Shown piece by piece: positions 1-64,000 of a stretch of 64,000 nt of DNA. Source of the stretch: an uncultured Bacteroidota bacterium (GTDB lineage Bacteria; Bacteroidota; Bacteroidia; Bacteroidales; B18-G4). The position numbers and the translations under genes are program-made. Under the pieces are notes generated by a model, which had not been told where the DNA came from, did no database searches, and was given only the letters and a program-made list of their open reading frames with translations. The DNA lies in NCBI GenBank assembly GCA_963793485.1, contig CAWCAB010000002.1, forward strand, positions 1,061,055-1,125,054. The letters run 5' to 3'. Every line of letters starts with the position of its first letter. The stretch's first letter is position 1.

Positions 1-374
1 AGGTAAACAGTGGCAGTATATCCAAACTCTTCCAGCAAAGGAAGTCCGTTTTCGTAGAAACTTTGGTAACCATCATCGATAGTGAGCACCACCGTCCTGG
101 GTGGGATGTCTTCCTGCATATTGATGGCATGAACGGCACGCCCCATGGTCCAGACTGTAAAATTATTCTGCTTGAGATAGGCCAACTGGCCCCTGAACAC
201 ATCCGCAGGAATATTGGTGCTAGGATAGCGCCCATCATCAAAGCGATGGTAAACAAAGCAAACAATATGGTCTTTGTGGGCTGGCAAGGGAGATGATAAT
301 GAGGTCAAAATGAATAGCATTATCATCACCAGAGCCACAAAACCAAAATTGCGCTTGGGTTTGATAGAAAACAT
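1..374 (-). CDS. Polysaccharide deacetylase (CE4/NodB, IcaB/PgaB-like), runs off window edge
   Basis: Not in ORF track (no stop in window). Hand translation from ATG 374: signal peptide MFSIKPKRNFGFVALVMIML..., then VYHRF...YPSTN and VVLTIDDGYQSFYENGLPLLEEFGYTATVY (T-x-DDG motif). TATCTTTG -7 box on minus strand at 419-426. Confidence 0.85.
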   Translation of the reverse strand, partial: MFSIKPKRNFGFVALVMIMLFILTSLSSPLPAHKDHIVCFVYHRFDDGRYPSTNIPADVFRGQLAYLKQNNFTVWTMGRAVHAINMQEDIPPRTVVLTIDDGYQSFYENGLPLLEEFGYTATVY

Positions 375-468
375 GGTGCATTTGGGTTATGTGAAGACTC
401 CGCTTATAGCCTTCTTCTCAAAGATAGAAAATTTTACACTGGATTCAATACGAATTTAGTAAATTTAC

Positions 469-572
469 ATACTTGATACTGGATACTGGCTACTGGCTAC
501 TGGATACTGGTACTGGATACTGGATACTGGTTGCTAGTTCTTACCAGAAACCAGTAACAAGAAACCAGAAAC
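469..572. repeat. Heptamer tandem tract (ATACTGG/CTACTGG)n followed by near-complementary (CCAGAAA/CCAGTAA)n
   Basis: About 9 forward units at 469-537 and 4 inverted-like units at 544-572, read directly. Confidence 0.9.
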
Positions 573-582
573 ATTTTTAATT

Positions 583-1099
583 ATGGCAAAAAAAGAGATT
601 GCAATACTGAAAAAACAGATCGAACGCCTTGAGGTCAAGGATTTCGACCTGGAAGCATGGAAGAAATTCACAATCGTGATGCTGGCGCGAATCTTCGGGG
701 ATACGTCTGAAAAGATCCGGCAGATCGAGAGTATCGAATACGATTACTCATCATGGTCTTTGCGCGATACCAGTGGATCTTCTTCATATATGGAAAGCTG
801 TAAAAAGCTTGGCAGGAAGATACTGGAAGCTTCCATTGAGGAACTGGAAGCCTTCGGCCTTCCCGACACATCAGGTGAAGACGATAAATTCTTTCAACTT
901 GTTATCGAAGCCCTTCAGGATGAGTTGAAGGGATCGCAATTTAGGCAGTTAAGAGATGTTATCCTGAAAACCAAAGATGAAGACCGAGCTGAAAGACATG
1001 GTGAGAGAGATATTGAATGAATATGATACCTATGTGCCGGTCGATATACTAACATCCATACTTACCAATACCGTATTTAAACACGAATTATCAAAATAG
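583..1099 (+). CDS. Hypothetical helical protein, one +1 frameshift near 984-985
   Basis: ORF 583..1020. Removing one C from GACCGAG extends the frame as ...DEDELKDMVREILNEYDTYVPVDILTSILTNTVFKHELSK* to TAG 1097-1099, 4 nt before the next ATG. Span is 3n+1. Confidence 0.7.
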
Positions 1100-1103
1100 A
1101 GAC

Positions 1104-1836
1104 ATGCAAGCAGACAATTTATCAAAAGCAGACAAAGCAAAACTCATCCTCGACTTTTTCCACCGCACCATGATGCATCATGCCATATGGTTTGCGGAGG
1201 TACAACACCAGATGGGCCGTGAAAAGGCATTTAAAGCACTGGATGCTGCCTGGCAAAAAAGCTATGCCATACAGATGAAGCGCCTGGGAAAGATCCTCGG
1301 CTTTGAAAATGAAGACGGCGTCCCGGCCCCGATTCTCGACTTGCCGGATGAGAAAATTGGACGAGCTCATGGAAGGCTCTGCCATCAACTGGCTGGCCAA
1401 CGACGGGGTATGGTTTCAGGCGGTGGAGTTTGAGTATGGCATGAATGAAGCCAAACGATGCAACGACAGCGCATGGGCACAGTTCTCTCCCCTGGAAGCA
1501 TGGTCGATCAAGCGTATGCTGGAACTGCCTGAGCAGGCCGGACTGGAGGGGTTGAAGAAAGCACTTCAATTCAGGCTTTATGCCTACATAAACACGCAGT
1601 CGTTTACGGAAGAGACAGAAAACAGCTTCGTATTCCGTATGAACGAATGCAGGGTGCAAGTAGCCCGTAAGCGCAAAGGCCTGGATGACTACCCCTGTAA
1701 ATCAGGAGGACTGGTGGAATACACCAATTTTGCCGAAGCCATCGATTCCCGCATCAAGACTGAGTGTATCTGCTGCCCACCCGATGAGCATCCTGAAGAG
1801 TACTATTGTGCGTGGAAGTTTACTCTAATTGAGTAG
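1104..1836 (+). CDS. DUF6125-like protein (Cys-rich C-terminus), one +1 frameshift in the A-run at 1353-1356
   Basis: ORFs 1104..1433 and 1303..1836 join as ...LPDEK/LDELMEG... Motifs WLANDGVWFQAVE, CRVQVARKRKGL.YPCK, CICCPPD, CAW. Span is 3n+1. Confidence 0.75.
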
Positions 1837-1865
1837 TTAAATAAGCTTCTTTGTTTCATAATTTT

Positions 1866-1947
1866 ACTGTCCCACTGTCTCACTGTTTCATTGGCTGGTA
1901 TTCCCGTATTCTCGTATTCTATCGAAGAAAACTGCCTACTGTCTACT
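1866..1947. repeat. Mixed 7/8-mer tandem tract (ACTGTCCC, GTATTCC, ACTGCCT units) between convergent genes
   Basis: Read directly from sequence. Confidence 0.7.
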
Positions 1948-3409
1948 ATTTTTTAAGCCATTTCCCACTCTCAAAAAGCCCCCCCTCATTGTATATTCGG
2001 TATACATATGTTCCAGATTTGAGCGCAACGGTATTCACCTCTCCCCATTTGCCATTTATCTGCTCAGACAGAACAATTTTACCACTGATATCATATAGTT
2101 CAAAAATGCTTTTCTTGTAATGTGCAGCCACCCTCACCTTCAGGTAATCTGTACCGGGGTTTGGAAACACCAGGGCCTCCCGCATTTCAATGCCGGGTTG
2201 TTCCGGAGTGCCAACAAGCAGCCCTTCGGAATTCAGTTTAAGTACATGAATATCGAGTTCTTCTTCGCTTACATTCTGGTAATCATATCGGGTGCCAACA
2301 ATAATACAACCTCCATCATTTGCTGCTATGATCTTTTGCATCCAGTAACATGCATCTCCACCATAAAACCGCTCCCAGCGTATATTAAGGTTGCTATCAG
2401 TTTGAAGAACATAATACCAGGTTGGCCAGGTAGCATAAAACATCCCAAAAGCTTTTGTGCCTCCGATAAAAATGGAATCCTTATTGTGAAAGTCCAATGC
2501 ACTAAATGCCGGCATATCCAGATAGCTTGTTCCCCAGGATTTAAACATATTGTTTGATGTGTCAATAGGATGTAATTGTCTGTATAATCCGATATCATGA
2601 TCGTTACCATCATCCCATTCTCCGGTCATATAAAAAGATGTATCTGTATCCCATTTAATTCCGTAGGGACTATTTATGTGATGTGGCCTGGCATACTCAT
2701 ATTCAATAAAGTTCATTTCATTGTCAATGATATAGTATGATGGGCTTAAATCATCTGTCAGCCATATTGATGAGTCGGGCAATTGCTTTGCATCATGTGG
2801 CATTGCTCTTATGTCTAGATAAAAGCGCGCAGCCATACTGTCTAAGTTTTCATTTAAAATATATAGAAACGGGAATGAGGTAAAACTGCTATCATATTGA
2901 TGAATACATCCGGAAATGAGATATTGATCGTAAATTCCCTCACTCATCTCGCTTATGAAGCTTCTGTACTGGGGAGGGAAGGAAAAAGCTTTTTCATGAA
3001 CAATTTGCAAATCCTCATCCATCCATTTGAATTCTAGTTTCATTTCATAAAACCCACCAAGTGGATTCCTAATTGTATCAGTTGAAACGCCAAATACAAT
3101 AATGGAATCTTGTGAAACTGCTATTAAACGGTTTATGTAAAATCGACGATCTGTGTTTCCTATATAAAGATCATCCATAGTTGAGCCATATTTGTCAAGT
3201 TTAATAATTAAACCTTCGGAATGCCCATAAAACTCATTAGGCTTAGTTTGGAAACCTGCAATATAGATACTACCGTCAGCAGCTTCAATCAACTCACCTG
3301 CAAGCTCATTCAATGGTGTAGAGTAAATAGTTTCCCAGGTGTTCTCCTGTGAATATAGTGAAACCCTAAGAATTAGTAATATTTGAATTATGAGAATACC
3401 CTTATTCAT
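1946..3409 (-). CDS. T9SS type A sorting domain-containing secreted protein (probable beta-propeller)
   Basis: Signal peptide MNKGILIIQILLILRVSLYSQ at ATG 3409; WERFYGG and DGGCIIVG repeats; C-terminal VFPNPG...LYDISGK...SGTYVYRI...KWLKK. Confidence 0.85.
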   Translation of the reverse strand: MNKGILIIQILLILRVSLYSQENTWETIYSTPLNELAGELIEAADGSIYIAGFQTKPNEFYGHSEGLIIKLDKYGSTMDDLYIGNTDRRFYINRLIAVSQDSIIVFGVSTDTIRNPLGGFYEMKLEFKWMDEDLQIVHEKAFSFPPQYRSFISEMSEGIYDQYLISGCIHQYDSSFTSFPFLYILNENLDSMAARFYLDIRAMPHDAKQLPDSSIWLTDDLSPSYYIIDNEMNFIEYEYARPHHINSPYGIKWDTDTSFYMTGEWDDGNDHDIGLYRQLHPIDTSNNMFKSWGTSYLDMPAFSALDFHNKDSIFIGGTKAFGMFYATWPTWYYVLQTDSNLNIRWERFYGGDACYWMQKIIAANDGGCIIVGTRYDYQNVSEEELDIHVLKLNSEGLLVGTPEQPGIEMREALVFPNPGTDYLKVRVAAHYKKSIFELYDISGKIVLSEQINGKWGEVNTVALKSGTYVYRIYNEGGLFESGKWLKK

Positions 3410-3422
3410 ATTAAAAAATTTA

Positions 3423-3455
3423 ATCAGGAAGGCCTGAACTTCAGGTCTTCCTGAT
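3423..3455 (-). terminator. Strong intercistronic hairpin (partial terminator or mRNA stabiliser)
   Basis: ATCAGGAAGGCCTGAA-C-TTCAGGTCTTCCTGAT near-perfect stem, followed on the minus strand by TAAATTTTTT. Confidence 0.6.
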
Positions 3456-3464
3456 AGATTAAAA

Positions 3465-4442
3465 CTAGTTTCCGGAATTCTGATACGGTACTCCATATGT
3501 TATAGAGTAATAGTGACAATAAAAGGGATACTGCATTGATCCTCCCCACGTATCATCAATCTCAATGCCAACAAAGTTTTTCCCTGCCGGCTTCACACCA
3601 TCAGGATCACTACTGTATATGATCTCATCAGCTTCGAGCAAATAGTACTGCAGGGTTTCATTATACATACAATTGTCTAGTGTGTATGTGTTATCCCTAT
3701 ATATCTGACCTGGAAAATCGGTAGGTCCTACCTCAATAGTAATAAGGTCGGTATATCCACCGGAACCTCCCACCCATGTATTGGAGCCATACATTAGCCT
3801 CCAGGATATTTCATTCGATCCATCTGATACTCCCTGCATTGTGCCATCGCATTTTCCTGCCGGAGGAACAGTGGGTGGATCTTCTCCCAGCGTGCCCCAA
3901 ATCCAGTCATCATCGTCACTGAAAGGATAGTACCCTGAAACAAGGTTAAACCCAAAGCCATTGATCGCTGTAATGTAAGCCGTATTACTCACGATAGAAT
4001 CTAACACAACATCACAAAACCGCATAAATGTTTCTTCACTGTCAATAGATTCAAGCTGGTTTTGAATGTCCGTTTCCATCTGGCTGTTGAGTGTCTGAAC
4101 ATCGGTCAGGTACGCCATATTATTAGCATTTACACTGAGGGTGTAATTTGCTTTGTAAACAATAAAATCCCTGGTGGATGTATCAGGGATTGCATAATTG
4201 TAATTTTGCAAAGCTTCGGAGTTCCATACAACAGAGTCAATGTGGATCTTATCACCGGCTTTTAAAGTACTATTCATTTTTTGCTCAAATTGCTGAATGA
4301 GGCTCAACACTTTTTGGCTGTGGTTTGACAATTCAATCTTTTTGTCCTGGCCTGCTGTTACAGCTTCATCTTTCTTACATGAAGTAAAGGCAAAGCTGAT
4401 CATCAGCATAATAACGGCCATTGTCTTAATTTTGTTTTTCAT
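3465..4442 (-). CDS. Hypothetical lipoprotein
   Basis: 325 aa; lipobox FTSC followed by KKDE; no family recognised. Confidence 0.8.
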   Translation of the reverse strand: MKNKIKTMAVIMLMISFAFTSCKKDEAVTAGQDKKIELSNHSQKVLSLIQQFEQKMNSTLKAGDKIHIDSVVWNSEALQNYNYAIPDTSTRDFIVYKANYTLSVNANNMAYLTDVQTLNSQMETDIQNQLESIDSEETFMRFCDVVLDSIVSNTAYITAINGFGFNLVSGYYPFSDDDDWIWGTLGEDPPTVPPAGKCDGTMQGVSDGSNEISWRLMYGSNTWVGGSGGYTDLITIEVGPTDFPGQIYRDNTYTLDNCMYNETLQYYLLEADEIIYSSDPDGVKPAGKNFVGIEIDDTWGGSMQYPFYCHYYSITYGVPYQNSGN

Positions 4443-4881
4443 TTTCTTAAGATTTTTTATTTACAAAATGTCATAAATTGCATAGCCGGCCACGCTATCT
4501 AAAAAGTCTTATCTTTGCCTTTAACCCCCTTTCTTTGTTGGTTTGTATTTCCATTTCGAGATGTTAATATTTGTCATCAATTAAAAGGGGTTTCTTTCAA
4601 TCCCCATCATTGTTCACGCAATTACAATGATCAGCACTTTGAATAATGCTTTGACGAAGTAGACTTCTGTAGTTCTTCTATTGGTAATAGTAGTACTATA
4701 TATTAGTTCCGAAAATCAACGAAAGGTAACCCCGGCTTAATCGTTTTTTTTTGATTGAAAAAGACTGATTTACAAAGAGGTAGTGGTGTGTAATAGCTTG
4801 AGAATTTGTGACGTTTTGAGCTTATTATTGAAATCAGAGATTATCAGACCCCAGGCCAAAGGGGCCAGGCTTCCGACAACA

Positions 4882-5023
4882 GCTTTCTGCTTTCTGCTTA
4901 CTGCGTACTGTCTACTGCGTACTGCCTACTGCCATCGCTAGCACCAAGTCCCCAGCACCTTCAATACGTAATACCTGATACATGTTACCTAATACCTAAT
5001 ACCTAATACATAGTACCTGGTAC
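4882..5023. repeat. Mosaic heptamer tract (TTTCTGC, TACTGCN, CAGCACC, TAATACC units) upstream of ileS promoter
   Basis: Consecutive arrays of different 7-mers, read directly. Confidence 0.85.
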
Positions 5024-5042
5024 GTTATACACATTTTTTTCC

Positions 5043-5050
5043 TATTTTTG
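5043..5050 (+). promoter_or_regulatory. Bacteroidota sigma-70 -7 box for ileS operon
   Basis: TATTTTTG matches TAnnTTTG, about 30 nt before the ATG. Confidence 0.6.
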
Positions 5051-5081
5051 CCCCTCGTAAAAACAGACGATAAACAATTCA

Positions 5082-8000
5082 ATGGCAAAGAAATACAGGG
5101 AATATAAGCAGCTGAACCTTACCGAAACAGGGAAAGAGATTGGTAAGTACTGGGAGGATCATGAGGTGTTTAAGAAAAGCCTCGAGATCAGAAAAGGCCA
5201 TGAGCCTTTCGTTTTTTATGAAGGCCCCCCATCTGCCAATGGCAAGCCGGGCATCCATCATGTCATGGCCCGTGCTATCAAGGATATTTTTTGCCGCTAT
5301 AAAACACAGAAGGGCTTCCTGGTCGACCGCAAGGCCGGATGGGATACACATGGCCTTCCTGTGGAGATCAGCGTAGAGAAAACCCTGGGAATTACCAAAG
5401 AAGACATTGGCACTAAGATCAGCGTAGAAGAGTATAACCTGGCCTGCCGTACAGAGGTGATGAAATACAAAGATCTCTGGGATGAGCTGACCGTGGAGAT
5501 GGGATACTGGGTCGACCTCGACAATCCTTATATCACCTTCGACAATAAATACATAGAAACCGTATGGTGGTTGCTCAAGAAGCTTTACGACAAGAAACTT
5601 CTATATAAAGGCTACACCATCCAGCCATATTCCCCTGCAGCCGGAACGGGCCTGAGCTCTCATGAGCTGAACCTGCCCGGATGCTACAAAGATGTGAAAG
5701 ACTCCACAGTGGTGGCACAATTTAAGGTGGTAAAGGATGAAAAATCCGAGCCTCTTTTCAAGGAAGATCATGGCGATGTGTTTTTCCTGGCATGGACCAC
5801 CACAGCCTGGACACTGCCTTCCAATACTGCTCTTGCAGTAGGAAAAAAGATCAAGTACAATCTTGTTCAAACATATAATGCCTACACCGGACTGCCAATC
5901 ACCGTAGTAGTTGCAAAAGACCTCTTCGGAAAGTTCTTCCCCGAGAAGAATGCCGAACTGGCCCTGGAAGATTACGAAGCCGGACAAAAAGCTATTCCTT
6001 TTAAGGTAATTGGAGAGTTCAGCGGAGCTGATTTAAAAGGGATTAATTACGAACAGTTGCTGCCATATGCACAGCCTGAGGATGGTGATGCCTTCCGTGT
6101 GGTGACTGCCAATTTTGTGACCACTGAAGACGGTACAGGTATCGTACATATTGCCCCGAGTTTTGGTGCAGATGACTTTAAAGTAGGCAGGGAGAACGGC
6201 ATTGGCTCGCTGACTATGGTTGATAAGCAGGGACGCTTTGTAGAGGCCATGGGTGAGTTTGCCGGTCGCTATGTGAAGAATGAATATGCCGTAGATTATG
6301 ATCCTGAAAAGGCCAATGATACTGTCGATATCGACATCATTGTGAAGCTGAAGAAAGAGAACAAGGCTTTCAAAACTGAAAAATACGAGCACTCCTATCC
6401 ACATTGCTGGCGTACTGATAAGCCCATCCTTTACTACCCGCTCGATAGCTGGTTTGTAAAGACTACGGCCTACAAAGACCGTATGATGGAATTGAATAAG
6501 ACCATCAACTGGAAGCCTGCTGCCACCGGCACCGGCCGCTTCGGCAACTGGCTCGAAAACCTGGTCGACTGGAACCTGTCCAGATCGAGGTTCTGGGGCA
6601 CGCCATTGCCTATCTGGGTCACTGAAGACCGGGAAGAAGAGATCTGCATCGGCTCCGCCGATCAGTTAAATGAAGAAATAGAAAAGGCTGTTGCTGCAGG
6701 CTTCATGGAACGGAATCCCATGGTGGGCTATAAATCCGGCGACATGTCGAAAGAGAATTACGATACCTTCGACCTGCACAGGCCTTTCGTAGATAATATT
6801 GTACTGGTTTCTGCCTCCGGCAAGAAAATGTTCCGTGAGCCCGACCTCATCGATGTATGGTTCGACTCAGGATCCATGCCATATGCACAGTTCCATTATC
6901 CTTTCGAAAATAAAGAGCTGGATAAATATTTCCCATCTGATTTTATTGCTGAGGGCGTGGATCAGACCAGGGGATGGTTCTTTACGCTGCATGCCATTGC
7001 CACTATGATATTCGATAAGGTGTCATTCAAAACATGTGTATCGAATGGCCTGGTGCTGGATAAGGACGGCAATAAGATGTCGAAAAGGCTGGGCAATGCA
7101 GCTGACCCTTTTGAAACCATCCACCAGTATGGCCCTGATGCCACACGCTGGTATATGATGACCAACTCTCAGCCATGGGATAATCTGAAGTTCGATAGCG
7201 ACAATATTCGCGAGGTTCAGAGGAAGTTCTTTGGTACGCTGTATAATACCTATGCTTTCTTCACCATGTATGCCAATATCGATGGCTTTGCTTATGCCGA
7301 GGATGATGTTCCTGCGGCGGAACGGCCTGAGATCGATCGCTGGATACTTTCAGAGTTGAACACCCTGATTGGCCTGGTGGATGAGGCATATGGCAATTAT
7401 GAACCTACCCGGGCAGGGCGCGCTATTGTTGAGTTTGTGAATGATCACCTGAGCAACTGGTATGTGAGGCTGAGCAGGAGGAGGTTCTGGAAAGGCGACT
7501 ATACAAAGGATAAGATCTCTGCATACCAGACTTTGTATCAGTGCCTGGATGTGATCGCAAAGCTCTCTGCTCCGATAGCTCCTTATTATATGGATCGCCT
7601 TTTTATTGACCTGAACGAGGTTACCGGCAAGGAGAAACAGGATTCGATACACCTGACAGATTTTCCCGAGAAGGACAACAGCTTGATCGACAAAGACCTG
7701 GAAGAACGCATGCAATTGGCACAGAAATTCTCATCCATGGTCTTGTCATTGAGGAAAAAGTCGAATATCAGGGTGCGCCAACCTCTCAACAAGATCATGA
7801 TCCCTGTCCTGGACAAGAAATTTGAAAGGCAGCTGAAAGATATAGAAGACCTCATCCTCTCCGAGGTGAATGTGAAAGAGCTTGAATACCTTCACGATAC
7901 TACCGGTGTGCTGGTGAAAAGCATCAAGCCTGATTTTAAGGCCCTTGGGCCTAAATATGGCAAGATGATGAAGCAGATCGCGGCAGCCGTAAATGCATTC

Positions 8001-8444
8001 GACCAGAAAGACATAGCAAGGATAGAGCAGGATGAAAAATATATGCTGAATATAGATGGACAGGAAGTAGAGATTCTCCTGACGGATGTAGATATCGTCA
8101 CCCAGGATATTCCTGGCTGGCTAATCAGCAGTATGGGCAATCTTACTGTGGCCTTAGACGTTACACTAAGCCCTGAACTGATCGAGGAGGGCATTGCCCG
8201 TGACCTCGTGAACAGGATACAAAACCTGCGGAAAGACAAAGGTTTTGAAGTGACAGATAAGATCAATTTAAAAATTGAAAAAAACCCTGAAATAAGTGGG
8301 GCAATCCAAAACAATTATGATTATATTTGTTCAGAGACCCTGACCGAATCACTTGATTTGACAGAAAAGCTTCCTGAAGATGAGATCATCAGGGTTGAAT
8401 TGTCAGATAATCTTGAAGCCGGTCTTATCATAGAAAAGGTCTGA
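5082..8444 (+). CDS. ileS: Isoleucine--tRNA ligase (type 2)
   Basis: FYEGPPSANG.PGIHH, GWDTHGLP, WTTT.WTLPSN, AEGVDQTRGWF, KMSKR motifs. Confidence 0.98.
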   Translation: MAKKYREYKQLNLTETGKEIGKYWEDHEVFKKSLEIRKGHEPFVFYEGPPSANGKPGIHHVMARAIKDIFCRYKTQKGFLVDRKAGWDTHGLPVEISVEKTLGITKEDIGTKISVEEYNLACRTEVMKYKDLWDELTVEMGYWVDLDNPYITFDNKYIETVWWLLKKLYDKKLLYKGYTIQPYSPAAGTGLSSHELNLPGCYKDVKDSTVVAQFKVVKDEKSEPLFKEDHGDVFFLAWTTTAWTLPSNTALAVGKKIKYNLVQTYNAYTGLPITVVVAKDLFGKFFPEKNAELALEDYEAGQKAIPFKVIGEFSGADLKGINYEQLLPYAQPEDGDAFRVVTANFVTTEDGTGIVHIAPSFGADDFKVGRENGIGSLTMVDKQGRFVEAMGEFAGRYVKNEYAVDYDPEKANDTVDIDIIVKLKKENKAFKTEKYEHSYPHCWRTDKPILYYPLDSWFVKTTAYKDRMMELNKTINWKPAATGTGRFGNWLENLVDWNLSRSRFWGTPLPIWVTEDREEEICIGSADQLNEEIEKAVAAGFMERNPMVGYKSGDMSKENYDTFDLHRPFVDNIVLVSASGKKMFREPDLIDVWFDSGSMPYAQFHYPFENKELDKYFPSDFIAEGVDQTRGWFFTLHAIATMIFDKVSFKTCVSNGLVLDKDGNKMSKRLGNAADPFETIHQYGPDATRWYMMTNSQPWDNLKFDSDNIREVQRKFFGTLYNTYAFFTMYANIDGFAYAEDDVPAAERPEIDRWILSELNTLIGLVDEAYGNYEPTRAGRAIVEFVNDHLSNWYVRLSRRRFWKGDYTKDKISAYQTLYQCLDVIAKLSAPIAPYYMDRLFIDLNEVTGKEKQDSIHLTDFPEKDNSLIDKDLEERMQLAQKFSSMVLSLRKKSNIRVRQPLNKIMIPVLDKKFERQLKDIEDLILSEVNVKELEYLHDTTGVLVKSIKPDFKALGPKYGKMMKQIAAAVNAFDQKDIARIEQDEKYMLNIDGQEVEILLTDVDIVTQDIPGWLISSMGNLTVALDVTLSPELIEEGIARDLVNRIQNLRKDKGFEVTDKINLKIEKNPEISGAIQNNYDYICSETLTESLDLTEKLPEDEIIRVELSDNLEAGLIIEKV

Positions 8445-8468
8445 AGGGCTTAACAAAAACCAGCAGTT

Positions 8469-8870
8469 ATGGCAAAGAAGGAACAAACTGAAGAAAAAAA
8501 GACACGGTATTCTGATGAAGAATTGGCGGAATTCAAAGCGATTATAGAAGGAAAGCTGGCGAAAGCACAGAGCGATCTGCAGTTGCTTACCGAAGCCTAT
8601 ACCAACGCAAACGACCATGGTACCAACGATACTTCCCCAACCTTTAAGGTCCTGGAGGAAGGCTACCAGGTATTGTCGAAGGAAGAGAACAGCAGGCTGG
8701 CCGCCCGCCAGAGCAAGTTCATTCAGAACCTGGAGAATGCCCTGGTCAGGATTGAGAACAAGACCTATGGCATTTGCCGGGCTACCGGAAAACTGATCGC
8801 CAAAGAGCGTCTCAGAAGTGTACCTCATGCCACATTGAGCATTGAGGCTAAAAATAACCAGTACAATTAG
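8469..8870 (+). CDS. dksA: TraR/DksA family transcriptional regulator
   Basis: ALVRIENKTYGICRATGKLIAKERLRSVPHATLS; typical ileS-dksA-lspA order. Confidence 0.85.
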   Translation: MAKKEQTEEKKTRYSDEELAEFKAIIEGKLAKAQSDLQLLTEAYTNANDHGTNDTSPTFKVLEEGYQVLSKEENSRLAARQSKFIQNLENALVRIENKTYGICRATGKLIAKERLRSVPHATLSIEAKNNQYN

Positions 8871-8914
8871 GATCAAGGTATTGCCGGTATGGCATCTGAT
8901 AATCCCCGAAATAA

Positions 8915-9523
8915 GTGAAAAGGTCAACCCTAGTCATCTTAACAGTATTCAGCATACTGATCATTGATCAGGTGTTCAAGGTCTGGATAAAGACCCATAT
9001 GTACCTCGGAGAGGAATACTCTGTGATCGGCGATTGGTTCCTGATCCATTTTACTGAAAATGAAGGGATGGCCTTCGGGATGACACTCGGGGGTGGATTT
9101 GGAAAGCTTGCTCTCAGCATCTTTCGAATCATAGCGGTCATACTCATTGGATGGTACCTTTTGTATTTATCACGTACCAAAGCTCACCGAGGCTTGATAT
9201 TTAGTATAGCACTCATCTTTGTCGGCGCCCTTGGTAACATTGTTGATAGTGCCGTTTATGGTTTGCTGTTTTCACAAAGCACCTTCCACTCCGTGGCAGA
9301 ATTTATGCCCGAAGGAGGTGGCTATGGAGGCTTCCTGCATGGGAAGGTTGTGGATATGCTATACTTCCCAATTATTTATGGTTCATATCCTGAATGGGTT
9401 CCATGGAAAGGTGGTGATCCCTTTATTTTCTTCCGCCCCGTCTTCAACATAGCGGATTCGGCGATCACTACCGGTGTGATTATTCTCATTGTTTTCCAGC
9501 GTCGATTTTTCCGCAAGCGCTAA
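8915..9523 (+). CDS. lspA: Lipoprotein signal peptidase II
   Basis: DQ..K, NEGMAFG, GALGNIVD, VVDML, PVFNIADSAI; GTG start. Confidence 0.95.
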   Translation: MKRSTLVILTVFSILIIDQVFKVWIKTHMYLGEEYSVIGDWFLIHFTENEGMAFGMTLGGGFGKLALSIFRIIAVILIGWYLLYLSRTKAHRGLIFSIALIFVGALGNIVDSAVYGLLFSQSTFHSVAEFMPEGGGYGGFLHGKVVDMLYFPIIYGSYPEWVPWKGGDPFIFFRPVFNIADSAITTGVIILIVFQRRFFRKR

Positions 9524-9530
9524 ATATCTC

Positions 9531-9560
9531 CTAGCACCCAGCACCCAGTCCCCAGCACCT
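9531..9560. repeat. Heptamer tract (CAGCACC) upstream of atpD promoter
   Basis: CTAGCACCCAGCACCCAGTCCCCAGCACCT, nearly identical to 4938-4960. Confidence 0.75.
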
Positions 9561-9644
9561 TATTTATAATAATTATAAAAAAACCCCCTCCGCATTCTCT
9601 GAAAATCATAGAATATTTTATCTTTGCGAAAAATTTCCCCATAG

Positions 9645-11162
<1,518 letters not shown>

Positions 11163-11173
11163 AAACACTGTTT

Positions 11174-11410
11174 ATGAAGCTTGAGATTATAACCCCCGAT
11201 AAGTCAGTTTACACAGGTGAAGTAAGCCTGGTACAACTGCCGGGTATTGATGGATCTTTCGAGATCCTGAATATGCATGCTCCGCTGATCTCGGTCCTGA
11301 AAAAGGGCAAGATCAAGATCAAAGATGACCAGAACAAAGAGCAATTCTTTGAAGTAAATGGTGGTGTGATCGAAGTGCTTAAGAATAAAGTATTGATTTT
11401 AGCAGAGTAG
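11174..11410 (+). CDS. atpC: F1F0 ATP synthase subunit epsilon (short form)
   Basis: LEIITPD, LPG.DG.FEIL..HAPLIS; follows atpD. Confidence 0.95.
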   Translation: MKLEIITPDKSVYTGEVSLVQLPGIDGSFEILNMHAPLISVLKKGKIKIKDDQNKEQFFEVNGGVIEVLKNKVLILAE

Positions 11411-11442
11411 GTTTTCCTGTTGAGATTCTAATTTGATTATAA

Positions 11443-11498
11443 AAGAACGGCGCGCCGCTCAACTAAAAATTTCAATGGTGCGGCGCGCCGTTCTTCTT
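11443..11498. terminator. Probable bidirectional intrinsic terminator
   Basis: 16-bp inverted repeat AAGAACGGCGCGCCGC / GCGGCGCGCCGTTCTT between convergent genes. Confidence 0.75.
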
Positions 11499-11513
11499 TA
11501 TACCAAGGCTTTC

Positions 11514-11560
11514 TGTCATTTCGAAGAAATCCTGCAACATGCGGGATGAATGAGAAATCC
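11514..11560. repeat. REP-like element, TGTCATTTCGA...GAGAAATCC family
   Basis: Shares ends with copies at 48878-48903, 50124-50152 and 50174-50224; internal hairpin ATCCTGCA/TGCGGGAT. Confidence 0.7.
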
Positions 11561-11566
11561 CCGAGC

Positions 11567-12076
11567 TTAAAACTTATTCCTGTGAATCCGCTCTTCTTTA
11601 TAGCGGTCGGGCGAATCTTTCACCTCATCAGGATGGCCAATTGCGATAAGAGCTACAGGCAGAATATGTTCCGGAATTTCCAGTAATTCACTCACTTTTT
11701 GCATACGCTCTTCACGCGGATACATTCCCAGCCACACCGAGCCCAGCCCAAGAGCATGGGCAGCCAGCATAATGTTTTGTGTTGCGGCTGAACAATCCTG
11801 AATAATATAACCATCTGCTTCCTGGATCTTTTTATCTCCGCAAACAAGTATAGCCAGTGTTGCTTGCTTTAGCATCCTGGCATGAGGGTGTGCTACTGAT
11901 AATGCATTGATAATCTCACGCTTGTCAACCACAACAAAATGCCAGGGCTGAAGGTTACGGGCCGTGGGAGCATGCATGCCGGCATTCAGCAGTTCCCTGA
12001 TGAGTTCTTCAGGAACGGCCTGTGGAGTATATTTCCTTATACTTCTCCTTGTGAGGAGTGCTTTAATGGTATCCAT
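11567..12076 (-). CDS. Nitroreductase family protein
   Basis: Start MDTIKALL at 12076; RRSIRKY, APTARNLQPWHF, GLGSVWLG. Confidence 0.93.
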   Translation of the reverse strand: MDTIKALLTRRSIRKYTPQAVPEELIRELLNAGMHAPTARNLQPWHFVVVDKREIINALSVAHPHARMLKQATLAILVCGDKKIQEADGYIIQDCSAATQNIMLAAHALGLGSVWLGMYPREERMQKVSELLEIPEHILPVALIAIGHPDEVKDSPDRYKEERIHRNKF

Positions 12077-12077
12077 A

Positions 12078-12854
12078 TTAATTTTCCTTTCCTTCACAAT
12101 AGTCTTTAATGGCTTTCTCGGCATTATAGTGTCCCAGACCATAGGCCTTATTCCAGTCGAAACAGGCATCATGCAGCATGCCACGGTAAAAATTGGCCAG
12201 GCCGCGGTTATAATAAGCTTCGGCATAATCAGGATTCAGAGCAATGGATCTGTCAAAATCCTCTATTGCGCCGATGTAATCATTGGTCCTCCCTTTTGCT
12301 GTTCCCCTGTTATAGTACGCTATTGGATCATCGGGTTTCAGTTCGACTACACGGCTGTAATCGTACAGGCAATTTTTATAATCTCCCATCATATAATAAA
12401 CCCTTCCTCGATACTGGTACGAAAGTGAATCCCTGGGAGAGATACTAATGGCTTTGGAAAAAGACTTTATTGCCTCACCAAATTTTTCCAATTTGAAGTA
12501 TCCAACACCAAGATTGTAATATGCCCTGCCATCATTGGGTTCTTTTTCCGTGATTTGCTTGAAAAGATCGATCCCGACAGGGAAATTTCCCTGGTCATAG
12601 GCAGAGGTTGCCTGACGGAATAATTGAGATACCTCCTGGCTGCTGTATCCATCGTTTTTTACTTCACCTTCTTCCATCTCAAGCTTTTCGGGTTCCAGCT
12701 CCATGGCTCCTGCATCCAGCTTGGCCAGCGAATCAGCATCGGGTCTTTGAGTGGTGGTTGTAAGCTTTCCCGGATCAGGGCTGGTATTGGGTTCCTGTTG
12801 ATTGCTACATGAAATCAGGAAGGCAATGGATAGTAAGAAAAGAATTCGTTTCAT
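12078..12854 (-). CDS. Tetratricopeptide repeat lipoprotein
   Basis: Lipobox LISC; several AYYNRG/AYYNLG TPR repeats. Confidence 0.9.
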   Translation of the reverse strand: MKRILFLLSIAFLISCSNQQEPNTSPDPGKLTTTTQRPDADSLAKLDAGAMELEPEKLEMEEGEVKNDGYSSQEVSQLFRQATSAYDQGNFPVGIDLFKQITEKEPNDGRAYYNLGVGYFKLEKFGEAIKSFSKAISISPRDSLSYQYRGRVYYMMGDYKNCLYDYSRVVELKPDDPIAYYNRGTAKGRTNDYIGAIEDFDRSIALNPDYAEAYYNRGLANFYRGMLHDACFDWNKAYGLGHYNAEKAIKDYCEGKEN

Positions 12855-12994
12855 TGTTATATCATTCATTAGTGGCATCTGCCTGTTCTTATTAAGGTGC
12901 AAAAGTATTAAAAATAGGGTAAAGTCATTCACAAAACCTGCCTATCCCTGCTAGGATGTACGGGATTTGTACTATTCTCAATAAGGCTTTTTAC

Positions 12995-13465
12995 TTATTC
13001 ATTGGTATATGCTTTGCCTGCTGTCATCAGGTGGAGTTCCATTTCTTCCAGCAAGATGTCCACATCCCTGGACTTGTCCGGATCGATCGCATAAGCTGCT
13101 CTAACCTGAGGAATGCTTCTTATTTTAGTAATAATACCATCAATAAGTGCCTGTTCGAGTGGGTTTCCGGCCATCAGGAAGTAATCTACCTGGCGGAGGG
13201 AAGGAACCAGTTTCCCCTGGGGGTGATGGTTCTGGACAAGACAAAACTGGTTTTTAAGATCAGCATCTTCATACATCAGGAAGGGGTATCTTAAAGTGTT
13301 TTTGTCATGCCCAGGAATCTCAAAGTCATTGACTCGCCTGAATGAAAGCCCCAGTGAGGTGTCCATGGCAAAAGATAAGCGGTATGATTTCAGATGGCAG
13401 GAAATCCCGATCAGGCTTATATCGCTGCCTGACACTATTTTAAGGATTTGTTTTCGCTTTGCCAT
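12995..13465 (-). CDS. IPExxxVDY family protein
   Basis: LIGISC...YRL and LVPSLRQVDYFL; usual position downstream of rnc in Bacteroidota. Confidence 0.8.
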   Translation of the reverse strand: MAKRKQILKIVSGSDISLIGISCHLKSYRLSFAMDTSLGLSFRRVNDFEIPGHDKNTLRYPFLMYEDADLKNQFCLVQNHHPQGKLVPSLRQVDYFLMAGNPLEQALIDGIITKIRSIPQVRAAYAIDPDKSRDVDILLEEMELHLMTAGKAYTNE

Positions 13466-13675
13466 CTGTTTTGTTTATGGCAAATAAAATTAGGTATTAA
13501 TTTACAATTCAATGCTCAGTATGTACAATTTGTAATGTCATCAAATTACAGGTGTAGAATTGCAAGTTGCTAGTTGTCGTTTTAATTGTAAATTAAAACT
13601 TGTCACAAAGGCACGGAGGTACCATTTACACTAAGACAACTGCATAAGTTTGGAAATTCTTAAATTTTGCAGGAA

Positions 13676-14392
13676 TTATTCAGGGATCAACGCATTGCAG
13701 GCCTTTTCTGCTGCAATTTTTTCCGCCCCCTTGATAGAGAAATCAATACCGCGGCTGATGGCTTCGTCATCCACATATATCTCAACCTCATATTGGTGGT
13801 TGTTATTATCGTCTTTTTCGCTGATCACCCGGAAGTCGACTTCTTTTTTCTCTTTTTGCGACCATTCGATCAGCTTGCTTTTAAAGTTTGTATCGAGATG
13901 TTCCAGTGTATCAATGTCGATATGGATATTCACAATACGTTTGATGATGATCTTGTAGGTATAATTATAGCCCTTATCGAGGTACAAGGCGCCGATGAAT
14001 GCTTCAAAAGCATCACCCCGCATCGACTTTGCTGAGCTTTTAGTGTCGGCGCTGGATTCTATCAGTCGGTCGATGCCTAATTTCCTGCCCAGTTTGTCGA
14101 GATTGGAACGGCAAACGATTTTCGACCGCATTTCTGTTAAAAACCCTTCTCCTTTGTACGGAAATTTCTTGAAAAGATAATCTGCAATCACAGATCCGAG
14201 AACGGCATCACCCAGGTATTCCAGGCGCTCATTGTTGATCTTGATACCATTCACATCCTGGTTGACAGATTTATGCCTGAAGGCAAGCCTGAATAAATGA
14301 AGGTTTCCCGGTTTAAAACCAAAAATATTCTTGATAGACCTATGAAGGTCTTTGCCAGATGATTTTGATAAAGATGATTTGAGAAAGCTCAA
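13676..14392 (-). CDS. rnc: Ribonuclease III
   Basis: NERLEYLGDAVLG, DAFEAFIGALYLD, C-terminal dsRBD (NFKSKLIEW). Confidence 0.97.
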   Translation of the reverse strand: MSFLKSSLSKSSGKDLHRSIKNIFGFKPGNLHLFRLAFRHKSVNQDVNGIKINNERLEYLGDAVLGSVIADYLFKKFPYKGEGFLTEMRSKIVCRSNLDKLGRKLGIDRLIESSADTKSSAKSMRGDAFEAFIGALYLDKGYNYTYKIIIKRIVNIHIDIDTLEHLDTNFKSKLIEWSQKEKKEVDFRVISEKDDNNNHQYEVEIYVDDEAISRGIDFSIKGAEKIAAEKACNALIPE

Positions 14393-14400
14393 AATACTAT

Positions 14401-15657
14401 TTACTTCGCGAACTTCTTAAAGATCAATGAAACATTGTGTCCGCCAAATCCGAATGTGTTTGTCAGTGCTGCATTGACAGTTCTTTCCACAGCTTTGTGA
14501 AAGGTGAAGTTCAGTTTGTTATCAATGTCCGGGTCATCAGTAAAGTGGTTGATGGTGGGCGGGATCTTATCATTTTGTACTGCCAGGATGGTAGCGATAG
14601 CTTCAATAGCACCGGCTGCACCAAGCAAGTGTCCTGTCATTGATTTTGTTGAGTTGATATTGATCTTGTATGCATGCTCTCCGAAGCTTTTTTTGATGGC
14701 AAGTGGTTCAGAGATATCTCCCAATGGGGTAGAGGTTCCATGGGTATTGATATGATCAATATCTTCCGGTTTGAGGTATGCATCTTCAAGGGCGGCGACC
14801 ATCGACAGGCTGGCTCCCAATCCTTCCGGATGTGGTGAGGTCATGTGATGTGCATCTGCCGAAAGGCCTGCTCCAACTACTTCAGCATAGATTTTGGCCC
14901 CTCTCTTGATGGCGTGTTCATATTCTTCGAGAAAGATAGCACAGCCACCTTCACCAAGTACAAAGCCATCACGGTCTTTATCGAACGGACGTGAGGCTGT
15001 TTGAGGGTCATCATTCCTTGTTGAGATGGCATGCATGGCATTAAAACCACCAACACCACCTGCGGTAATAGAAGCCTCGGATCCTCCGCAAACAAAAGCA
15101 TCAGCTTTTCCGAGACGAATGTAATTAAATGCATCTGCGAGTGCATTTGCAGACGATGCACAGGCTGAAACAGTAGCGAAGTTAGGTCCCCTGAAGCCAT
15201 GTTTGATGGAGATATGCCCGGCAGCGATATCAGCGATCATCTTTGGAATGAAAAAAGGATTAAAACGCGGAATCCCGTTTCCAAGGGCCCATCCTTTTAC
15301 CTCATCCTCAAAAGTTTTGATCCCTCCAATGCCGGAGGCCCATATCACACCAACCCTGTTCCTGTCAATACTACCTTCATGATTCAATCCGGCATCTTGA
15401 ACAGCCTGATCAGAAGCGACAAGGCCAAATTGTGCATAAAGGTCATATTTCCTGGCTTCTTTCCTGTCGAAATAATCTAAAGGATCAAAACCCTTGACCT
15501 CATGCGCAAATTTAGTCTTAAACTCACTGGCGTCAAAGCGGGTGATGTCGTTAGCACCGCTGACCCCATTAAGCAATCCTTGCCAGTAGTCTTCTACTGT
15601 GTTGCCCAATGGGGTCAGTGCGCCTAAACCTGTTACAACTACTCTTTTAAGATCCAT
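14401..15657 (-). CDS. fabF: Beta-ketoacyl-ACP synthase II
   Basis: RVVVTGLG, SACAS, HGTST, KSMTGHLLGAAG, FGFGGHN. Confidence 0.97.
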   Translation of the reverse strand: MDLKRVVVTGLGALTPLGNTVEDYWQGLLNGVSGANDITRFDASEFKTKFAHEVKGFDPLDYFDRKEARKYDLYAQFGLVASDQAVQDAGLNHEGSIDRNRVGVIWASGIGGIKTFEDEVKGWALGNGIPRFNPFFIPKMIADIAAGHISIKHGFRGPNFATVSACASSANALADAFNYIRLGKADAFVCGGSEASITAGGVGGFNAMHAISTRNDDPQTASRPFDKDRDGFVLGEGGCAIFLEEYEHAIKRGAKIYAEVVGAGLSADAHHMTSPHPEGLGASLSMVAALEDAYLKPEDIDHINTHGTSTPLGDISEPLAIKKSFGEHAYKININSTKSMTGHLLGAAGAIEAIATILAVQNDKIPPTINHFTDDPDIDNKLNFTFHKAVERTVNAALTNTFGFGGHNVSLIFKKFAK

Positions 15658-15675
15658 GCAGCAGGATATAAATGC

Positions 15676-15912
15676 TTACTTAGCGTTATCTTCGATATAC
15701 TTGATAGCTTCTCCCACAGAACCGATCTTTTCTGCCTGATCGTCTGGAATAGCAATGTTGAATTCTTTTTCAAATTCCATGATTAATTCAACGGTATCGA
15801 GAGAATCAGCTCCTAGATCATTGGTGAAGCTAGCTTCAATAGTCACTTCATTTTCGTCAACTCCGAGTTTGTCAACGATGATAGATTTTACTCTGGTTGC
15901 AATGTCAGACAT
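15676..15912 (-). CDS. acpP: Acyl carrier protein
   Basis: [20 protein letters not shown]; start MSDIA at 15912. Confidence 0.97.
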
Positions 15913-16094
15913 ATCTTTAAAATTTTGGTTATACAAGGCTGCAAAGAAACTAATTTTCATGGCAAAAACCAAGCGAAATAAAATAATTTTGACATTTTAA
16001 ACTTATAATCAACACATTACCAAATGCTTACGGAGTAGTCTCATTTCAAGGCAATTTGGCCTTTGTTTCCGGGCAGAAAATGTAACTTTGAGAT

Positions 16095-16670
16095 ATGAAA
16101 CGCATTGCCATTTTTGCCTCCGGGAGTGGAACAAACGCCCAAAAGATCATCGAACATTTTACTGAAAATGAAAATATTGAGGTAAGCCTGGTGCTGACCA
16201 ATAAGGAAGATGCCCATGTGATACAGCGCGCTTCAGACCTTGGAATACCAGCATATGTATTTGATCGTCAGATGTTTTATGAGAGCGATCAGGTTCATGA
16301 CATACTGATGGCTATAGGGATTGACTTTATTGTCCTGGCAGGATTCCTCTGGCTCGTTCCTAAGAATATCCTTGCAGGCTGGGCTGGCAGGATAGTGAAT
16401 ATCCATCCGGCATTATTGCCAAAATTCGGGGGAAAAGGCATGTATGGCGACAGGGTACACCGGGCGGTGATAGAAGCAGGCGAAAAAGAAACCGGTATCA
16501 GCATTCATTATGTGAACGAAGTTTATGATGAAGGGGAAATTATTTTCCAGGAAAAATTCAATATCCTGCTGGATGATACACCTGAAACCATTGCCGAGCG
16601 AATACATGTGCTGGAACATAAGCACTTTCCGGTAGTGATTGAGGAACTTGTTAGCGCATTGAAGGTCTGA
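16095..16670 (+). CDS. purN: Phosphoribosylglycinamide formyltransferase
   Basis: IFASGSGTN, LAGF, NIHPALLP, YDEGEII; TAACTTTG -7 box at 16083. Confidence 0.96.
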   Translation: MKRIAIFASGSGTNAQKIIEHFTENENIEVSLVLTNKEDAHVIQRASDLGIPAYVFDRQMFYESDQVHDILMAIGIDFIVLAGFLWLVPKNILAGWAGRIVNIHPALLPKFGGKGMYGDRVHRAVIEAGEKETGISIHYVNEVYDEGEIIFQEKFNILLDDTPETIAERIHVLEHKHFPVVIEELVSALKV

Positions 16671-16752
16671 TTGCTGGTAGCTGTTGGCTGCTTCGTTACT
16701 CCTTATTCGATTTTCGTTACTCGATATTCGTTACTCGTTCCTCGTTCCTCTC
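16671..16752. repeat. Heptamer tract (TTGCTGG, GTTACTC, GTTCCTC) between convergent genes
   Basis: Read directly from sequence. Confidence 0.75.
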
Positions 16753-17304
16753 CTAGTATTTATTGTAAGAAACCACCTTCGAAACATCTTTCCTGATCTT
16801 CTCCCTCTGCTTATATCCTTCCGGTTCATAACCTACACTAACCAGCAGGCCGATCCTCCTGTTTTTGGGGATATCGAGAAGTTTCTGGATGGGCTTTTCA
16901 TTGAACCAGCCCAGCATGCAGGTGCCAAGGCCTTCTTCGGTAGCCTGTAAACAAAAGTGCTCGGCAGCAATACCAATATCTATCAGGGGATACTCTTTAT
17001 TCTTAATGATGCCACCAACGGTAGGAACCAGGGGCGACTTTTCAATGGTGATCACAAGGATCAGGGGCGCCTGTTCAACGAATTTATTGAATGCTACCAG
17101 CTTATTCCAGGTTTCTTTAGCCACCTTTGTTACAAGATCAGGCTCATCTACTACAATGAATTTCCAGGGCTGTGCATTGCAAGCCGAAGGGGCTATCATT
17201 GCGGCCTGAAGGCATCGTTCAAGTTTGTCTTTTTCTACCGGTTTATCTGTGTACCTGCGAACACTTTGCCTGCCATTGATCAGGTCAATGAAATTTTTAC
17301 TCAT
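16753..17304 (-). CDS. Nitroreductase family protein
   Basis: RQSVRRY, APSACNAQPWKF, GLGTCMLG. Confidence 0.93.
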   Translation of the reverse strand: MSKNFIDLINGRQSVRRYTDKPVEKDKLERCLQAAMIAPSACNAQPWKFIVVDEPDLVTKVAKETWNKLVAFNKFVEQAPLILVITIEKSPLVPTVGGIIKNKEYPLIDIGIAAEHFCLQATEEGLGTCMLGWFNEKPIQKLLDIPKNRRIGLLVSVGYEPEGYKQREKIRKDVSKVVSYNKY

Positions 17305-17764
17305 GTTTTTTCATGTTAAAGGTCTGTGAATCGCCATCAGTCTTGCCGGAAATGACTACTACCAATGAGTCTCCTCTAAAATCGTATCGGATCTTAGTTG
17401 GATAATCATGCTCGCGGTTTTCAAAGATCAAAAGAGAATTATCCGAATCAGTCAGGGTGTAAATAATCATTTCACCATTATTTTGATCCAGAACTGTGGC
17501 ACCATAGTACATATGATTATTACTTATGAATATGGATAATTCTTCCATGACCCTCAATTCACCGTCCTTACTGACCCAGCCTTTTCCCTTCATAAGGGTA
17601 TCATTTAGCTGTATCCATTCTTCACCCGCGTACCCATTTTTAGTGCCGGTTTCCCATTTGCCTTGCATCAAAGTCAGCCAGACTGGAAATTCTAACTTCG
17701 GTGAAGTGCATGATGAAATAATGATTACTGAGAGTATTATGAAAAGTTGCCAGGATCTATTCAT
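17297..17764 (-). CDS. DUF6265-like lipoprotein
   Basis: Start overlaps pgi stop; lipobox ISSC; GKW, EEW, FENREHDYPTKIRY. Confidence 0.75.
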   Translation of the reverse strand: MNRSWQLFIILSVIIISSCTSPKLEFPVWLTLMQGKWETGTKNGYAGEEWIQLNDTLMKGKGWVSKDGELRVMEELSIFISNNHMYYGATVLDQNNGEMIIYTLTDSDNSLLIFENREHDYPTKIRYDFRGDSLVVVISGKTDGDSQTFNMKKHE

Positions 17765-19106
17765 GCTTGATGCGCTTTTTAATGGCTTTGCTTTCTTCCT
17801 CATATCCGGGTTTCCCCAGCAGGGCGAACATATTTTTTTTATAATCCTCCACTCCGGGTTGATCAAATGGGTTCACACCAAGTATATAGCCACTTACTGC
17901 GCAGGCCATTTCATAGAAATAGATCAACTGCCCCAGGTAGTATTCGTTCACCTCCGGTATGCTGATCCTGATATTGGGAACACCGCCATCTACATGGGCG
18001 ATCAGGGTACCCAGTTCAGCCATCTTGTTTACCTGGTCGAACTTCCGCCCCGCGAGGTAATTTAACTTATCGGCATTGACTTCATCTTTCGGAACAAGCA
18101 AGGTCTTCTTGGTTTTTTCTACAGATATTACAGTTTCAAAGATGTTTCTCAGCCCATCCTGAATGTACTGTCCCATGGAGTGAAGGTCGGTAGTGAATCC
18201 TACCCCTGCCGGGAAGATCCCTTTATTTTCCTTGCCTTCACTTTCACCATACAACTGCTTCCACCATTCAGTCATGTAATAGAGGTTGGGGAGGTAGCTC
18301 ACCATGATCTCTGTGGTTTTTCCCTTTCTGTACAATGCATTCCGCGCCGCGGCATAGAGCATCACAGGGTTGGAATCCATATTGTCGTCACTCAACACCA
18401 GCTTCCTCATATCCACAGCACCCCTGACCAGTTTCTTGATGTTGAAACCAGCAGCAGCAATGGGCAGCAATCCCACCGGTGTTAAAACAGAATATCGTCC
18501 GCCTACATCATCAGGCACTACGTAAGTATCATAGCCTTCCTTGTCAGCTACTTCTTTGAGTGCGCCTTTTTCCTTATCTGTGATCGCGATTATCCTTGAT
18601 GGGGCTTCGTCTTTTCCATATTTCTCTTCCAGGTGATTTTTTAACACCCTGAAGGCAATGGCAGGCTCAGTGGTGGTCCCCGATTTGGAAATGACTACGA
18701 CGGAATAATTTTTCTGATCGAGCACCTCTAAAAGTTCTGTGAGGTAATCTTCACCAATATTTTGCCCGGCATAGAGTACCAATGGTGACCTCCCGGGTAG
18801 CAATGCCGCAAACTGATGATTCAAGGCATCGATCACAGCCCTTGCACCCAGGTATGAGCCGCCAATGCCTGTAACTACAATGATCTCAGAAAAACCGGCA
18901 AGTTTTTTTGCACTTTCCTGTATGGAATTCAAAAAACCCTCATCCAGCTGGGTTGGAAGATCGACCCATCCCAGGAAATCATTTCCTTTTCCTGTTTTAT
19001 CTTTTAGTGATTGAATATGCTGTTTGATCTCATTGCTGAAGGCAAACACTTCTTCTTTGGAAACAAAGCCCTTGAGGTGATCTATGTTTACGGTGATGTT
19101 CTTCAT
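17757..19106 (-). CDS. pgi: Glucose-6-phosphate isomerase
   Basis: GIGGSYLG, SKSGTTTE, VGGRYSV, QLYGESEGK, NPFDQPGVE. Confidence 0.97.
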   Translation of the reverse strand: MKNITVNIDHLKGFVSKEEVFAFSNEIKQHIQSLKDKTGKGNDFLGWVDLPTQLDEGFLNSIQESAKKLAGFSEIIVVTGIGGSYLGARAVIDALNHQFAALLPGRSPLVLYAGQNIGEDYLTELLEVLDQKNYSVVVISKSGTTTEPAIAFRVLKNHLEEKYGKDEAPSRIIAITDKEKGALKEVADKEGYDTYVVPDDVGGRYSVLTPVGLLPIAAAGFNIKKLVRGAVDMRKLVLSDDNMDSNPVMLYAAARNALYRKGKTTEIMVSYLPNLYYMTEWWKQLYGESEGKENKGIFPAGVGFTTDLHSMGQYIQDGLRNIFETVISVEKTKKTLLVPKDEVNADKLNYLAGRKFDQVNKMAELGTLIAHVDGGVPNIRISIPEVNEYYLGQLIYFYEMACAVSGYILGVNPFDQPGVEDYKKNMFALLGKPGYEEESKAIKKRIKHE

Positions 19107-19338
19107 GATCTTATTAGTTTGATTGCTGCGAAATTACAATAAAGCTGAGTATTGATGATTAATTGATTGTTAATTATTTCCCCTGGCGCAGTCAGGAGAG
19201 GACCGAAGAACAAAGACCGAAAAACAGAACAGCGAAAGCTATATTTCAGATAAGGACATAAACAAATAAATAGGGGAGAGGAGAGTAACTTTATTTTGAA
19301 AAAGAAAAAGCACTTAAGAAATAAGCTGAAGGGCAAAT

Positions 19339-19419
19339 GATTTAATCAGTTCAACTAGCAAAACTAGGTCAACCGATTCAACTGATTTAACCAGCTCAAC
19401 TAATTTAACTGATTCAACA
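19339..19419. repeat. Nine degenerate 9-mer tandem repeats (around GATTCAACT) within a wider 7/8-mer mosaic at 19200-19500
   Basis: GATTTAATC AGTTCAACT AGCAAAACT AGGTCAACC GATTCAACT GATTTAACC AGCTCAACT AATTTAACT GATTCAACA. Confidence 0.85.
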
Positions 19420-19519
19420 GAATGCAGAAGGAGAAGGCGAATGGCGAAAGAGCAAGGAGATATTTGAAAGTAGATTGTAAAAGGCGATAGAAGATAGAAG
19501 AACTGTGCCCGGGGGGCAC

Positions 19520-19555
19520 AAAAAAACAGCGCGGCTTTACCGGACCGCGCTGTTT
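19520..19555 (-). terminator. Intrinsic terminator of candidate sRNA
   Basis: Minus strand AAACAGCGCGG-TCCGGTAAAG-CCGCGCTG followed by 7 T. Confidence 0.85.
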
Positions 19556-19644
19556 AAACCAAAAACCAAAATCATGAAATAAAAAATTTTTGCACAATGT
19601 TTAACTAACATGAAATATGGTACGTATAAATTGGATTAGCATCC
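19520..19644 (-). ncRNA. Candidate trans-acting sRNA divergent from rprXY
   Basis: TACTTTTG -7 box (19649-19656) and a terminator bracket about 125 nt with no credible ORF; contains two anti-ATGAAA segments. Confidence 0.55.
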
Positions 19645-19678
19645 GAAACAAAAGTACTCCTAATATTATGCCATAGAT

Positions 19679-19713
19679 GTTAACAACTGCTAATGAACGT
19701 TAAAAAAAGTTAA
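19679..19713. promoter_or_regulatory. Four direct repeats G(T/C)TAA at 10-bp spacing, putative OmpR-family (RprY) binding site
   Basis: GTTAA 19679, GCTAA 19689, GTTAA 19699, GTTAA 19709, between divergent -7 boxes (19649-19656 minus; TAAATTTG 19741-19748 plus). Confidence 0.65.
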
Positions 19714-19753
19714 AGCAAATTGATTATCCGCATCATAGCATAAATTTGTCTGA

Positions 19754-21001
19754 GTGAATAGAAAGATAATCATATTCATTATAGGCCTGATGAGCATGGC
19801 CTTACTGGCACTTGTATTCGTGCAGGTTTACTGGATCAACAATGCTATGATGGTTCGGCAGGCTAACTTCGTGAGATCTGTAAATGAAGCAGTAGACGGG
19901 CTTGTGCTCAGGCTTGAAAAGTCAAACCGGGCAAGGATACCTGAAAACCTTGAGCTGATCGAGAACAGGCTCACCTATAATCTTATCGATTCCCTGCTCA
20001 GGGATGAACTCAACAAAAAAAGCATTTCAGCCAAATTCCAGTTCGGAGTATTCAGCACGGATCGGGGCAAGATGGTACTTCAGACAGAAATGAGCAATCC
20101 TGCAATCCTGCTGGAAAAAGCCTATGCCTTCACACTCTTTCCGGGCGATCTCCTGGAGGAACCGGATTATCTGATGCTCTACTTCCCTAACGAAAGAGGA
20201 TTTTTGATTGGCCAGATGGCTGGCCTGCTGGTGATCTCTATCGCACTTATCCTGGTCATCATTTTTTCTTTTACCTATACAGTGCTTACTATCTACAGGC
20301 AAAAGCGTATTTCAGAGATGAAGAATGATTTCATCAACAACATGACCCATGAATTCAAAACCCCGATCTCTACTATATCCCTGGCATGCCAGGCATTGAA
20401 AGATGAGGATGTGGCCAAGACCAATGAGATCTATGATGCTTATATCGGGGTGATCAGTGAAGAAAATGTTCGCCTGGGAGCCATGGCAGAAAAGATACTG
20501 CAATCGGCGGTGCTTGAAAAGAAACAAATAGAGCTGAATAAAGAATGGTTTGATGTTCACAGCGTGATCACCGATGTAGTGAATAAGATCGGCATACAGG
20601 TGCAGATAAAGGATGGAAAGATTGAGACAGACTTTAATGCGGAACCATCGGAGATTTTTGCTGATAAAATACATTTTACCAACCTTATCAATAACCTGCT
20701 CGATAATGCCAATAAATATACACCCCAGAAACCAAGGATACTGGTGAGCACGAAGAACGTCCAGACCGGCATCATGATCTCCATTGAGGATAATGGTATC
20801 GGCATCAGCAAGAAGAATCAGAAGAAAATATTTGAAAAACTATATCGGGTACCCATGGGAGACCTGCACGACTTCAAAGGTTTCGGGTTGGGTTTGAGCT
20901 ATGTGAAGGTGATGCTGGAATACCACAAAGGAAGCATCAGCCTGGAGAGCGAGTTGAAAAAAGGAACAAAATTTGACGTATTTTTACCCTACGAATCATA
21001 A
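19754..21001 (+). CDS. rprX: Sensor histidine kinase (RprX-like)
   Basis: Two TM helices; FINNMTHEFKTP H-box, NLLDNANKY, DNGIGI, GFGLGL; GTG start. Confidence 0.88.
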   Translation: MNRKIIIFIIGLMSMALLALVFVQVYWINNAMMVRQANFVRSVNEAVDGLVLRLEKSNRARIPENLELIENRLTYNLIDSLLRDELNKKSISAKFQFGVFSTDRGKMVLQTEMSNPAILLEKAYAFTLFPGDLLEEPDYLMLYFPNERGFLIGQMAGLLVISIALILVIIFSFTYTVLTIYRQKRISEMKNDFINNMTHEFKTPISTISLACQALKDEDVAKTNEIYDAYIGVISEENVRLGAMAEKILQSAVLEKKQIELNKEWFDVHSVITDVVNKIGIQVQIKDGKIETDFNAEPSEIFADKIHFTNLINNLLDNANKYTPQKPRILVSTKNVQTGIMISIEDNGIGISKKNQKKIFEKLYRVPMGDLHDFKGFGLGLSYVKVMLEYHKGSISLESELKKGTKFDVFLPYES

Positions 21002-21010
21002 TAGAATACT

Positions 21011-21706
21011 ATGGATAATGAAAAAGTAAAGGTACTGCTGGCCGAGGATGACAAGAATCTTGGAACCATTCTCAAATCATACCTTGAAGCCAAGGGCTAT
21101 CCCGCAACACTATGTGTGAATGGGCAGGAGGCTTTTCTTGAATTCAATAAGAATGAGTACGACTTCTGTATAGTAGATGTGATGATGCCCGTTAAGGACG
21201 GTTTCACTCTCGCCAAGGAGATACGCAACATTGACAAGAAAGTGCCTATCCTTTTTCTCACTGCGAAATCCATGCAGGAGGACAAACTGAAAGGCTTCGA
21301 AATCGGTGCCGACGATTATCTGACCAAGCCTTTCAATATGGAAGAACTCCTGGCACGTATGGAAGCCATCCTGCGAAGGAGTTTTACCGAGAATGAGGAG
21401 CCTGAAGGGGATACCTATGAACTAGGCAAGATGGAGTTCAACTTCGTGCGCCAGACCCTGAGCGCGGGCAAGGAGGAGGTTAAACTTACCTCCAAGGAAG
21501 CAGCTCTGCTCAAATTACTATGCCAGAACCTCAATGAGGTTGTCGACCGCTCTGTGGCCCTGAACAAGATCTGGCTCGATGATTCATACTTCAATGCCCG
21601 CAGTATGGATGTGTATATCACCAAACTCAGGAAATATCTGAAAATGGATCCAAGCGTGGAACTGCTAAATGTTCATGGTGTAGGCTTCAAGCTGGTTACC
21701 CGCTAA
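21011..21706 (+). CDS. rprY: OmpR-family response regulator (RprY-like)
   Basis: LLAEDD, DVMMP, GADDYLTKPF, YFNARSMDVYITKLRK. Confidence 0.92.
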   Translation: MDNEKVKVLLAEDDKNLGTILKSYLEAKGYPATLCVNGQEAFLEFNKNEYDFCIVDVMMPVKDGFTLAKEIRNIDKKVPILFLTAKSMQEDKLKGFEIGADDYLTKPFNMEELLARMEAILRRSFTENEEPEGDTYELGKMEFNFVRQTLSAGKEEVKLTSKEAALLKLLCQNLNEVVDRSVALNKIWLDDSYFNARSMDVYITKLRKYLKMDPSVELLNVHGVGFKLVTR

Positions 21707-21717
21707 ACACAATCCTA

Positions 21718-22350
21718 TTATTTTTCAAGAATACTTCCAAAGCTGACCAAGCGGCGTTCAACCCTTAAGTTTGGATTGCTGAAGTAATAACTGGACGTTT
21801 TTATCAATCCCATCCCGTCAGCATAGAAGTTATGGGTGTAATTGATCCCATACGGATACTGGGGGTCCAGCGGGGTAACCGTTCCCCTGAAATTATAGGT
21901 GGGGTAGGTACCCAGGGTAATCGAGATCAGGGAATCCTTGTTAGCCATCTGGTATTCCGTAGTTGCTACATCTGGAATGTCCTCTTCCACACGTAGGATG
22001 TTGGTAAAGTCGTGATCTGAAAACCTGATCATCCCCCCGTGATCTACAAGATACCCATTAGAATCGCGGAGAAACTCAACATGGTTTACATTTTGGATAA
22101 TTAGTTTTTTAAAATACTTCCTGCCGCCAATAAGTGTATCAGCGGTAATAATGCTGCTATCGTATCTAGCTATAAGGCTTTCATTCCCTGAGGTATCAAT
22201 ATTATACCACTGGTAAACCCAATAGTTCCCGATTTCAAGCTGCATATAATCGGCCTCGGGAACCGGGACCAATTGATTTTCTGTGTTGTCTTTTTTACAC
22301 GAAGTAATGATCATGCCGAAAACGGCAAGTAATAAAATAACTCTTTTCAT
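21718..22350 (-). CDS. Hypothetical lipoprotein
   Basis: MKRVILLLAVFGMIITSC-KKD lipobox; YMQLEIGNYWVY and YADGMGLIK motifs. Confidence 0.82.
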   Translation of the reverse strand: MKRVILLLAVFGMIITSCKKDNTENQLVPVPEADYMQLEIGNYWVYQWYNIDTSGNESLIARYDSSIITADTLIGGRKYFKKLIIQNVNHVEFLRDSNGYLVDHGGMIRFSDHDFTNILRVEEDIPDVATTEYQMANKDSLISITLGTYPTYNFRGTVTPLDPQYPYGINYTHNFYADGMGLIKTSSYYFSNPNLRVERRLVSFGSILEK

Positions 22351-22460
22351 AATGTTGGTTTTTAGGTTTGACATTTGGTGATTAGAAAAGAGTATTATGG
22401 ATCATGAAAGTGAATAAGTGGCTAATTGGTTTGAGATTTAACGGTGACAGGATGTATTTA

Positions 22461-23654
22461 TTATATATCCTGTTTCAGGAATTCAACCTGATGAGTAGTG
22501 TCATGAACGATATTCCAGTAGATGGATGATCCCGGTCCTTTATCTTTATTCGTCAGGACGATGAGCGTTTTGGCAGCTTCCATATCGCGGATATAGTATG
22601 CCCGGTAACCTTTCCACCAGCCGAAATGAAAAGCAGTGCTGTCTTCACTTTCCTTGATGCGCCAGCCAAAGCCGTAATTGTCTTTCCTTTTCCAGTATTT
22701 CTTACTGCCCCTGGTAAATGCTTCACTCATGGTTTCTGACGTAACAAGTTGGTTTCCGGTAATGGCCTGATCAAATTTAGCCAGGTCAACGATGCTGGTG
22801 TAAATGCCTTTATCGCCGGTGACCCCATTCAGATATTCATTTCTTACCCTTGTAGGTCTCCAGTTGCGGAAGGTATGTCCCATCACTTCGGTTTCTACAT
22901 AGAATGAAACCACTGTATCCTCATCCATGTTATACACGAAAGAATCATCCATCTCAAGCGGATCGAAGATCCTTTGCTGAACAAAATCTGAGTAGGACAT
23001 ATCGGTGATGGCTTCCACCACGGAGGCTACCAGGGCATAATTGGTATTACAATAATGAAAGCCGTGATCAGGCAGAAAGTATGGTTTTGGGACATGTTCT
23101 TCATACAGGTCAAGCATGTCATTGTTGGTCATCGGGATGGTTTTATTTGTCCATTCCTCGTGGGCCAGCGACATATACCTGCTCAAACCTGATCGGTGTG
23201 TCAGCAATAATCGGGTGGTCACGCTGTCGTAAGGAAAAGCAGGAATATATTCCCTGATGTCGGCATCAAGATCGAGCAAACCGTCTTCTTTCAGGATCAT
23301 GGCCGACATGGCAGCAAACATCTTGGAGACAGAAGCAAGCTGGAAAGGGGAGTTGACAGTCAATGTGTCTTTGGTCCTGAAATTAGATATACCAAACGAT
23401 TTCTGATATATCAGGCAGCCCTTCTCCAAATAGGCAACGGACCCATTGAACCAATAACCCTTCGATAATTTAGTAAAAATACTGTCGATCCACTCTGATT
23501 TAAGTTGTGCGGAGGTGGTGTCATATACAATCTGAGGGCTGATGACAGCGAGCTCGGTATGATTCACCTCATCCTCACCTGGTGCATTATTACATGAGAA
23601 AACGATTGGAAAAAACAGTAATAGTAGTAGTATTAAGCGCAACCACATCTTCAA
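22461..23654 (-). CDS. Serine hydrolase (class C beta-lactamase-like) lipoprotein
   Basis: LASVSK (SxxK), LLTHRSGL, YCN, YGFGW, HFGWWKGY. Confidence 0.9.
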   Translation of the reverse strand: MKMWLRLILLLLLFFPIVFSCNNAPGEDEVNHTELAVISPQIVYDTTSAQLKSEWIDSIFTKLSKGYWFNGSVAYLEKGCLIYQKSFGISNFRTKDTLTVNSPFQLASVSKMFAAMSAMILKEDGLLDLDADIREYIPAFPYDSVTTRLLLTHRSGLSRYMSLAHEEWTNKTIPMTNNDMLDLYEEHVPKPYFLPDHGFHYCNTNYALVASVVEAITDMSYSDFVQQRIFDPLEMDDSFVYNMDEDTVVSFYVETEVMGHTFRNWRPTRVRNEYLNGVTGDKGIYTSIVDLAKFDQAITGNQLVTSETMSEAFTRGSKKYWKRKDNYGFGWRIKESEDSTAFHFGWWKGYRAYYIRDMEAAKTLIVLTNKDKGPGSSIYWNIVHDTTHQVEFLKQDI

Positions 23655-23737
23655 CGAATATTCAGTACTACATTAAACTTTAAAATCAGCTGCAAAAGTA
23701 TATGAAAAAACTATTTTGATGGCTTATTCATGCATTT

Positions 23738-24418
23738 TTATTGGCGCTCAAGCCATTTCAATGCTTCGCGATGGCTTAATCCCGAGAGCTCATGGTTTTG
23801 TACAAAGCGTATCACAAAGCCAGGGTCGGTTTTCGAATACTCCCTGAGGCTCCATCCAATGGCCTTGCGTATGAAAAATTCCTTCGAATCTTTGAGTTTA
23901 TTGATGATGCTGGAAAGCAGGCGGGTGTCGGTATCCAGTTTATATTTCAGCTGGAAGAGTATGCAGCTTCTCTGAAGCCAGATGTTTCCTGACTTCATCC
24001 ATTTGTTCAGGTATTTGGCCCTTTCCTCCGGGTATTCCATGAAATGAAATCCTACCAGCGAGGGAGCGATCAGATCGATGGTATCCCACCAGCTCTGGTC
24101 GGTAATCAATCGCTCATATAGAAAGATGGCGTCATGCCCGACTTTCTTTTTCATCTTCACCATCAGCTCCAAGGCAAAGTATTTATATTCCCGATAGGGA
24201 AACATCCAACATTCCTCCACAATGCTTTCCACCTGTCCAGGCTCAGGCAAACCCTGTTCCTTATAAAATGCTTTGGTCAGCTCTCTCCTGATCGGTGACG
24301 GAAGCCCCAGGTATTCAAACTGATTTTTCATATAGGCCTTCATTTGCAAGGCCTTTTCAGGATCGGCATGCTTTTCAAAAGCATTGATCAGTGGCTGTAA
24401 ATTGTAATCTGCCATCAT
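23738..24418 (-). CDS. DNA alkylation repair protein (AlkD-like)
   Basis: AYMKNQF, SWWDTIDLIA, EFFIRKAIGWSLREYSK. Confidence 0.9.
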   Translation of the reverse strand: MMADYNLQPLINAFEKHADPEKALQMKAYMKNQFEYLGLPSPIRRELTKAFYKEQGLPEPGQVESIVEECWMFPYREYKYFALELMVKMKKKVGHDAIFLYERLITDQSWWDTIDLIAPSLVGFHFMEYPEERAKYLNKWMKSGNIWLQRSCILFQLKYKLDTDTRLLSSIINKLKDSKEFFIRKAIGWSLREYSKTDPGFVIRFVQNHELSGLSHREALKWLERQ

Positions 24419-24421
24419 GCT

Positions 24422-26746
24422 TTACTTGATGTAAACGATCTTTCTGCTGGCTAGAGATTCACTTTTGCTGCCTCTTAATACGGCGAGGTAATTCCCATCC
24501 GGAATACCTGATGGAATCCATGAAAGCGGTTCCCTGTTGTCTTCGATCATAATGCTATCGATTAGCTGCCCGCTGTATGAATAAATATCCAGCCGTTCAG
24601 CATCTTCATTGGCAATCGAAAATGTAAACTTTCCGGAAGATGGATTCGGGAATACCTGGAGGATCTTTTCATCTTCATTTAAGAATGACTCTTCGGTAGA
24701 GGTTGTCAGGTCCCACACACCCATACAATAATCACCTTTCTGCATGTTCTCCACCCACAGGCTCCCATGGGCCCAGGTTCCGTCTTGAGTGAAGTCTACC
24801 TCTGTCCATGGCATACCGGCATCTCTGCGGTATAAAATAACAATGGAGTCGGTAGGACTGGTGATCAAGGTGTTGTCCAGCTTACTCAGGTTATAAGAGA
24901 ACTTACCGGTTGCCTGAAACGGATCAGGGCCTATCCATTTGACTGTCCAGAACCTATAATCAGACTGGCGAAAACCGGGCATTGCTACTTCCAGAGTATC
25001 CGGTGGGGCATAATTATGTGTGGCCTGTATAAATACAGAGTCAGTCACCTGGGTCACATCCATGGTAAAATAGGTTTCCGGGAAAGTGTGGTCTCCGGTC
25101 TCCATAACCACCATATAATTGTCGATGGTGGCATCCATATACCTTTCCTCCAGGTCGAGAAAGACTTCAACAGGTTCAAATGGGACATTTACTGTGTGGT
25201 GCCCGGTTTCACCATTGAAGTGTATGGTATCAGAATATTGATGCCAGTCCTGGGTTTTCACGGTAAATTCAATAATGTTGCGATCTCCCATAAAAGCAGG
25301 TCCGTGACGTCTTTGCTTCACGTAAACAGTTACATCCCAGCTACCCCCGGTCTGCACTACATTGAAGGAGTCGAGTGAATAATTTGGGGTCCCGCCATGA
25401 TATACATAGTTGTTGAAGAATCCACTCATATCCACTCCCGTGTTCTGGCTGAAGTTTGCTTCCATATCGTAGGAAGAAACAGAAGTGAAGGCAAAATCTT
25501 CGAGAAAATCTTTACAGGCTTGAAAAAATACTGCATCACCCAGGTACGCCCTCAGTGCCTGTACCACAGTGGCCCCTTTATCATAAGCACTGGTTCCGTA
25601 AGTATAATCCTGAGGGATATTATTCAGTGGATGGTATCCGTATTCAGAAAAATGACATTTATATAAAACTTCGCTATGCAGATCTCTCATGGCTGTTTTA
25701 TAGGTTTGGGTCCCGTCCAGCACCTCGGTATAGAAATACTGGGCGAAGCTGGCCCAGCCTTCATTGATCCACATCTCTTCGGCTTTATCACAGGTGACCT
25801 TATCTCCGAACCACATATGGAAAAGCTCATGGACATACAGGCTTTCATATGCATTATTACCATTAATTGCAAAATGCGGATAGGCTATGTTTGTGGCATG
25901 CTCCATGGCCCCTATATCAGTACCTACATAGCCAATGCGGTGCCAGTCGTATGCCCCAAACCTGTTCTCAAACAGTCCTATAACATTATGCATGCGGGCA
26001 AAAGTCCCGGGCACCTGCAGAGTATCCTGGGGGAGCACGTAATAAGTGATCGGAATATCCCTTTCGATGCCGGTATATGTATCCATAACCAACCCATAAT
26101 CGCCTATGGCAATAGATACAAGATAAGTAGGTATTGGATTGCCGATATACCAGCGGTAAGTATGTGTTCCGTTTCCATTATCGATAAGTTCCAGTAATCG
26201 CCCTCCTCCAATGGCTTTTTGACTGTCAGGAACCGTGGCTTTTACCTCGTAAACTGCCCTGTCGGTGAAGTCATCTATACAGGGGAACCATGCCTGACCC
26301 AGGTTGTGAGGGATCCAACTTATGCCCACGCCCAGATTAAAAGAGTATGTGCCGTCAAAATGATAACCTCCCCAGCTTTCATGAAAAGGCACACCATGGT
26401 AATACACCACAACATCAGTGGTATCTCCCGGTGAAATGGGTGCCGTTAAGGGTATGTTAATGATCTCATTCGTATGGGTGAATGATGTATTTTTCACCAT
26501 ATTCACAAAAACAGAATCAACAGTCAGATCCATTAATTGCAACTGGATGATGTCGAGCATATTCACCAGGGGTAAGAGTGTGATCGTTGTGTTGGCAGTG
26601 ATGGTTTTCGTGTCCGGATCGACTTCCTCCAGATCAATGACATATTTAACTGCGTGAATGCTATCGCCCGGCGTTATCTGACTGATGGCCTGAGTTGAGA
26701 ATACTAATATTGCAATGAAGATAGATAAAAGGCTACGGATATTCAT
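24422..26746 (-). CDS. M1 family aminopeptidase with T9SS sorting domain
   Basis: GAMEH, HELFHMW...WINEG, AYDKGA; C-terminal VFPNPSSG. Confidence 0.92.
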   Translation of the reverse strand: MNIRSLLSIFIAILVFSTQAISQITPGDSIHAVKYVIDLEEVDPDTKTITANTTITLLPLVNMLDIIQLQLMDLTVDSVFVNMVKNTSFTHTNEIINIPLTAPISPGDTTDVVVYYHGVPFHESWGGYHFDGTYSFNLGVGISWIPHNLGQAWFPCIDDFTDRAVYEVKATVPDSQKAIGGGRLLELIDNGNGTHTYRWYIGNPIPTYLVSIAIGDYGLVMDTYTGIERDIPITYYVLPQDTLQVPGTFARMHNVIGLFENRFGAYDWHRIGYVGTDIGAMEHATNIAYPHFAINGNNAYESLYVHELFHMWFGDKVTCDKAEEMWINEGWASFAQYFYTEVLDGTQTYKTAMRDLHSEVLYKCHFSEYGYHPLNNIPQDYTYGTSAYDKGATVVQALRAYLGDAVFFQACKDFLEDFAFTSVSSYDMEANFSQNTGVDMSGFFNNYVYHGGTPNYSLDSFNVVQTGGSWDVTVYVKQRRHGPAFMGDRNIIEFTVKTQDWHQYSDTIHFNGETGHHTVNVPFEPVEVFLDLEERYMDATIDNYMVVMETGDHTFPETYFTMDVTQVTDSVFIQATHNYAPPDTLEVAMPGFRQSDYRFWTVKWIGPDPFQATGKFSYNLSKLDNTLITSPTDSIVILYRRDAGMPWTEVDFTQDGTWAHGSLWVENMQKGDYCMGVWDLTTSTEESFLNEDEKILQVFPNPSSGKFTFSIANEDAERLDIYSYSGQLIDSIMIEDNREPLSWIPSGIPDGNYLAVLRGSKSESLASRKIVYIK

Positions 26747-26995
26747 GGGTCTTGGTTTTGAAAAGATAATAATCATTCCCATAAGGGGTAAAACAAATGT
26801 AGTGAATAATTTATACATTTGGTCTTTGAAGAGAAAGGGAGATATAGGTGTTCGGTATTGAACAGCAAGATGAAGAAAGCGAACACTTTTTTAACCTCAT
26901 TTTCGTAATTGGCTTTGCTACTGTTTGCAAACCAGAAGTTTAGCAAAGTGGCATATTTTTAGATGCATATAGTGAAATTTAAAAACCAGATAACA

Positions 26996-28462
26996 ATGAT
27001 TAAGATTGTATCACTCAGAGGACTTACTTTTCCACGATTGCTGATCACAGGTATTATCCTAAGCATGATCATGCTGATCATGAGTGCAAGCCAGATGAAA
27101 GCGCAGACTTTATGGTCGCTTCAGGATTGTATCAATTATGCGTTTGAGCATAACCTCGACATCAAGCAGCAGGTTCTTGTTGTGGAAACCAACAAAGCTA
27201 ATCTCCTTCAGACCAAACTGAACACACTTCCCAGCATCAATGCAGGGGGGAGCATGGTGAATAACTGGGGGCGTACCATTGACCAGTACACCAATGAGTT
27301 TGCCACCAACAGGGTTCGTTCGGATAACCTTTACATCCAGGGAAATATTACCCTGTTCAGCGGTCTGCAAAAGGTTAATATGATTAAACGTAATCAGCTT
27401 ACGGTGCAACATTCAGAGTTCTCGCTCGATGACCTTCTGGATAACATCTCTCTCACTGTGGCGGGCTATTACCTGGATATACTCTTTAACAGGGAACTCT
27501 TGGTGATCGCCAGTGAACAGCTTTTGGTTACAGAGCAGCAGGTCAATCGCATGGAAAAGCTGGTTGATGCCGGGACCCTGGCAAAAGGCGACCTTCTGAA
27601 CATACAGGCGCAGCAGGCCCGTGAAGAATTACAGGTGATCGAGGCGGAAAACAGGCTGGAAATCTCATATCTGACTCTGCAACAATTGATCGATTACCCT
27701 GTTGATGAAGACTTTGATGTGCAGATTCCTCGCCTAAAGTCGGTAGAGGCTCCATCGATTGAGATTACCTCCGACCAGATCTATGGTTATGCGGTGCTCA
27801 ACAGGCCTGAAGTGAAGCTGGCAGAACTCAGTGTAGATATTGCTCACAGAGATATTGCCCTGGCACGCGGACAACAGAGTCCGGTTTTCAGCCTGGGAGG
27901 ATCATGGGGCAGTGGGTATTCCGGTTTGAATACGATTGGATCAAACCCGGTCAGCATCGAACAGCAGATCGGAGTCACCGAAAGCGGAGAAGCAGTATAT
28001 ACTTCTTATACGCAATACCAGGATTTCAACACAAAGGCCTGGGGTGACCAGCTGAGCGACAATAATAACCGCTCGGTGGGATTTTATCTGAATATTCCAA
28101 TCTTTAACGGATGGCAGGTAAGGAATAGCATTACCAGAGCAAAGATTGCAGAAGAAAGTGCACAGTACGACCTGCAAAAGACCAAAAATAATCTGAGAAA
28201 GGTCATCCAGCAAGCATATGCAGATGCTGTTGCCGCTTTAAAGAGGTATGGATCTTCATTAAAGCAGGTTGAAGCCCAGAGTGAGGCATTCAAGTACGCG
28301 GAGCAGAAATTCGATGTGGGTTTACTCAACTCTGTTGAATACAATGAGATCAAAAAAGAACTGACGCTTGCACAGTCAGACTTGCTGCAGGCTAAATATG
28401 ATTATATCTTCAAGACAACTATATTAAGCTTTTACATGGGTAACCCTTTGTCTATTGAATAA
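26996..28462 (+). CDS. TolC family outer membrane protein
   Basis: WSLQDCINYAFEHN, LNIPIFNG, AKYDYIFK; signal peptide. Confidence 0.92.
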   Translation: MIKIVSLRGLTFPRLLITGIILSMIMLIMSASQMKAQTLWSLQDCINYAFEHNLDIKQQVLVVETNKANLLQTKLNTLPSINAGGSMVNNWGRTIDQYTNEFATNRVRSDNLYIQGNITLFSGLQKVNMIKRNQLTVQHSEFSLDDLLDNISLTVAGYYLDILFNRELLVIASEQLLVTEQQVNRMEKLVDAGTLAKGDLLNIQAQQAREELQVIEAENRLEISYLTLQQLIDYPVDEDFDVQIPRLKSVEAPSIEITSDQIYGYAVLNRPEVKLAELSVDIAHRDIALARGQQSPVFSLGGSWGSGYSGLNTIGSNPVSIEQQIGVTESGEAVYTSYTQYQDFNTKAWGDQLSDNNNRSVGFYLNIPIFNGWQVRNSITRAKIAEESAQYDLQKTKNNLRKVIQQAYADAVAALKRYGSSLKQVEAQSEAFKYAEQKFDVGLLNSVEYNEIKKELTLAQSDLLQAKYDYIFKTTILSFYMGNPLSIE

Positions 28463-28567
28463 GACACATTCATGTATTTGATATCAATAAGTTGGCTAAT
28501 TTAGCAAGTCGTTTCGCCGGTATTGGCGAAAGGGCTTGCAGTATTAAACGAATAAACCTATTGCCTA

Positions 28568-29890
28568 ATGTTTAAGAAGAAAAAAACCTGGATCATCATC
28601 ATCATATTATTGTTGGTGGTGCTTGTCATTTTTGCCGTCAACAAAGGAAGCTCCAGCCGGGGACTACCTGTGAGTGTTGAAGCGGCAAAACTTGGCGATA
28701 TTATTGAAACCGTTTCTGCAAACGGTAAGATACAACCTGCTCAGGATGTGGTCATCAGCCCGTATATCTCAGGAGAGGTGGTTGAATTGTACGTGAAAGA
28801 AGGAGATGAGGTAATGGAAGGCGACCTTCTGGCCAAAATTGACCCGGAGATCTATATCTCTGCATACGAGAGGGCGGAGGCCAATGTGAACTCCCAGCTG
28901 GCCAACCTGGCCAATGCAAAGGCACGCCTTGCCCAGTCGGAAGCATCCTTTAAGAATGCACGAGTTTCTTATGAAAGGAACAAGTCCCTCTGGGAACAGG
29001 ATGTCATCTCACAATCGGAATACGATGGTATCGTTGCCAATTATGAAATGGCAAAGGCAGATGTAGATGCTGCAAAACAAACGGTAGCCAGTGCAGAGTT
29101 TAGCATTAGCAGTGCAAAAGCAACACAGCGTGAGGCCCAGGATAATCTCACCAAAACAACAGTATCAGCTCCCAGGTCCGGAACAGTATCAAAACTGAAT
29201 GTAGAAAAAGGAGAAAGAGTTGCAGGAGCTTCACAGTTCTCGGCAGGTACAGAGATTATGCGAATTGCCAACCTACAGCATATGGAGGTGAACGTGGAGG
29301 TGAATGAGAATGACATTGTCAGGGTATCCTTGTATGATACCTGCACCATCGAAGTGGATGCCTACCTGAACGAAGAGTTCATGGGAGTAGTCACCGAGAT
29401 TGCTACATCAGCCAATACCCTTGGGGTTAGCGCAGAGCAGGTCACCAACTTTGATGTGAAGATCCTGGTATTGCCCGAATCTTATGCAAATCTCATCCCT
29501 GAGGATAATCCTAAATTCTCACCGCTCAGGCCGGGAATGTCAGCAACAGTGGAGATCCGTACGGAATATGCCGATGATGTTCTTCTGATTCCTATTGGTG
29601 CCGTAACAACTAGAAGCGATACTACCGAGAATGAACAGCCAGAACCCAATATGGATGAACAGGATAAGAAAAAGGACTTTGTAGAGGTAGTATTCGTATA
29701 TGATGAGGGTTTTGCCCGAATGCAGGAAGTAGTCATTGGCATACAAGACAATACCAACATTCAGATCAAGGAAGGCCTTGAAGAAGGTGATGAAGTTGTC
29801 ACCGGGCCATACAGCCTTGTTTCCAAGAGTCTCAGGGATGGTAATGAGTTGAAGAAAACAGAGCGGAAAGACCTGTACAAGGAAGATTAG
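28568..29890 (+). CDS. Efflux periplasmic adaptor subunit (MacA-like)
   Basis: N-terminal TM, VKEGDEV lipoyl halves, helical hairpin, LRPGMSA, GLEEGDEVVTG. Confidence 0.92.
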   Translation: MFKKKKTWIIIIILLLVVLVIFAVNKGSSSRGLPVSVEAAKLGDIIETVSANGKIQPAQDVVISPYISGEVVELYVKEGDEVMEGDLLAKIDPEIYISAYERAEANVNSQLANLANAKARLAQSEASFKNARVSYERNKSLWEQDVISQSEYDGIVANYEMAKADVDAAKQTVASAEFSISSAKATQREAQDNLTKTTVSAPRSGTVSKLNVEKGERVAGASQFSAGTEIMRIANLQHMEVNVEVNENDIVRVSLYDTCTIEVDAYLNEEFMGVVTEIATSANTLGVSAEQVTNFDVKILVLPESYANLIPEDNPKFSPLRPGMSATVEIRTEYADDVLLIPIGAVTTRSDTTENEQPEPNMDEQDKKKDFVEVVFVYDEGFARMQEVVIGIQDNTNIQIKEGLEEGDEVVTGPYSLVSKSLRDGNELKKTERKDLYKED

Positions 29891-29914
29891 CTGAGCTGCT
29901 AACATTTCCCCTTT

Positions 29915-30610
29915 ATGTCCCTTATATTAAATATAGAAACCGCTACTCAGTTTTGCTCGGTCGGGCTTGCTGATCAAGGCAGGATTCTTGCCGTAAGGGA
30001 AAGCAATGAGAAGAATATCCATGCATCAAAAGTCACAGTTTTTTCAGAGGAGGTCTGCCAGGAGGCCGGAATAAGCATGCAGGAACTCGATGCTATTGCC
30101 GTGAGCATGGGTCCCGGTTCTTATACAGGCTTGCGCATCGGTGTATCCGCAGCCAAGGGATTTTGCTATGCCCTGGATATTCCCCTGCTCGCTGTACCAA
30201 CACTGCAATCGATGGCCCTGAAAGCGGCCATGATTTATGATTACGGAAGAGAAGTGCTGTATTGTCCCATGATCGATGCCAGAAGAATGGAAGTATATAC
30301 CGCACTTTTTGATAAGGATAATATAGAGCTTCGGAAGACAGAGGCATTGATTGTTGATGAAACAGCATTTGATGAGGAACTAAAAAAATATGAGATTTTG
30401 TATTTCGGTGATGGTGCAGAGAAGTGCAGAGAGGTGCTTGACCCGAAAGGAATGAAATTCATTGAAGATGTAAATCCTTCAGCTGACGTCATGGCCATCA
30501 TTTCCAATAATAAGTTTATTGCCGGGACTTTTGAGGACCTGGCCTATTTTGAGCCTTATTACCTCAAGGATTTTATTGCAGGCAAACCAAGAGTAAAAGG
30601 GCTGAGGTGA
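29915..30610 (+). CDS. tsaB: tRNA threonylcarbamoyltransferase subunit TsaB
   Basis: ILNIETAT, GPGSYTGLRIG, MIDARRMEVY, FEPYYLK. Confidence 0.96.
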   Translation: MSLILNIETATQFCSVGLADQGRILAVRESNEKNIHASKVTVFSEEVCQEAGISMQELDAIAVSMGPGSYTGLRIGVSAAKGFCYALDIPLLAVPTLQSMALKAAMIYDYGREVLYCPMIDARRMEVYTALFDKDNIELRKTEALIVDETAFDEELKKYEILYFGDGAEKCREVLDPKGMKFIEDVNPSADVMAIISNNKFIAGTFEDLAYFEPYYLKDFIAGKPRVKGLR

Positions 30611-30640
30611 TATCAGATACCAGATACCAGAAGAGCGAAA

Positions 30641-31681
30641 TCAGAAGTATTTTTTTCGAAGCCAGAAAGCTACATGAACCAGGGCCAGTAATACAGGCAC
30701 TTCAACTAATGGTCCTATCACGGTTGCAAAGGCTTCCTGCGAACTGATTCCAAACACCATAATTGCTACAGCAATGGCCAGCTCAAAGTTATTTGAGGCT
30801 GCAGTGAAGGCAATGGTGGTAGTACGTTCGTAATCGGCACCTATCTTTTTTCCCATAAAAAATGATACCAGGAACATGATCACAAAATAAATGACCAGCG
30901 GGATGGCGATCCGTACCACATCCAGAGGAAGTGAGATGATATTATCTCCCTGGTATGAAAACATTACAACAATGGTAAACAGAAGGGCAATGAGGGTGAT
31001 GGGGCTGATCAACGGAATGAACTTCTTGTGATACCAGTCCTTGCTATTTACCCGGATTAGGATGAACCTTGTCAGGAATCCTGCAATAAATGGGATGCCG
31101 AGGTATATAAATACGCTTTTGGCGATGATGGCAATGGTCACAGGTACTTCCACCGAAGCAATCCCGAACCATGTTGGCAGTACAGTGATAAAGATCCAGG
31201 CAAACAATGAAAAAAACAGGATTTGGAAGATGGAATTAAACGCCACCAGGCCTGCAGCATATTCATTGCTCCCTTCTGCCAGCTCATTCCATACGATCAC
31301 CATGGCAATGCAGCGGGCCAGGCCAATCAGGATCAGTCCATACATATAACCAGGGTAATCATGCAAAAAGATGATCGCCAGCAGAAACATCAACACTGGG
31401 CCTATAATCCAGTTCTGAACCAGGGATAAGCCCAGGATCTTTACATTCGAAAATACTTTGGGTAATTCTTCATACCTGACCTTTGCCAGCGGAGGGTACA
31501 TCATGAGGATAAGTCCTATGGCAATTGGGATATTAGTGTCATTTACGACCATCCCACCCCAGAAATCCTTGATGCCGGGGTAAAAATATCCCCACAATAC
31601 TCCTGCAAACATTCCCAGGAAGATCCAGATGGTGAGGTATCTGTCTAAGAATGAAAGTTTTTTCTTTTGTGTTGTACTCAT
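30641..31681 (-). CDS. acr3: ACR3 family arsenite efflux transporter
   Basis: [51 protein letters not shown]. Confidence 0.96.
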
Positions 31682-31687
31682 GTTTTT

Positions 31688-31775
31688 GGAGTTTGGAGTG
31701 CCTAGAGTGAACTAAAGTGCCTAAAGTTGATCAATGAATTAACTTTAGCTCACTCCAAACTTTAGGCACTCTAAG
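31688..31775. repeat. Inverted arrangement of 9/10-mer repeats (AGTGCCTAA / TTAGGCACT) between arsC and acr3
   Basis: GGAGTGCCTAGAGTGAACTAAAGTGCCTAAAGTT ... AACTTTAGCTCACTCCAAACTTTAGGCACTCTAAG. Confidence 0.75.
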
Positions 31776-32190
31776 TACTTCTTCCCAGCTTATCCCATCT
31801 TTCAAATGCTGATCTGATCTGATCCCTCACTTGACGGTACACCGGCATCACCTCTTCTTCAGTGCCCCTGGCAGTCGCCGGGTCATCGAAGCCCATATGC
31901 AAACGATTTTTAACGTTTCCGGTGAAGACCGGGCAGATTTCTTTGGCTCCGTCACATACGGTAATGACGTAGTCGAAGGCTTTATCTAAATATTTTGAGA
32001 CAGCTTCAGGCTGTTGCTTGCTGATATCAATACCAATCTCTCTCATAGCCATTACTGCATAAAGATTGACTTTTCCTTCTGCAATAGTTCCGGCTGAATA
32101 CACTTCCAACTTAGGATCGAGTGAGCGTAAAAAGCCTTCTGCCATCTGACTTCGACAGGTATTGCCTGTGCAAATAACAAGGATTTTCAT
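31771..32190 (-). CDS. arsC: Arsenate reductase (LMW-PTP/thioredoxin-coupled type)
   Basis: CTGNTCRSQMAEG, ITVC, CPVF, FDDPA. Confidence 0.95.
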   Translation of the reverse strand: MKILVICTGNTCRSQMAEGFLRSLDPKLEVYSAGTIAEGKVNLYAVMAMREIGIDISKQQPEAVSKYLDKAFDYVITVCDGAKEICPVFTGNVKNRLHMGFDDPATARGTEEEVMPVYRQVRDQIRSAFERWDKLGRST

Positions 32191-32198
32191 TTCTTGAC

Positions 32199-33497
32199 TT
32201 AATAGATGTTTCCATATATCATCCCTGATACCGTGGCCATTATCACAACAAGAATGATATAATAAAGTGTTTTTTTATTCCCGATCACCGAACGGATCAC
32301 CAGCATATTGGGCAAAGATAATGCCGGTCCGGCCAGCAAGAGTGTTAAGGCCGGTCCTTTTCCCATACCGTTGGCCAGCAGGCCCTGTATAATCGGGATC
32401 TCTGTTAAGGTGGCAAAATACATAAATGCTCCAAAAACGGATGCAAAGAAGTTTGCCATGAATGAATTTCCTCCCAGCAGGGAAGAAATATAATGTTCAG
32501 GGATGATGCCTTTTCCTTCCGGTCCTCCCAGAAGAAAGCCGGCAATCAACACACCTGCTGCCAGTAGTGGCAGGATCTGTTTGGTGAAGAACCAGGTTTC
32601 ACCCAGCCATTCCCGGGATTCACCGGGAGTTGTAGCAATCAGAATGCTGAGAGCAATGATCGCCACTAAGAATGGAAACATGGGTTCCGCAGGGAAAATA
32701 AGGACAGTGATGATTACAGAAACGATCCCTAAAAGTACCTTCCACCAGCTGATATTAAGAACCAACACAAGTATTCCGGCAAGCAATACACCAAAGGCTG
32801 CTGTAAGTTTCCATTTATAGGTCCATATGAAAAAGAGGAATTTGCTTTCAGGCCCCGGGTTACCCCAGTTGGCAAATACCAGGATAAATACGAGAGATAA
32901 AAACAGGCTTGCTATTTGCCACATAGGTTTTGCCCCGGGAGGGACAACAAATCCAATTTGATCTTTTGCACGTTCCTTTTCTTCTTTCCTGAATAAATAT
33001 GCCATAACAAGGCCAATGATCACGCTGAAAACCACGGCACCAATTATTCTTGCAATTCCAAGCTCAAAACCGAGTATTCTGGCAGTGAGAATGATGGCCA
33101 GAATGTTGATGGCAGGACCTGAGTAGAGGAATGCCATGGCCGGGCCCAATCCTGCTCCCCGCTTATATATGCTAGCAAAGAGGGGAAGGATAGTACAGCT
33201 GCATACAGCCAGAATGGTTCCCGACAAGGATGCCACAAGGTATGCTTTCCATTTTTTTGCGGTGGGCCCAAGATACCTGGCTACAGTCCCCTGGCTGATA
33301 TATACTGCAATGACGCCTGCAATAAAAAATGCCGGTATCAGGCAAAGCAATACATGTTCCCTGGCATACCATTTCAGTAATATAAATGCTTCATTTACTG
33401 CATTGTCAAATACCTTGGTACCCGCAGGCATGAAATAAAAAGCAAGGAATGCCAGCAGCATCCAGCCAAAGATCTTAAGTTCCCTTTTCCATTCCAT
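32199..33497 (-). CDS. ArsP/DUF318-type permease
   Basis: Start MEWKRE at 33497; LAVCSCTILPLF, FLYSGPAIN, MYFATLTEIP, GPALSLP. Confidence 0.88.
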   Translation of the reverse strand: MEWKRELKIFGWMLLAFLAFYFMPAGTKVFDNAVNEAFILLKWYAREHVLLCLIPAFFIAGVIAVYISQGTVARYLGPTAKKWKAYLVASLSGTILAVCSCTILPLFASIYKRGAGLGPAMAFLYSGPAINILAIILTARILGFELGIARIIGAVVFSVIIGLVMAYLFRKEEKERAKDQIGFVVPPGAKPMWQIASLFLSLVFILVFANWGNPGPESKFLFFIWTYKWKLTAAFGVLLAGILVLVLNISWWKVLLGIVSVIITVLIFPAEPMFPFLVAIIALSILIATTPGESREWLGETWFFTKQILPLLAAGVLIAGFLLGGPEGKGIIPEHYISSLLGGNSFMANFFASVFGAFMYFATLTEIPIIQGLLANGMGKGPALTLLLAGPALSLPNMLVIRSVIGNKKTLYYIILVVIMATVSGMIYGNIY

Positions 33498-33507
33498 AAG
33501 TTCGTAA

Positions 33508-34206
33508 TCAGAAATAAAATATCCAGATAAAATATAAGCCGGTAGCAATAAATAGAACAGCAACGATCCTCCTGAACCAAAATTCAAAAGTTTTCAATTT
33601 GTTATAAAGAGTGCCTACTCCGGAAAGTGTAAATGCAATCAGCCAGGCCACAATGATGACCGGCAGGCCGGTTGCAAGGGCAAAAACCGGAGGAAGCAAG
33701 AGATTACTGCTTTCAATGGTCAGGGGGATAAGGAGTAGAAAATACAATACGCCGCTGTATGGGCAAAAGGCCAGTGCAAACACCACTCCCAGGAGGAACA
33801 TACTCAGGTAAGACCCTGAATCTACCTTTAATCTCTTTTGCCAATCGATCTTGCCAATCCTGAGCCAGTCCCATGGGATTACATTCAGCATTAGAATACC
33901 AATGATAAGTAATATTGGGCCCAGCAAACGTTCTCCATATCCCTGGAATATGTCAGAGATCTTATAACCACTTGCACCATAATAGATCGCAACCCCAAGG
34001 CTGGTATAGGATATCATCCTCCCCAAAGTGTAGATCAATCCGTTATAGAAGACTTTTCTTCTATTCTCCAGATCTTTTCCTATATAAGCAATAGCTGTGA
34101 TATTGGTGGCAAGCGGACATGGGCTTATTGCCATCATCAAACCAAGGATGAAAGCCGACAGCAATGGCCATTGCGACTGATCGAGTAAATGCTGGAGATA
34201 TTCCAT
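33508..34206 (-). CDS. ArsG-family (CcdA/DsbD-beta-like) membrane protein
   Basis: AISPCPLATNI and LAFCPYSG; multiple TM helices. Confidence 0.85.
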   Translation of the reverse strand: MEYLQHLLDQSQWPLLSAFILGLMMAISPCPLATNITAIAYIGKDLENRRKVFYNGLIYTLGRMISYTSLGVAIYYGASGYKISDIFQGYGERLLGPILLIIGILMLNVIPWDWLRIGKIDWQKRLKVDSGSYLSMFLLGVVFALAFCPYSGVLYFLLLIPLTIESSNLLLPPVFALATGLPVIIVAWLIAFTLSGVGTLYNKLKTFEFWFRRIVAVLFIATGLYFIWIFYF

Positions 34207-34228
34207 GCTTAATAATCGCGGAACTGCC

Positions 34229-34663
34229 TTATAGCATTTCTTTTACAGTGAGGATGATCTTTTCGGTGAGCTCTTCAGGACTTCCTACTGCTTTTTGGAA
34301 AGCAAAAGCTGTCAGATCTTCTTTATTCTGTCCGTCAAAGACAAACAGACCGGAACCACTCAGTTCAAATCTATCCTTGATCTCATTATTTTCGGGCTCA
34401 TCAATGTTAAGGTCTTTGAAAATAACATTGGTATTTTCCCCAAAGGCTTCTGCAATGGTTTGTTTGCTCACGCTTCCAACAGCCTTGCAGGTTGCACATC
34501 GGCGGTCACCATGAAAGTAATAAACAGTTACCGTATTCTCCCCTTCCTGCAGGGTCTGGGCAGATTGATCAGATTCAGATTGGCTTGTCTGGCTGTTGCA
34601 GGATGTGAATGCTGCAAACATTAGCAGAAAGCAAGTAGCAGTGATAATACTTAATTTTTTCAT
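34229..34663 (-). CDS. ArsF-family thioredoxin-like lipoprotein
   Basis: Lipobox FTSC; VYYFHGDRRCATC. Confidence 0.82.
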   Translation of the reverse strand: MKKLSIITATCFLLMFAAFTSCNSQTSQSESDQSAQTLQEGENTVTVYYFHGDRRCATCKAVGSVSKQTIAEAFGENTNVIFKDLNIDEPENNEIKDRFELSGSGLFVFDGQNKEDLTAFAFQKAVGSPEELTEKIILTVKEML

Positions 34664-34671
34664 GCGTATAA

Positions 34672-34911
34672 TTATTGAGTTATAAATGATTTTATCTCTT
34701 TTTCGGAAGGTAATCGTCCGCTCACTTTAACTTCTCCTTCTACCACAAGCCCGGGGGTTGAAATAATGCCATATTTCATGATCTCCATGATATCTTCTAC
34801 TTTCTCGATATTTGCCTCGATCCCGGCTTCACTAACTACCTTTTTTGTGATCCTTTCCAGACTGCTGCATTTGGGGCAGCCTGTCCCTAAAATTTTAATT
34901 TCGATGGCCAT
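34672..34911 (-). CDS. Small redox-active disulfide protein (thioredoxin family)
   Basis: IKILGTGCPKC, TPGLVV, GRLPS. Confidence 0.92.
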   Translation of the reverse strand: MAIEIKILGTGCPKCSSLERITKKVVSEAGIEANIEKVEDIMEIMKYGIISTPGLVVEGEVKVSGRLPSEKEIKSFITQ

Positions 34912-34930
34912 AATTTATTAATATTTCGTA

Positions 34931-34948
34931 GTTCGTAAAAATACGAAC
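34931..34948. promoter_or_regulatory. Putative ArsR operator 2
   Basis: Palindrome GTTCGTA-AAAA-TACGAAC abutting an imperfect minus-strand -7 box (AACCTTTG). Confidence 0.75.
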
Positions 34949-34968
34949 AAAGGTTTCTAAAAAAAATT

Positions 34969-35268
34969 CTAATCACCAAAAAAAGCAGAGAAATTCTTTT
35001 TGGCAAATTCCCAGTTTTCCTTATTGAGGCAATACTTGATCTTTGGAGGTTCAGTTTCACCCTGTATTAAGCCGGCATCCTTAAGTTCTTTCAGGTGCTG
35101 CGAAAGGGTGGATTTTGCTACCGGCAGGATATCCGAGATATCTCCGCTGTAGCAACAGGATTGCTTCGATAATAGCTCCAGTACATAAACCCTGATCGGA
35201 TGACCCAGGGCTTTGGCAACTCTTGCAATCCTTTTTTGCTCCTCTGTGATGATAATCTGATCTTCCAT
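34969..35268 (-). CDS. arsR: ArsR/SmtB family transcriptional regulator
   Basis: KALGHPIR, SCCYSG, STLSQHLKELK.AGLI, KYC; start MEDQ at 35268. Confidence 0.92.
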   Translation of the reverse strand: MEDQIIITEEQKRIARVAKALGHPIRVYVLELLSKQSCCYSGDISDILPVAKSTLSQHLKELKDAGLIQGETEPPKIKYCLNKENWEFAKKNFSAFFGD

Positions 35269-35272
35269 GGAT

Positions 35273-35290
35273 GTTCGTATATTTACGAAC
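35273..35290. promoter_or_regulatory. Putative ArsR operator 1 (autoregulation)
   Basis: Palindrome GTTCGTA-TATT-TACGAAC between the TACCTTTG -7 box (35290-35297, minus) and the arsR ATG. Confidence 0.8.
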
Positions 35291-35318
35291 AAAGGTAAAA
35301 GAAAAAGCAAGAATGAAA

Positions 35319-36221
35319 TTATTTTTGGTGGATAATTTTTTTATCGTCACAGGTTCCGAACTCAAACTGTACGGTAAGATGCCCTATCTGATACTTATCA
35401 TGAAGGATGTTTGCCATTTGTTCTTTGAGCGATGATGTTTCACTAACGCTCAGGTCTGTTTCAAGGTCAGCATGGCACTCAAAATGAAATTCTTTTTCGC
35501 TTAGGCCCCACACATGCACATGGTGGATATTGGCTATATCTTTGATCTGTTCAAGATCATTGATGACATCATGAAGCTCCATCCCCTCCGGGCTGGCCTG
35601 CATAAGGATATTGAATGATTGACGGAATACATTCCAGGTTTCTTTTATGATATAAATGCTTATCAGGATGGTAATCAGCGGATCTACCCAATAAATTTCA
35701 TAGAAATAGATCAAAATCCCGCCAACGATCACAGCAAAGGAGGAGAGTGTATCTCCCAACAAATGTAAATAGGCAGAGCGGATGTTCAGGCTGTCGCCGG
35801 AATGTTTTTTGAGCAGCAAGACTGCCAGCAGGTTAAATATCAGTCCGGCCGATGCAACGATCAGCATCAGCAAACCTTTAACGGGCTCGGGCTGTGAAAA
35901 CCTGATGATAGCCTCATAAACCAGAAATACTGATATCCCTATCAGAACAAGGGCATTAAAGAATGCTGCCAGGATCTCAACCCGCTTATAACCAAAAGTC
36001 TTTTTTTCGTTGGAACTCCGGTTACTAACTTTTGCGGCAATGTAAGCCAGCAATATGGCAATGGTGTCGCTGAGGTTGTGAAGGGCATCCGAGAGCAAGG
36101 CAAGGCTGTTGGCCATGATGCCCCCAATGATCTCCACTACAGTAATGAAGACATTTAAAAGAGTGGCCCATAGCAGGCTTTTATTGCTGCTTGTATTCGA
36201 ATGATGATGATGGTGTCCCAT
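35319..36221 (-). CDS. Cation diffusion facilitator (CzcD/ZitB-like)
   Basis: N-terminal His run, SLALLSDALHNLSD, TFGYKRVE, HLLGD, IHHVHVW. Confidence 0.93.
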   Translation of the reverse strand: MGHHHHHSNTSSNKSLLWATLLNVFITVVEIIGGIMANSLALLSDALHNLSDTIAILLAYIAAKVSNRSSNEKKTFGYKRVEILAAFFNALVLIGISVFLVYEAIIRFSQPEPVKGLLMLIVASAGLIFNLLAVLLLKKHSGDSLNIRSAYLHLLGDTLSSFAVIVGGILIYFYEIYWVDPLITILISIYIIKETWNVFRQSFNILMQASPEGMELHDVINDLEQIKDIANIHHVHVWGLSEKEFHFECHADLETDLSVSETSSLKEQMANILHDKYQIGHLTVQFEFGTCDDKKIIHQK

Positions 36222-36242
36222 AATGTTCAAGTTCCACTTCCA

Positions 36243-36878
36243 TTAACAATGACCTTCACAGGAACAACTTAAGCCTTTCGCTTTTCGAAAGGATTCCATT
36301 CCTTCCCTGAATGCAAAAAAAGCAATTCCCAGGGATCCTGCGATGTCAAAATACGAAATTCTGAAGAATTCATAAAGAAGGCTGGAAACCAGGAGGACAA
36401 TGGACAGATAGAAACATGTGCGGGTGCAATGAGCATCTGCAATAATAGCAGCAGAACCTAAACGTCTTCCTACTTTAAGCTTAGCTGCCATAAGGATATA
36501 CATGCTCAGGATAGAAATTGAAGATATAATAATTCCAGGAATAGTTGTGCTCGGGGCATGTTCCCCGTAAATATTTATTACAGACCCGATAATTAATCCT
36601 GCTGTAAGTACCATGAAGGCCGTTCCGGTAATTCTCAACGCATTTCGTTCAAAACGACCCCGTGAATCATCTCCGGTTTTTCGAAGCTTGATAACCAGAT
36701 GAAGAATACCTATGCCGGAGATAACTTCTACCAGGCTGTCAATACCAAAACCCAGCAGGGATAATGTTTCATCATTGATGCCAAAACTAATCGAAATGAT
36801 TGCTTCAAGCACATTATAAACAATAGTCACAATGGCAAGCCAAAATGCTATTGTCAACAATTGGTTCTTATTTACCAA
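36243..36878 (-). CDS. Cation transporter (CDF TM domain only)
   Basis: YNVLEA, GFGIDSLVE, ADAHCTRTC, C-terminal CSCEGHC; TTG start inferred. Confidence 0.8.
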   Translation of the reverse strand: MVNKNQLLTIAFWLAIVTIVYNVLEAIISISFGINDETLSLLGFGIDSLVEVISGIGILHLVIKLRKTGDDSRGRFERNALRITGTAFMVLTAGLIIGSVINIYGEHAPSTTIPGIIISSISILSMYILMAAKLKVGRRLGSAAIIADAHCTRTCFYLSIVLLVSSLLYEFFRISYFDIAGSLGIAFFAFREGMESFRKAKGLSCSCEGHC

Positions 36879-36889
36879 GGAATCGGACT

Positions 36890-37249
36890 TTAATGTGGTG
36901 TAACTCCTTTTTTGCAACAAGCCGGAAGCTTTGCATAGGCTTTAGGATCAGCCTCTACATCATCGGCATCATATCCAAGCTTAGAGATGGCTTCCCTGAG
37001 CTTTTTGGGATCAGTCTTTGATGTTTTGTAGGTGATGGTAACAATCTTGGTTTTATCATCCAGCTCCACCGAAGTCACACCCTTTTCAAATGCCATATTT
37101 GATTCGATGCGTTCCTCGCACATTCCGCAAATGGCTGAGGTCTGAATCTTGATCTTTTTGGTTTTAGGTTCCGGGTCCTGTGCCGTCAGATGACTGCTCA
37201 TCATAATGGCCAGAAATGCAATAAATAGTATTCTAATATATGTTTTCAT
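36890..37249 (-). CDS. Periplasmic heavy-metal-associated (HMA) domain protein
   Basis: Signal peptide, CGMC, YAKLPACC. Confidence 0.88.
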   Translation of the reverse strand: MKTYIRILFIAFLAIMMSSHLTAQDPEPKTKKIKIQTSAICGMCEERIESNMAFEKGVTSVELDDKTKIVTITYKTSKTDPKKLREAISKLGYDADDVEADPKAYAKLPACCKKGVTPH

Positions 37250-37255
37250 AATGGT

Positions 37256-37525
37256 TTATTTAATTCTGCCAATGGCGCAGCTGACGTAGGATTTTACTTT
37301 CTGATTAATGTTCCCGGTACCCTCTTCAGGATAACCCAGCTTTCTTAATTTCTCAACAAAAATCTCACGCATCCTGTTCTTGCCTGCATAGTCGATCTTA
37401 ACAGATGATTTATCTACATCCACATCCACATTAATCACTTCACCTATCCAGGCCAATTCCCTGCTAATGGATTTAGCACATCCGTGGCATTTTAGATTAT
37501 CAACAACAATGGTTTCTGTTTTCAT
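37256..37525 (-). CDS. Cytoplasmic HMA domain protein
   Basis: NLKCHGC, LGYP, KSYVSCAIGR. Confidence 0.88.
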   Translation of the reverse strand: MKTETIVVDNLKCHGCAKSISRELAWIGEVINVDVDVDKSSVKIDYAGKNRMREIFVEKLRKLGYPEEGTGNINQKVKSYVSCAIGRIK

Positions 37526-37563
37526 ATTTTCAATTTCCTTTATCTTCCCTCTTTATCTTCTAT

Positions 37564-39804
37564 TTATAATGTAAACCTCAAACCGAGGTAAATGTTCATT
37601 CCTGATACTGGCCCCCAGATCATTGAAGAGTCAAAATATTTCCCAAACGGCTTGTCAGCAGCGATGATGGGGTCTTTCTGCTTGTAATTGGTAAGATTTT
37701 CTCCACCCAGATAAATATTCCATTTTTTGAAGTATTTGGTTATCTGTGCATTCATAATGATATATGCCGGGGCGGAAGTACTCCTCTGGTACTCTGGAGG
37801 ATTGCTTTCTGTCCCGGGAATCCTGCTAGGTCCGTTGAACTGTGTGGTAAAATCGAATTGCCATTTCTTCTGATTAGTGGCATAAGAGAGGTTGATCAAT
37901 CCTTTGTAACGATTGAGCAGAGGTTTCTCCTGTAGCTTGTTATTTGTTGTCATCTTCACGTCATTGTACCTGAAAGCAAGTGTAACATCAAGGCCTTTGA
38001 CGAGCTCATAGGCAGCCTCTATTTGGTAAGCAGTTGAATAGGACTTGCCGTCAAGATTATAAATATAAACGGACTGCGGATCCCTGTCAAAATCCAGGAT
38101 CACCTGGTTCATGAAATACGTATAATATACATCACCGCTAAGTCGCAATTCCTTACCCATGATGTCGATATACTGAGTAAGATTGATACCTGCATTAAAT
38201 GCTTCTTCTTGCTTCTGGTCCTCAGTAACATAGAGTATTCTGGAGGTGGCCAAGATAGAATTATTCTCTGCGATAACCTTGGCAGTCCTATATCCTAAGC
38301 CGGCGGATGCTCTCAGAATGGTGTGTTCTGTGATGTTGTATTTCAGATGGAACCTAGGAGTAAAAAAAGCACCGAAGATATTGTGATAATCACCCCTGAT
38401 CCCGGCAATGATGCTCAGTTTCTCGTCGAGCTTATAGGTATATTGGAAAAATATCCCTGGTATTCGTTCAAAGCTGTTAAAGGCGCTGTCGTTCAGGTTT
38501 TCGATATAGTTACTCATTTCAAAACTGAAACCTGTAGTAAAATTGTGGCGAGTATTTCCGATATATGACTGAAACAAGAGGTTCAGGTAATAGCTGTTCT
38601 CTTCGGCATCATAATCATTCAATCCAAAATAGGAGTTTTGCTTATGATGTGTGAAATTCTGGATCATGGCAATGCTGGTTGCAGGCCTGTTTTCAAATAT
38701 ATAACCTCCTTTCCAGAATGCTTCATAGCGCCTGGTTTTCACACTAATTCCATATGGGTTGCTTGTATCTCTGACCATGTCGGGTGAGAAGTTTTTTTGC
38801 CCTCCGGTCCTGTTTTCATCCAGCACCTTAAATCCAAATTGAGTGCTGAAATGATCACTCCTATACTTCCAGCGGTTAAAGAAATTGAATTGCCTGATCA
38901 TTGGCATATCCAGGAAGGAGTCATCATTGTCGTCAACCTTATTGGAGAGGTTCTCAGCGTGGGCAAAGATGGCAGTGCTCCATTTATCATTGATCTTGAT
39001 CCCGCTGATGGCGTTGCCTTCAACTTTTCCATGCATATTTACATAAGCATTCAGAAAGAGTTTATCGGCAAGATCAGGTTTCAGGTATTCAATATTGATC
39101 TGCCCCGCAATGGCTTCAAAACCATTAATCACAGCAGATGTCCCTTTAGAGATCTGGATGGATTCCATCCAGCTTCCCGGAATATAACCCAGTCCGAAGG
39201 ATGTGGCCAGACCACGCAGATTAGGGATGTTTTCTGTCATGAGTTGGCTATAAGTGCCCCGCAAGCCGAGGAGCTGTATTTGCTTGGCGCCCGTAACAGC
39301 ATCGCTGAACGATACATCCACCGAGGCATTGGTTTCAAAGCTCTCGGAGAGATTGCAGCAGGCAGCCTTCTGTAATTCTGCCCCCGTGATGTTTTGCGTA
39401 TGAATAGGATCCAGCCTCGAGAAAAATGCGCCTGAAGCTTTATTGGTGATCACCACTTCTTTCAAAGTATTGTTCACCTCCAGGATGATCTCAATCTCAT
39501 GTTGCCCGTTGTTGATGTAGACTGAGTCATTTTTATATCCGATAAAACTGATCACAAGGATGGGATCTGCATCAGAGGGGAAATCGAGATGAAACTCTCC
39601 ATTTTCATTTGTGGATGTCCCTTGCGTTGTGCCTGCCCAATAAATATTGGCGCCTGGCAATGGCTCCTGGTGGTTATGGGCATGTTGCCCGTGCTCATCA
39701 CCCTCTCTTTCTTCAAAATGGTAAACGATCCCTTCCAGATGCTGGGAAAAGGAAATAGCGAAAATGCTAAAAAAAATGAGTGTAAAAATTGTTTTCAAAT
39801 ACAT
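37564..39804 (-). CDS. TonB-dependent receptor (metal-associated type)
   Basis: Carboxypeptidase-regulatory-like N-domain, LQKAACCNLSESFETN plug, C-terminal IYLGLRFTL. Confidence 0.92.
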   Translation of the reverse strand: MYLKTIFTLIFFSIFAISFSQHLEGIVYHFEEREGDEHGQHAHNHQEPLPGANIYWAGTTQGTSTNENGEFHLDFPSDADPILVISFIGYKNDSVYINNGQHEIEIILEVNNTLKEVVITNKASGAFFSRLDPIHTQNITGAELQKAACCNLSESFETNASVDVSFSDAVTGAKQIQLLGLRGTYSQLMTENIPNLRGLATSFGLGYIPGSWMESIQISKGTSAVINGFEAIAGQINIEYLKPDLADKLFLNAYVNMHGKVEGNAISGIKINDKWSTAIFAHAENLSNKVDDNDDSFLDMPMIRQFNFFNRWKYRSDHFSTQFGFKVLDENRTGGQKNFSPDMVRDTSNPYGISVKTRRYEAFWKGGYIFENRPATSIAMIQNFTHHKQNSYFGLNDYDAEENSYYLNLLFQSYIGNTRHNFTTGFSFEMSNYIENLNDSAFNSFERIPGIFFQYTYKLDEKLSIIAGIRGDYHNIFGAFFTPRFHLKYNITEHTILRASAGLGYRTAKVIAENNSILATSRILYVTEDQKQEEAFNAGINLTQYIDIMGKELRLSGDVYYTYFMNQVILDFDRDPQSVYIYNLDGKSYSTAYQIEAAYELVKGLDVTLAFRYNDVKMTTNNKLQEKPLLNRYKGLINLSYATNQKKWQFDFTTQFNGPSRIPGTESNPPEYQRSTSAPAYIIMNAQITKYFKKWNIYLGGENLTNYKQKDPIIAADKPFGKYFDSSMIWGPVSGMNIYLGLRFTL

Positions 39805-39860
39805 AGTAAATCCTCTGTTTAAATAGTAAAATGGCAGAAAAGGCTTTGTGCCCAATCAGA

Positions 39861-40337
39861 TTAAACAGAAGGATAGGGGATATTCAGCTGGTGAAGGAAG
39901 ATATGCAATGACTTGCCCGATAGCGGGGGCGGAAGGTCATCACAAATCACTATTTGGTTGATCTCCCTTCGAGGAGAAGTGATATCAGGTTCTTGCCCTG
40001 CCGTGACAGGTTCAAACTCCTGGATGATCTTGTTGCTATAATCCTGCAGGTTGAGTGTAATGTTCAGTTTTACCAGGTAATGTTCTGTATCGCAACACTT
40101 GCTTTCAATACAGGACTCTCCTTCTTCGTCAGTCGTTGGCAATTGACAGCACGAAGGCAAGTCTGCATCATATACTTGATCAGAATGAACACATTCAAAC
40201 TCAGGGATGATGAAGGAAATTTCTGTTGTTTTTTCAGTGCGGCAGGAATGCTTAAATACATTAAATCCGCTGGTTGCAACCAGAATAATTGCAGCAAGGG
40301 CAAGGGACATTGTATTTATGATGATTCCTTTAAGCAT
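39861..40337 (-). CDS. HYC_CC_PP-like Cys-rich protein
   Basis: Hydrophobic N-terminus, FKHSC, two CC pairs, PPP near C-terminus; directly upstream of the TonB receptor. Confidence 0.7.
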   Translation of the reverse strand: MLKGIIINTMSLALAAIILVATSGFNVFKHSCRTEKTTEISFIIPEFECVHSDQVYDADLPSCCQLPTTDEEGESCIESKCCDTEHYLVKLNITLNLQDYSNKIIQEFEPVTAGQEPDITSPRREINQIVICDDLPPPLSGKSLHIFLHQLNIPYPSV

Positions 40338-40409
40338 GAGCTTAATTTCTAATAAGAAAACATGCAAAACTATGAATTTGTTTCATACAATATCATAAAA
40401 ATTCTAAAG

Positions 40410-40423
40410 TGCAATCGATTGTA
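40410..40423. promoter_or_regulatory. LacI-type operator-like palindrome
   Basis: TGCAATCGATTGTA in the divergent promoter region. Confidence 0.4.
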
Positions 40424-40550
40424 AATATGAATTAAGATGATTAAATGTAAGGTCCGGGCTGCATTGAGCGTCTAATTATTTGGATTTTATGAAGGAAATA
40501 ATCTAAATTTTTATAAATTTGATAACTCTAATTCTAAGCATTCCCTAGAT

Positions 40551-41318
40551 ATGGATTTACAAATTTTAAAGGTTGAAGTCGTTGATCAAATCGCACTGGT
40601 TACGATTAGTCGACCGGAAGCAATGAATGCCCTTAATACGAGGTTTTTTAATGAGATGGATCAGGTTGTTGCCGACATCAGTCAGCGCAGCGATGTCAGG
40701 GTGATGATCGTTACCGGAGAAGGAAAAGCCTTCGTGGCCGGTGCAGACATAGCTGAGATGGTAGATAAAACACCGGAAGAAGGATCAGCATTTAGCAGGC
40801 TCGGACAAAATACCTTCCGAAGCCTAGGAGAAATGGAAATTCCTGTTATTGCAGCCATCAATGGGTTTGCCCTTGGTGGAGGTCTGGAGCTGGCCATGGG
40901 TTGCGACTTCAGAATTGCAAGTGCCCGGGCAAAATTTGGACAACCGGAGGTGAACCTTGGACTGATCCCCGGCTATGCCGGAACACAGCGATTGCCAAGA
41001 CTTACAGGTATTGCTGATGCACTGTATCTGCTCATGACAGCTGATATGATCGATGCCGCCACTGCGCTCAGGATTGGCCTGGTACAGCAGGTGGTTGAGC
41101 CGGAAGAATTGATGGATACTGTGATGGGGATTGCAAACAATATCATATCAAAAGGTCCGAAAGCGGTTAAGCTGATTAAAAAGGTGGTCAGGCAGGGGAT
41201 GCTGGAAGGCTTTGATGAAGGCTCTGAACTGGAAGCAGAAATGTTTGGTACACTCTTTAAAGATGAAGGTGAAACCGGCATGAAAGCATTCCTGGAAAAG
41301 AGAAAACCTGAGTGGTAA
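40551..41318 (+). CDS. crt: Enoyl-CoA hydratase (crotonase)
   Basis: AFVAGADI, GFALGGGLELA, FGQPEVNLGLIPG; TAAATTTG -7 box near 40514. Confidence 0.92.
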   Translation: MDLQILKVEVVDQIALVTISRPEAMNALNTRFFNEMDQVVADISQRSDVRVMIVTGEGKAFVAGADIAEMVDKTPEEGSAFSRLGQNTFRSLGEMEIPVIAAINGFALGGGLELAMGCDFRIASARAKFGQPEVNLGLIPGYAGTQRLPRLTGIADALYLLMTADMIDAATALRIGLVQQVVEPEELMDTVMGIANNIISKGPKAVKLIKKVVRQGMLEGFDEGSELEAEMFGTLFKDEGETGMKAFLEKRKPEW

Positions 41319-41349
41319 GAGAAATCAATTAAAATCAAATAATCATACT

Positions 41350-42684
41350 ATGACATACGAAGAAAGATTACAAGATGTAACTGTGCTGGGAGCAGCAGGA
41401 AAGATGGGTAGCGGGATACTCCTGCTCACCGCCCTGGAGATGGCCGACCTGATGCTGAAGCCGGAGAATAAGGGCAAAACCTTTGTTCTGAATGCCATGG
41501 ACCTTTCAAACGAAGGACTGGCCGGACTCATGCAATACCTCCGTTCACAGGTACTCAAGATCGCAGAAAAGAAAACTGTTGCCCTTCGCAAAATGTATCA
41601 CGACCGCAGGGATCTGATCGAAAATTCTGACATCATCGAACAGTATATAGTGGATGTGCTTTCCCTCGTCAGGCCTACTTCACGGCTTGAGGCCGCCTAC
41701 GAATCCACTCTGATCTTCGAAGCGGTAAATGAAAATAAAGATTTGAAGGTGAGGATATTCAGAGAGATAGATGATAACAACAATCATGATCCATGGTTCT
41801 TTACCAATACATCATCAGTACCAATCAATATCCTCGACGAAGAAGCAAAGTTGGGAGGACGTGTTATAGGCTTTCATTTTTATAATCCCCCTGCAGTGCA
41901 GAAGCTTGTTGAGTTGATCTGGACCGATCAAACCCTGCCGGAGGCCAAAGAATTTGCTTACACCTATGCGAAGAACCTTGGCAAGGTGGTTGTTCCGTCG
42001 AATGATTATGCCGGTTTCATTGGAAATGGGCATTTCATGAGGGATGCCTTGCATGGGATCACAGAAGCAGAAAAACTTTCTTCAGAAATGTCAATGCCGG
42101 AAGCGATCTATACCGTAAACAAGGTCACCCAGGATTTCCTTGTAAGGCCGATGGGTATTTTCCAGCTTATCGATTATGTGGGCATCGATGTGGTCAGGTT
42201 CATCATGGGTGTGATGAATCCTTTCCTGGATGATGAGAACCTTCATAGCCCATTATTAGATAGATTATTTGATGATGGTGTTAAAGGAGGACAAAATTCC
42301 AATGGGTCACAAAAGGACGGCTTCCTTAAGTATGAGCGTGGGCGGCCGATAGCAGTGATCGATCCCGAAACGAAAGAATATATCGGCTTTGAAGCTTTTG
42401 CAAATATCGATGAAAAACTGGGTGCAACACCGGATCCCGGCATCGTATGGAAAAAACTTGTTCGCATGAAGAATAAGGATGAAGTTTTGATGAAGTTCTA
42501 TGGAGATATGAAGGCACTTGATACCCTTGGGGCCCAATTGGCCATCGTTTATGGAAGGCGCTCAAATGAGATCGGGAAAGCCCTGGTAGCTGACAATGTT
42601 GCCCATAAAGATGAGGATGTGAATACTGTGCTGCTTACAGGCTTCTTCCATGCCTACGGACCGATAAATAACTATTTTGACTAA
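41350..42684 (+). CDS. 3-hydroxyacyl-CoA dehydrogenase family protein (extended)
   Basis: GAAGKMGSGI, FEAVNE, TNTSS, GFHFYNP, GFIGN, PMGIFQLIDYVGID. Confidence 0.88.
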   Translation: MTYEERLQDVTVLGAAGKMGSGILLLTALEMADLMLKPENKGKTFVLNAMDLSNEGLAGLMQYLRSQVLKIAEKKTVALRKMYHDRRDLIENSDIIEQYIVDVLSLVRPTSRLEAAYESTLIFEAVNENKDLKVRIFREIDDNNNHDPWFFTNTSSVPINILDEEAKLGGRVIGFHFYNPPAVQKLVELIWTDQTLPEAKEFAYTYAKNLGKVVVPSNDYAGFIGNGHFMRDALHGITEAEKLSSEMSMPEAIYTVNKVTQDFLVRPMGIFQLIDYVGIDVVRFIMGVMNPFLDDENLHSPLLDRLFDDGVKGGQNSNGSQKDGFLKYERGRPIAVIDPETKEYIGFEAFANIDEKLGATPDPGIVWKKLVRMKNKDEVLMKFYGDMKALDTLGAQLAIVYGRRSNEIGKALVADNVAHKDEDVNTVLLTGFFHAYGPINNYFD

Positions 42685-42704
42685 TCACAGGAAAAATCAA
42701 AATT

Positions 42705-43949
42705 ATGACAAAGCTCAATAAAAAGATATATATGGTTGCCGGATATAACACCATATCCATGGGAACCGGTAGAAGCGAATTTCATCCAAAGAAGCCCAGG
42801 CCCGGTCTCGAACATTATGTTAAAGAAGCCGGCCAGAAAACCCTTGAAATGATTGGTGGTGCCGATAATGTTGATACATGTGTAGTCGGGAATTTCATGG
42901 CAGCCAGATTTAATAAACAGGCACATATGGGAGGCTTCTTTCCAATGATAGATGAGAAGCTGCAATATAAACCCGCAATCCGTGTAGAAGGTGCTTGCGC
43001 CTCCGGAGGATTAGCTCTCGTCACAGCCATCAAGGATATCATGTCGGGCACGGCAGATGTTGTGCTCACCATGGGAGTGGAAGTACAGAATACAATGAAA
43101 GCCATCTATGGTGCCGACGTATTGGCCGGTGCAGGCTGGTTTGGAAAACGTAAAGATGGACATGCCTACTTTTTCCCCGGTCAGTTTAGCGACAGGGCAG
43201 GTGCATATTATGAAAAATATGGCTACGACTATGCCAGGGAAGGTATGGGACGATGGTTCAGGAATGCAGTTGAAAATGCAAGGTTGTGCCCAACTGCCCA
43301 GGAATATGAAAACAAAACTCCCGACCTGGATGCACTTTATAAAAAATTAAAGCCCAATGGCGCTGGATTTGTCGATAACCTGAATGTACTCGATTGCTCT
43401 AAGGTTTCTGATGGTGCATCTACAATAGTAGTTGTTTCTGAGGAAGGCCTGAAAAGGATTGGGATACCTAAAGAACAGGCTGTGGAGATCGTTGCTTTCG
43501 GACATAAGGTGAGGAATATAACAGAGGATCCACCTGATCCGACCGAACTAACATGTATCAAGGCAACGGCAAAAGAAGCTTTGGAATCAGCAGGTATCAC
43601 CATCGATGATCTTGGGACAGTTGAAACACATGATTGCTTCTCTATTGCAGGAGTGCTGGGTACTGAAGCATTGGGCTTTGCCAAACAGGGCGAAGGGGCT
43701 AAGTTCGTAGCTGATGGAAATACTGCCCGAGATGGTAAGATCCCGATGAACACAACCGGAGGCCTGATCGGATGGGGACACCCAACCGGAGGTACCGGGG
43801 TGCATATGGCTGTGACCATGTGGGAGCAGCTGACCGGGAATGCCGGGGAAGCTCAGATTAAGATCAAAGATGAAAAGCCATATGGCTTGACCATCAATAT
43901 GGGTGGTGATGATGTGACTGTCGTTGCCATTGTTTATAAAAAAGGCTGA
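42705..43949 (+). CDS. Thiolase, SCP2/archaeal type
   Basis: VEGACASGG, ETHDCF, GHPTGGTG, INMGG. Confidence 0.9.
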   Translation: MTKLNKKIYMVAGYNTISMGTGRSEFHPKKPRPGLEHYVKEAGQKTLEMIGGADNVDTCVVGNFMAARFNKQAHMGGFFPMIDEKLQYKPAIRVEGACASGGLALVTAIKDIMSGTADVVLTMGVEVQNTMKAIYGADVLAGAGWFGKRKDGHAYFFPGQFSDRAGAYYEKYGYDYAREGMGRWFRNAVENARLCPTAQEYENKTPDLDALYKKLKPNGAGFVDNLNVLDCSKVSDGASTIVVVSEEGLKRIGIPKEQAVEIVAFGHKVRNITEDPPDPTELTCIKATAKEALESAGITIDDLGTVETHDCFSIAGVLGTEALGFAKQGEGAKFVADGNTARDGKIPMNTTGGLIGWGHPTGGTGVHMAVTMWEQLTGNAGEAQIKIKDEKPYGLTINMGGDDVTVVAIVYKKG

Positions 43950-43950
43950 T

Positions 43951-44598
43951 ATGAAAAAATTTGCAGTAGTACTTGCCGGTAATGGCGTTTATGACGGAGC
44001 TGAAATACATGAGGCTACGCTAACGCTACACTCGATCATGAAACATGGAGCAAGCTATGAGGTCTTTGCTCCCGATATCCCTCAATATCATGTGATAAAC
44101 CACCTCACGGGTGAAGAGATGGATGAGACCAGGAATGTACTGATCGAATCCGCAAGGATTGCACGGGGTGCCATTAAAGATCTGAAGGAGTACAGGGCTG
44201 TCGATTTTGATGGGATTGTTTTCCCCGGAGGCTTTGGTGTCGCAAAAAACCTCTCAACTGTGGCTTTTCACGGAGCAGATGCACAGGTGAATGAAGAGGT
44301 AGTGAGGGTTGTGAAGGAAACCAATGAATGCGGAAAGCCTATTGGTGCACTTTGTATAGCACCAGCCATGATGGCAAAGATCTTTGATGATGCCACGGTA
44401 ACCATCGGACAGGATGAAGGGACTATCGAAGCCATCGAAAAGATGGGTGGAACACATATCAATACCAGCCACGGAGATGTGGTATATGATGATAATCTGA
44501 ACCTTTTTTCAACACCATGCTATATGCTGGATGCAAACATCCTGCAGATAGGGGAAGGGGCCGATAATATTGTATCCGCAATGCTTAAGGTGATGTAA
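43951..44598 (+). CDS. elbB: ElbB/ES1 glyoxalase (DJ-1/PfpI family)
   Basis: GVYDGAEIHE, RNVLIESARIARG, PGGFGVAKNLS, LCIAP, STPCYM. Confidence 0.93.
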   Translation: MKKFAVVLAGNGVYDGAEIHEATLTLHSIMKHGASYEVFAPDIPQYHVINHLTGEEMDETRNVLIESARIARGAIKDLKEYRAVDFDGIVFPGGFGVAKNLSTVAFHGADAQVNEEVVRVVKETNECGKPIGALCIAPAMMAKIFDDATVTIGQDEGTIEAIEKMGGTHINTSHGDVVYDDNLNLFSTPCYMLDANILQIGEGADNIVSAMLKVM

Positions 44599-44603
44599 TA
44601 TAT

Positions 44604-44677
44604 GGGCATTGGGCATTAGGCATTAGGCAATGGGCAATGGGTTGTGTACAGCAACCAGCAACCAGTAGCCAGTAAAC
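44604..44677. repeat. Heptamer tracts (GGCATTR/GGCAATG)n and (CAGCAAC)n
   Basis: Read directly from sequence. Confidence 0.85.
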
Positions 44678-44687
44678 TATCTGATCA

Positions 44688-45632
44688 ATGAACAGAATCT
44701 CACAACTCTTTGGCATAAAGTATCCCGTGATCCAGGCTGGTATGATCTGGTGCAGTGGCTGGGAACTGGCTTCTGCTGTCAGTAATGCAGGTGGATTGGG
44801 CCTCATTGGGTCCGGATCTATGCACCCGGAGGTGTTACGTGAGCACATTCAAAAATGTAAAGCAGCAACTGATAAGCCTTTTGGCGTTAACCTCCCCCTG
44901 ATCTATCCCCAGATGGATGAGGTTGTACAGATCGTAATCGAAGAGGGAGTAAAGATCGTTTTTACCTCAGCCGGTAATCCTAAAAAGTGGACAGAGCATT
45001 TTCAAAAACATGGGATCAAGGTAGCCCATGTGATTGCCAATGTGAAATTTGCCCTGAAGTGTGAAGATGCAGGCGTGGATGCAGTGGTGGCTGAAGGCTT
45101 CGAAGCCGGCGGGCACAACGGCATTGAGGAAACAACAACTATGACATTGATTCCAATGGTGAGGGAGGCCATCACCCTACCCTTGATCGCTGCCGGTGGA
45201 ATTGGTACAGGAGCTGGCATGATGGCAGCTATGGCATTAGGTGCTGATGGAGTACAGATTGGGAGCCGTTTTGTTACTTCTGAGGAATCCTCAGCCCATG
45301 AGCTTTTCAAACAGGCAGTACTGGATGCCAAAGATGGTGATACTGCCCTTGCATTGAGAAAACTGATACCGGTAAGATTGATCAAAAATGACTTCTACCT
45401 CAGGGTGAAAGATATGGAAGATACCGGAGCTTCTCGTGCAGAACTGATGGAACTGCTGGGCAGAGGACGTGCCAAACTAGGCATGTTTGAAGGTGAAATG
45501 GTCGAAGGTGAACTGGAGATAGGTCAGATTGCCGGACTGATCCATGAGATCAAACCGGCGGCAGCCATCCTGGAAGAGATCATCAGGGATTATGAAAATG
45601 TAAAATTCCAAATCACTAATTCCCAATTCTAA
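44688..45632 (+). CDS. FabK/nitronate monooxygenase-like flavoenzyme
   Basis: YPVIQAGM, EGFEAGGH, AAGGI, GADGVQIGSRF. Confidence 0.9.
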   Translation: MNRISQLFGIKYPVIQAGMIWCSGWELASAVSNAGGLGLIGSGSMHPEVLREHIQKCKAATDKPFGVNLPLIYPQMDEVVQIVIEEGVKIVFTSAGNPKKWTEHFQKHGIKVAHVIANVKFALKCEDAGVDAVVAEGFEAGGHNGIEETTTMTLIPMVREAITLPLIAAGGIGTGAGMMAAMALGADGVQIGSRFVTSEESSAHELFKQAVLDAKDGDTALALRKLIPVRLIKNDFYLRVKDMEDTGASRAELMELLGRGRAKLGMFEGEMVEGELEIGQIAGLIHEIKPAAAILEEIIRDYENVKFQITNSQF

Positions 45633-45684
45633 TATCTACAATCTACAATCTGCAATAATCTACAATACCAGCAACCAGCAACCA
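45602..45684. repeat. Short-unit tract (AATTCC-type, AATCTAC, CAGCAAC) overlapping the CDS 3' end
   Basis: Read directly; the last codons KFQITNSQF come from the tract. Confidence 0.7.
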
Positions 45685-45747
45685 TCATCCACAATGACAT
45701 AGGGAATTTTACTATATTTGTATAATAACATTCACAATAAACCAATC

Positions 45748-46887
45748 ATGGATTTTACATTTACGGAAGAGCAGGAAATGATCCGCCAGGCGGCACGTGA
45801 TTATGCCGAGAGGGAGTTGATCAAAGACGTTTTGGAAAGAGATGAAAAAGGGGAAATGCCTCTTGAACATGTGAAAAATCTCACCGAACTTGGATTTTTT
45901 GGTATGATGGTCGACCCTGAGTGGGGAGGTGGCGGTATGGATACCCTGTCCTATGTACTGGCCATGGAGGAATTTTCGAAGGTAGATGCTGCAACCAGTG
46001 TCATCCTTTCTGTTCACAATTCACTGGTATGTTATGGTGTTGAAAAATACGGAAGCGATTTTCAGAAAGAGAAGTATCTCAGACCTATGGCTACAGGTGA
46101 AAAGATCGGGGCTTTCCTCCTTTCGGAACCTGAGGCAGGTTCAGATGCCACCTCACAGCGAACGACCGGCGAAGATAAAGGCGACCATTACCTGCTGAAT
46201 GGGACAAAGAACTGGATCACCAGTGCCAATCTCGCATCGGTTTACCTTGTGATCGTTCAAACAAATCCGGAAAAGAAACACCATGGGATCAATGTGCTGA
46301 TTGTTGACAAAGATACGCCTGGTATTAGCCTGGCACCGCATGAAGATAAGATGGGTATGCGCAGTTCCGATACACATTCTGTTATGTTCACCGATGTAAA
46401 GGTGCCCAAGGAAAACCGTATTGGTGAGGATGGTTTTGGATTTAAATTTGCCATGAGGGCCTTGGAAGGAGGCCGGATAGGCATTGCTTCTCAGGCTGTC
46501 GGCATTGCAGCCGGGGCCATGGAACGAGCCATACAATACTCAAAAGAAAGAAAAGCTTTCGGGAAATTTATCAGTGAGCACCAGGCCATTGCCTTCAAAC
46601 TTGCAGATATGGCCGTTAAGGTAGAAGCAGCCCGGAACCTGGTCTATAAATCAGCATGGCTTAAAGATAATGACCAGCCTTATGGTATTGCCAGCGCTAT
46701 GGCAAAACAATTTGCAGCCGATGCAGCCATGGAGATTACCACTGAAGCTGTGCAGGTTCTCGGAGGTTATGGTTACGTGAAGGAATACCACGTAGAAAGG
46801 CTAATGCGCGAAGCAAAACTTACACAGATTTATGAAGGCACCTCGGAAATTCAAAAAATTGTAATTTCGCGATCAATACTTAAGTAG
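45748..46887 (+). CDS. Short-chain acyl-CoA dehydrogenase
   Basis: LSEPEAGSDA, NGTKNWIT, GRIGIA, GGYGY, IYEGTSEIQ. Confidence 0.94.
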   Translation: MDFTFTEEQEMIRQAARDYAERELIKDVLERDEKGEMPLEHVKNLTELGFFGMMVDPEWGGGGMDTLSYVLAMEEFSKVDAATSVILSVHNSLVCYGVEKYGSDFQKEKYLRPMATGEKIGAFLLSEPEAGSDATSQRTTGEDKGDHYLLNGTKNWITSANLASVYLVIVQTNPEKKHHGINVLIVDKDTPGISLAPHEDKMGMRSSDTHSVMFTDVKVPKENRIGEDGFGFKFAMRALEGGRIGIASQAVGIAAGAMERAIQYSKERKAFGKFISEHQAIAFKLADMAVKVEAARNLVYKSAWLKDNDQPYGIASAMAKQFAADAAMEITTEAVQVLGGYGYVKEYHVERLMREAKLTQIYEGTSEIQKIVISRSILK

Positions 46888-46983
46888 TTTTGGGTTTTGA
46901 GTGTTGGGTGTTGGGTTGGTTATAAGTTTCAACTTATCAGTTTTTTATTGCCTAAAGCCTATAGCCTAATGCCTACAGCCTAA
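46887..46983. repeat. Heptamer tracts (TTTTGGG/TGTTGGG) and (GCCTANN)
   Basis: Read directly from sequence. Confidence 0.8.
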
Positions 46984-47016
46984 TTTAGCAATTTAACCAC
47001 GTAATAATATATAAGT

Positions 47017-47766
47017 ATGAAAATCCTAGTATGTATCAGTAATGTACCGGATACCACAACCAAGATTCGGTTTACGGATAACAACACGGCTTTTGATGCC
47101 ACCGGGGTACAATGGATCATCAACCCCTGGGATGAACTGGCATTGACCCGTGCGCTCGAGCTGAAAGAAGCTTCTGCAGGCGCAATAGAGAAGATCACTG
47201 TGATCAATGTTGGACCTCAGTCATCAGAACCTACCATCAGGAAAGCACTGGCTATTGGTGCCGACGATGCTGTCAGGATTGATGCAGAGCCTGCCGACGC
47301 CTATGCCGTTGCTTCAAACCTTTCTTCTTACCTGAAAGATAATGTTTACGATATCATCCTTTGTGGGATAGACTCAAGCGATTATAATGGTTCACTGGTA
47401 GGTGGCATGCTGGCCGAATTCCTGGATATGCCATCAGTTTCTTCAGTATCCAAACTGGAAATAGAAGGTGGCGAGATCAGACTGAACCGCGAGATTGATG
47501 GTGGTTCGGAAGTGCTTTCCACTGCAGTGCCTTTCGTGGCCGTTGTCCAAAAAGGGATTGCCCTCGAGCCCAGGATACCCTCTATGAGAGGTATTATGAT
47601 GGCCAGGAAGAAACCACTGAACGTAATTCCTTCGGCGGGAGAGGCGGCACTGACCGAATTTGTCAGTTATGATCTTCCAGCTGCAAAGGCAGCCTGTAAA
47701 ATGGTTGATGCTGAAAACGTTAAAGAATTGGTGGACCTGCTTCACAATGAAGCGAAAGTCATATAG
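47017..47766 (+). CDS. etfB: Electron transfer flavoprotein beta subunit
   Basis: VPDT, INPWDE, ALAIGAD, REIDGG, PRIPSMRGIM. Confidence 0.95.
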   Translation: MKILVCISNVPDTTTKIRFTDNNTAFDATGVQWIINPWDELALTRALELKEASAGAIEKITVINVGPQSSEPTIRKALAIGADDAVRIDAEPADAYAVASNLSSYLKDNVYDIILCGIDSSDYNGSLVGGMLAEFLDMPSVSSVSKLEIEGGEIRLNREIDGGSEVLSTAVPFVAVVQKGIALEPRIPSMRGIMMARKKPLNVIPSAGEAALTEFVSYDLPAAKAACKMVDAENVKELVDLLHNEAKVI

Positions 47767-47812
47767 CATTTAGCGTTTAACATTTAGTATTGAAAACTTA
47801 AAATTAAAAAAA

Positions 47813-48784
47813 ATGTCCGTATTAGTATATACCGAAAACTGGGATGGCAAATTCAAGAAACTTAGCTTTGAGCTGGTTTCATATGCCAAACAGATCGCCG
47901 AACAGTCAGGTACCAGCGTTACAGCCCTTTCGATAGGAGCCGTAGACGATGCCGAACTGAAGAAACTTGGCAATTATGGAGCCGACAAAGTTCTTTCTGC
48001 CACTGACGAAAGACTAAATATGCTGATCAATAAAGCATATGCATCAGTGATTGCCGAAGCAGCAGAAAAAGAAGGCGCAAATGTGATCATTTTTGCCAAT
48101 AACTTTACAGGAAAAGCACTTTCTCCGAGGGTATCGGTGAAACTGAAGGCAGGTATTGCCTCCGGTGTAAATGCTGTGCCTTCCTCATACGATCCATTTA
48201 CAGTGAGTAAGAAAGTGTTTACCGGCAAGGCCTTCGCCAATGTTGTGATCAAATCAGAGAAGAAGATCCTTACACTCTTCCAGAACTCTGTTGAAATCAA
48301 TGAGTCCGGAAATGAAGCCCCTGTTGAGGCCTTCAGTCCGGTACTTAACGATGCCGATTTTGCCACCAAAGTACTTGATGTAAATAAGATCACCGGAACA
48401 GTTCTTCTGTCAGATGCGGAAGTTGTTGTATCAGGTGGACGTGGTATGAAAAATGGCGATAACTGGGGTCCGCTGGAAGAATTGGCAACAGAATTAGGTG
48501 CTGCACTGGCCTGTTCACGTCCGGTATCGGATGAAGGCTGGCGTCCTCATTCAGAACATGTTGGCCAAACCGGAAAGATCATTGCACCAAACCTGTATTT
48601 TGCCATGGGTATCTCAGGAGCCATTCAGCACCTGGGGGGTGTGAGTTCCTCAAAATGCATCGTGGCAGTCAATACCGACAAGGACGCCCCGATCTTCGAG
48701 GCTGCCGATTACGGTATTGTTGGCGATGCACAGAAAGTGCTTCCGGAGCTGATCTCTGCCATTAAGGAGATGAAAAACTCATAA
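47813..48784 (+). CDS. etfA: Electron transfer flavoprotein alpha subunit
   Basis: VVSGGRG, SRPV, VGQTGK, GISGAIQH, APIF. Confidence 0.95.
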   Translation: MSVLVYTENWDGKFKKLSFELVSYAKQIAEQSGTSVTALSIGAVDDAELKKLGNYGADKVLSATDERLNMLINKAYASVIAEAAEKEGANVIIFANNFTGKALSPRVSVKLKAGIASGVNAVPSSYDPFTVSKKVFTGKAFANVVIKSEKKILTLFQNSVEINESGNEAPVEAFSPVLNDADFATKVLDVNKITGTVLLSDAEVVVSGGRGMKNGDNWGPLEELATELGAALACSRPVSDEGWRPHSEHVGQTGKIIAPNLYFAMGISGAIQHLGGVSSSKCIVAVNTDKDAPIFEAADYGIVGDAQKVLPELISAIKEMKNS

Positions 48785-48793
48785 GATCAACAG

Positions 48794-48824
48794 TGACCTC
48801 ACAGGTCAGTGACCTGTGAGGTCA
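48794..48824. repeat. REP-like palindrome doublet (GACCT-NNN-AGGTC)x2
   Basis: TGACCTCACAGGTC-AGT-GACCTGTGAGGTCA; sister copy at 52467-52497. Confidence 0.8.
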
Positions 48825-48877
48825 GCTTTAAGGGTCATTTTGGCTATAAGGTGAGATCTATCCGGTTTGTAAGTATT

Positions 48878-48903
48878 GGATTTCTCTCTTCGTTCGAAAT
48901 GAC
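48878..48903 (-). repeat. REP-like element, GTCATTTCGA family (reverse orientation)
   Basis: Reverse complement GTCATTTCGAACGAAGAGAGAAATCC. Confidence 0.7.
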
Positions 48904-48940
48904 TCTTTTCATTTACCTTTGTTATAAATACATGAACACC

Positions 48941-50011
48941 ATGAAAAAAATAACACTTTCGATCATATCATTGTTGATGATACTTATTTCTTCAGCCCAG
49001 ATCACCATACTTTCAACCGACCTCATGGATGTTGGTGACTCCGTTCAACTTGCCAATGTGGAAACCATACCTGCAGGTTTTGGCCCCGGTTCGGCCGGGC
49101 CGAATCAGCATTGGGATTTTTCCAGTCTTGAGAAAGATACAGTCCTTAGTTTGAACTTTGTCAATCCGGGAGCAACTCCTTATGGGTCAAGCTTTCCTTT
49201 TTCCAATGTCGCTGTTGAAGGATTGGTAGTGTCCGGATATGGGGTTGAAGGATGGGCCTATGGGACTAAAACCACATCTTTGTTTCAAATAGATGGTGCT
49301 GGAGGCAGTTACGAAATGTTTGAGGATGTGATTGTACCCTTCAACCCGCCAGAGGTCATGTTCGACTTCCCGGTAAACTATGAGGACAGTCTTCAACAAA
49401 CTTCAACCATTGATATTCGTTTGGACAGCCCCGAGCCTGCCGTTGATTCAATCAGGGTCAAGGTGGTTACTTCCGTTGATTCCAGGGTAGATGCCTGGGG
49501 AGAGGTGATGACTCCCACCTGGACCGGTGATGTGCTTCGTTTCAGGGATGTGCGAACCACCATTGATTCTGCCTGGGCGAAAGTAGTCTTCTTCTGGGTT
49601 TTCATTGAAACGAATACCAATGTCAGCGTTACATATAAGTATATGGCCAACAATGTGGGTTACCCTGTTTTACAGTTCAATGCCAATGCAGATGAAACTG
49701 AATTCAGTGGCTTGAACTTTATGCTTGATGCTGGTGTGGGAGAACAGGAACTGTTCGCACATAATGAGATTGAAATTAATATTTTTCCCAACCCTGCCAG
49801 CGATGTGATGTATTGCAGAGTTCAGCATGTAGAAGTTGAAGGAGAAATTGTCATTTATGACATGCATGGAAGGCAATTGAAAACTCTACCAGTGACCAGT
49901 AACCAGCAACAATATAAAATAGATGTCTCTGCTTTTCCAGCCGGATTATATCAGCTTGTTCTAAAGGCTGACGGTAAAGGTGTTTCAGCAAAGAAGTTTG
50001 TAGTGCGGTAG
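48941..50011 (+). CDS. T9SS type A sorting domain-containing protein
   Basis: Signal peptide MKKITLSI...SAQITI, GPNQHWDFS, DAWGEV.TP; C-terminal IFPNPASD...AGLYQL...KKFVVR. Confidence 0.88.
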   Translation: MKKITLSIISLLMILISSAQITILSTDLMDVGDSVQLANVETIPAGFGPGSAGPNQHWDFSSLEKDTVLSLNFVNPGATPYGSSFPFSNVAVEGLVVSGYGVEGWAYGTKTTSLFQIDGAGGSYEMFEDVIVPFNPPEVMFDFPVNYEDSLQQTSTIDIRLDSPEPAVDSIRVKVVTSVDSRVDAWGEVMTPTWTGDVLRFRDVRTTIDSAWAKVVFFWVFIETNTNVSVTYKYMANNVGYPVLQFNANADETEFSGLNFMLDAGVGEQELFAHNEIEINIFPNPASDVMYCRVQHVEVEGEIVIYDMHGRQLKTLPVTSNQQQYKIDVSAFPAGLYQLVLKADGKGVSAKKFVVR

Positions 50012-50076
50012 GGGTGCGCGGTGCGCGGGACGTGGGAAATTATGCGTTTAAAATAAGTAAGTATTAGATCATAACC

Positions 50077-50224
50077 GTTTCCTCAGTCGCTCCGCTCTTT
50101 CTTTTATTCTTTTGTGTTTTTTCTGTCATCCCGAACGTAGTGAGGGAACCCCTTCCTTAGTAGAGAAGTTATCTGTCATTCCGAAAGGAGTCCCGATAGT
50201 TATCGGGACGACTGAGGAACCCCC
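50077..50224. repeat. Cluster of TGTCATYCCGA-family REP-like elements
   Basis: Half copy near 50077; copies at 50124-50152 and 50174-50224, the latter with nested palindrome GTCCCGATAGTTATCGGGAC. Confidence 0.75.
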
Positions 50225-50292
50225 TTGAAGTTTGAAGTACTCTTAAAAGGGTCAGTCTATGCTTTGCTGCTCGTTCTTCGTTCCTCGATCTT

Positions 50293-52374
50293 CTACAGTC
50301 CCATCCCCAAACTCACCAACTCCACAATATCATAGTTCTTCATGTCGTCTTCGCGGTTCTTATATTTTATGCCGTCGGTCATCATCACCATGCAGAACGG
50401 GCATGCCGTGGCCACAATATCGGCCTTGCATGCGATGGCATCTTCGATGCGTTCGAGGAAAACTTCCTTATCTCCTTTTTCAGCTTCTTTAAACATTTGT
50501 CCGCCACCGGCACCGCAACATAAAGCAAAGCTCTTATGCCTGTGCATCTCCACCATGGTGCTTCCTTCAACGGCCTCCACCACTTCACGGGGTGCCTTGT
50601 ATTCTCCATTGGCCCGCCCGAGGTAACAGGGATCATGGAAGGTGATCCTTTTTCCTGCGAATCCATTTTCAGTAAGCTTAATATCACCCTGCTTTATGAG
50701 TTCGCTTAACAGCTGGCTATGGTGTATCACCTCGTAATTTCCTCCCAGATCAGGATATTCATTTTTGAAGGTATTATAATCATGAGGGCAGGCTGTGATG
50801 ATCTTTTTTACTCCATACATATTCATGGTCTCTATCATCATCAGGGCCTGCATCTGGAATAGCATCTCGTTCCCGGCTCTGCGGGCTACATCGCCGCTAT
50901 CGACCTCTTCGGTTCCCAGCACTGCATAATCAAGCTTCAGGTGGTTCAGCACCTTCACCAGTTCTTTGGATACCTTCTTGTACCTGTCATCAAATGCTCC
51001 GGCGGAGCCGATCCACAGCAGGTATTCAGGAGTCTTTCCGGCAGCTTGCATGTCGGCCATCACGGGCACTTCCAGGCCTTCAGCCCAGAGCATGCGGTCT
51101 TCAGGAGAAAATTGCCAGGGGGCACCATTGTTCTCGATATTTGAGAAGATTGAATTTAATTCACCGGGAGCAGCCGATTCTTCCATCACCAGGTACCTGC
51201 GCATGTCAACGATCAGGCTGGGATGGTTGATGTTTATCGGGCACTCCTGTGCACAGGCATTACAGGTTGTGCATGCCCAGAGCTCTTCTTCACTGATGTA
51301 GCTTCTTATAAGTGACTTTTCATCAGAGTAGTTGCTGTCTTTCACAAGCCCGGGCCCCTTCTCTTTCATGCGGGCCCTTAGATCCATAAATATTTTTCTC
51401 GGCGACAGGAGTTTTCCGGTGATGTTTGCCGGACATACGGCTGTACATCGTCCACACTCCGTGCAGGCCAGTGAATCCAGGTAATTTTTCCAGGTTGTAT
51501 CCTCCGCATCAAGTACTCCAAATCGGGAGACCTGTCCCTCTTCTTCTGCCGGAGGATCTGCAAAGGCAGCATTAGGATCCATCATCAGCTTTACTTCTGT
51601 AGTGATCTCTGGCATATTCGGAAGGTATCCAAGTGGATCCAGCCTGCTGAGGAAAACATTGGGAACCGACATGAAAACATGGAAATGCTTCGAGTATGGA
51701 AGGACATTGGCAAAGAGGAAGATAAGCAGGATGTGTGCCCACCAGTTAATCTCATGCCAGAGATGGGCCTGTGATTCAGGCAGGTTTCCAAAGAAGCCCG
51801 CAAGGTATTCACTGACCGGGTACAGGCCGATAAGCTCATGCCCGACGGATCGTGCATACACCACATAAAAAGTGTTCATCCCCAGCAAACTAACCATCAG
51901 GAGGCCAATCAAGGTCAGGGCGATATTGGCATCAAGGTGTGATACATGCTTCATCTCTACACCGGAAAAACGCTTTACATGTAAGAACAATCGCCTGAAC
52001 AGAAAGGCAATGATCATGACCAGGATAACAAATCCGGATATGTCTCCCAGGGCGATGATTACATCATAAACAGGCCCCAGAACACCAAGAACACGCTCGG
52101 TGCCAAACAGGCCATCAATGATCATCTCAATGCTACCGATCAGGATCACAATGAATCCCCACCAGACCAGGGCATGCATGAGGCCCAGAACCGGACGCCG
52201 GAAGATCTTGGTCTGCCCGACAGCCACTTTCATCATCACCCAGAAGCGTTTCCCCCAGTCCTTTACCGGGTAGGGTTTTGTGAGTTTGAAGAATCGGAAT
52301 ACACGGAACATGGTGTATGAAAAAATACCAAGGGTGAGGAGAATGGAGATTGCGAAAACAATTTGCTTGGTCAT
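50293..52374 (-). CDS. FadF-like membrane Fe-S oxidoreductase (TM + 4Fe-4S dicluster + CCG domains)
   Basis: TM His residues, PYSKHFH, CTECGRCTAVCP, CTTCNACAQECP, HDPCYLGR, CCGAGGG, ACPFC. Confidence 0.9.
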   Translation of the reverse strand: MTKQIVFAISILLTLGIFSYTMFRVFRFFKLTKPYPVKDWGKRFWVMMKVAVGQTKIFRRPVLGLMHALVWWGFIVILIGSIEMIIDGLFGTERVLGVLGPVYDVIIALGDISGFVILVMIIAFLFRRLFLHVKRFSGVEMKHVSHLDANIALTLIGLLMVSLLGMNTFYVVYARSVGHELIGLYPVSEYLAGFFGNLPESQAHLWHEINWWAHILLIFLFANVLPYSKHFHVFMSVPNVFLSRLDPLGYLPNMPEITTEVKLMMDPNAAFADPPAEEEGQVSRFGVLDAEDTTWKNYLDSLACTECGRCTAVCPANITGKLLSPRKIFMDLRARMKEKGPGLVKDSNYSDEKSLIRSYISEEELWACTTCNACAQECPININHPSLIVDMRRYLVMEESAAPGELNSIFSNIENNGAPWQFSPEDRMLWAEGLEVPVMADMQAAGKTPEYLLWIGSAGAFDDRYKKVSKELVKVLNHLKLDYAVLGTEEVDSGDVARRAGNEMLFQMQALMMIETMNMYGVKKIITACPHDYNTFKNEYPDLGGNYEVIHHSQLLSELIKQGDIKLTENGFAGKRITFHDPCYLGRANGEYKAPREVVEAVEGSTMVEMHRHKSFALCCGAGGGQMFKEAEKGDKEVFLERIEDAIACKADIVATACPFCMVMMTDGIKYKNREDDMKNYDIVELVSLGMGL

Positions 52375-52466
52375 AAACGCTTATAATTATGGAAAGTAAG
52401 TATCAAATGTTCTTTAAAACAATATTAAGGATAATATTTTTTAGAATTTGTTTAAATAATGGGGTA

Positions 52467-52497
52467 TGACCTGGCAGGTCGGCGACCTGCCAGGTCA
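52467..52497. repeat. REP-like palindrome doublet (GACCT-NNN-AGGTC)x2
   Basis: TGACCTGGCAGGTC-GGC-GACCTGCCAGGTCA just upstream of the TATATTTG -7 box of icmF. Confidence 0.8.
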
Positions 52498-52542
52498 CAT
52501 AATTTTTCTATATTTGTTTTCCCTACAATATATTATGAAATA

Positions 52543-55500
52543 ATGGACAAGAAGCCGGACATATATAAGCCAAAAAATCACGTCAGGATCGTTACAGCAG
52601 CTTCCTTATTCGATGGCCATGATGCGGCCATCAATATTATGCGCAGGATCATACAGGCCACAGGGGTGGAGGTGATCCACCTGGGTCACGACCGTTCTGT
52701 GAGAGAAATAGTTGACTGTGCCATACAGGAAGATGTTCAGTCGGTAGCCATTACTTCCTACCAGGGAGGGCACATGGAGTATTTTAAATATATGTACGAC
52801 CTGCTCAAGGAAAATGGATGTGAACACATAAAGCTTTTTGGAGGAGGAGGAGGAGTAATACTCCCGGAGGAGATGGATGAATTGCATGATTACGGGATCA
52901 CCAGGATATATTCACCGGATGACGGACGCCAGATGGGCCTGCAGGGGATGATCAACGAGCTTGTAGAGAAATCGGATTACCCTACGGGCAAAGGCATCAA
53001 AGTTACAGCTAAGGATCTTGAGAGTAAAAGCCCATATGCCATTGCGCAGTTGATCTCTGCTGCAGAAAATAATCCTGATGAGGTGAGGTCTTTTATCGAT
53101 CAGCTTGGAAAGAAAGATAAAAGCTCTCCTGTACTTGGGATCACCGGTACCGGTGGTTCGGGGAAATCCTCCCTTGTGGATGAGATCGTACGCCGATACC
53201 TGGATGATTATACTGATAAGACCATAGGCATCATTTCTGTAGATCCTTCGAAAAGAAAAACGGGAGGAGCGCTACTGGGCGACAGGATTCGCATGAATTC
53301 TATCGATGACCCCAGGGTATACATGCGCTCGCTTGCTACTCGGCAATCGAACCTGGCCATGTCGAAATACGTGAAAGATGCGGAGGTCATCCTGCAGGCT
53401 GCAGGCTTCGACCTGATCATTCTGGAAACATCTGGTATCGGTCAGTCAGATACAGAGATCATCGACCACAGTGATCTTTCAATGTATGTGATGACACCTG
53501 AGTATGGTGCTGCCACCCAGCTGGAAAAGATCGACATGCTCGACTTTGCAGATATTATTGCACTGAACAAATTTGATAAGCGCGGGGCCCTGGATGCTTT
53601 GCGCGATGTGAAGAAGCAATATATGCGGAACCATCAGCTCTTCCATGCCAATGCCGATGATATGCCCGTTTATGGAACTATCGCCTCCCAGTTTAATGAC
53701 CCGGGGGTGAACCAGCTTTATCGGGCTATCATGGAGAGCATAAACGAGATCTCAAAAGGTAAGTTTAAGAGCAGCATGGCAGCCAGCGATGAGCTGTCGG
53801 AAAAGATATATATCATCCCCCCTAAAAGGACACGATACCTCTCTGAGATTGCTGAAACTATACGAGGGTATAATGAGTGGGCCGACAAGCAGGCAGAAGT
53901 TGCCCAACGCATGTATGCCCTTCACGAATCCAATACCCTGCTGAAAGAAAATGGTGAATGCATGGATGCCCTGGATACTGCATACAAGAATGAAGAACTT
54001 GATCTGGATCCGCGCAACCTGGAGATCATCCGCAGCTGGGATGATAAACGTGCATCTTATAAAGCGGATGAATTCGTTTTTAAGGTCAGGGATAAAGAAC
54101 TGAGGGTAGAAACTCATACCGAATCTCTCTCTCATGTAAGGATACCTAAAATAACCCTCCCTGCCTATAAAGGCTGGGGCGACATACTGAAATGGGTATT
54201 GCGTGAAAATGTACCGGGAGAATTCCCTTTTGCAGCGGGTGTGTTTCCTTTTAAGCGGGAAGGCGAAGACCCAACCAGGCAGTTTGCAGGTGAAGGCGGG
54301 CCGGAACGTACTAATAAACGCTTCCATTACCTTTCTTTCGGCATGCCGGCAGTCAGGCTGTCTACTGCATTTGATTCGGTTACTCTCTACGGACGCGATC
54401 CTGACGTTCGCCCCGACATTTATGGCAAGATCGGTAATTCAGGGGTGTCAATTTCCTGTCTGGATGATGCCAAACGCCTGTATTCAGGTTTCGACCTGGT
54501 TGACCCGAAAACATCCGTGTCAATGACGATAAATGGCCCTGCCCCGACATTGGTAGGCTATTTCATGAATGCAGCCATTGACCAGCAGTGCGAACTCTAT
54601 ATTAAAGAGCAAGGACTGGAAAAGGAAATTGAAAAAAAGATCAACGAAATTTATAAAACAAGGGGGACAAAACGTCCGGTCTATAACGCTGCGATCCCTG
54701 ATGGACATAATGGCCTTGGCCTGATGTTGCTGGGTGTTACGGGCGATATGGTCTTGCCCGAGGATGTTTACAATAAGATCAAAGCAGATACCATTTGCAG
54801 GGTCAGGGGAACGGTGCAAGCCGATATCCTCAAGGAAGACCAGGCGCAGAATACCTGTATCTTCTCTACTGACTTTGCCCTGAAGATGATGGGCGATGTG
54901 CAGGAGTATTTCAACGAGAATTATGTCAGGAACTTCTACTCCGTTTCCATCTCCGGCTATCATATTGCCGAAGCAGGCGCCAACCCGGTAACACAGCTAG
55001 CCCTAACGCTGGCCAATGGATTTACCTATGTTGAGTATTATGTGTCGAGGGGGATGGAGATCAATGATTTCGCTCCAAACCTTTCATTCTTCTTCTCGAA
55101 CGGCATCGATCCTGAGTACTCGGTACTTGGCAGGGTGGCCCGGCTGATCTGGTCGAAAGCCATGAAGTTGAAATATGGGGCTAACGATCGATCACAAAAA
55201 CTAAAATACCATATCCAGACCTCAGGGCGGTCACTGCATGCCCAGGAGATCGACTTTAATGATATCAGAACGACCCTTCAGGCGCTTTATGCGATTTATG
55301 ATAACTGCAATTCCCTGCATACCAATGCATATGATGAGGCCATCACTACACCCACTGAAGAATCAGTAAGAAGGGCCATGGCCATTCAGCTGATCATCAA
55401 CCATGAGCTTGGGCTCGCTAAGAACCAGAACCCTCTGCAGGGATCTTTCATCATCGAAGAGCTGACAGACCTTGTGGAAGAAGCCGTGATGATGGAGTTC

Positions 55501-55905
55501 GACAGGCTTACCGAGCGCGGAGGCGTTCTGGGTGCCATGGAAACCATGTACCAGCGGGGCAAGATCCAGGAGGAGTCATTATATTATGAAACATTAAAAC
55601 ATACGGGTGAATTGCCCATCATGGGCGTGAACACCTTCCTGTCAAGCAAAGGCAGTCCTACCGTCATCCCCGGAGAGGTCATCCGGGCTACTGCTGCGGA
55701 AAAAAAGCAGCAGATCAACACGATCAAGGATCTGCATAATACCTGGGAAGGTGAAGCGGCATTTCACCTGGAAGACCTTAAGAAAAGAGTTGCTCACAAT
55801 GACAATGTCTTTGCAGGGATCATGGAAGCCGCAAAGTATTGCTCTATAGGCCAAATCTCACAGGCATTATTTGAAGTTGGAGGACAGTACAGGAGAAATA
55901 TGTAA
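52543..55905 (+). CDS. icmF: Fused isobutyryl-CoA mutase/GTPase
   Basis: B12 domain DGHDAA, MeaB-like [13 protein letters not shown], mutase barrel with QFAG and ILKEDQAQN (Phe/Gln instead of the MCM Tyr/Arg). Confidence 0.93.
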
Positions 55906-55941
55906 TTTTACCATCGACCCAAACCTTAAAGATGGATTCAG

Positions 55942-56559
55942 ATGAGTAATTGGCTTGAGGAGGCTGAAAGGAACATTGTTACTGGTAACGACCATAGCAA
56001 GCTGGAAGATAAGCTCCAGAATAAGAAGGAGAAGATTCGGAAAAATTATCTTGACAACCAACTTGCATATGATACTTTCATCGCTGATTTGAAAAAATTG
56101 GTAGATAGGGTAAACCACTTGCCTGCTGAAAGCAGAGATCCGTTCGGGAAGATCAGTTTCTATACTAAAGAGTCGAAGCTGAATAATCACCTGCATTATA
56201 TTTCCAGCAGCGCCCGGATAAAAAAAAGGATGTTTAAAAACGTCTTTCATTTATTCAAGACCTATACCTTCAAACGGATCCGTGTAGTTTATTTAACGGT
56301 CTCTAGCCATGAAGGAAAGATGGATGTTGAATTGAAAGAAAACATGCTGCTTCGGGTCCGGATGACAAGAGCAGGTGAAAATGAACGTTTAAAAGATCCC
56401 AGGAGGAAGAATAAAGACCGTAAGGATTTCCTGTTCAGATTTGACTTAAACAACATGAATGGGAGCGAGCCCAGGGACATCATCGACTGGTTGGCATTCA
56501 AAAAGGAGATGGAGGAAATTCTTTTTTTTGATGGTAGCTATCAGGTTGTATCCTCCTGA
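55942..56559 (+). CDS. Hypothetical basic protein
   Basis: 205-aa ORF filling the gap after icmF; 3' end overlaps hflX; no family recognised. Confidence 0.7.
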   Translation: MSNWLEEAERNIVTGNDHSKLEDKLQNKKEKIRKNYLDNQLAYDTFIADLKKLVDRVNHLPAESRDPFGKISFYTKESKLNNHLHYISSSARIKKRMFKNVFHLFKTYTFKRIRVVYLTVSSHEGKMDVELKENMLLRVRMTRAGENERLKDPRRKNKDRKDFLFRFDLNNMNGSEPRDIIDWLAFKKEMEEILFFDGSYQVVSS

Positions 56560-57764
56560 TCTTCTGGAATATCGAATAAAAAGCTGTTATAGGGATAACG
56601 CTTTATATGGATTGCTTTTACTTCCTCATAGATAAGCTGACGCAGCTCATTAATATTGGTTTTTTTCTTTGCTGAGATGAACACACTGCGGTGTTCAGAT
56701 TCAGCCATCCATGTCTTTTTCAGGTCCTCCAGGGAGAGATTCTCTTTTTCAACCGGGCTGAGATCATCCTCATCCATTTCAACAAAACTGTATGCATCGA
56801 TCTTATTGAATACCACGATCAAGGGTTTATTATATGCATCGATCTCGGTGAGCGTACGCTGAACTGTTTGTATCTGATCTTCGAAATCAGGATGGGAGAT
56901 GTCGACAAGATGTACCAGGAGGTCTGCTTCTCTCACTTCATCGAGGGTAGACTTAAAGGACTCGATCAGGCTGTGTGGTAGTTTACGGATAAACCCAACG
57001 GTATCGGAAAGGAGGAAGGGCAGGTTTTGAAATACGACCTTTCTCACTGTAGTGTCGAGGGTGGCAAAGAGCTTGTTTTCTGCAAAAACATCAGACTTGC
57101 TGAGCAGGTTCATCAGGGTAGACTTCCCTACATTGGTATATCCTACCAGGGCTACCCTGACCATTTTTCCACGGTTTTTGCGCTGGGTTGCCTTTTGCTT
57201 GTCGATCTGAATTAATTTCTTCTTGAGCAATGAGATCCGATCGCGGATGATACGCCTGTCAGTCTCAATCTCGGTTTCACCGGGCCCCTTCATGCCAATA
57301 CCCCCTTTTTGTTTGGAGAGATGGGTCCACATGCGGGTTAGCCGTGGAAGCATGTATTCATATTGTGCCAGTTCAACCTGTGTCTTGGCGTGTGCAGTGC
57401 GTGCCCTTCCGGCAAAGATATCCAGGATAAGGTTGTTCCTGTCAAGGACCTTGCATTCCAGTATTTTTTCAATATTTCTAAGCTGGGAGGGGCTCAACTC
57501 ATCATCAAAGACCGCAATATCGATCTCTTCTTCTTCAACAAAGCGGCGGATCTCTTCCAGTTTGCCTGATCCTACAAAAGTCCGTGAATCGGGATGATCT
57601 AGTGACTGCAGAAAAGTTTTGACAGGAATTCCACCTGCAGTATCTACCAGGAAAGCCAGTTCATTAATATGTTCATCTGTAGTTCGGCGATCAACATCGT
57701 TACTGATGATCCCAATAAGAACGACGGTTTCCTTTTTCTTTTTTATATCGAAAGGTCCCGGCAT
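56541..57764 (-). CDS. hflX: GTPase HflX
   Basis: GPGETEIETDRR, GYTNVGKST, LFATLD, DTVGF, NKID. Confidence 0.97.
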   Translation of the reverse strand: MPGPFDIKKKKETVVLIGIISNDVDRRTTDEHINELAFLVDTAGGIPVKTFLQSLDHPDSRTFVGSGKLEEIRRFVEEEEIDIAVFDDELSPSQLRNIEKILECKVLDRNNLILDIFAGRARTAHAKTQVELAQYEYMLPRLTRMWTHLSKQKGGIGMKGPGETEIETDRRIIRDRISLLKKKLIQIDKQKATQRKNRGKMVRVALVGYTNVGKSTLMNLLSKSDVFAENKLFATLDTTVRKVVFQNLPFLLSDTVGFIRKLPHSLIESFKSTLDEVREADLLVHLVDISHPDFEDQIQTVQRTLTEIDAYNKPLIVVFNKIDAYSFVEMDEDDLSPVEKENLSLEDLKKTWMAESEHRSVFISAKKKTNINELRQLIYEEVKAIHIKRYPYNSFLFDIPEDQEDTT

Positions 57765-58768
57765 TAAAAGGCTTTAAATCCAATGATTTCCCTGACTTCG
57801 CCAATGGTTCTTCGTGCACTTTCACGAGCCACTTCTGCACCCTGCATGGTCACCTTTCGCAGATATGCATGGTCTTCGGAGAGGCTCAGTATTTTTTCGC
57901 GGAAAGGAGTAGTAAAAGCAATTACATCTTCTGCCAGTTGCTTTTTAAGATCACCATAGCGGATGCTGCAGGTATTATAGGCTTCATCGAAGAATGATAT
58001 TGTTTCAGGCTTTGATACCACATCCATCAGTGTAAAGAGGTTCTGAATGGCTTCTGGTTTTTGCTGGTTTTCTTCTGTGGGGCCACTATCTGTAACGGCA
58101 CGCATCACTTTTTTGCGGATCACCTCAGGCGCATCAGCAAGCAGGATGGCATTACCTTCAGATTTTCCCATCTTACCGCTTCCATCCAGGCCGGGGATTT
58201 TTACCAGGGCCTCCCCGAAGTTATAAGCTTGTGGGATGGGGAAATAATCAACCTTATACATACGGTTAAAGCGGCGTGCAAAGGTACGCATCATCTCCAG
58301 ATTCTGTTCCTGGTCTTTCCCGACAGGGACTTTGGATGCTTTGTGGATGATCACATCGGCAGCCATCAAAGTTGGATAAGTGAGCAAGCCTGCATTCACA
58401 TTTTCAGGTTGTTTTCTCACTTTGTCTTTGAAGGAAGTAACCCGTTCCAACTCGCCCAGGTAGGCATTCATATTCAAAAGAAGGTATAGTTCAGCAACCT
58501 CTGGCACATCACTTTGAATGTATATAGTAGCTTTTTCAGGATCAATGCCTGCTGCAAGGTATTCGACCAGCACATTCTTCACATTTCCATGAAGGTCGCC
58601 GGGAGTAGGATGAGTAGTGAGTGAGTGATAATCCGCGATAAAAAAAAGACATTGGCTGTCTTCCTGCATCTTCACGAAGTTCTTCATTGCACCAAAATAA
58701 TTACCCAGGTGCAAATTGCCGGTTGGCCTGATACCACTAACTACGGTTTCCATATTGTTGTATTTCAA
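57764..58768 (-). CDS. trpS: Tryptophan--tRNA ligase
   Basis: SGIRPTGNLHLGNY, YPTLMAAD, VPVGKDQ, KMGKS. Confidence 0.97.
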   Translation of the reverse strand: MKYNNMETVVSGIRPTGNLHLGNYFGAMKNFVKMQEDSQCLFFIADYHSLTTHPTPGDLHGNVKNVLVEYLAAGIDPEKATIYIQSDVPEVAELYLLLNMNAYLGELERVTSFKDKVRKQPENVNAGLLTYPTLMAADVIIHKASKVPVGKDQEQNLEMMRTFARRFNRMYKVDYFPIPQAYNFGEALVKIPGLDGSGKMGKSEGNAILLADAPEVIRKKVMRAVTDSGPTEENQQKPEAIQNLFTLMDVVSKPETISFFDEAYNTCSIRYGDLKKQLAEDVIAFTTPFREKILSLSEDHAYLRKVTMQGAEVARESARRTIGEVREIIGFKAF

Positions 58769-58787
58769 TTTTCAAACTTCAGATATC

Positions 58788-60341
58788 CTATATCTTCAGT
58801 TCTTCTCCAGTACTGTCGTAAAAATGGTACTCCAGGTAATGGAAAGTACTATTCTTTTTAACGATGATCTTCTTTTTAAACTTACGTTTCCATTTGCTCC
58901 GGAGGGATGATAACATGCCTTTTGTCAGGAATGAATGAACGAAGGGATGTACTTCAATAGTGATCTGCTTTTCGTTTTGTTCCTGCAAGAGGTATTTAAT
59001 ATTGTTCTCGATCTCATCGGTGATGATGATGCTGGGCCCGATCTTCCCTGTTCCCTTACAGGAAGGACATTGCTCGAGGGTTTCAATGGTCATCTCAGGA
59101 CGCACACGCTGCCTGGTGATCTGTACAAGTCCAAATTTACTGGGAGGCAGGATGGTATGTTTCGCACGGTCTTTTGCCATTTCATCTCTGAGTCGCTGGT
59201 ATAGGGCACGGCGGTGTTTGGCCTCCAACATATCGATGAAGTCAACCACAATGATCCCGCCCATATCACGCAACCTGAGCTGGCGGGCGATCTCCGCAGC
59301 AGCCTCCAGGTTTACTTCCATAGCATTAGTCTCCTGGGAGTTTTGCTTGTTTACCCTGTGTCCGGAGTTCACGTCGATCACGTGCAAAGCCTCGGTATGT
59401 TCAATGATCAGGTAAACTCCGCTTTTGATAGTAACGGTTTTTCCGAATGAACTCTTGATCTGCTTGTCGATCCCAAAGTGCTCAAATATCGGACCCCTTC
59501 CTTTATATAGTTTGACTATATCCAGTTTGTCGGGTGCGATCTTAGCTATATAACTTTTTATCTCTTCGTAAAGGTCATGTCCATTGACATGAACACTGTT
59601 GAAGGATTCACTCAATACATCCCTGAGCAGGGCAGAGGTTCTGTCGAGTTCGCTGACCACCTTGTTGGGTGGTCTCATCCCACGAAGCTTGCGGGTAAGC
59701 AGGCTCCATTTCTGAACCAGGCTTTTCAGGTCAGCATCCAGGTCGGCCACCAGCTTATCCTCAGCCACAGTACGGATGATCACACCCATATTGTTTGGCT
59801 TGATGCTCTGGATGAGACGCTTGAGGCGGTTCCTCTCATCGACACTCTTGATCTTTTGAGAAACAGAGATACGATTAGAGAAAGGTACCAGAACAAGGTA
59901 TCTTCCTGCAAATGAAATCTCAGATGAGATCCTGGGGCCTTTAGTTGAAATGGGTTCTTTTGCGATCTGAACAGCGATCTGCTGATTCGTTTTCAGTACG
60001 TGAGAGATCTTACCGGTTTTTTCGATATCCCCCTCAAGTTTGAAATTTGTAATGTCGGGTTGTGGCCCCTTCGTTGATAAAGCGTACCTGACAAATTTAT
60101 TCAGAGATTTGACCTGGGGGCCCAGATCAAGATAGTGAAGGAAGCCGTCTTTTTCATACCCAACATCAATAAAGGCTGCATTCAGCCCGGGCATGATTTT
60201 TCTTACTCTTCCCAGATAAACATCACCTACTGCGTAGTTATTATCAAGCTTTTCTTTGTGTAGTTCTACAAGGAATTTGTCCTCCAGCAAAGCAATATCC
60301 ACCTCATTCTTAAACGAATTTATGATCAATTCCTTTTCCAC
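58788..60341 (-). CDS. Rne/Rng family ribonuclease
   Basis: S1 domain AAFIDVGYEKDGFLH, KEPISTKGPR, IDVNSG, LRLRDMGGIIVVDFID, CPSC. Confidence 0.95.
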   Translation of the reverse strand: MEKELIINSFKNEVDIALLEDKFLVELHKEKLDNNYAVGDVYLGRVRKIMPGLNAAFIDVGYEKDGFLHYLDLGPQVKSLNKFVRYALSTKGPQPDITNFKLEGDIEKTGKISHVLKTNQQIAVQIAKEPISTKGPRISSEISFAGRYLVLVPFSNRISVSQKIKSVDERNRLKRLIQSIKPNNMGVIIRTVAEDKLVADLDADLKSLVQKWSLLTRKLRGMRPPNKVVSELDRTSALLRDVLSESFNSVHVNGHDLYEEIKSYIAKIAPDKLDIVKLYKGRGPIFEHFGIDKQIKSSFGKTVTIKSGVYLIIEHTEALHVIDVNSGHRVNKQNSQETNAMEVNLEAAAEIARQLRLRDMGGIIVVDFIDMLEAKHRRALYQRLRDEMAKDRAKHTILPPSKFGLVQITRQRVRPEMTIETLEQCPSCKGTGKIGPSIIITDEIENNIKYLLQEQNEKQITIEVHPFVHSFLTKGMLSSLRSKWKRKFKKKIIVKKNSTFHYLEYHFYDSTGEELKI

Positions 60342-60487
60342 GGTGTTATGGTTTAAAATGCAAAACCACTGATAAAAAACATATCAATGATCTAAAAAAA
60401 CAAGAAAGGCGGCATGGAAAAGCGGTAGGGTCGGAAAAATAAAACAATTGCATAATGCCTATAAACCAGCATTATGCAATTGCTACT

Positions 60488-60577
60488 CTATTTCTTCTTA
60501 TGTCTGTTCTTCCTCAAACGTTTCTTACGTTTGTGGGTCGACATCTTATGTCTCTTCTTCTTTTTCCCGCTTGGCAT
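60488..60577 (-). CDS. Small ribosomal protein bS22 (AURKAIP1/COX24-like), 29 aa
   Basis: Below the ORF-track cutoff; hand translation MPSGKKKKRHKMSTHKRKKRLRKNRHKKK*. Confidence 0.88.
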   Translation of the reverse strand: MPSGKKKKRHKMSTHKRKKRLRKNRHKKK

Positions 60578-60596
60578 AGTTAATTTTTTTAGACGA

Positions 60597-60881
60597 TTAC
60601 TTTACATTTTTTTTCACGTCATTGACAAAGGTCTTCGCAGGCTTGAAGGAAGGAATGAAATGTTCCGGAATAATGATTGTAGTGTTCTTTGAAATATTTC
60701 TCCCGGTTTTTTGAGCCCTTTTCTTTACGGTAAAGCTTCCAAATCCCCTCAGGTATACATTTTCGCCATTGATGAGTGATCCTTTAACAGCTTCCATAAA
60801 AGATTCAACGGTTGCCTGAACTGCAACTTTTTCAATTCCTGTTTTGTTCGCGATATCAGCTACGATTTCTGCTTTTGTCAT
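60597..60881 (-). CDS. hup: HU family DNA-binding protein
   Basis: MTKAEIV, VYLRGFGSF, GRNISK, PSFKPAK. Confidence 0.95.
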   Translation of the reverse strand: MTKAEIVADIANKTGIEKVAVQATVESFMEAVKGSLINGENVYLRGFGSFTVKKRAQKTGRNISKNTTIIIPEHFIPSFKPAKTFVNDVKKNVK

Positions 60882-61015
60882 GATATATTTTTTAAGTAGT
60901 TAAACGATTATTTCTTATTACGGGCTGCAAATATAAAACTTTTTTAGTTCAAACACCTTTTATGAAATAAATTTTTATTTCTAATGTACTCTAAATAAAT
61001 TTGTTCCCAACTAAA

Positions 61016-62060
61016 ATGCGCTTTTCTGATCAAATACTTAAATGGTATAAAATACACCGCCGCGACATGCCCTGGAGACATACACAGGGATGCATACAAG
61101 ATATGGCTTTCGGAGGTAATCTTGCAGCAAACGCGAGTTGACCAGGGGACGGCATATTACAATCGCTTTGTGAAAAGATTTCCTGGGATCCAAGATCTTG
61201 CAGATGCCTCGGAGCAGGAAGTGCTAAAGTTATGGCAGGGACTGGGATACTATTCCCGGGCCAGGAATCTGCACTTTGCTGCAAAGCAAATAATGACCGA
61301 TTACGATGGCATCTTTCCCGAAACCTATGATAAGATCATTAAGCTGAAAGGTGTTGGAGAATATACGGCAGCTGCCATTTCATCAATTGCTTTTGGAGAA
61401 GCCTATGCTGTGGTAGATGGAAATGTGAAACGTGTTATTTCCCGGATATTTGGGATAGACCTATCGGGCAATAAGCTGCATGAAAGTGTAAAAAACATCA
61501 TGACTCAGGAGCTGGATAGGGACAATCCAGGCGATTTTAATCAGGCCGTGATGGAGTTTGGGGCAATGCATTGTACTCCCAGGAACCCCTCATGCCAGAA
61601 TTGTATTTTTAAATCATCATGCTTTGCATTTAAGAACAGTATGGTGGAACACTTGCCCTTGAAAGAGGCCAGGAATAAACCAAAAACACGTCATTTTTCA
61701 TACTTCGTAGTAGCGTCGGATAGTCAGAATATTATCATGGTACAGCGGACGAAGAATGATATCTGGAGAAACCTTTATGAATTCCCGCTAATCGAAACAG
61801 ATAAAGAAATAAGTCCGGAAAAACTATTGTCTGATCCTGTATTCATCTCATGGTTTGGTGAGAAAGCGAAGATCATCAAAAGCAGTAAGCGATATAAACA
61901 TCAACTCACCCACATCACCATTTTTGCAAACTTTCACTTTGTTGATCCGGACCCTGATACCATTCATGAAGCAGATCCAAGGTGGGAGATTGTCTCTTAT
62001 AAAGACATCCAAAAATATCCTGTTTCCCGCCTTATAGATCTCTTCCTTGAAGATCAATAA
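61016..62060 (+). CDS. mutY: A/G-specific adenine glycosylase, one +1 frameshift near 61088-61090
   Basis: MRFSDQILKWY..HRRDMPWRHTQ joins DAYKIWLSEVILQQTRV after removing one base; WQGLGYYSRARN, HhH, VDGNV, 4Fe-4S Cys motif; span 3n+1. Confidence 0.93.
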
Positions 62061-62234
62061 TCGAGCATCAACTCAACCTTCAACACTCAAAACCCAAAAC
62101 TTTTTCAAAAAAAAGTGTGACATTTTCCGATTTTCGGTATTAATAGTTAAACCCACTGCCGTAATGCTTGTCTTCTTAAAAGGTAGGCGTCACTAAAATC
62201 ACTAAATTTGTAATCTAAATTAAAACTGAGAAAC

Positions 62235-62660
62235 ATGGCTGGAATTAACAAAGTAATCCTTGTGGGAAATCTGGGCAAGGACCCGGAGGTAAAAACCCTT
62301 GAAAATGGTGCAAAGGTGGCCAATTTTACCCTGGCAACATCCGAATCATATAAGAACAAAGAAGGGCAGCGGGTCACACAAACCGAATGGCATAATATCG
62401 TACTGTGGCGTGGCCTGGCAGAAATAGCCGAAAGATATCTTCAAAAAGGGAACCAGGTTTATATTGAAGGAAAAATCAAGTCCAGGTCCTGGGATGATAA
62501 GGACGGGGTTAAAAGATATACTACCGAGATCCTTGGCGACAACCTGACAATGCTTGGGGGCAGGAGAGATTCAGATGAGGGCGAACCATCAAAGCCGGCT
62601 GCTGCAAGTACAGCCCCGGAAGCAAATGCGGGTGAAGAGAAAGATGACCTGCCATTTTAA
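62235..62660 (+). CDS. ssb: Single-stranded DNA-binding protein
   Basis: [19 protein letters not shown]-terminal DDLPF. Confidence 0.97.
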
Positions 62661-62801
62661 TCTTTCCGGCTCGCACCGGGGCTAAAGTTCATGATATCCC
62701 CGCATGATAAATAAGTTGCATTACCGGAAATTGTTTAAATTTGTTCATGAATTACATACCGCTACTGGAATAGTGGCGGTATGCCTATAAAATTTTAATC
62801 C

Positions 62802-64000
62802 TTGGAAGAAGCTGATTCTGCCGTCCATCTTTATAATGCATTTCCTGTGATCTTAGATGCATTTATTCAACCATTTTCCTTTTCGATCCTGATCTCGCTG
62901 GTGGTGTTGTTTATATTGCTATTCTTCTCTGCCATGATCTCCGGCTCGGAGATTGGGTTCTTTTCCCTGGGCCCTCAACATCTTGAAAGGCTGCGGGAGT
63001 CTTCTTCTCGTTCCGGAAAATTAATATTGAAGCTGCTGGAGAGGCCTAAAAGGTTACTTGCCACTATTCTCATAGCAAACAACTTTGTGAATGTGGCCAT
63101 TGTCTTACTTTCCACCTTTATTGCTGCCGAATGGTTTAACCTTGCCAGCTACCCTGTGCTGGCATTCGTGGTTCAGGTGATTGTGATCACGGCCCTTATA
63201 TTATTGCTTGGTGAAATACTCCCTAAAATGTATGCCAGCGTATATCCGGTCAGGTTTTCGAAAAACATGGCAGGAGTGCTAAACGTCCTGATCAAGGTGT
63301 TTTATCCTTTCAGCTCAATCATGGTAAGGTCCACATCTTTCCTTGATAATAAACTCCCCAATAAAGGCCACGGTATGTCGAGGAGCGAACTGTCGGATGC
63401 TATTGAGCTTACAGCAGGTGAAGATACCCCTGAGGAAGGTAAAAAAATACTGCAGGGCATTGTGAAATTTGGTGATATTGAGGTGAAGGAGATCATGCGC
63501 TCCAGGATGGATGTGGTGGCCCTGGATACAGAGGCGACCTTTGCTGAAGTCATGGAGGTGATTGTGGAATCAGGCTTTTCCAGGATCCCGGTGTATGAAG
63601 AAAGCTTTGACAAAGTGCAGGGAATTCTTTATGTAAAAGACCTTTTGCCCCACCTCGAGAAAACAGCACAATTTGAATGGCAACGCCTGATCCGGGATGC
63701 TTTTTTCGTTCCGGAAAATAAAAAGATCAACGATCTCTTGCACGAATTTCAGGAGAAGAAGATCCACCTGGCTATAGTCGTTGATGAATATGGTGGGACC
63801 TCAGGAATTGTTACACTGGAGGATGTGCTTGAAGAGATCGTAGGTGAGATCACTGATGAATCGGATTCAGGCACTGAGGAGTTCATGTTTAAGAGGATAG
63901 ATGAACAGACTTACCTCTTTGAAGGAAAGACAACCATAAACGACTTTTGTAAGATCGTTGAGGAAGATGCTGATATTTTCAATGAGGTAAAAGGTGATTC
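62802..64000 (+). CDS. gldE: Gliding motility-associated GldE / CNNM-CBS hemolysin family protein, runs off window edge
   Basis: Not in ORF track; TTG start, FSAMISGSE, LLATILIANNFVN, GEILPK, FSRIPVY, VDEYGGTSGIVTLEDVLEEIVGEI; follows mutY-ssb. Confidence 0.88.
   Translation, partial: MEEADSAVHLYNAFPVILDAFIQPFSFSILISLVVLFILLFFSAMISGSEIGFFSLGPQHLERLRESSSRSGKLILKLLERPKRLLATILIANNFVNVAIVLLSTFIAAEWFNLASYPVLAFVVQVIVITALILLLGEILPKMYASVYPVRFSKNMAGVLNVLIKVFYPFSSIMVRSTSFLDNKLPNKGHGMSRSELSDAIELTAGEDTPEEGKKILQGIVKFGDIEVKEIMRSRMDVVALDTEATFAEVMEVIVESGFSRIPVYEESFDKVQGILYVKDLLPHLEKTAQFEWQRLIRDAFFVPENKKINDLLHEFQEKKIHLAIVVDEYGGTSGIVTLEDVLEEIVGEITDESDSGTEEFMFKRIDEQTYLFEGKTTINDFCKIVEEDADIFNEVKGD

Follow-up and report, generated by a model that had tools for sequence, protein, structure and literature searches.

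The 64,000-nt stretch analysed here (the window) contains a 648-bp gap between pgi and the gene for an RprX-type sensor histidine kinase; the surrounding genes were annotated with Pfam (Table 1). The N-terminus of the kinase, called rprX below at the gene level, aligns with homologues whose ATG start is the same codon as the GTG used here. The next gene encodes an RprY-type response regulator of the OmpR/PhoB family. In front of rprX lies a −7 promoter box whose end is only 5 nt away from the start codon, which makes a leaderless rprX mRNA probable. The gap also holds the features of a predicted small RNA on the opposite strand and a series of phased boxes.

Table 1. Genes, promoter and terminator signals, and RNA segments at the locus (window coordinates).
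Feature	Position	Strand	Remarks
pgi (glucose-6-phosphate isomerase)	17757..19106	−	Pfam PGI
Predicted small RNA, ~125 nt	19517..19643	−	5' end from −7 box, 3' end from terminator T-run
Intrinsic terminator	19520..19555	−	stem 19524-19555 (12 pairs, 7 G-C), 7-T run 19520-19526
G/U-rich 3' block UUUCAUGAUUUUGGUUUUUGGUUUAA	19554..19579	−	just 5' of terminator
Central antisense block CGUACCA ... UUUCAUGUUAGUUAAACAUUGUGCAA	19590..19624	−	complementary to receptor 5' leader and start codon
5' stem-loop GGAU-loop-AUCC	19633..19644	−	candidate; genus-specific; in the alignment the stem is kept and the loop varies
Small RNA −7 box TACTTTTG	19649..19656	−	TAnnTTTG in 21/21 family homologues, nn variable
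Four phased boxes GTTAA, GCTAA, GTTAA, GTTAA	19679..19713	+ (TTAAC on −)	10-bp period
rprX −7 promoter box TAAATTTG	19741..19748	+	conserved as CAAAnnTA in RNA-sense alignment
RprX-type sensor histidine kinase	19754..21001	+	GTG start; HisKA and HATPase_c (Pfam)
RprY-type OmpR/PhoB-family response regulator	21011..21706	+	Response_reg and Trans_reg_C

A predicted minus-strand transcription unit and its relatives

A preliminary description of this DNA had proposed that a −7 box and a terminator on the minus strand delimit a small RNA, and both signals are present. The invariant letters of the box, TAnnTTTG, are what we take to be the −7 promoter consensus of Bacteroides, and they recur in all five of the distant matches described below. 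The terminator was examined in an alignment (A1) of 20 sequences, from which a spurious BLAST match (L025) was omitted; a further sequence (L020) was left out of both A1 and the covariance model R1 because its 3' end deviates beside a contig end. The terminator helix is paired in 99.5% of the 209 cells, and 4 of 11 pairs have changed on both sides, a figure that none of 500 shuffles matched. Two terminator-like sites were found against 0.8 expected. The fold of the single sequence is mildly better than that of shuffles (z −2.45; 3 of 200 as good), and in other genera GUACG...CGUAC stands in place of the 5' stem-loop. Conservation starts exactly at the T-run and spans the small RNA, its promoter and the boxes; in two other genera of the family this non-coding stretch is better conserved than the start of rprX.

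The preliminary description had also held that the segment carries no real ORF. This calls for a qualification, as a mechanical 65-aa ORF with a TTG start (19400-19597, minus strand) overlaps the 3' part of the small RNA, but no conserved ORF was found on either strand in 24 homologues, and frames are shifted between genera by 1- and 2-nt indels. Novelty with respect to Rfam, another point put forward for checking, held up in a search of positions 18900-20000 against Rfam 15 at E up to 10. It returned 13 matches, all far below the gathering thresholds, and the best of them (rteR, RF04181) scored 25.0 bits against a threshold of 72 (E 0.27) and lay mostly within the terminator hairpin. Sequence comparison thus supports a predicted independent minus-strand transcription unit, non-coding and framed by a TAnnTTTG promoter and a terminator that covaries.

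Its conservation in relatives, named beforehand as a test, was followed with BLAST and with R1. The 61 related genomes searched with BLAST included 22 further members of the family, a group of three genera, and each of the 22 had the region; 20 of the matches were long and one more (L022) was cut by a contig end. In the 38 other families, BLAST gave only two short, spurious matches. Of 23 family genomes, 21 contained exactly one R1 match each; completeness is 75% and 84% in the two that had none. Five more copies, from five other families, came from 151 genomes sampled evenly across the order. All five have the TAnnTTTG box and four have four phased TTAAC-type boxes; four are divergent from an rprX-like kinase gene and one from an RprY-like regulator gene. 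In addition, 80 named rprX loci across the Bacteroidota were collected via an alignment of RprX proteins. R1 gave 10 matches in nine Bacteroidales or Marinilabiliales-type loci of this set, in each case upstream of the kinase gene and on the other strand from it, and two further matches elsewhere. The expectation of conservation was therefore borne out both within the family and in other Bacteroidales families.

Phased boxes shared with rprX

Just as first described, an array of four plus-strand G(T/C)TAA boxes lies between the divergent promoters of the small RNA and rprX and is common to both; the boxes, with starts at 19679, 19689, 19699 and 19709, follow each other at exactly 10 bp. With at most one mismatch, the four-box pattern occurs once in the 3.47-Mb genome and the reversed pattern does not occur. 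A looser search for arrays of four GTTAA words (10- or 11-bp spacing, at most two mismatches) gave seven places in the genome, whereas three control words matched in composition gave 0, 1 and 0. The three paralogous RprXY-like operons account for three of the seven, each with an array in front.

The distance from the proximal box to the −7 box is 22 nt for the small RNA and 27 nt for rprX, and both distances recur in other RprX-type loci. The combination TTAAC-22 nt-TAnnTTTG was found on the divergent strand in 27 of the 80 loci (28 occurrences), throughout the phylum. Other spacings gave 0-3 occurrences, except for a second peak of 11 at 33 nt, in our reading the box that follows one period upstream; the opposite strand had no peak. 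On the kinase strand, GTTAA-27 nt-TAnnTTTG showed a peak of 29. The sequence of the spacer between proximal box and −7 box is free and its length is fixed. Scored strictly for four boxes at 10 bp, 26 of the 80 loci reached at least 17/20, compared with a background of 10-12. A 10-11-bp period of direct repeats and a constant distance between them and a promoter are the marks of an OmpR/PhoB-type site, and the rigid 22/27-nt spacing in RprX-type loci argues for direct control by the RprY-type regulator. The array is probably a binding site of this regulator, and the control of the small RNA suggested in the preliminary description finds its support in this comparison across the phylum.

The product of the divergent promoter differs between lineages. 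Bacteroidales loci have a short RNA that carries a terminator and a G/U-rich 3' block. Two Flavobacteriales loci also have a short terminated RNA, but another one, and a signal-peptide protein takes this place in Cytophagales, Sphingobacteriales and others. Two paralogous systems in the genome studied here likewise have a divergent signal-peptide protein in the position of the small RNA.

The best NCBIfam match of the window regulator is RespRegRprY (NF051850, an equivalog model), with 328.8 bits, and the next is PhoB with 183 bits. The curated cut-off of 370 bits for RespRegRprY was not reached by this protein or by its two paralogues (284 and 286 bits), so we call the regulator RprY-type rather than RprY. 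The RprY of P. gingivalis binds its own promoter according to the accessible part of one report (PMC5706477), and nqrA promoters are bound by RprY according to that of another (PMC7002350). No RprY binding motif is given in the accessible text of two further papers (PMC3646045, PMC6032018). The nqrA promoter of the present genome was considered as a link to documented RprY binding and rejected: it has no phased array, its best four-box score being 13/20, a background value. It therefore does not help in assigning the boxes to RprY.

Complementarity to a receptor leader

The central block of the small RNA is complementary to the 5' leader of an unlinked gene outside the window (G000:C2:377777-381490; leader core C2:377740-377779). 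The gene encodes a protein of 1237 aa with CarboxypepD_reg and Plug domains, which the sources name 'carboxypeptidase-like regulatory domain-containing protein' or 'TonB-dependent receptor'; an NCBIfam search gave no name and no SusC/RagA match. Upstream of it are genes for a Reg_prop/His_kinase sensor and a LytTR regulator, and downstream are genes for a 316-aa unknown protein, a T9SS-sorted protein and a PorV-like protein. Orthologues with 54-81% identity occur in 10 of 10 genomes tested. The leader itself is unusually conserved, being present in 21 of 23 family genomes and matched at E <1e-9 in 18 of the 151 genomes of the order sample.

The body of the small RNA was compared with 2809 start regions, taken from −40 to +20 around crude start calls (the first ATG of each long ORF). 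The receptor leader ranked first, at −37.7 kcal/mol. In the window genome the pairing is interrupted, and in a stricter local alignment the leader ranked 6th-7th of 2809 (score 17.3; mean 9.1, sd 1.9). Orthologous leaders from five of five genomes of the same family gave −33 to −52 kcal/mol. When each RNA was paired with the leader of its own genome, a duplex was found in all 22 genomes that hold both loci (−27.7 to −57.4 kcal/mol), and 960 of 1057 cells in the 49 consensus pairs were standard pairs. Six of the 49 pairs change on both sides; the high conservation of both partners keeps this covariation modest.

The pairing extends from about −45 to +6 of the mRNA. Among its segments are ACAUUGUGC/GCACARUGU and CGUACC/GGUAUG, and the latter covers the AUG. 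These results do not support, in the form proposed from the sequence, two generic anti-start seeds directed at mRNAs of signal-peptide proteins. The two seed strings do exist (UUUCAUGUUAGUUAA at 19615-19601 and UUUCAUGAUUUUGGUUUUUGGUUU at 19579-19556), but the supposed generic seed for 'TTAACTAAC-ATGAAA' turned out to be part of a 35-45-nt block whose complementarity is conserved with one TonB-dependent-receptor-like leader. Nor is the start codon paired by the CAU of UUUCAUG; in the receptor mRNA it is CGUACC (19624-19619) that pairs with it.

Beyond the family the complementarity is strong in some lineages and at background level in others. Among distant RNA homologues, the duplex of G140 reached −51.8 kcal/mol (100 shuffles: mean −22.1, best −31.8) and that of G071 −46.7 (best shuffle −37.9); G106 was moderate, and in G145 and G102 the complementarity to the leader was no better than in shuffles. 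In 13 leader-bearing genomes of other families, R1 gave only three weak matches (E 0.015-0.054), so the regions upstream of rprX were inspected by hand in 11 further families. For this set an alignment-score matrix was used, duplex energies of long sequences being noisy. Two of the loci (G031, G092) are cut by contig ends, G046 has only a partial kinase match, G073 has no kinase match, and G160 has no clear RNA upstream of rprX. G105 has no small RNA and a diverged leader block; directly divergent from its rprX is a gene with an N-terminus resembling that of pgi. Pairing was at or near background in G079, G144, G157 and G114.

Joint changes of RNA and leader were observed in G010/G014, G147, G063, G071 and G116. 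In the GCACARUGU:ACAYUGUGC block, A-U, G.U and G-C variants alternate between lineages. G147 and G116 share a joint GCGC/GCGC change (GCGCAAUG:CAUUGCGC), and in G147 the match is near-perfect over 38 nt. In G063 a whole segment has been swapped on both partners (AUCCUUAAAGUAU:AUACUUUAAGGAU), and the leader of this genome is the best partner of its own RNA (18.0, compared with at most 13.0 for foreign leaders). A BLAST search with the leader alone matched the RNA locus in antisense in G010, G014 and G106. With the exceptions listed, the comparisons establish a conserved and partly co-varying predicted complementarity of the central 35-45 nt to one unlinked leader. The RNA thus combines what would be looked for in a trans-acting small RNA: a promoter and terminator of its own, no conserved reading frame, and co-varying complementarity to an unlinked mRNA.

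The receptor gene, too, is preceded by GTTAA boxes, which are spaced at 11 bp and conserved within the family. They hint at a feed-forward loop, but may just as well be sites for the LytTR regulator encoded beside this gene.

The most conserved part of the small RNA across families is UUUCAUGAUUUUGGUUUUUGGUUU, in the G/U-rich block next to the terminator, and the core of this block, UGGUUUUUGGU, does not vary among the 20 family sequences aligned. When scored on the 2809 start regions, the block formed 10 duplexes of −22 kcal/mol or better, compared with 0-2 in 30 shuffles, and its best duplex (−28.6) was better than the best of every shuffle. The duplexes lie from about −20 to +6. The top matches are a 208-aa OMP_b-brl_2 (outer-membrane beta-barrel) protein and a 107-aa membrane protein, and many others start with MK or MR followed by hydrophobic residues. 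An anti-start function of the 3' segment, as originally envisaged, is consistent with this excess of complementary start regions, but the two sites followed in relatives were poorly kept: that of the beta-barrel gene in two of five relatives within the genus, that of the 107-aa protein in none of three. The beta-barrel gene was matched in only one of five genomes outside the genus. The composition of Bacteroidota start regions may contribute to the excess, and the block may be a second seed or a protein-binding site. In the leader alignment, a pairing of the block with AACUUUACCGA was rejected, this stretch being probably not transcribed since it reads better as the −7 box of the receptor gene (TAnnTTTA, variable nn). 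The candidate box lies 21 nt after a conserved TTTG.

Proposed function, alternatives and known systems

We consider it reasonably probable that the locus encodes a single-copy, trans-acting small RNA of ~125 nt, that an RprY-type regulator drives both this RNA and rprXY, and that the RNA blocks translation of the receptor-like protein. In such a circuit the phosphorylated regulator would bind the four-box array and switch on rprXY, by autoregulation, together with the small RNA. The RNA would then pair with the receptor mRNA across the start codon and prevent translation initiation, leading to less receptor-like protein. Synthesis from the genes behind the receptor, including those for the T9SS-sorted and PorV-like proteins, would probably be lowered as well. 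For the G/U-rich 3' block two roles are conceivable: it may bring further exported-protein genes with A/C-rich start regions into the regulon, or it may be a site for protein binding.

A broader proposal is more tentative. The bidirectional RprY-type module found phylum-wide could be a core envelope-stress circuit whose divergent output switched from a periplasmic protein to a small RNA in the Bacteroidales. This RNA would have co-evolved over at least seven families with the leader that heads a T9SS-linked operon, and its G/U block would be a generic anti-start seed in a phylum that has no Shine-Dalgarno sequences.

It is unlikely, but deserves serious weighing, that the RNA exists and has the receptor leader as its pairing partner while the TTAAC array autoregulates rprXY only, the RNA promoter being constitutive or otherwise controlled. 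Published support exists for the autoregulation only, in the report of RprY binding to its own promoter (accessible part of PMC5706477); moreover, the direct repeats face the two promoters in opposite orientation, and nqrA of this genome has no array. What speaks against such one-sided control is the divergent promoter itself. Its 22-nt spacing is fixed over a free spacer sequence in the 27 loci mentioned above, its geometry is the same whether the product is an RNA or a signal-peptide protein, and the RNA promoter of this genus lacks a good −33 TTTG.

That the segment is instead a cis-acting leader or attenuator of pgi, with transcription starting from the TACTTTTG promoter and the terminator deciding on read-through, seems to us quite improbable. 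The idea draws on the position of pgi as the next gene downstream on the same strand, on similar N-termini behind the RNA in three other loci (L055, L056, L057), and on G105, where a gene with such an N-terminus is directly divergent from rprX and the RNA is missing. However, in L053 the downstream gene is not pgi, the 410-nt spacer between small RNA and pgi is unconserved, and conservation stops at the T-run. The terminator is strong, and the consensus fold predicted no alternative to its helix. An attenuator would also leave the co-varying complementarity to an unlinked leader unexplained. We conclude that pgi is not part of the small RNA unit.

Because the plus strand of 19590-19624 is homologous to the receptor leader, the segment might also be a DNA-level element, either an inverted partial copy of the leader or an operator shared for a protein, that has no function as RNA. 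We regard this as very improbable: the copy is framed, in antisense orientation, by a promoter box and a covarying terminator. Furthermore, one position of CGUACC:GGUAUG is kept as G.U rather than as DNA identity in 19 of 22 genomes, and a second position is U.G in nine of 22. A non-palindromic operator of 35-45 bp would, as a matter of general knowledge, be unusual. A small protein (MK-stop or MKYGTYKLD-stop on the plus strand, or one starting MLVKHCAK on the minus strand) can practically be discounted, since the short ATG frames on both strands and the mechanical TTG frame that suggest it change from genus to genus, with indels of 1 and 2 nt altering their length and sequence; they also extend into the terminator, and distant homologues do not have them.

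The favoured reading, a regulator-driven small RNA acting on a receptor mRNA, has parallels elsewhere. OmrA and OmrB of Escherichia coli are Hfq-dependent small RNAs whose synthesis depends on EnvZ-OmpR. There too an OmpR/PhoB-family regulator controls RNAs that pair with start regions of mRNAs for TonB-dependent receptors and other outer-membrane proteins, but the RNA described here has no sequence or structural relation to them (no Rfam match), adjoins its two-component operon, and carries a long antisense block of 35-45 nt instead of a short seed. MicF of E. coli is divergent from ompC, with phased OmpR sites in the shared intergenic region. It resembles the present case in being a divergently encoded small RNA with phased OmpR-type sites that represses an outer-membrane protein by covering the start region; it differs in that the divergent neighbour here is the regulator operon and not a porin gene, the putative target is TonB-dependent-receptor-like, and there is no homology. 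In the cpxP-cpxRA system of enterobacteria, an envelope-stress two-component operon has a divergent, regulator-dependent gene. That gene, strongly dependent on the regulator, shares the regulator's sites with the operon, as the divergent gene would here, but the divergent product in Bacteroidales is an RNA and not a periplasmic protein, and the systems are not homologous. The signal-peptide proteins encoded divergently in the Cytophagales and Sphingobacteriales loci, and in the two paralogous systems of this genome, occupy the place that cpxP has there. As regards the Hfq dependence of OmrA/OmrB, Bacteroidota are without Hfq in the accessible text of PMC13370968.

The nearest parallels within the phylum are FopS and GibS of Bacteroides thetaiotaomicron. 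As far as the accessible parts of the reports go, they are transcribed from canonical −7 box promoters and pair around the start codons of SusC-like TonB-dependent transporter mRNAs, blocking translation (PMC11697453, PMC7366714). Start-codon pairing and the type of promoter are thus shared, but the receptor-like target here has no SusC/RagA match in NCBIfam. FopS is induced by membrane-assaulting stress via an unknown regulator and forms a 14-copy family of RNAs of about 65-70 nt, in which a 5' seed is followed directly by the terminator (accessible part of PMC11697453); the RNA described here is single-copy in 21 of 21 genomes with a match, about 125 nt long, and has a central antisense block and a 3' G/U block. 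FopS was not among the matches of the Rfam search at E up to 10, made against a release that may or may not include the deposited FopS model (PMC11697453, accessible part). BatR (BTnc167) was considered as the same RNA and rejected: according to the accessible part of PMC10861873, its synteny (sigma factors, zinc-finger and Lrp/AsnC proteins) does not fit, nor does its 154-nt form with two terminators. We read the small RNA as one that would work like OmrA/B, MicF and FopS/GibS and that, by the Rfam search and its single copy per genome, probably belongs to none of those families. The accessible text of the literature searched, including PMC10994844, PMC7366714, PMC11697453, PMC10861873 and PMC13750123, ties no small RNA to RprXY or to the receptor leader. 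A homologue may already carry a BTnc number, with no function attached, among the 135 intergenic small RNAs of B. thetaiotaomicron, whose supplementary lists were outside the search.

The small RNA has been kept across many Bacteroidales families, along with a candidate regulator site and a co-varying target. To our knowledge, regulator and target are both known for few of the small RNAs of Bacteroidota. A review from 2026 describes them, in its accessible part, as mostly narrowly conserved (PMC13750123). If confirmed, the RNA would be a first output for the poorly understood RprXY-type systems, and the array would provide a candidate binding motif for the RprY-type regulator family. It would also offer an entry point to the function of a large and highly conserved outer-membrane receptor-like protein, for which the small RNA looks like a stress-controlled switch.

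Promoter and start codon of rprX and its paralogous operons

The rprX mRNA looks leaderless, since the -7 box TAAATTTG stops 5 nt ahead of the GTG start codon. Alignment of homologues showed either ATG or GTG as start codon at the equivalent position, with the distance to the -7 box unchanged. Two RprXY-like two-component operons (loci L191 and L192) are present elsewhere in the same genome, and each is preceded by a perfect GTTAA x4 array with a spacing of 11-10-11. At these loci, the place taken in the window by the candidate small RNA, which is divergent from rprX, is occupied by divergent signal-peptide proteins of 271 aa and 122 aa, respectively.

Coordinates of the rprX start region, the paralogous operons and the predicted target gene context (G000, the window's own genome; C1 and C2, its contigs)
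Feature	Position	Strand	Remark
rprX -7 box TAAATTTG and GTG start	window 19741-19756	+	
RprXY-like two-component operon, L191	G000:C1:532249-535731		outside window
RprXY-like two-component operon, L192	G000:C1:1382577-1385011		outside window
Predicted target gene context (L138, L158, L159)	G000:C2:373032-386850		

Other array-linked modules and sequence 3' of the terminator

Another perfect GTTAA x4 array lies outside the window on the minus strand (G000:C2:about 522150-522390), followed by a short stretch with a G+C hairpin and a T-run at its end; this may be a second small RNA driven by the array. In a named MAG locus (L065, about 1857-2243), the covariance model of the RNA matches twice and the box array occurs twice, arranged in tandem on the upstream side of a single rprX-type gene, as if the RNA module had been duplicated locally.

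Immediately 3' of the terminator T-run, a second hairpin, GUGCCCCCCGGGCAC, is found on the minus strand (window 19503-19521). A hairpin also follows the T-run in L003, L004, L005 and L007, with differing stem sequences. Just past the terminator, a 22-nt word (window 19481-19502) has copies of 100% identity on several contigs of relatives (G003, G012, G011, G006 and G004) and looks like a short dispersed repeat. In the unconserved spacer between terminator and pgi, a TCAAC..ATTTAAC-type unit is repeated imperfectly in direct orientation (window 19340-19420), and similar simple repeats come after the RNA in some relatives (L008, L071 and L078).

Neighbourhood of the predicted target gene

The predicted target gene, which encodes a TonB-dependent-receptor-like protein, is preceded by one gene for a Reg_prop/Y_Y_Y histidine kinase and another for a LytTR regulator. 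Downstream are encoded a 316-aa unknown protein, a 1096-aa T9SS C-terminal-sorting protein and a PorV-like protein. The receptor-like target protein may be part of a T9SS-linked surface complex.
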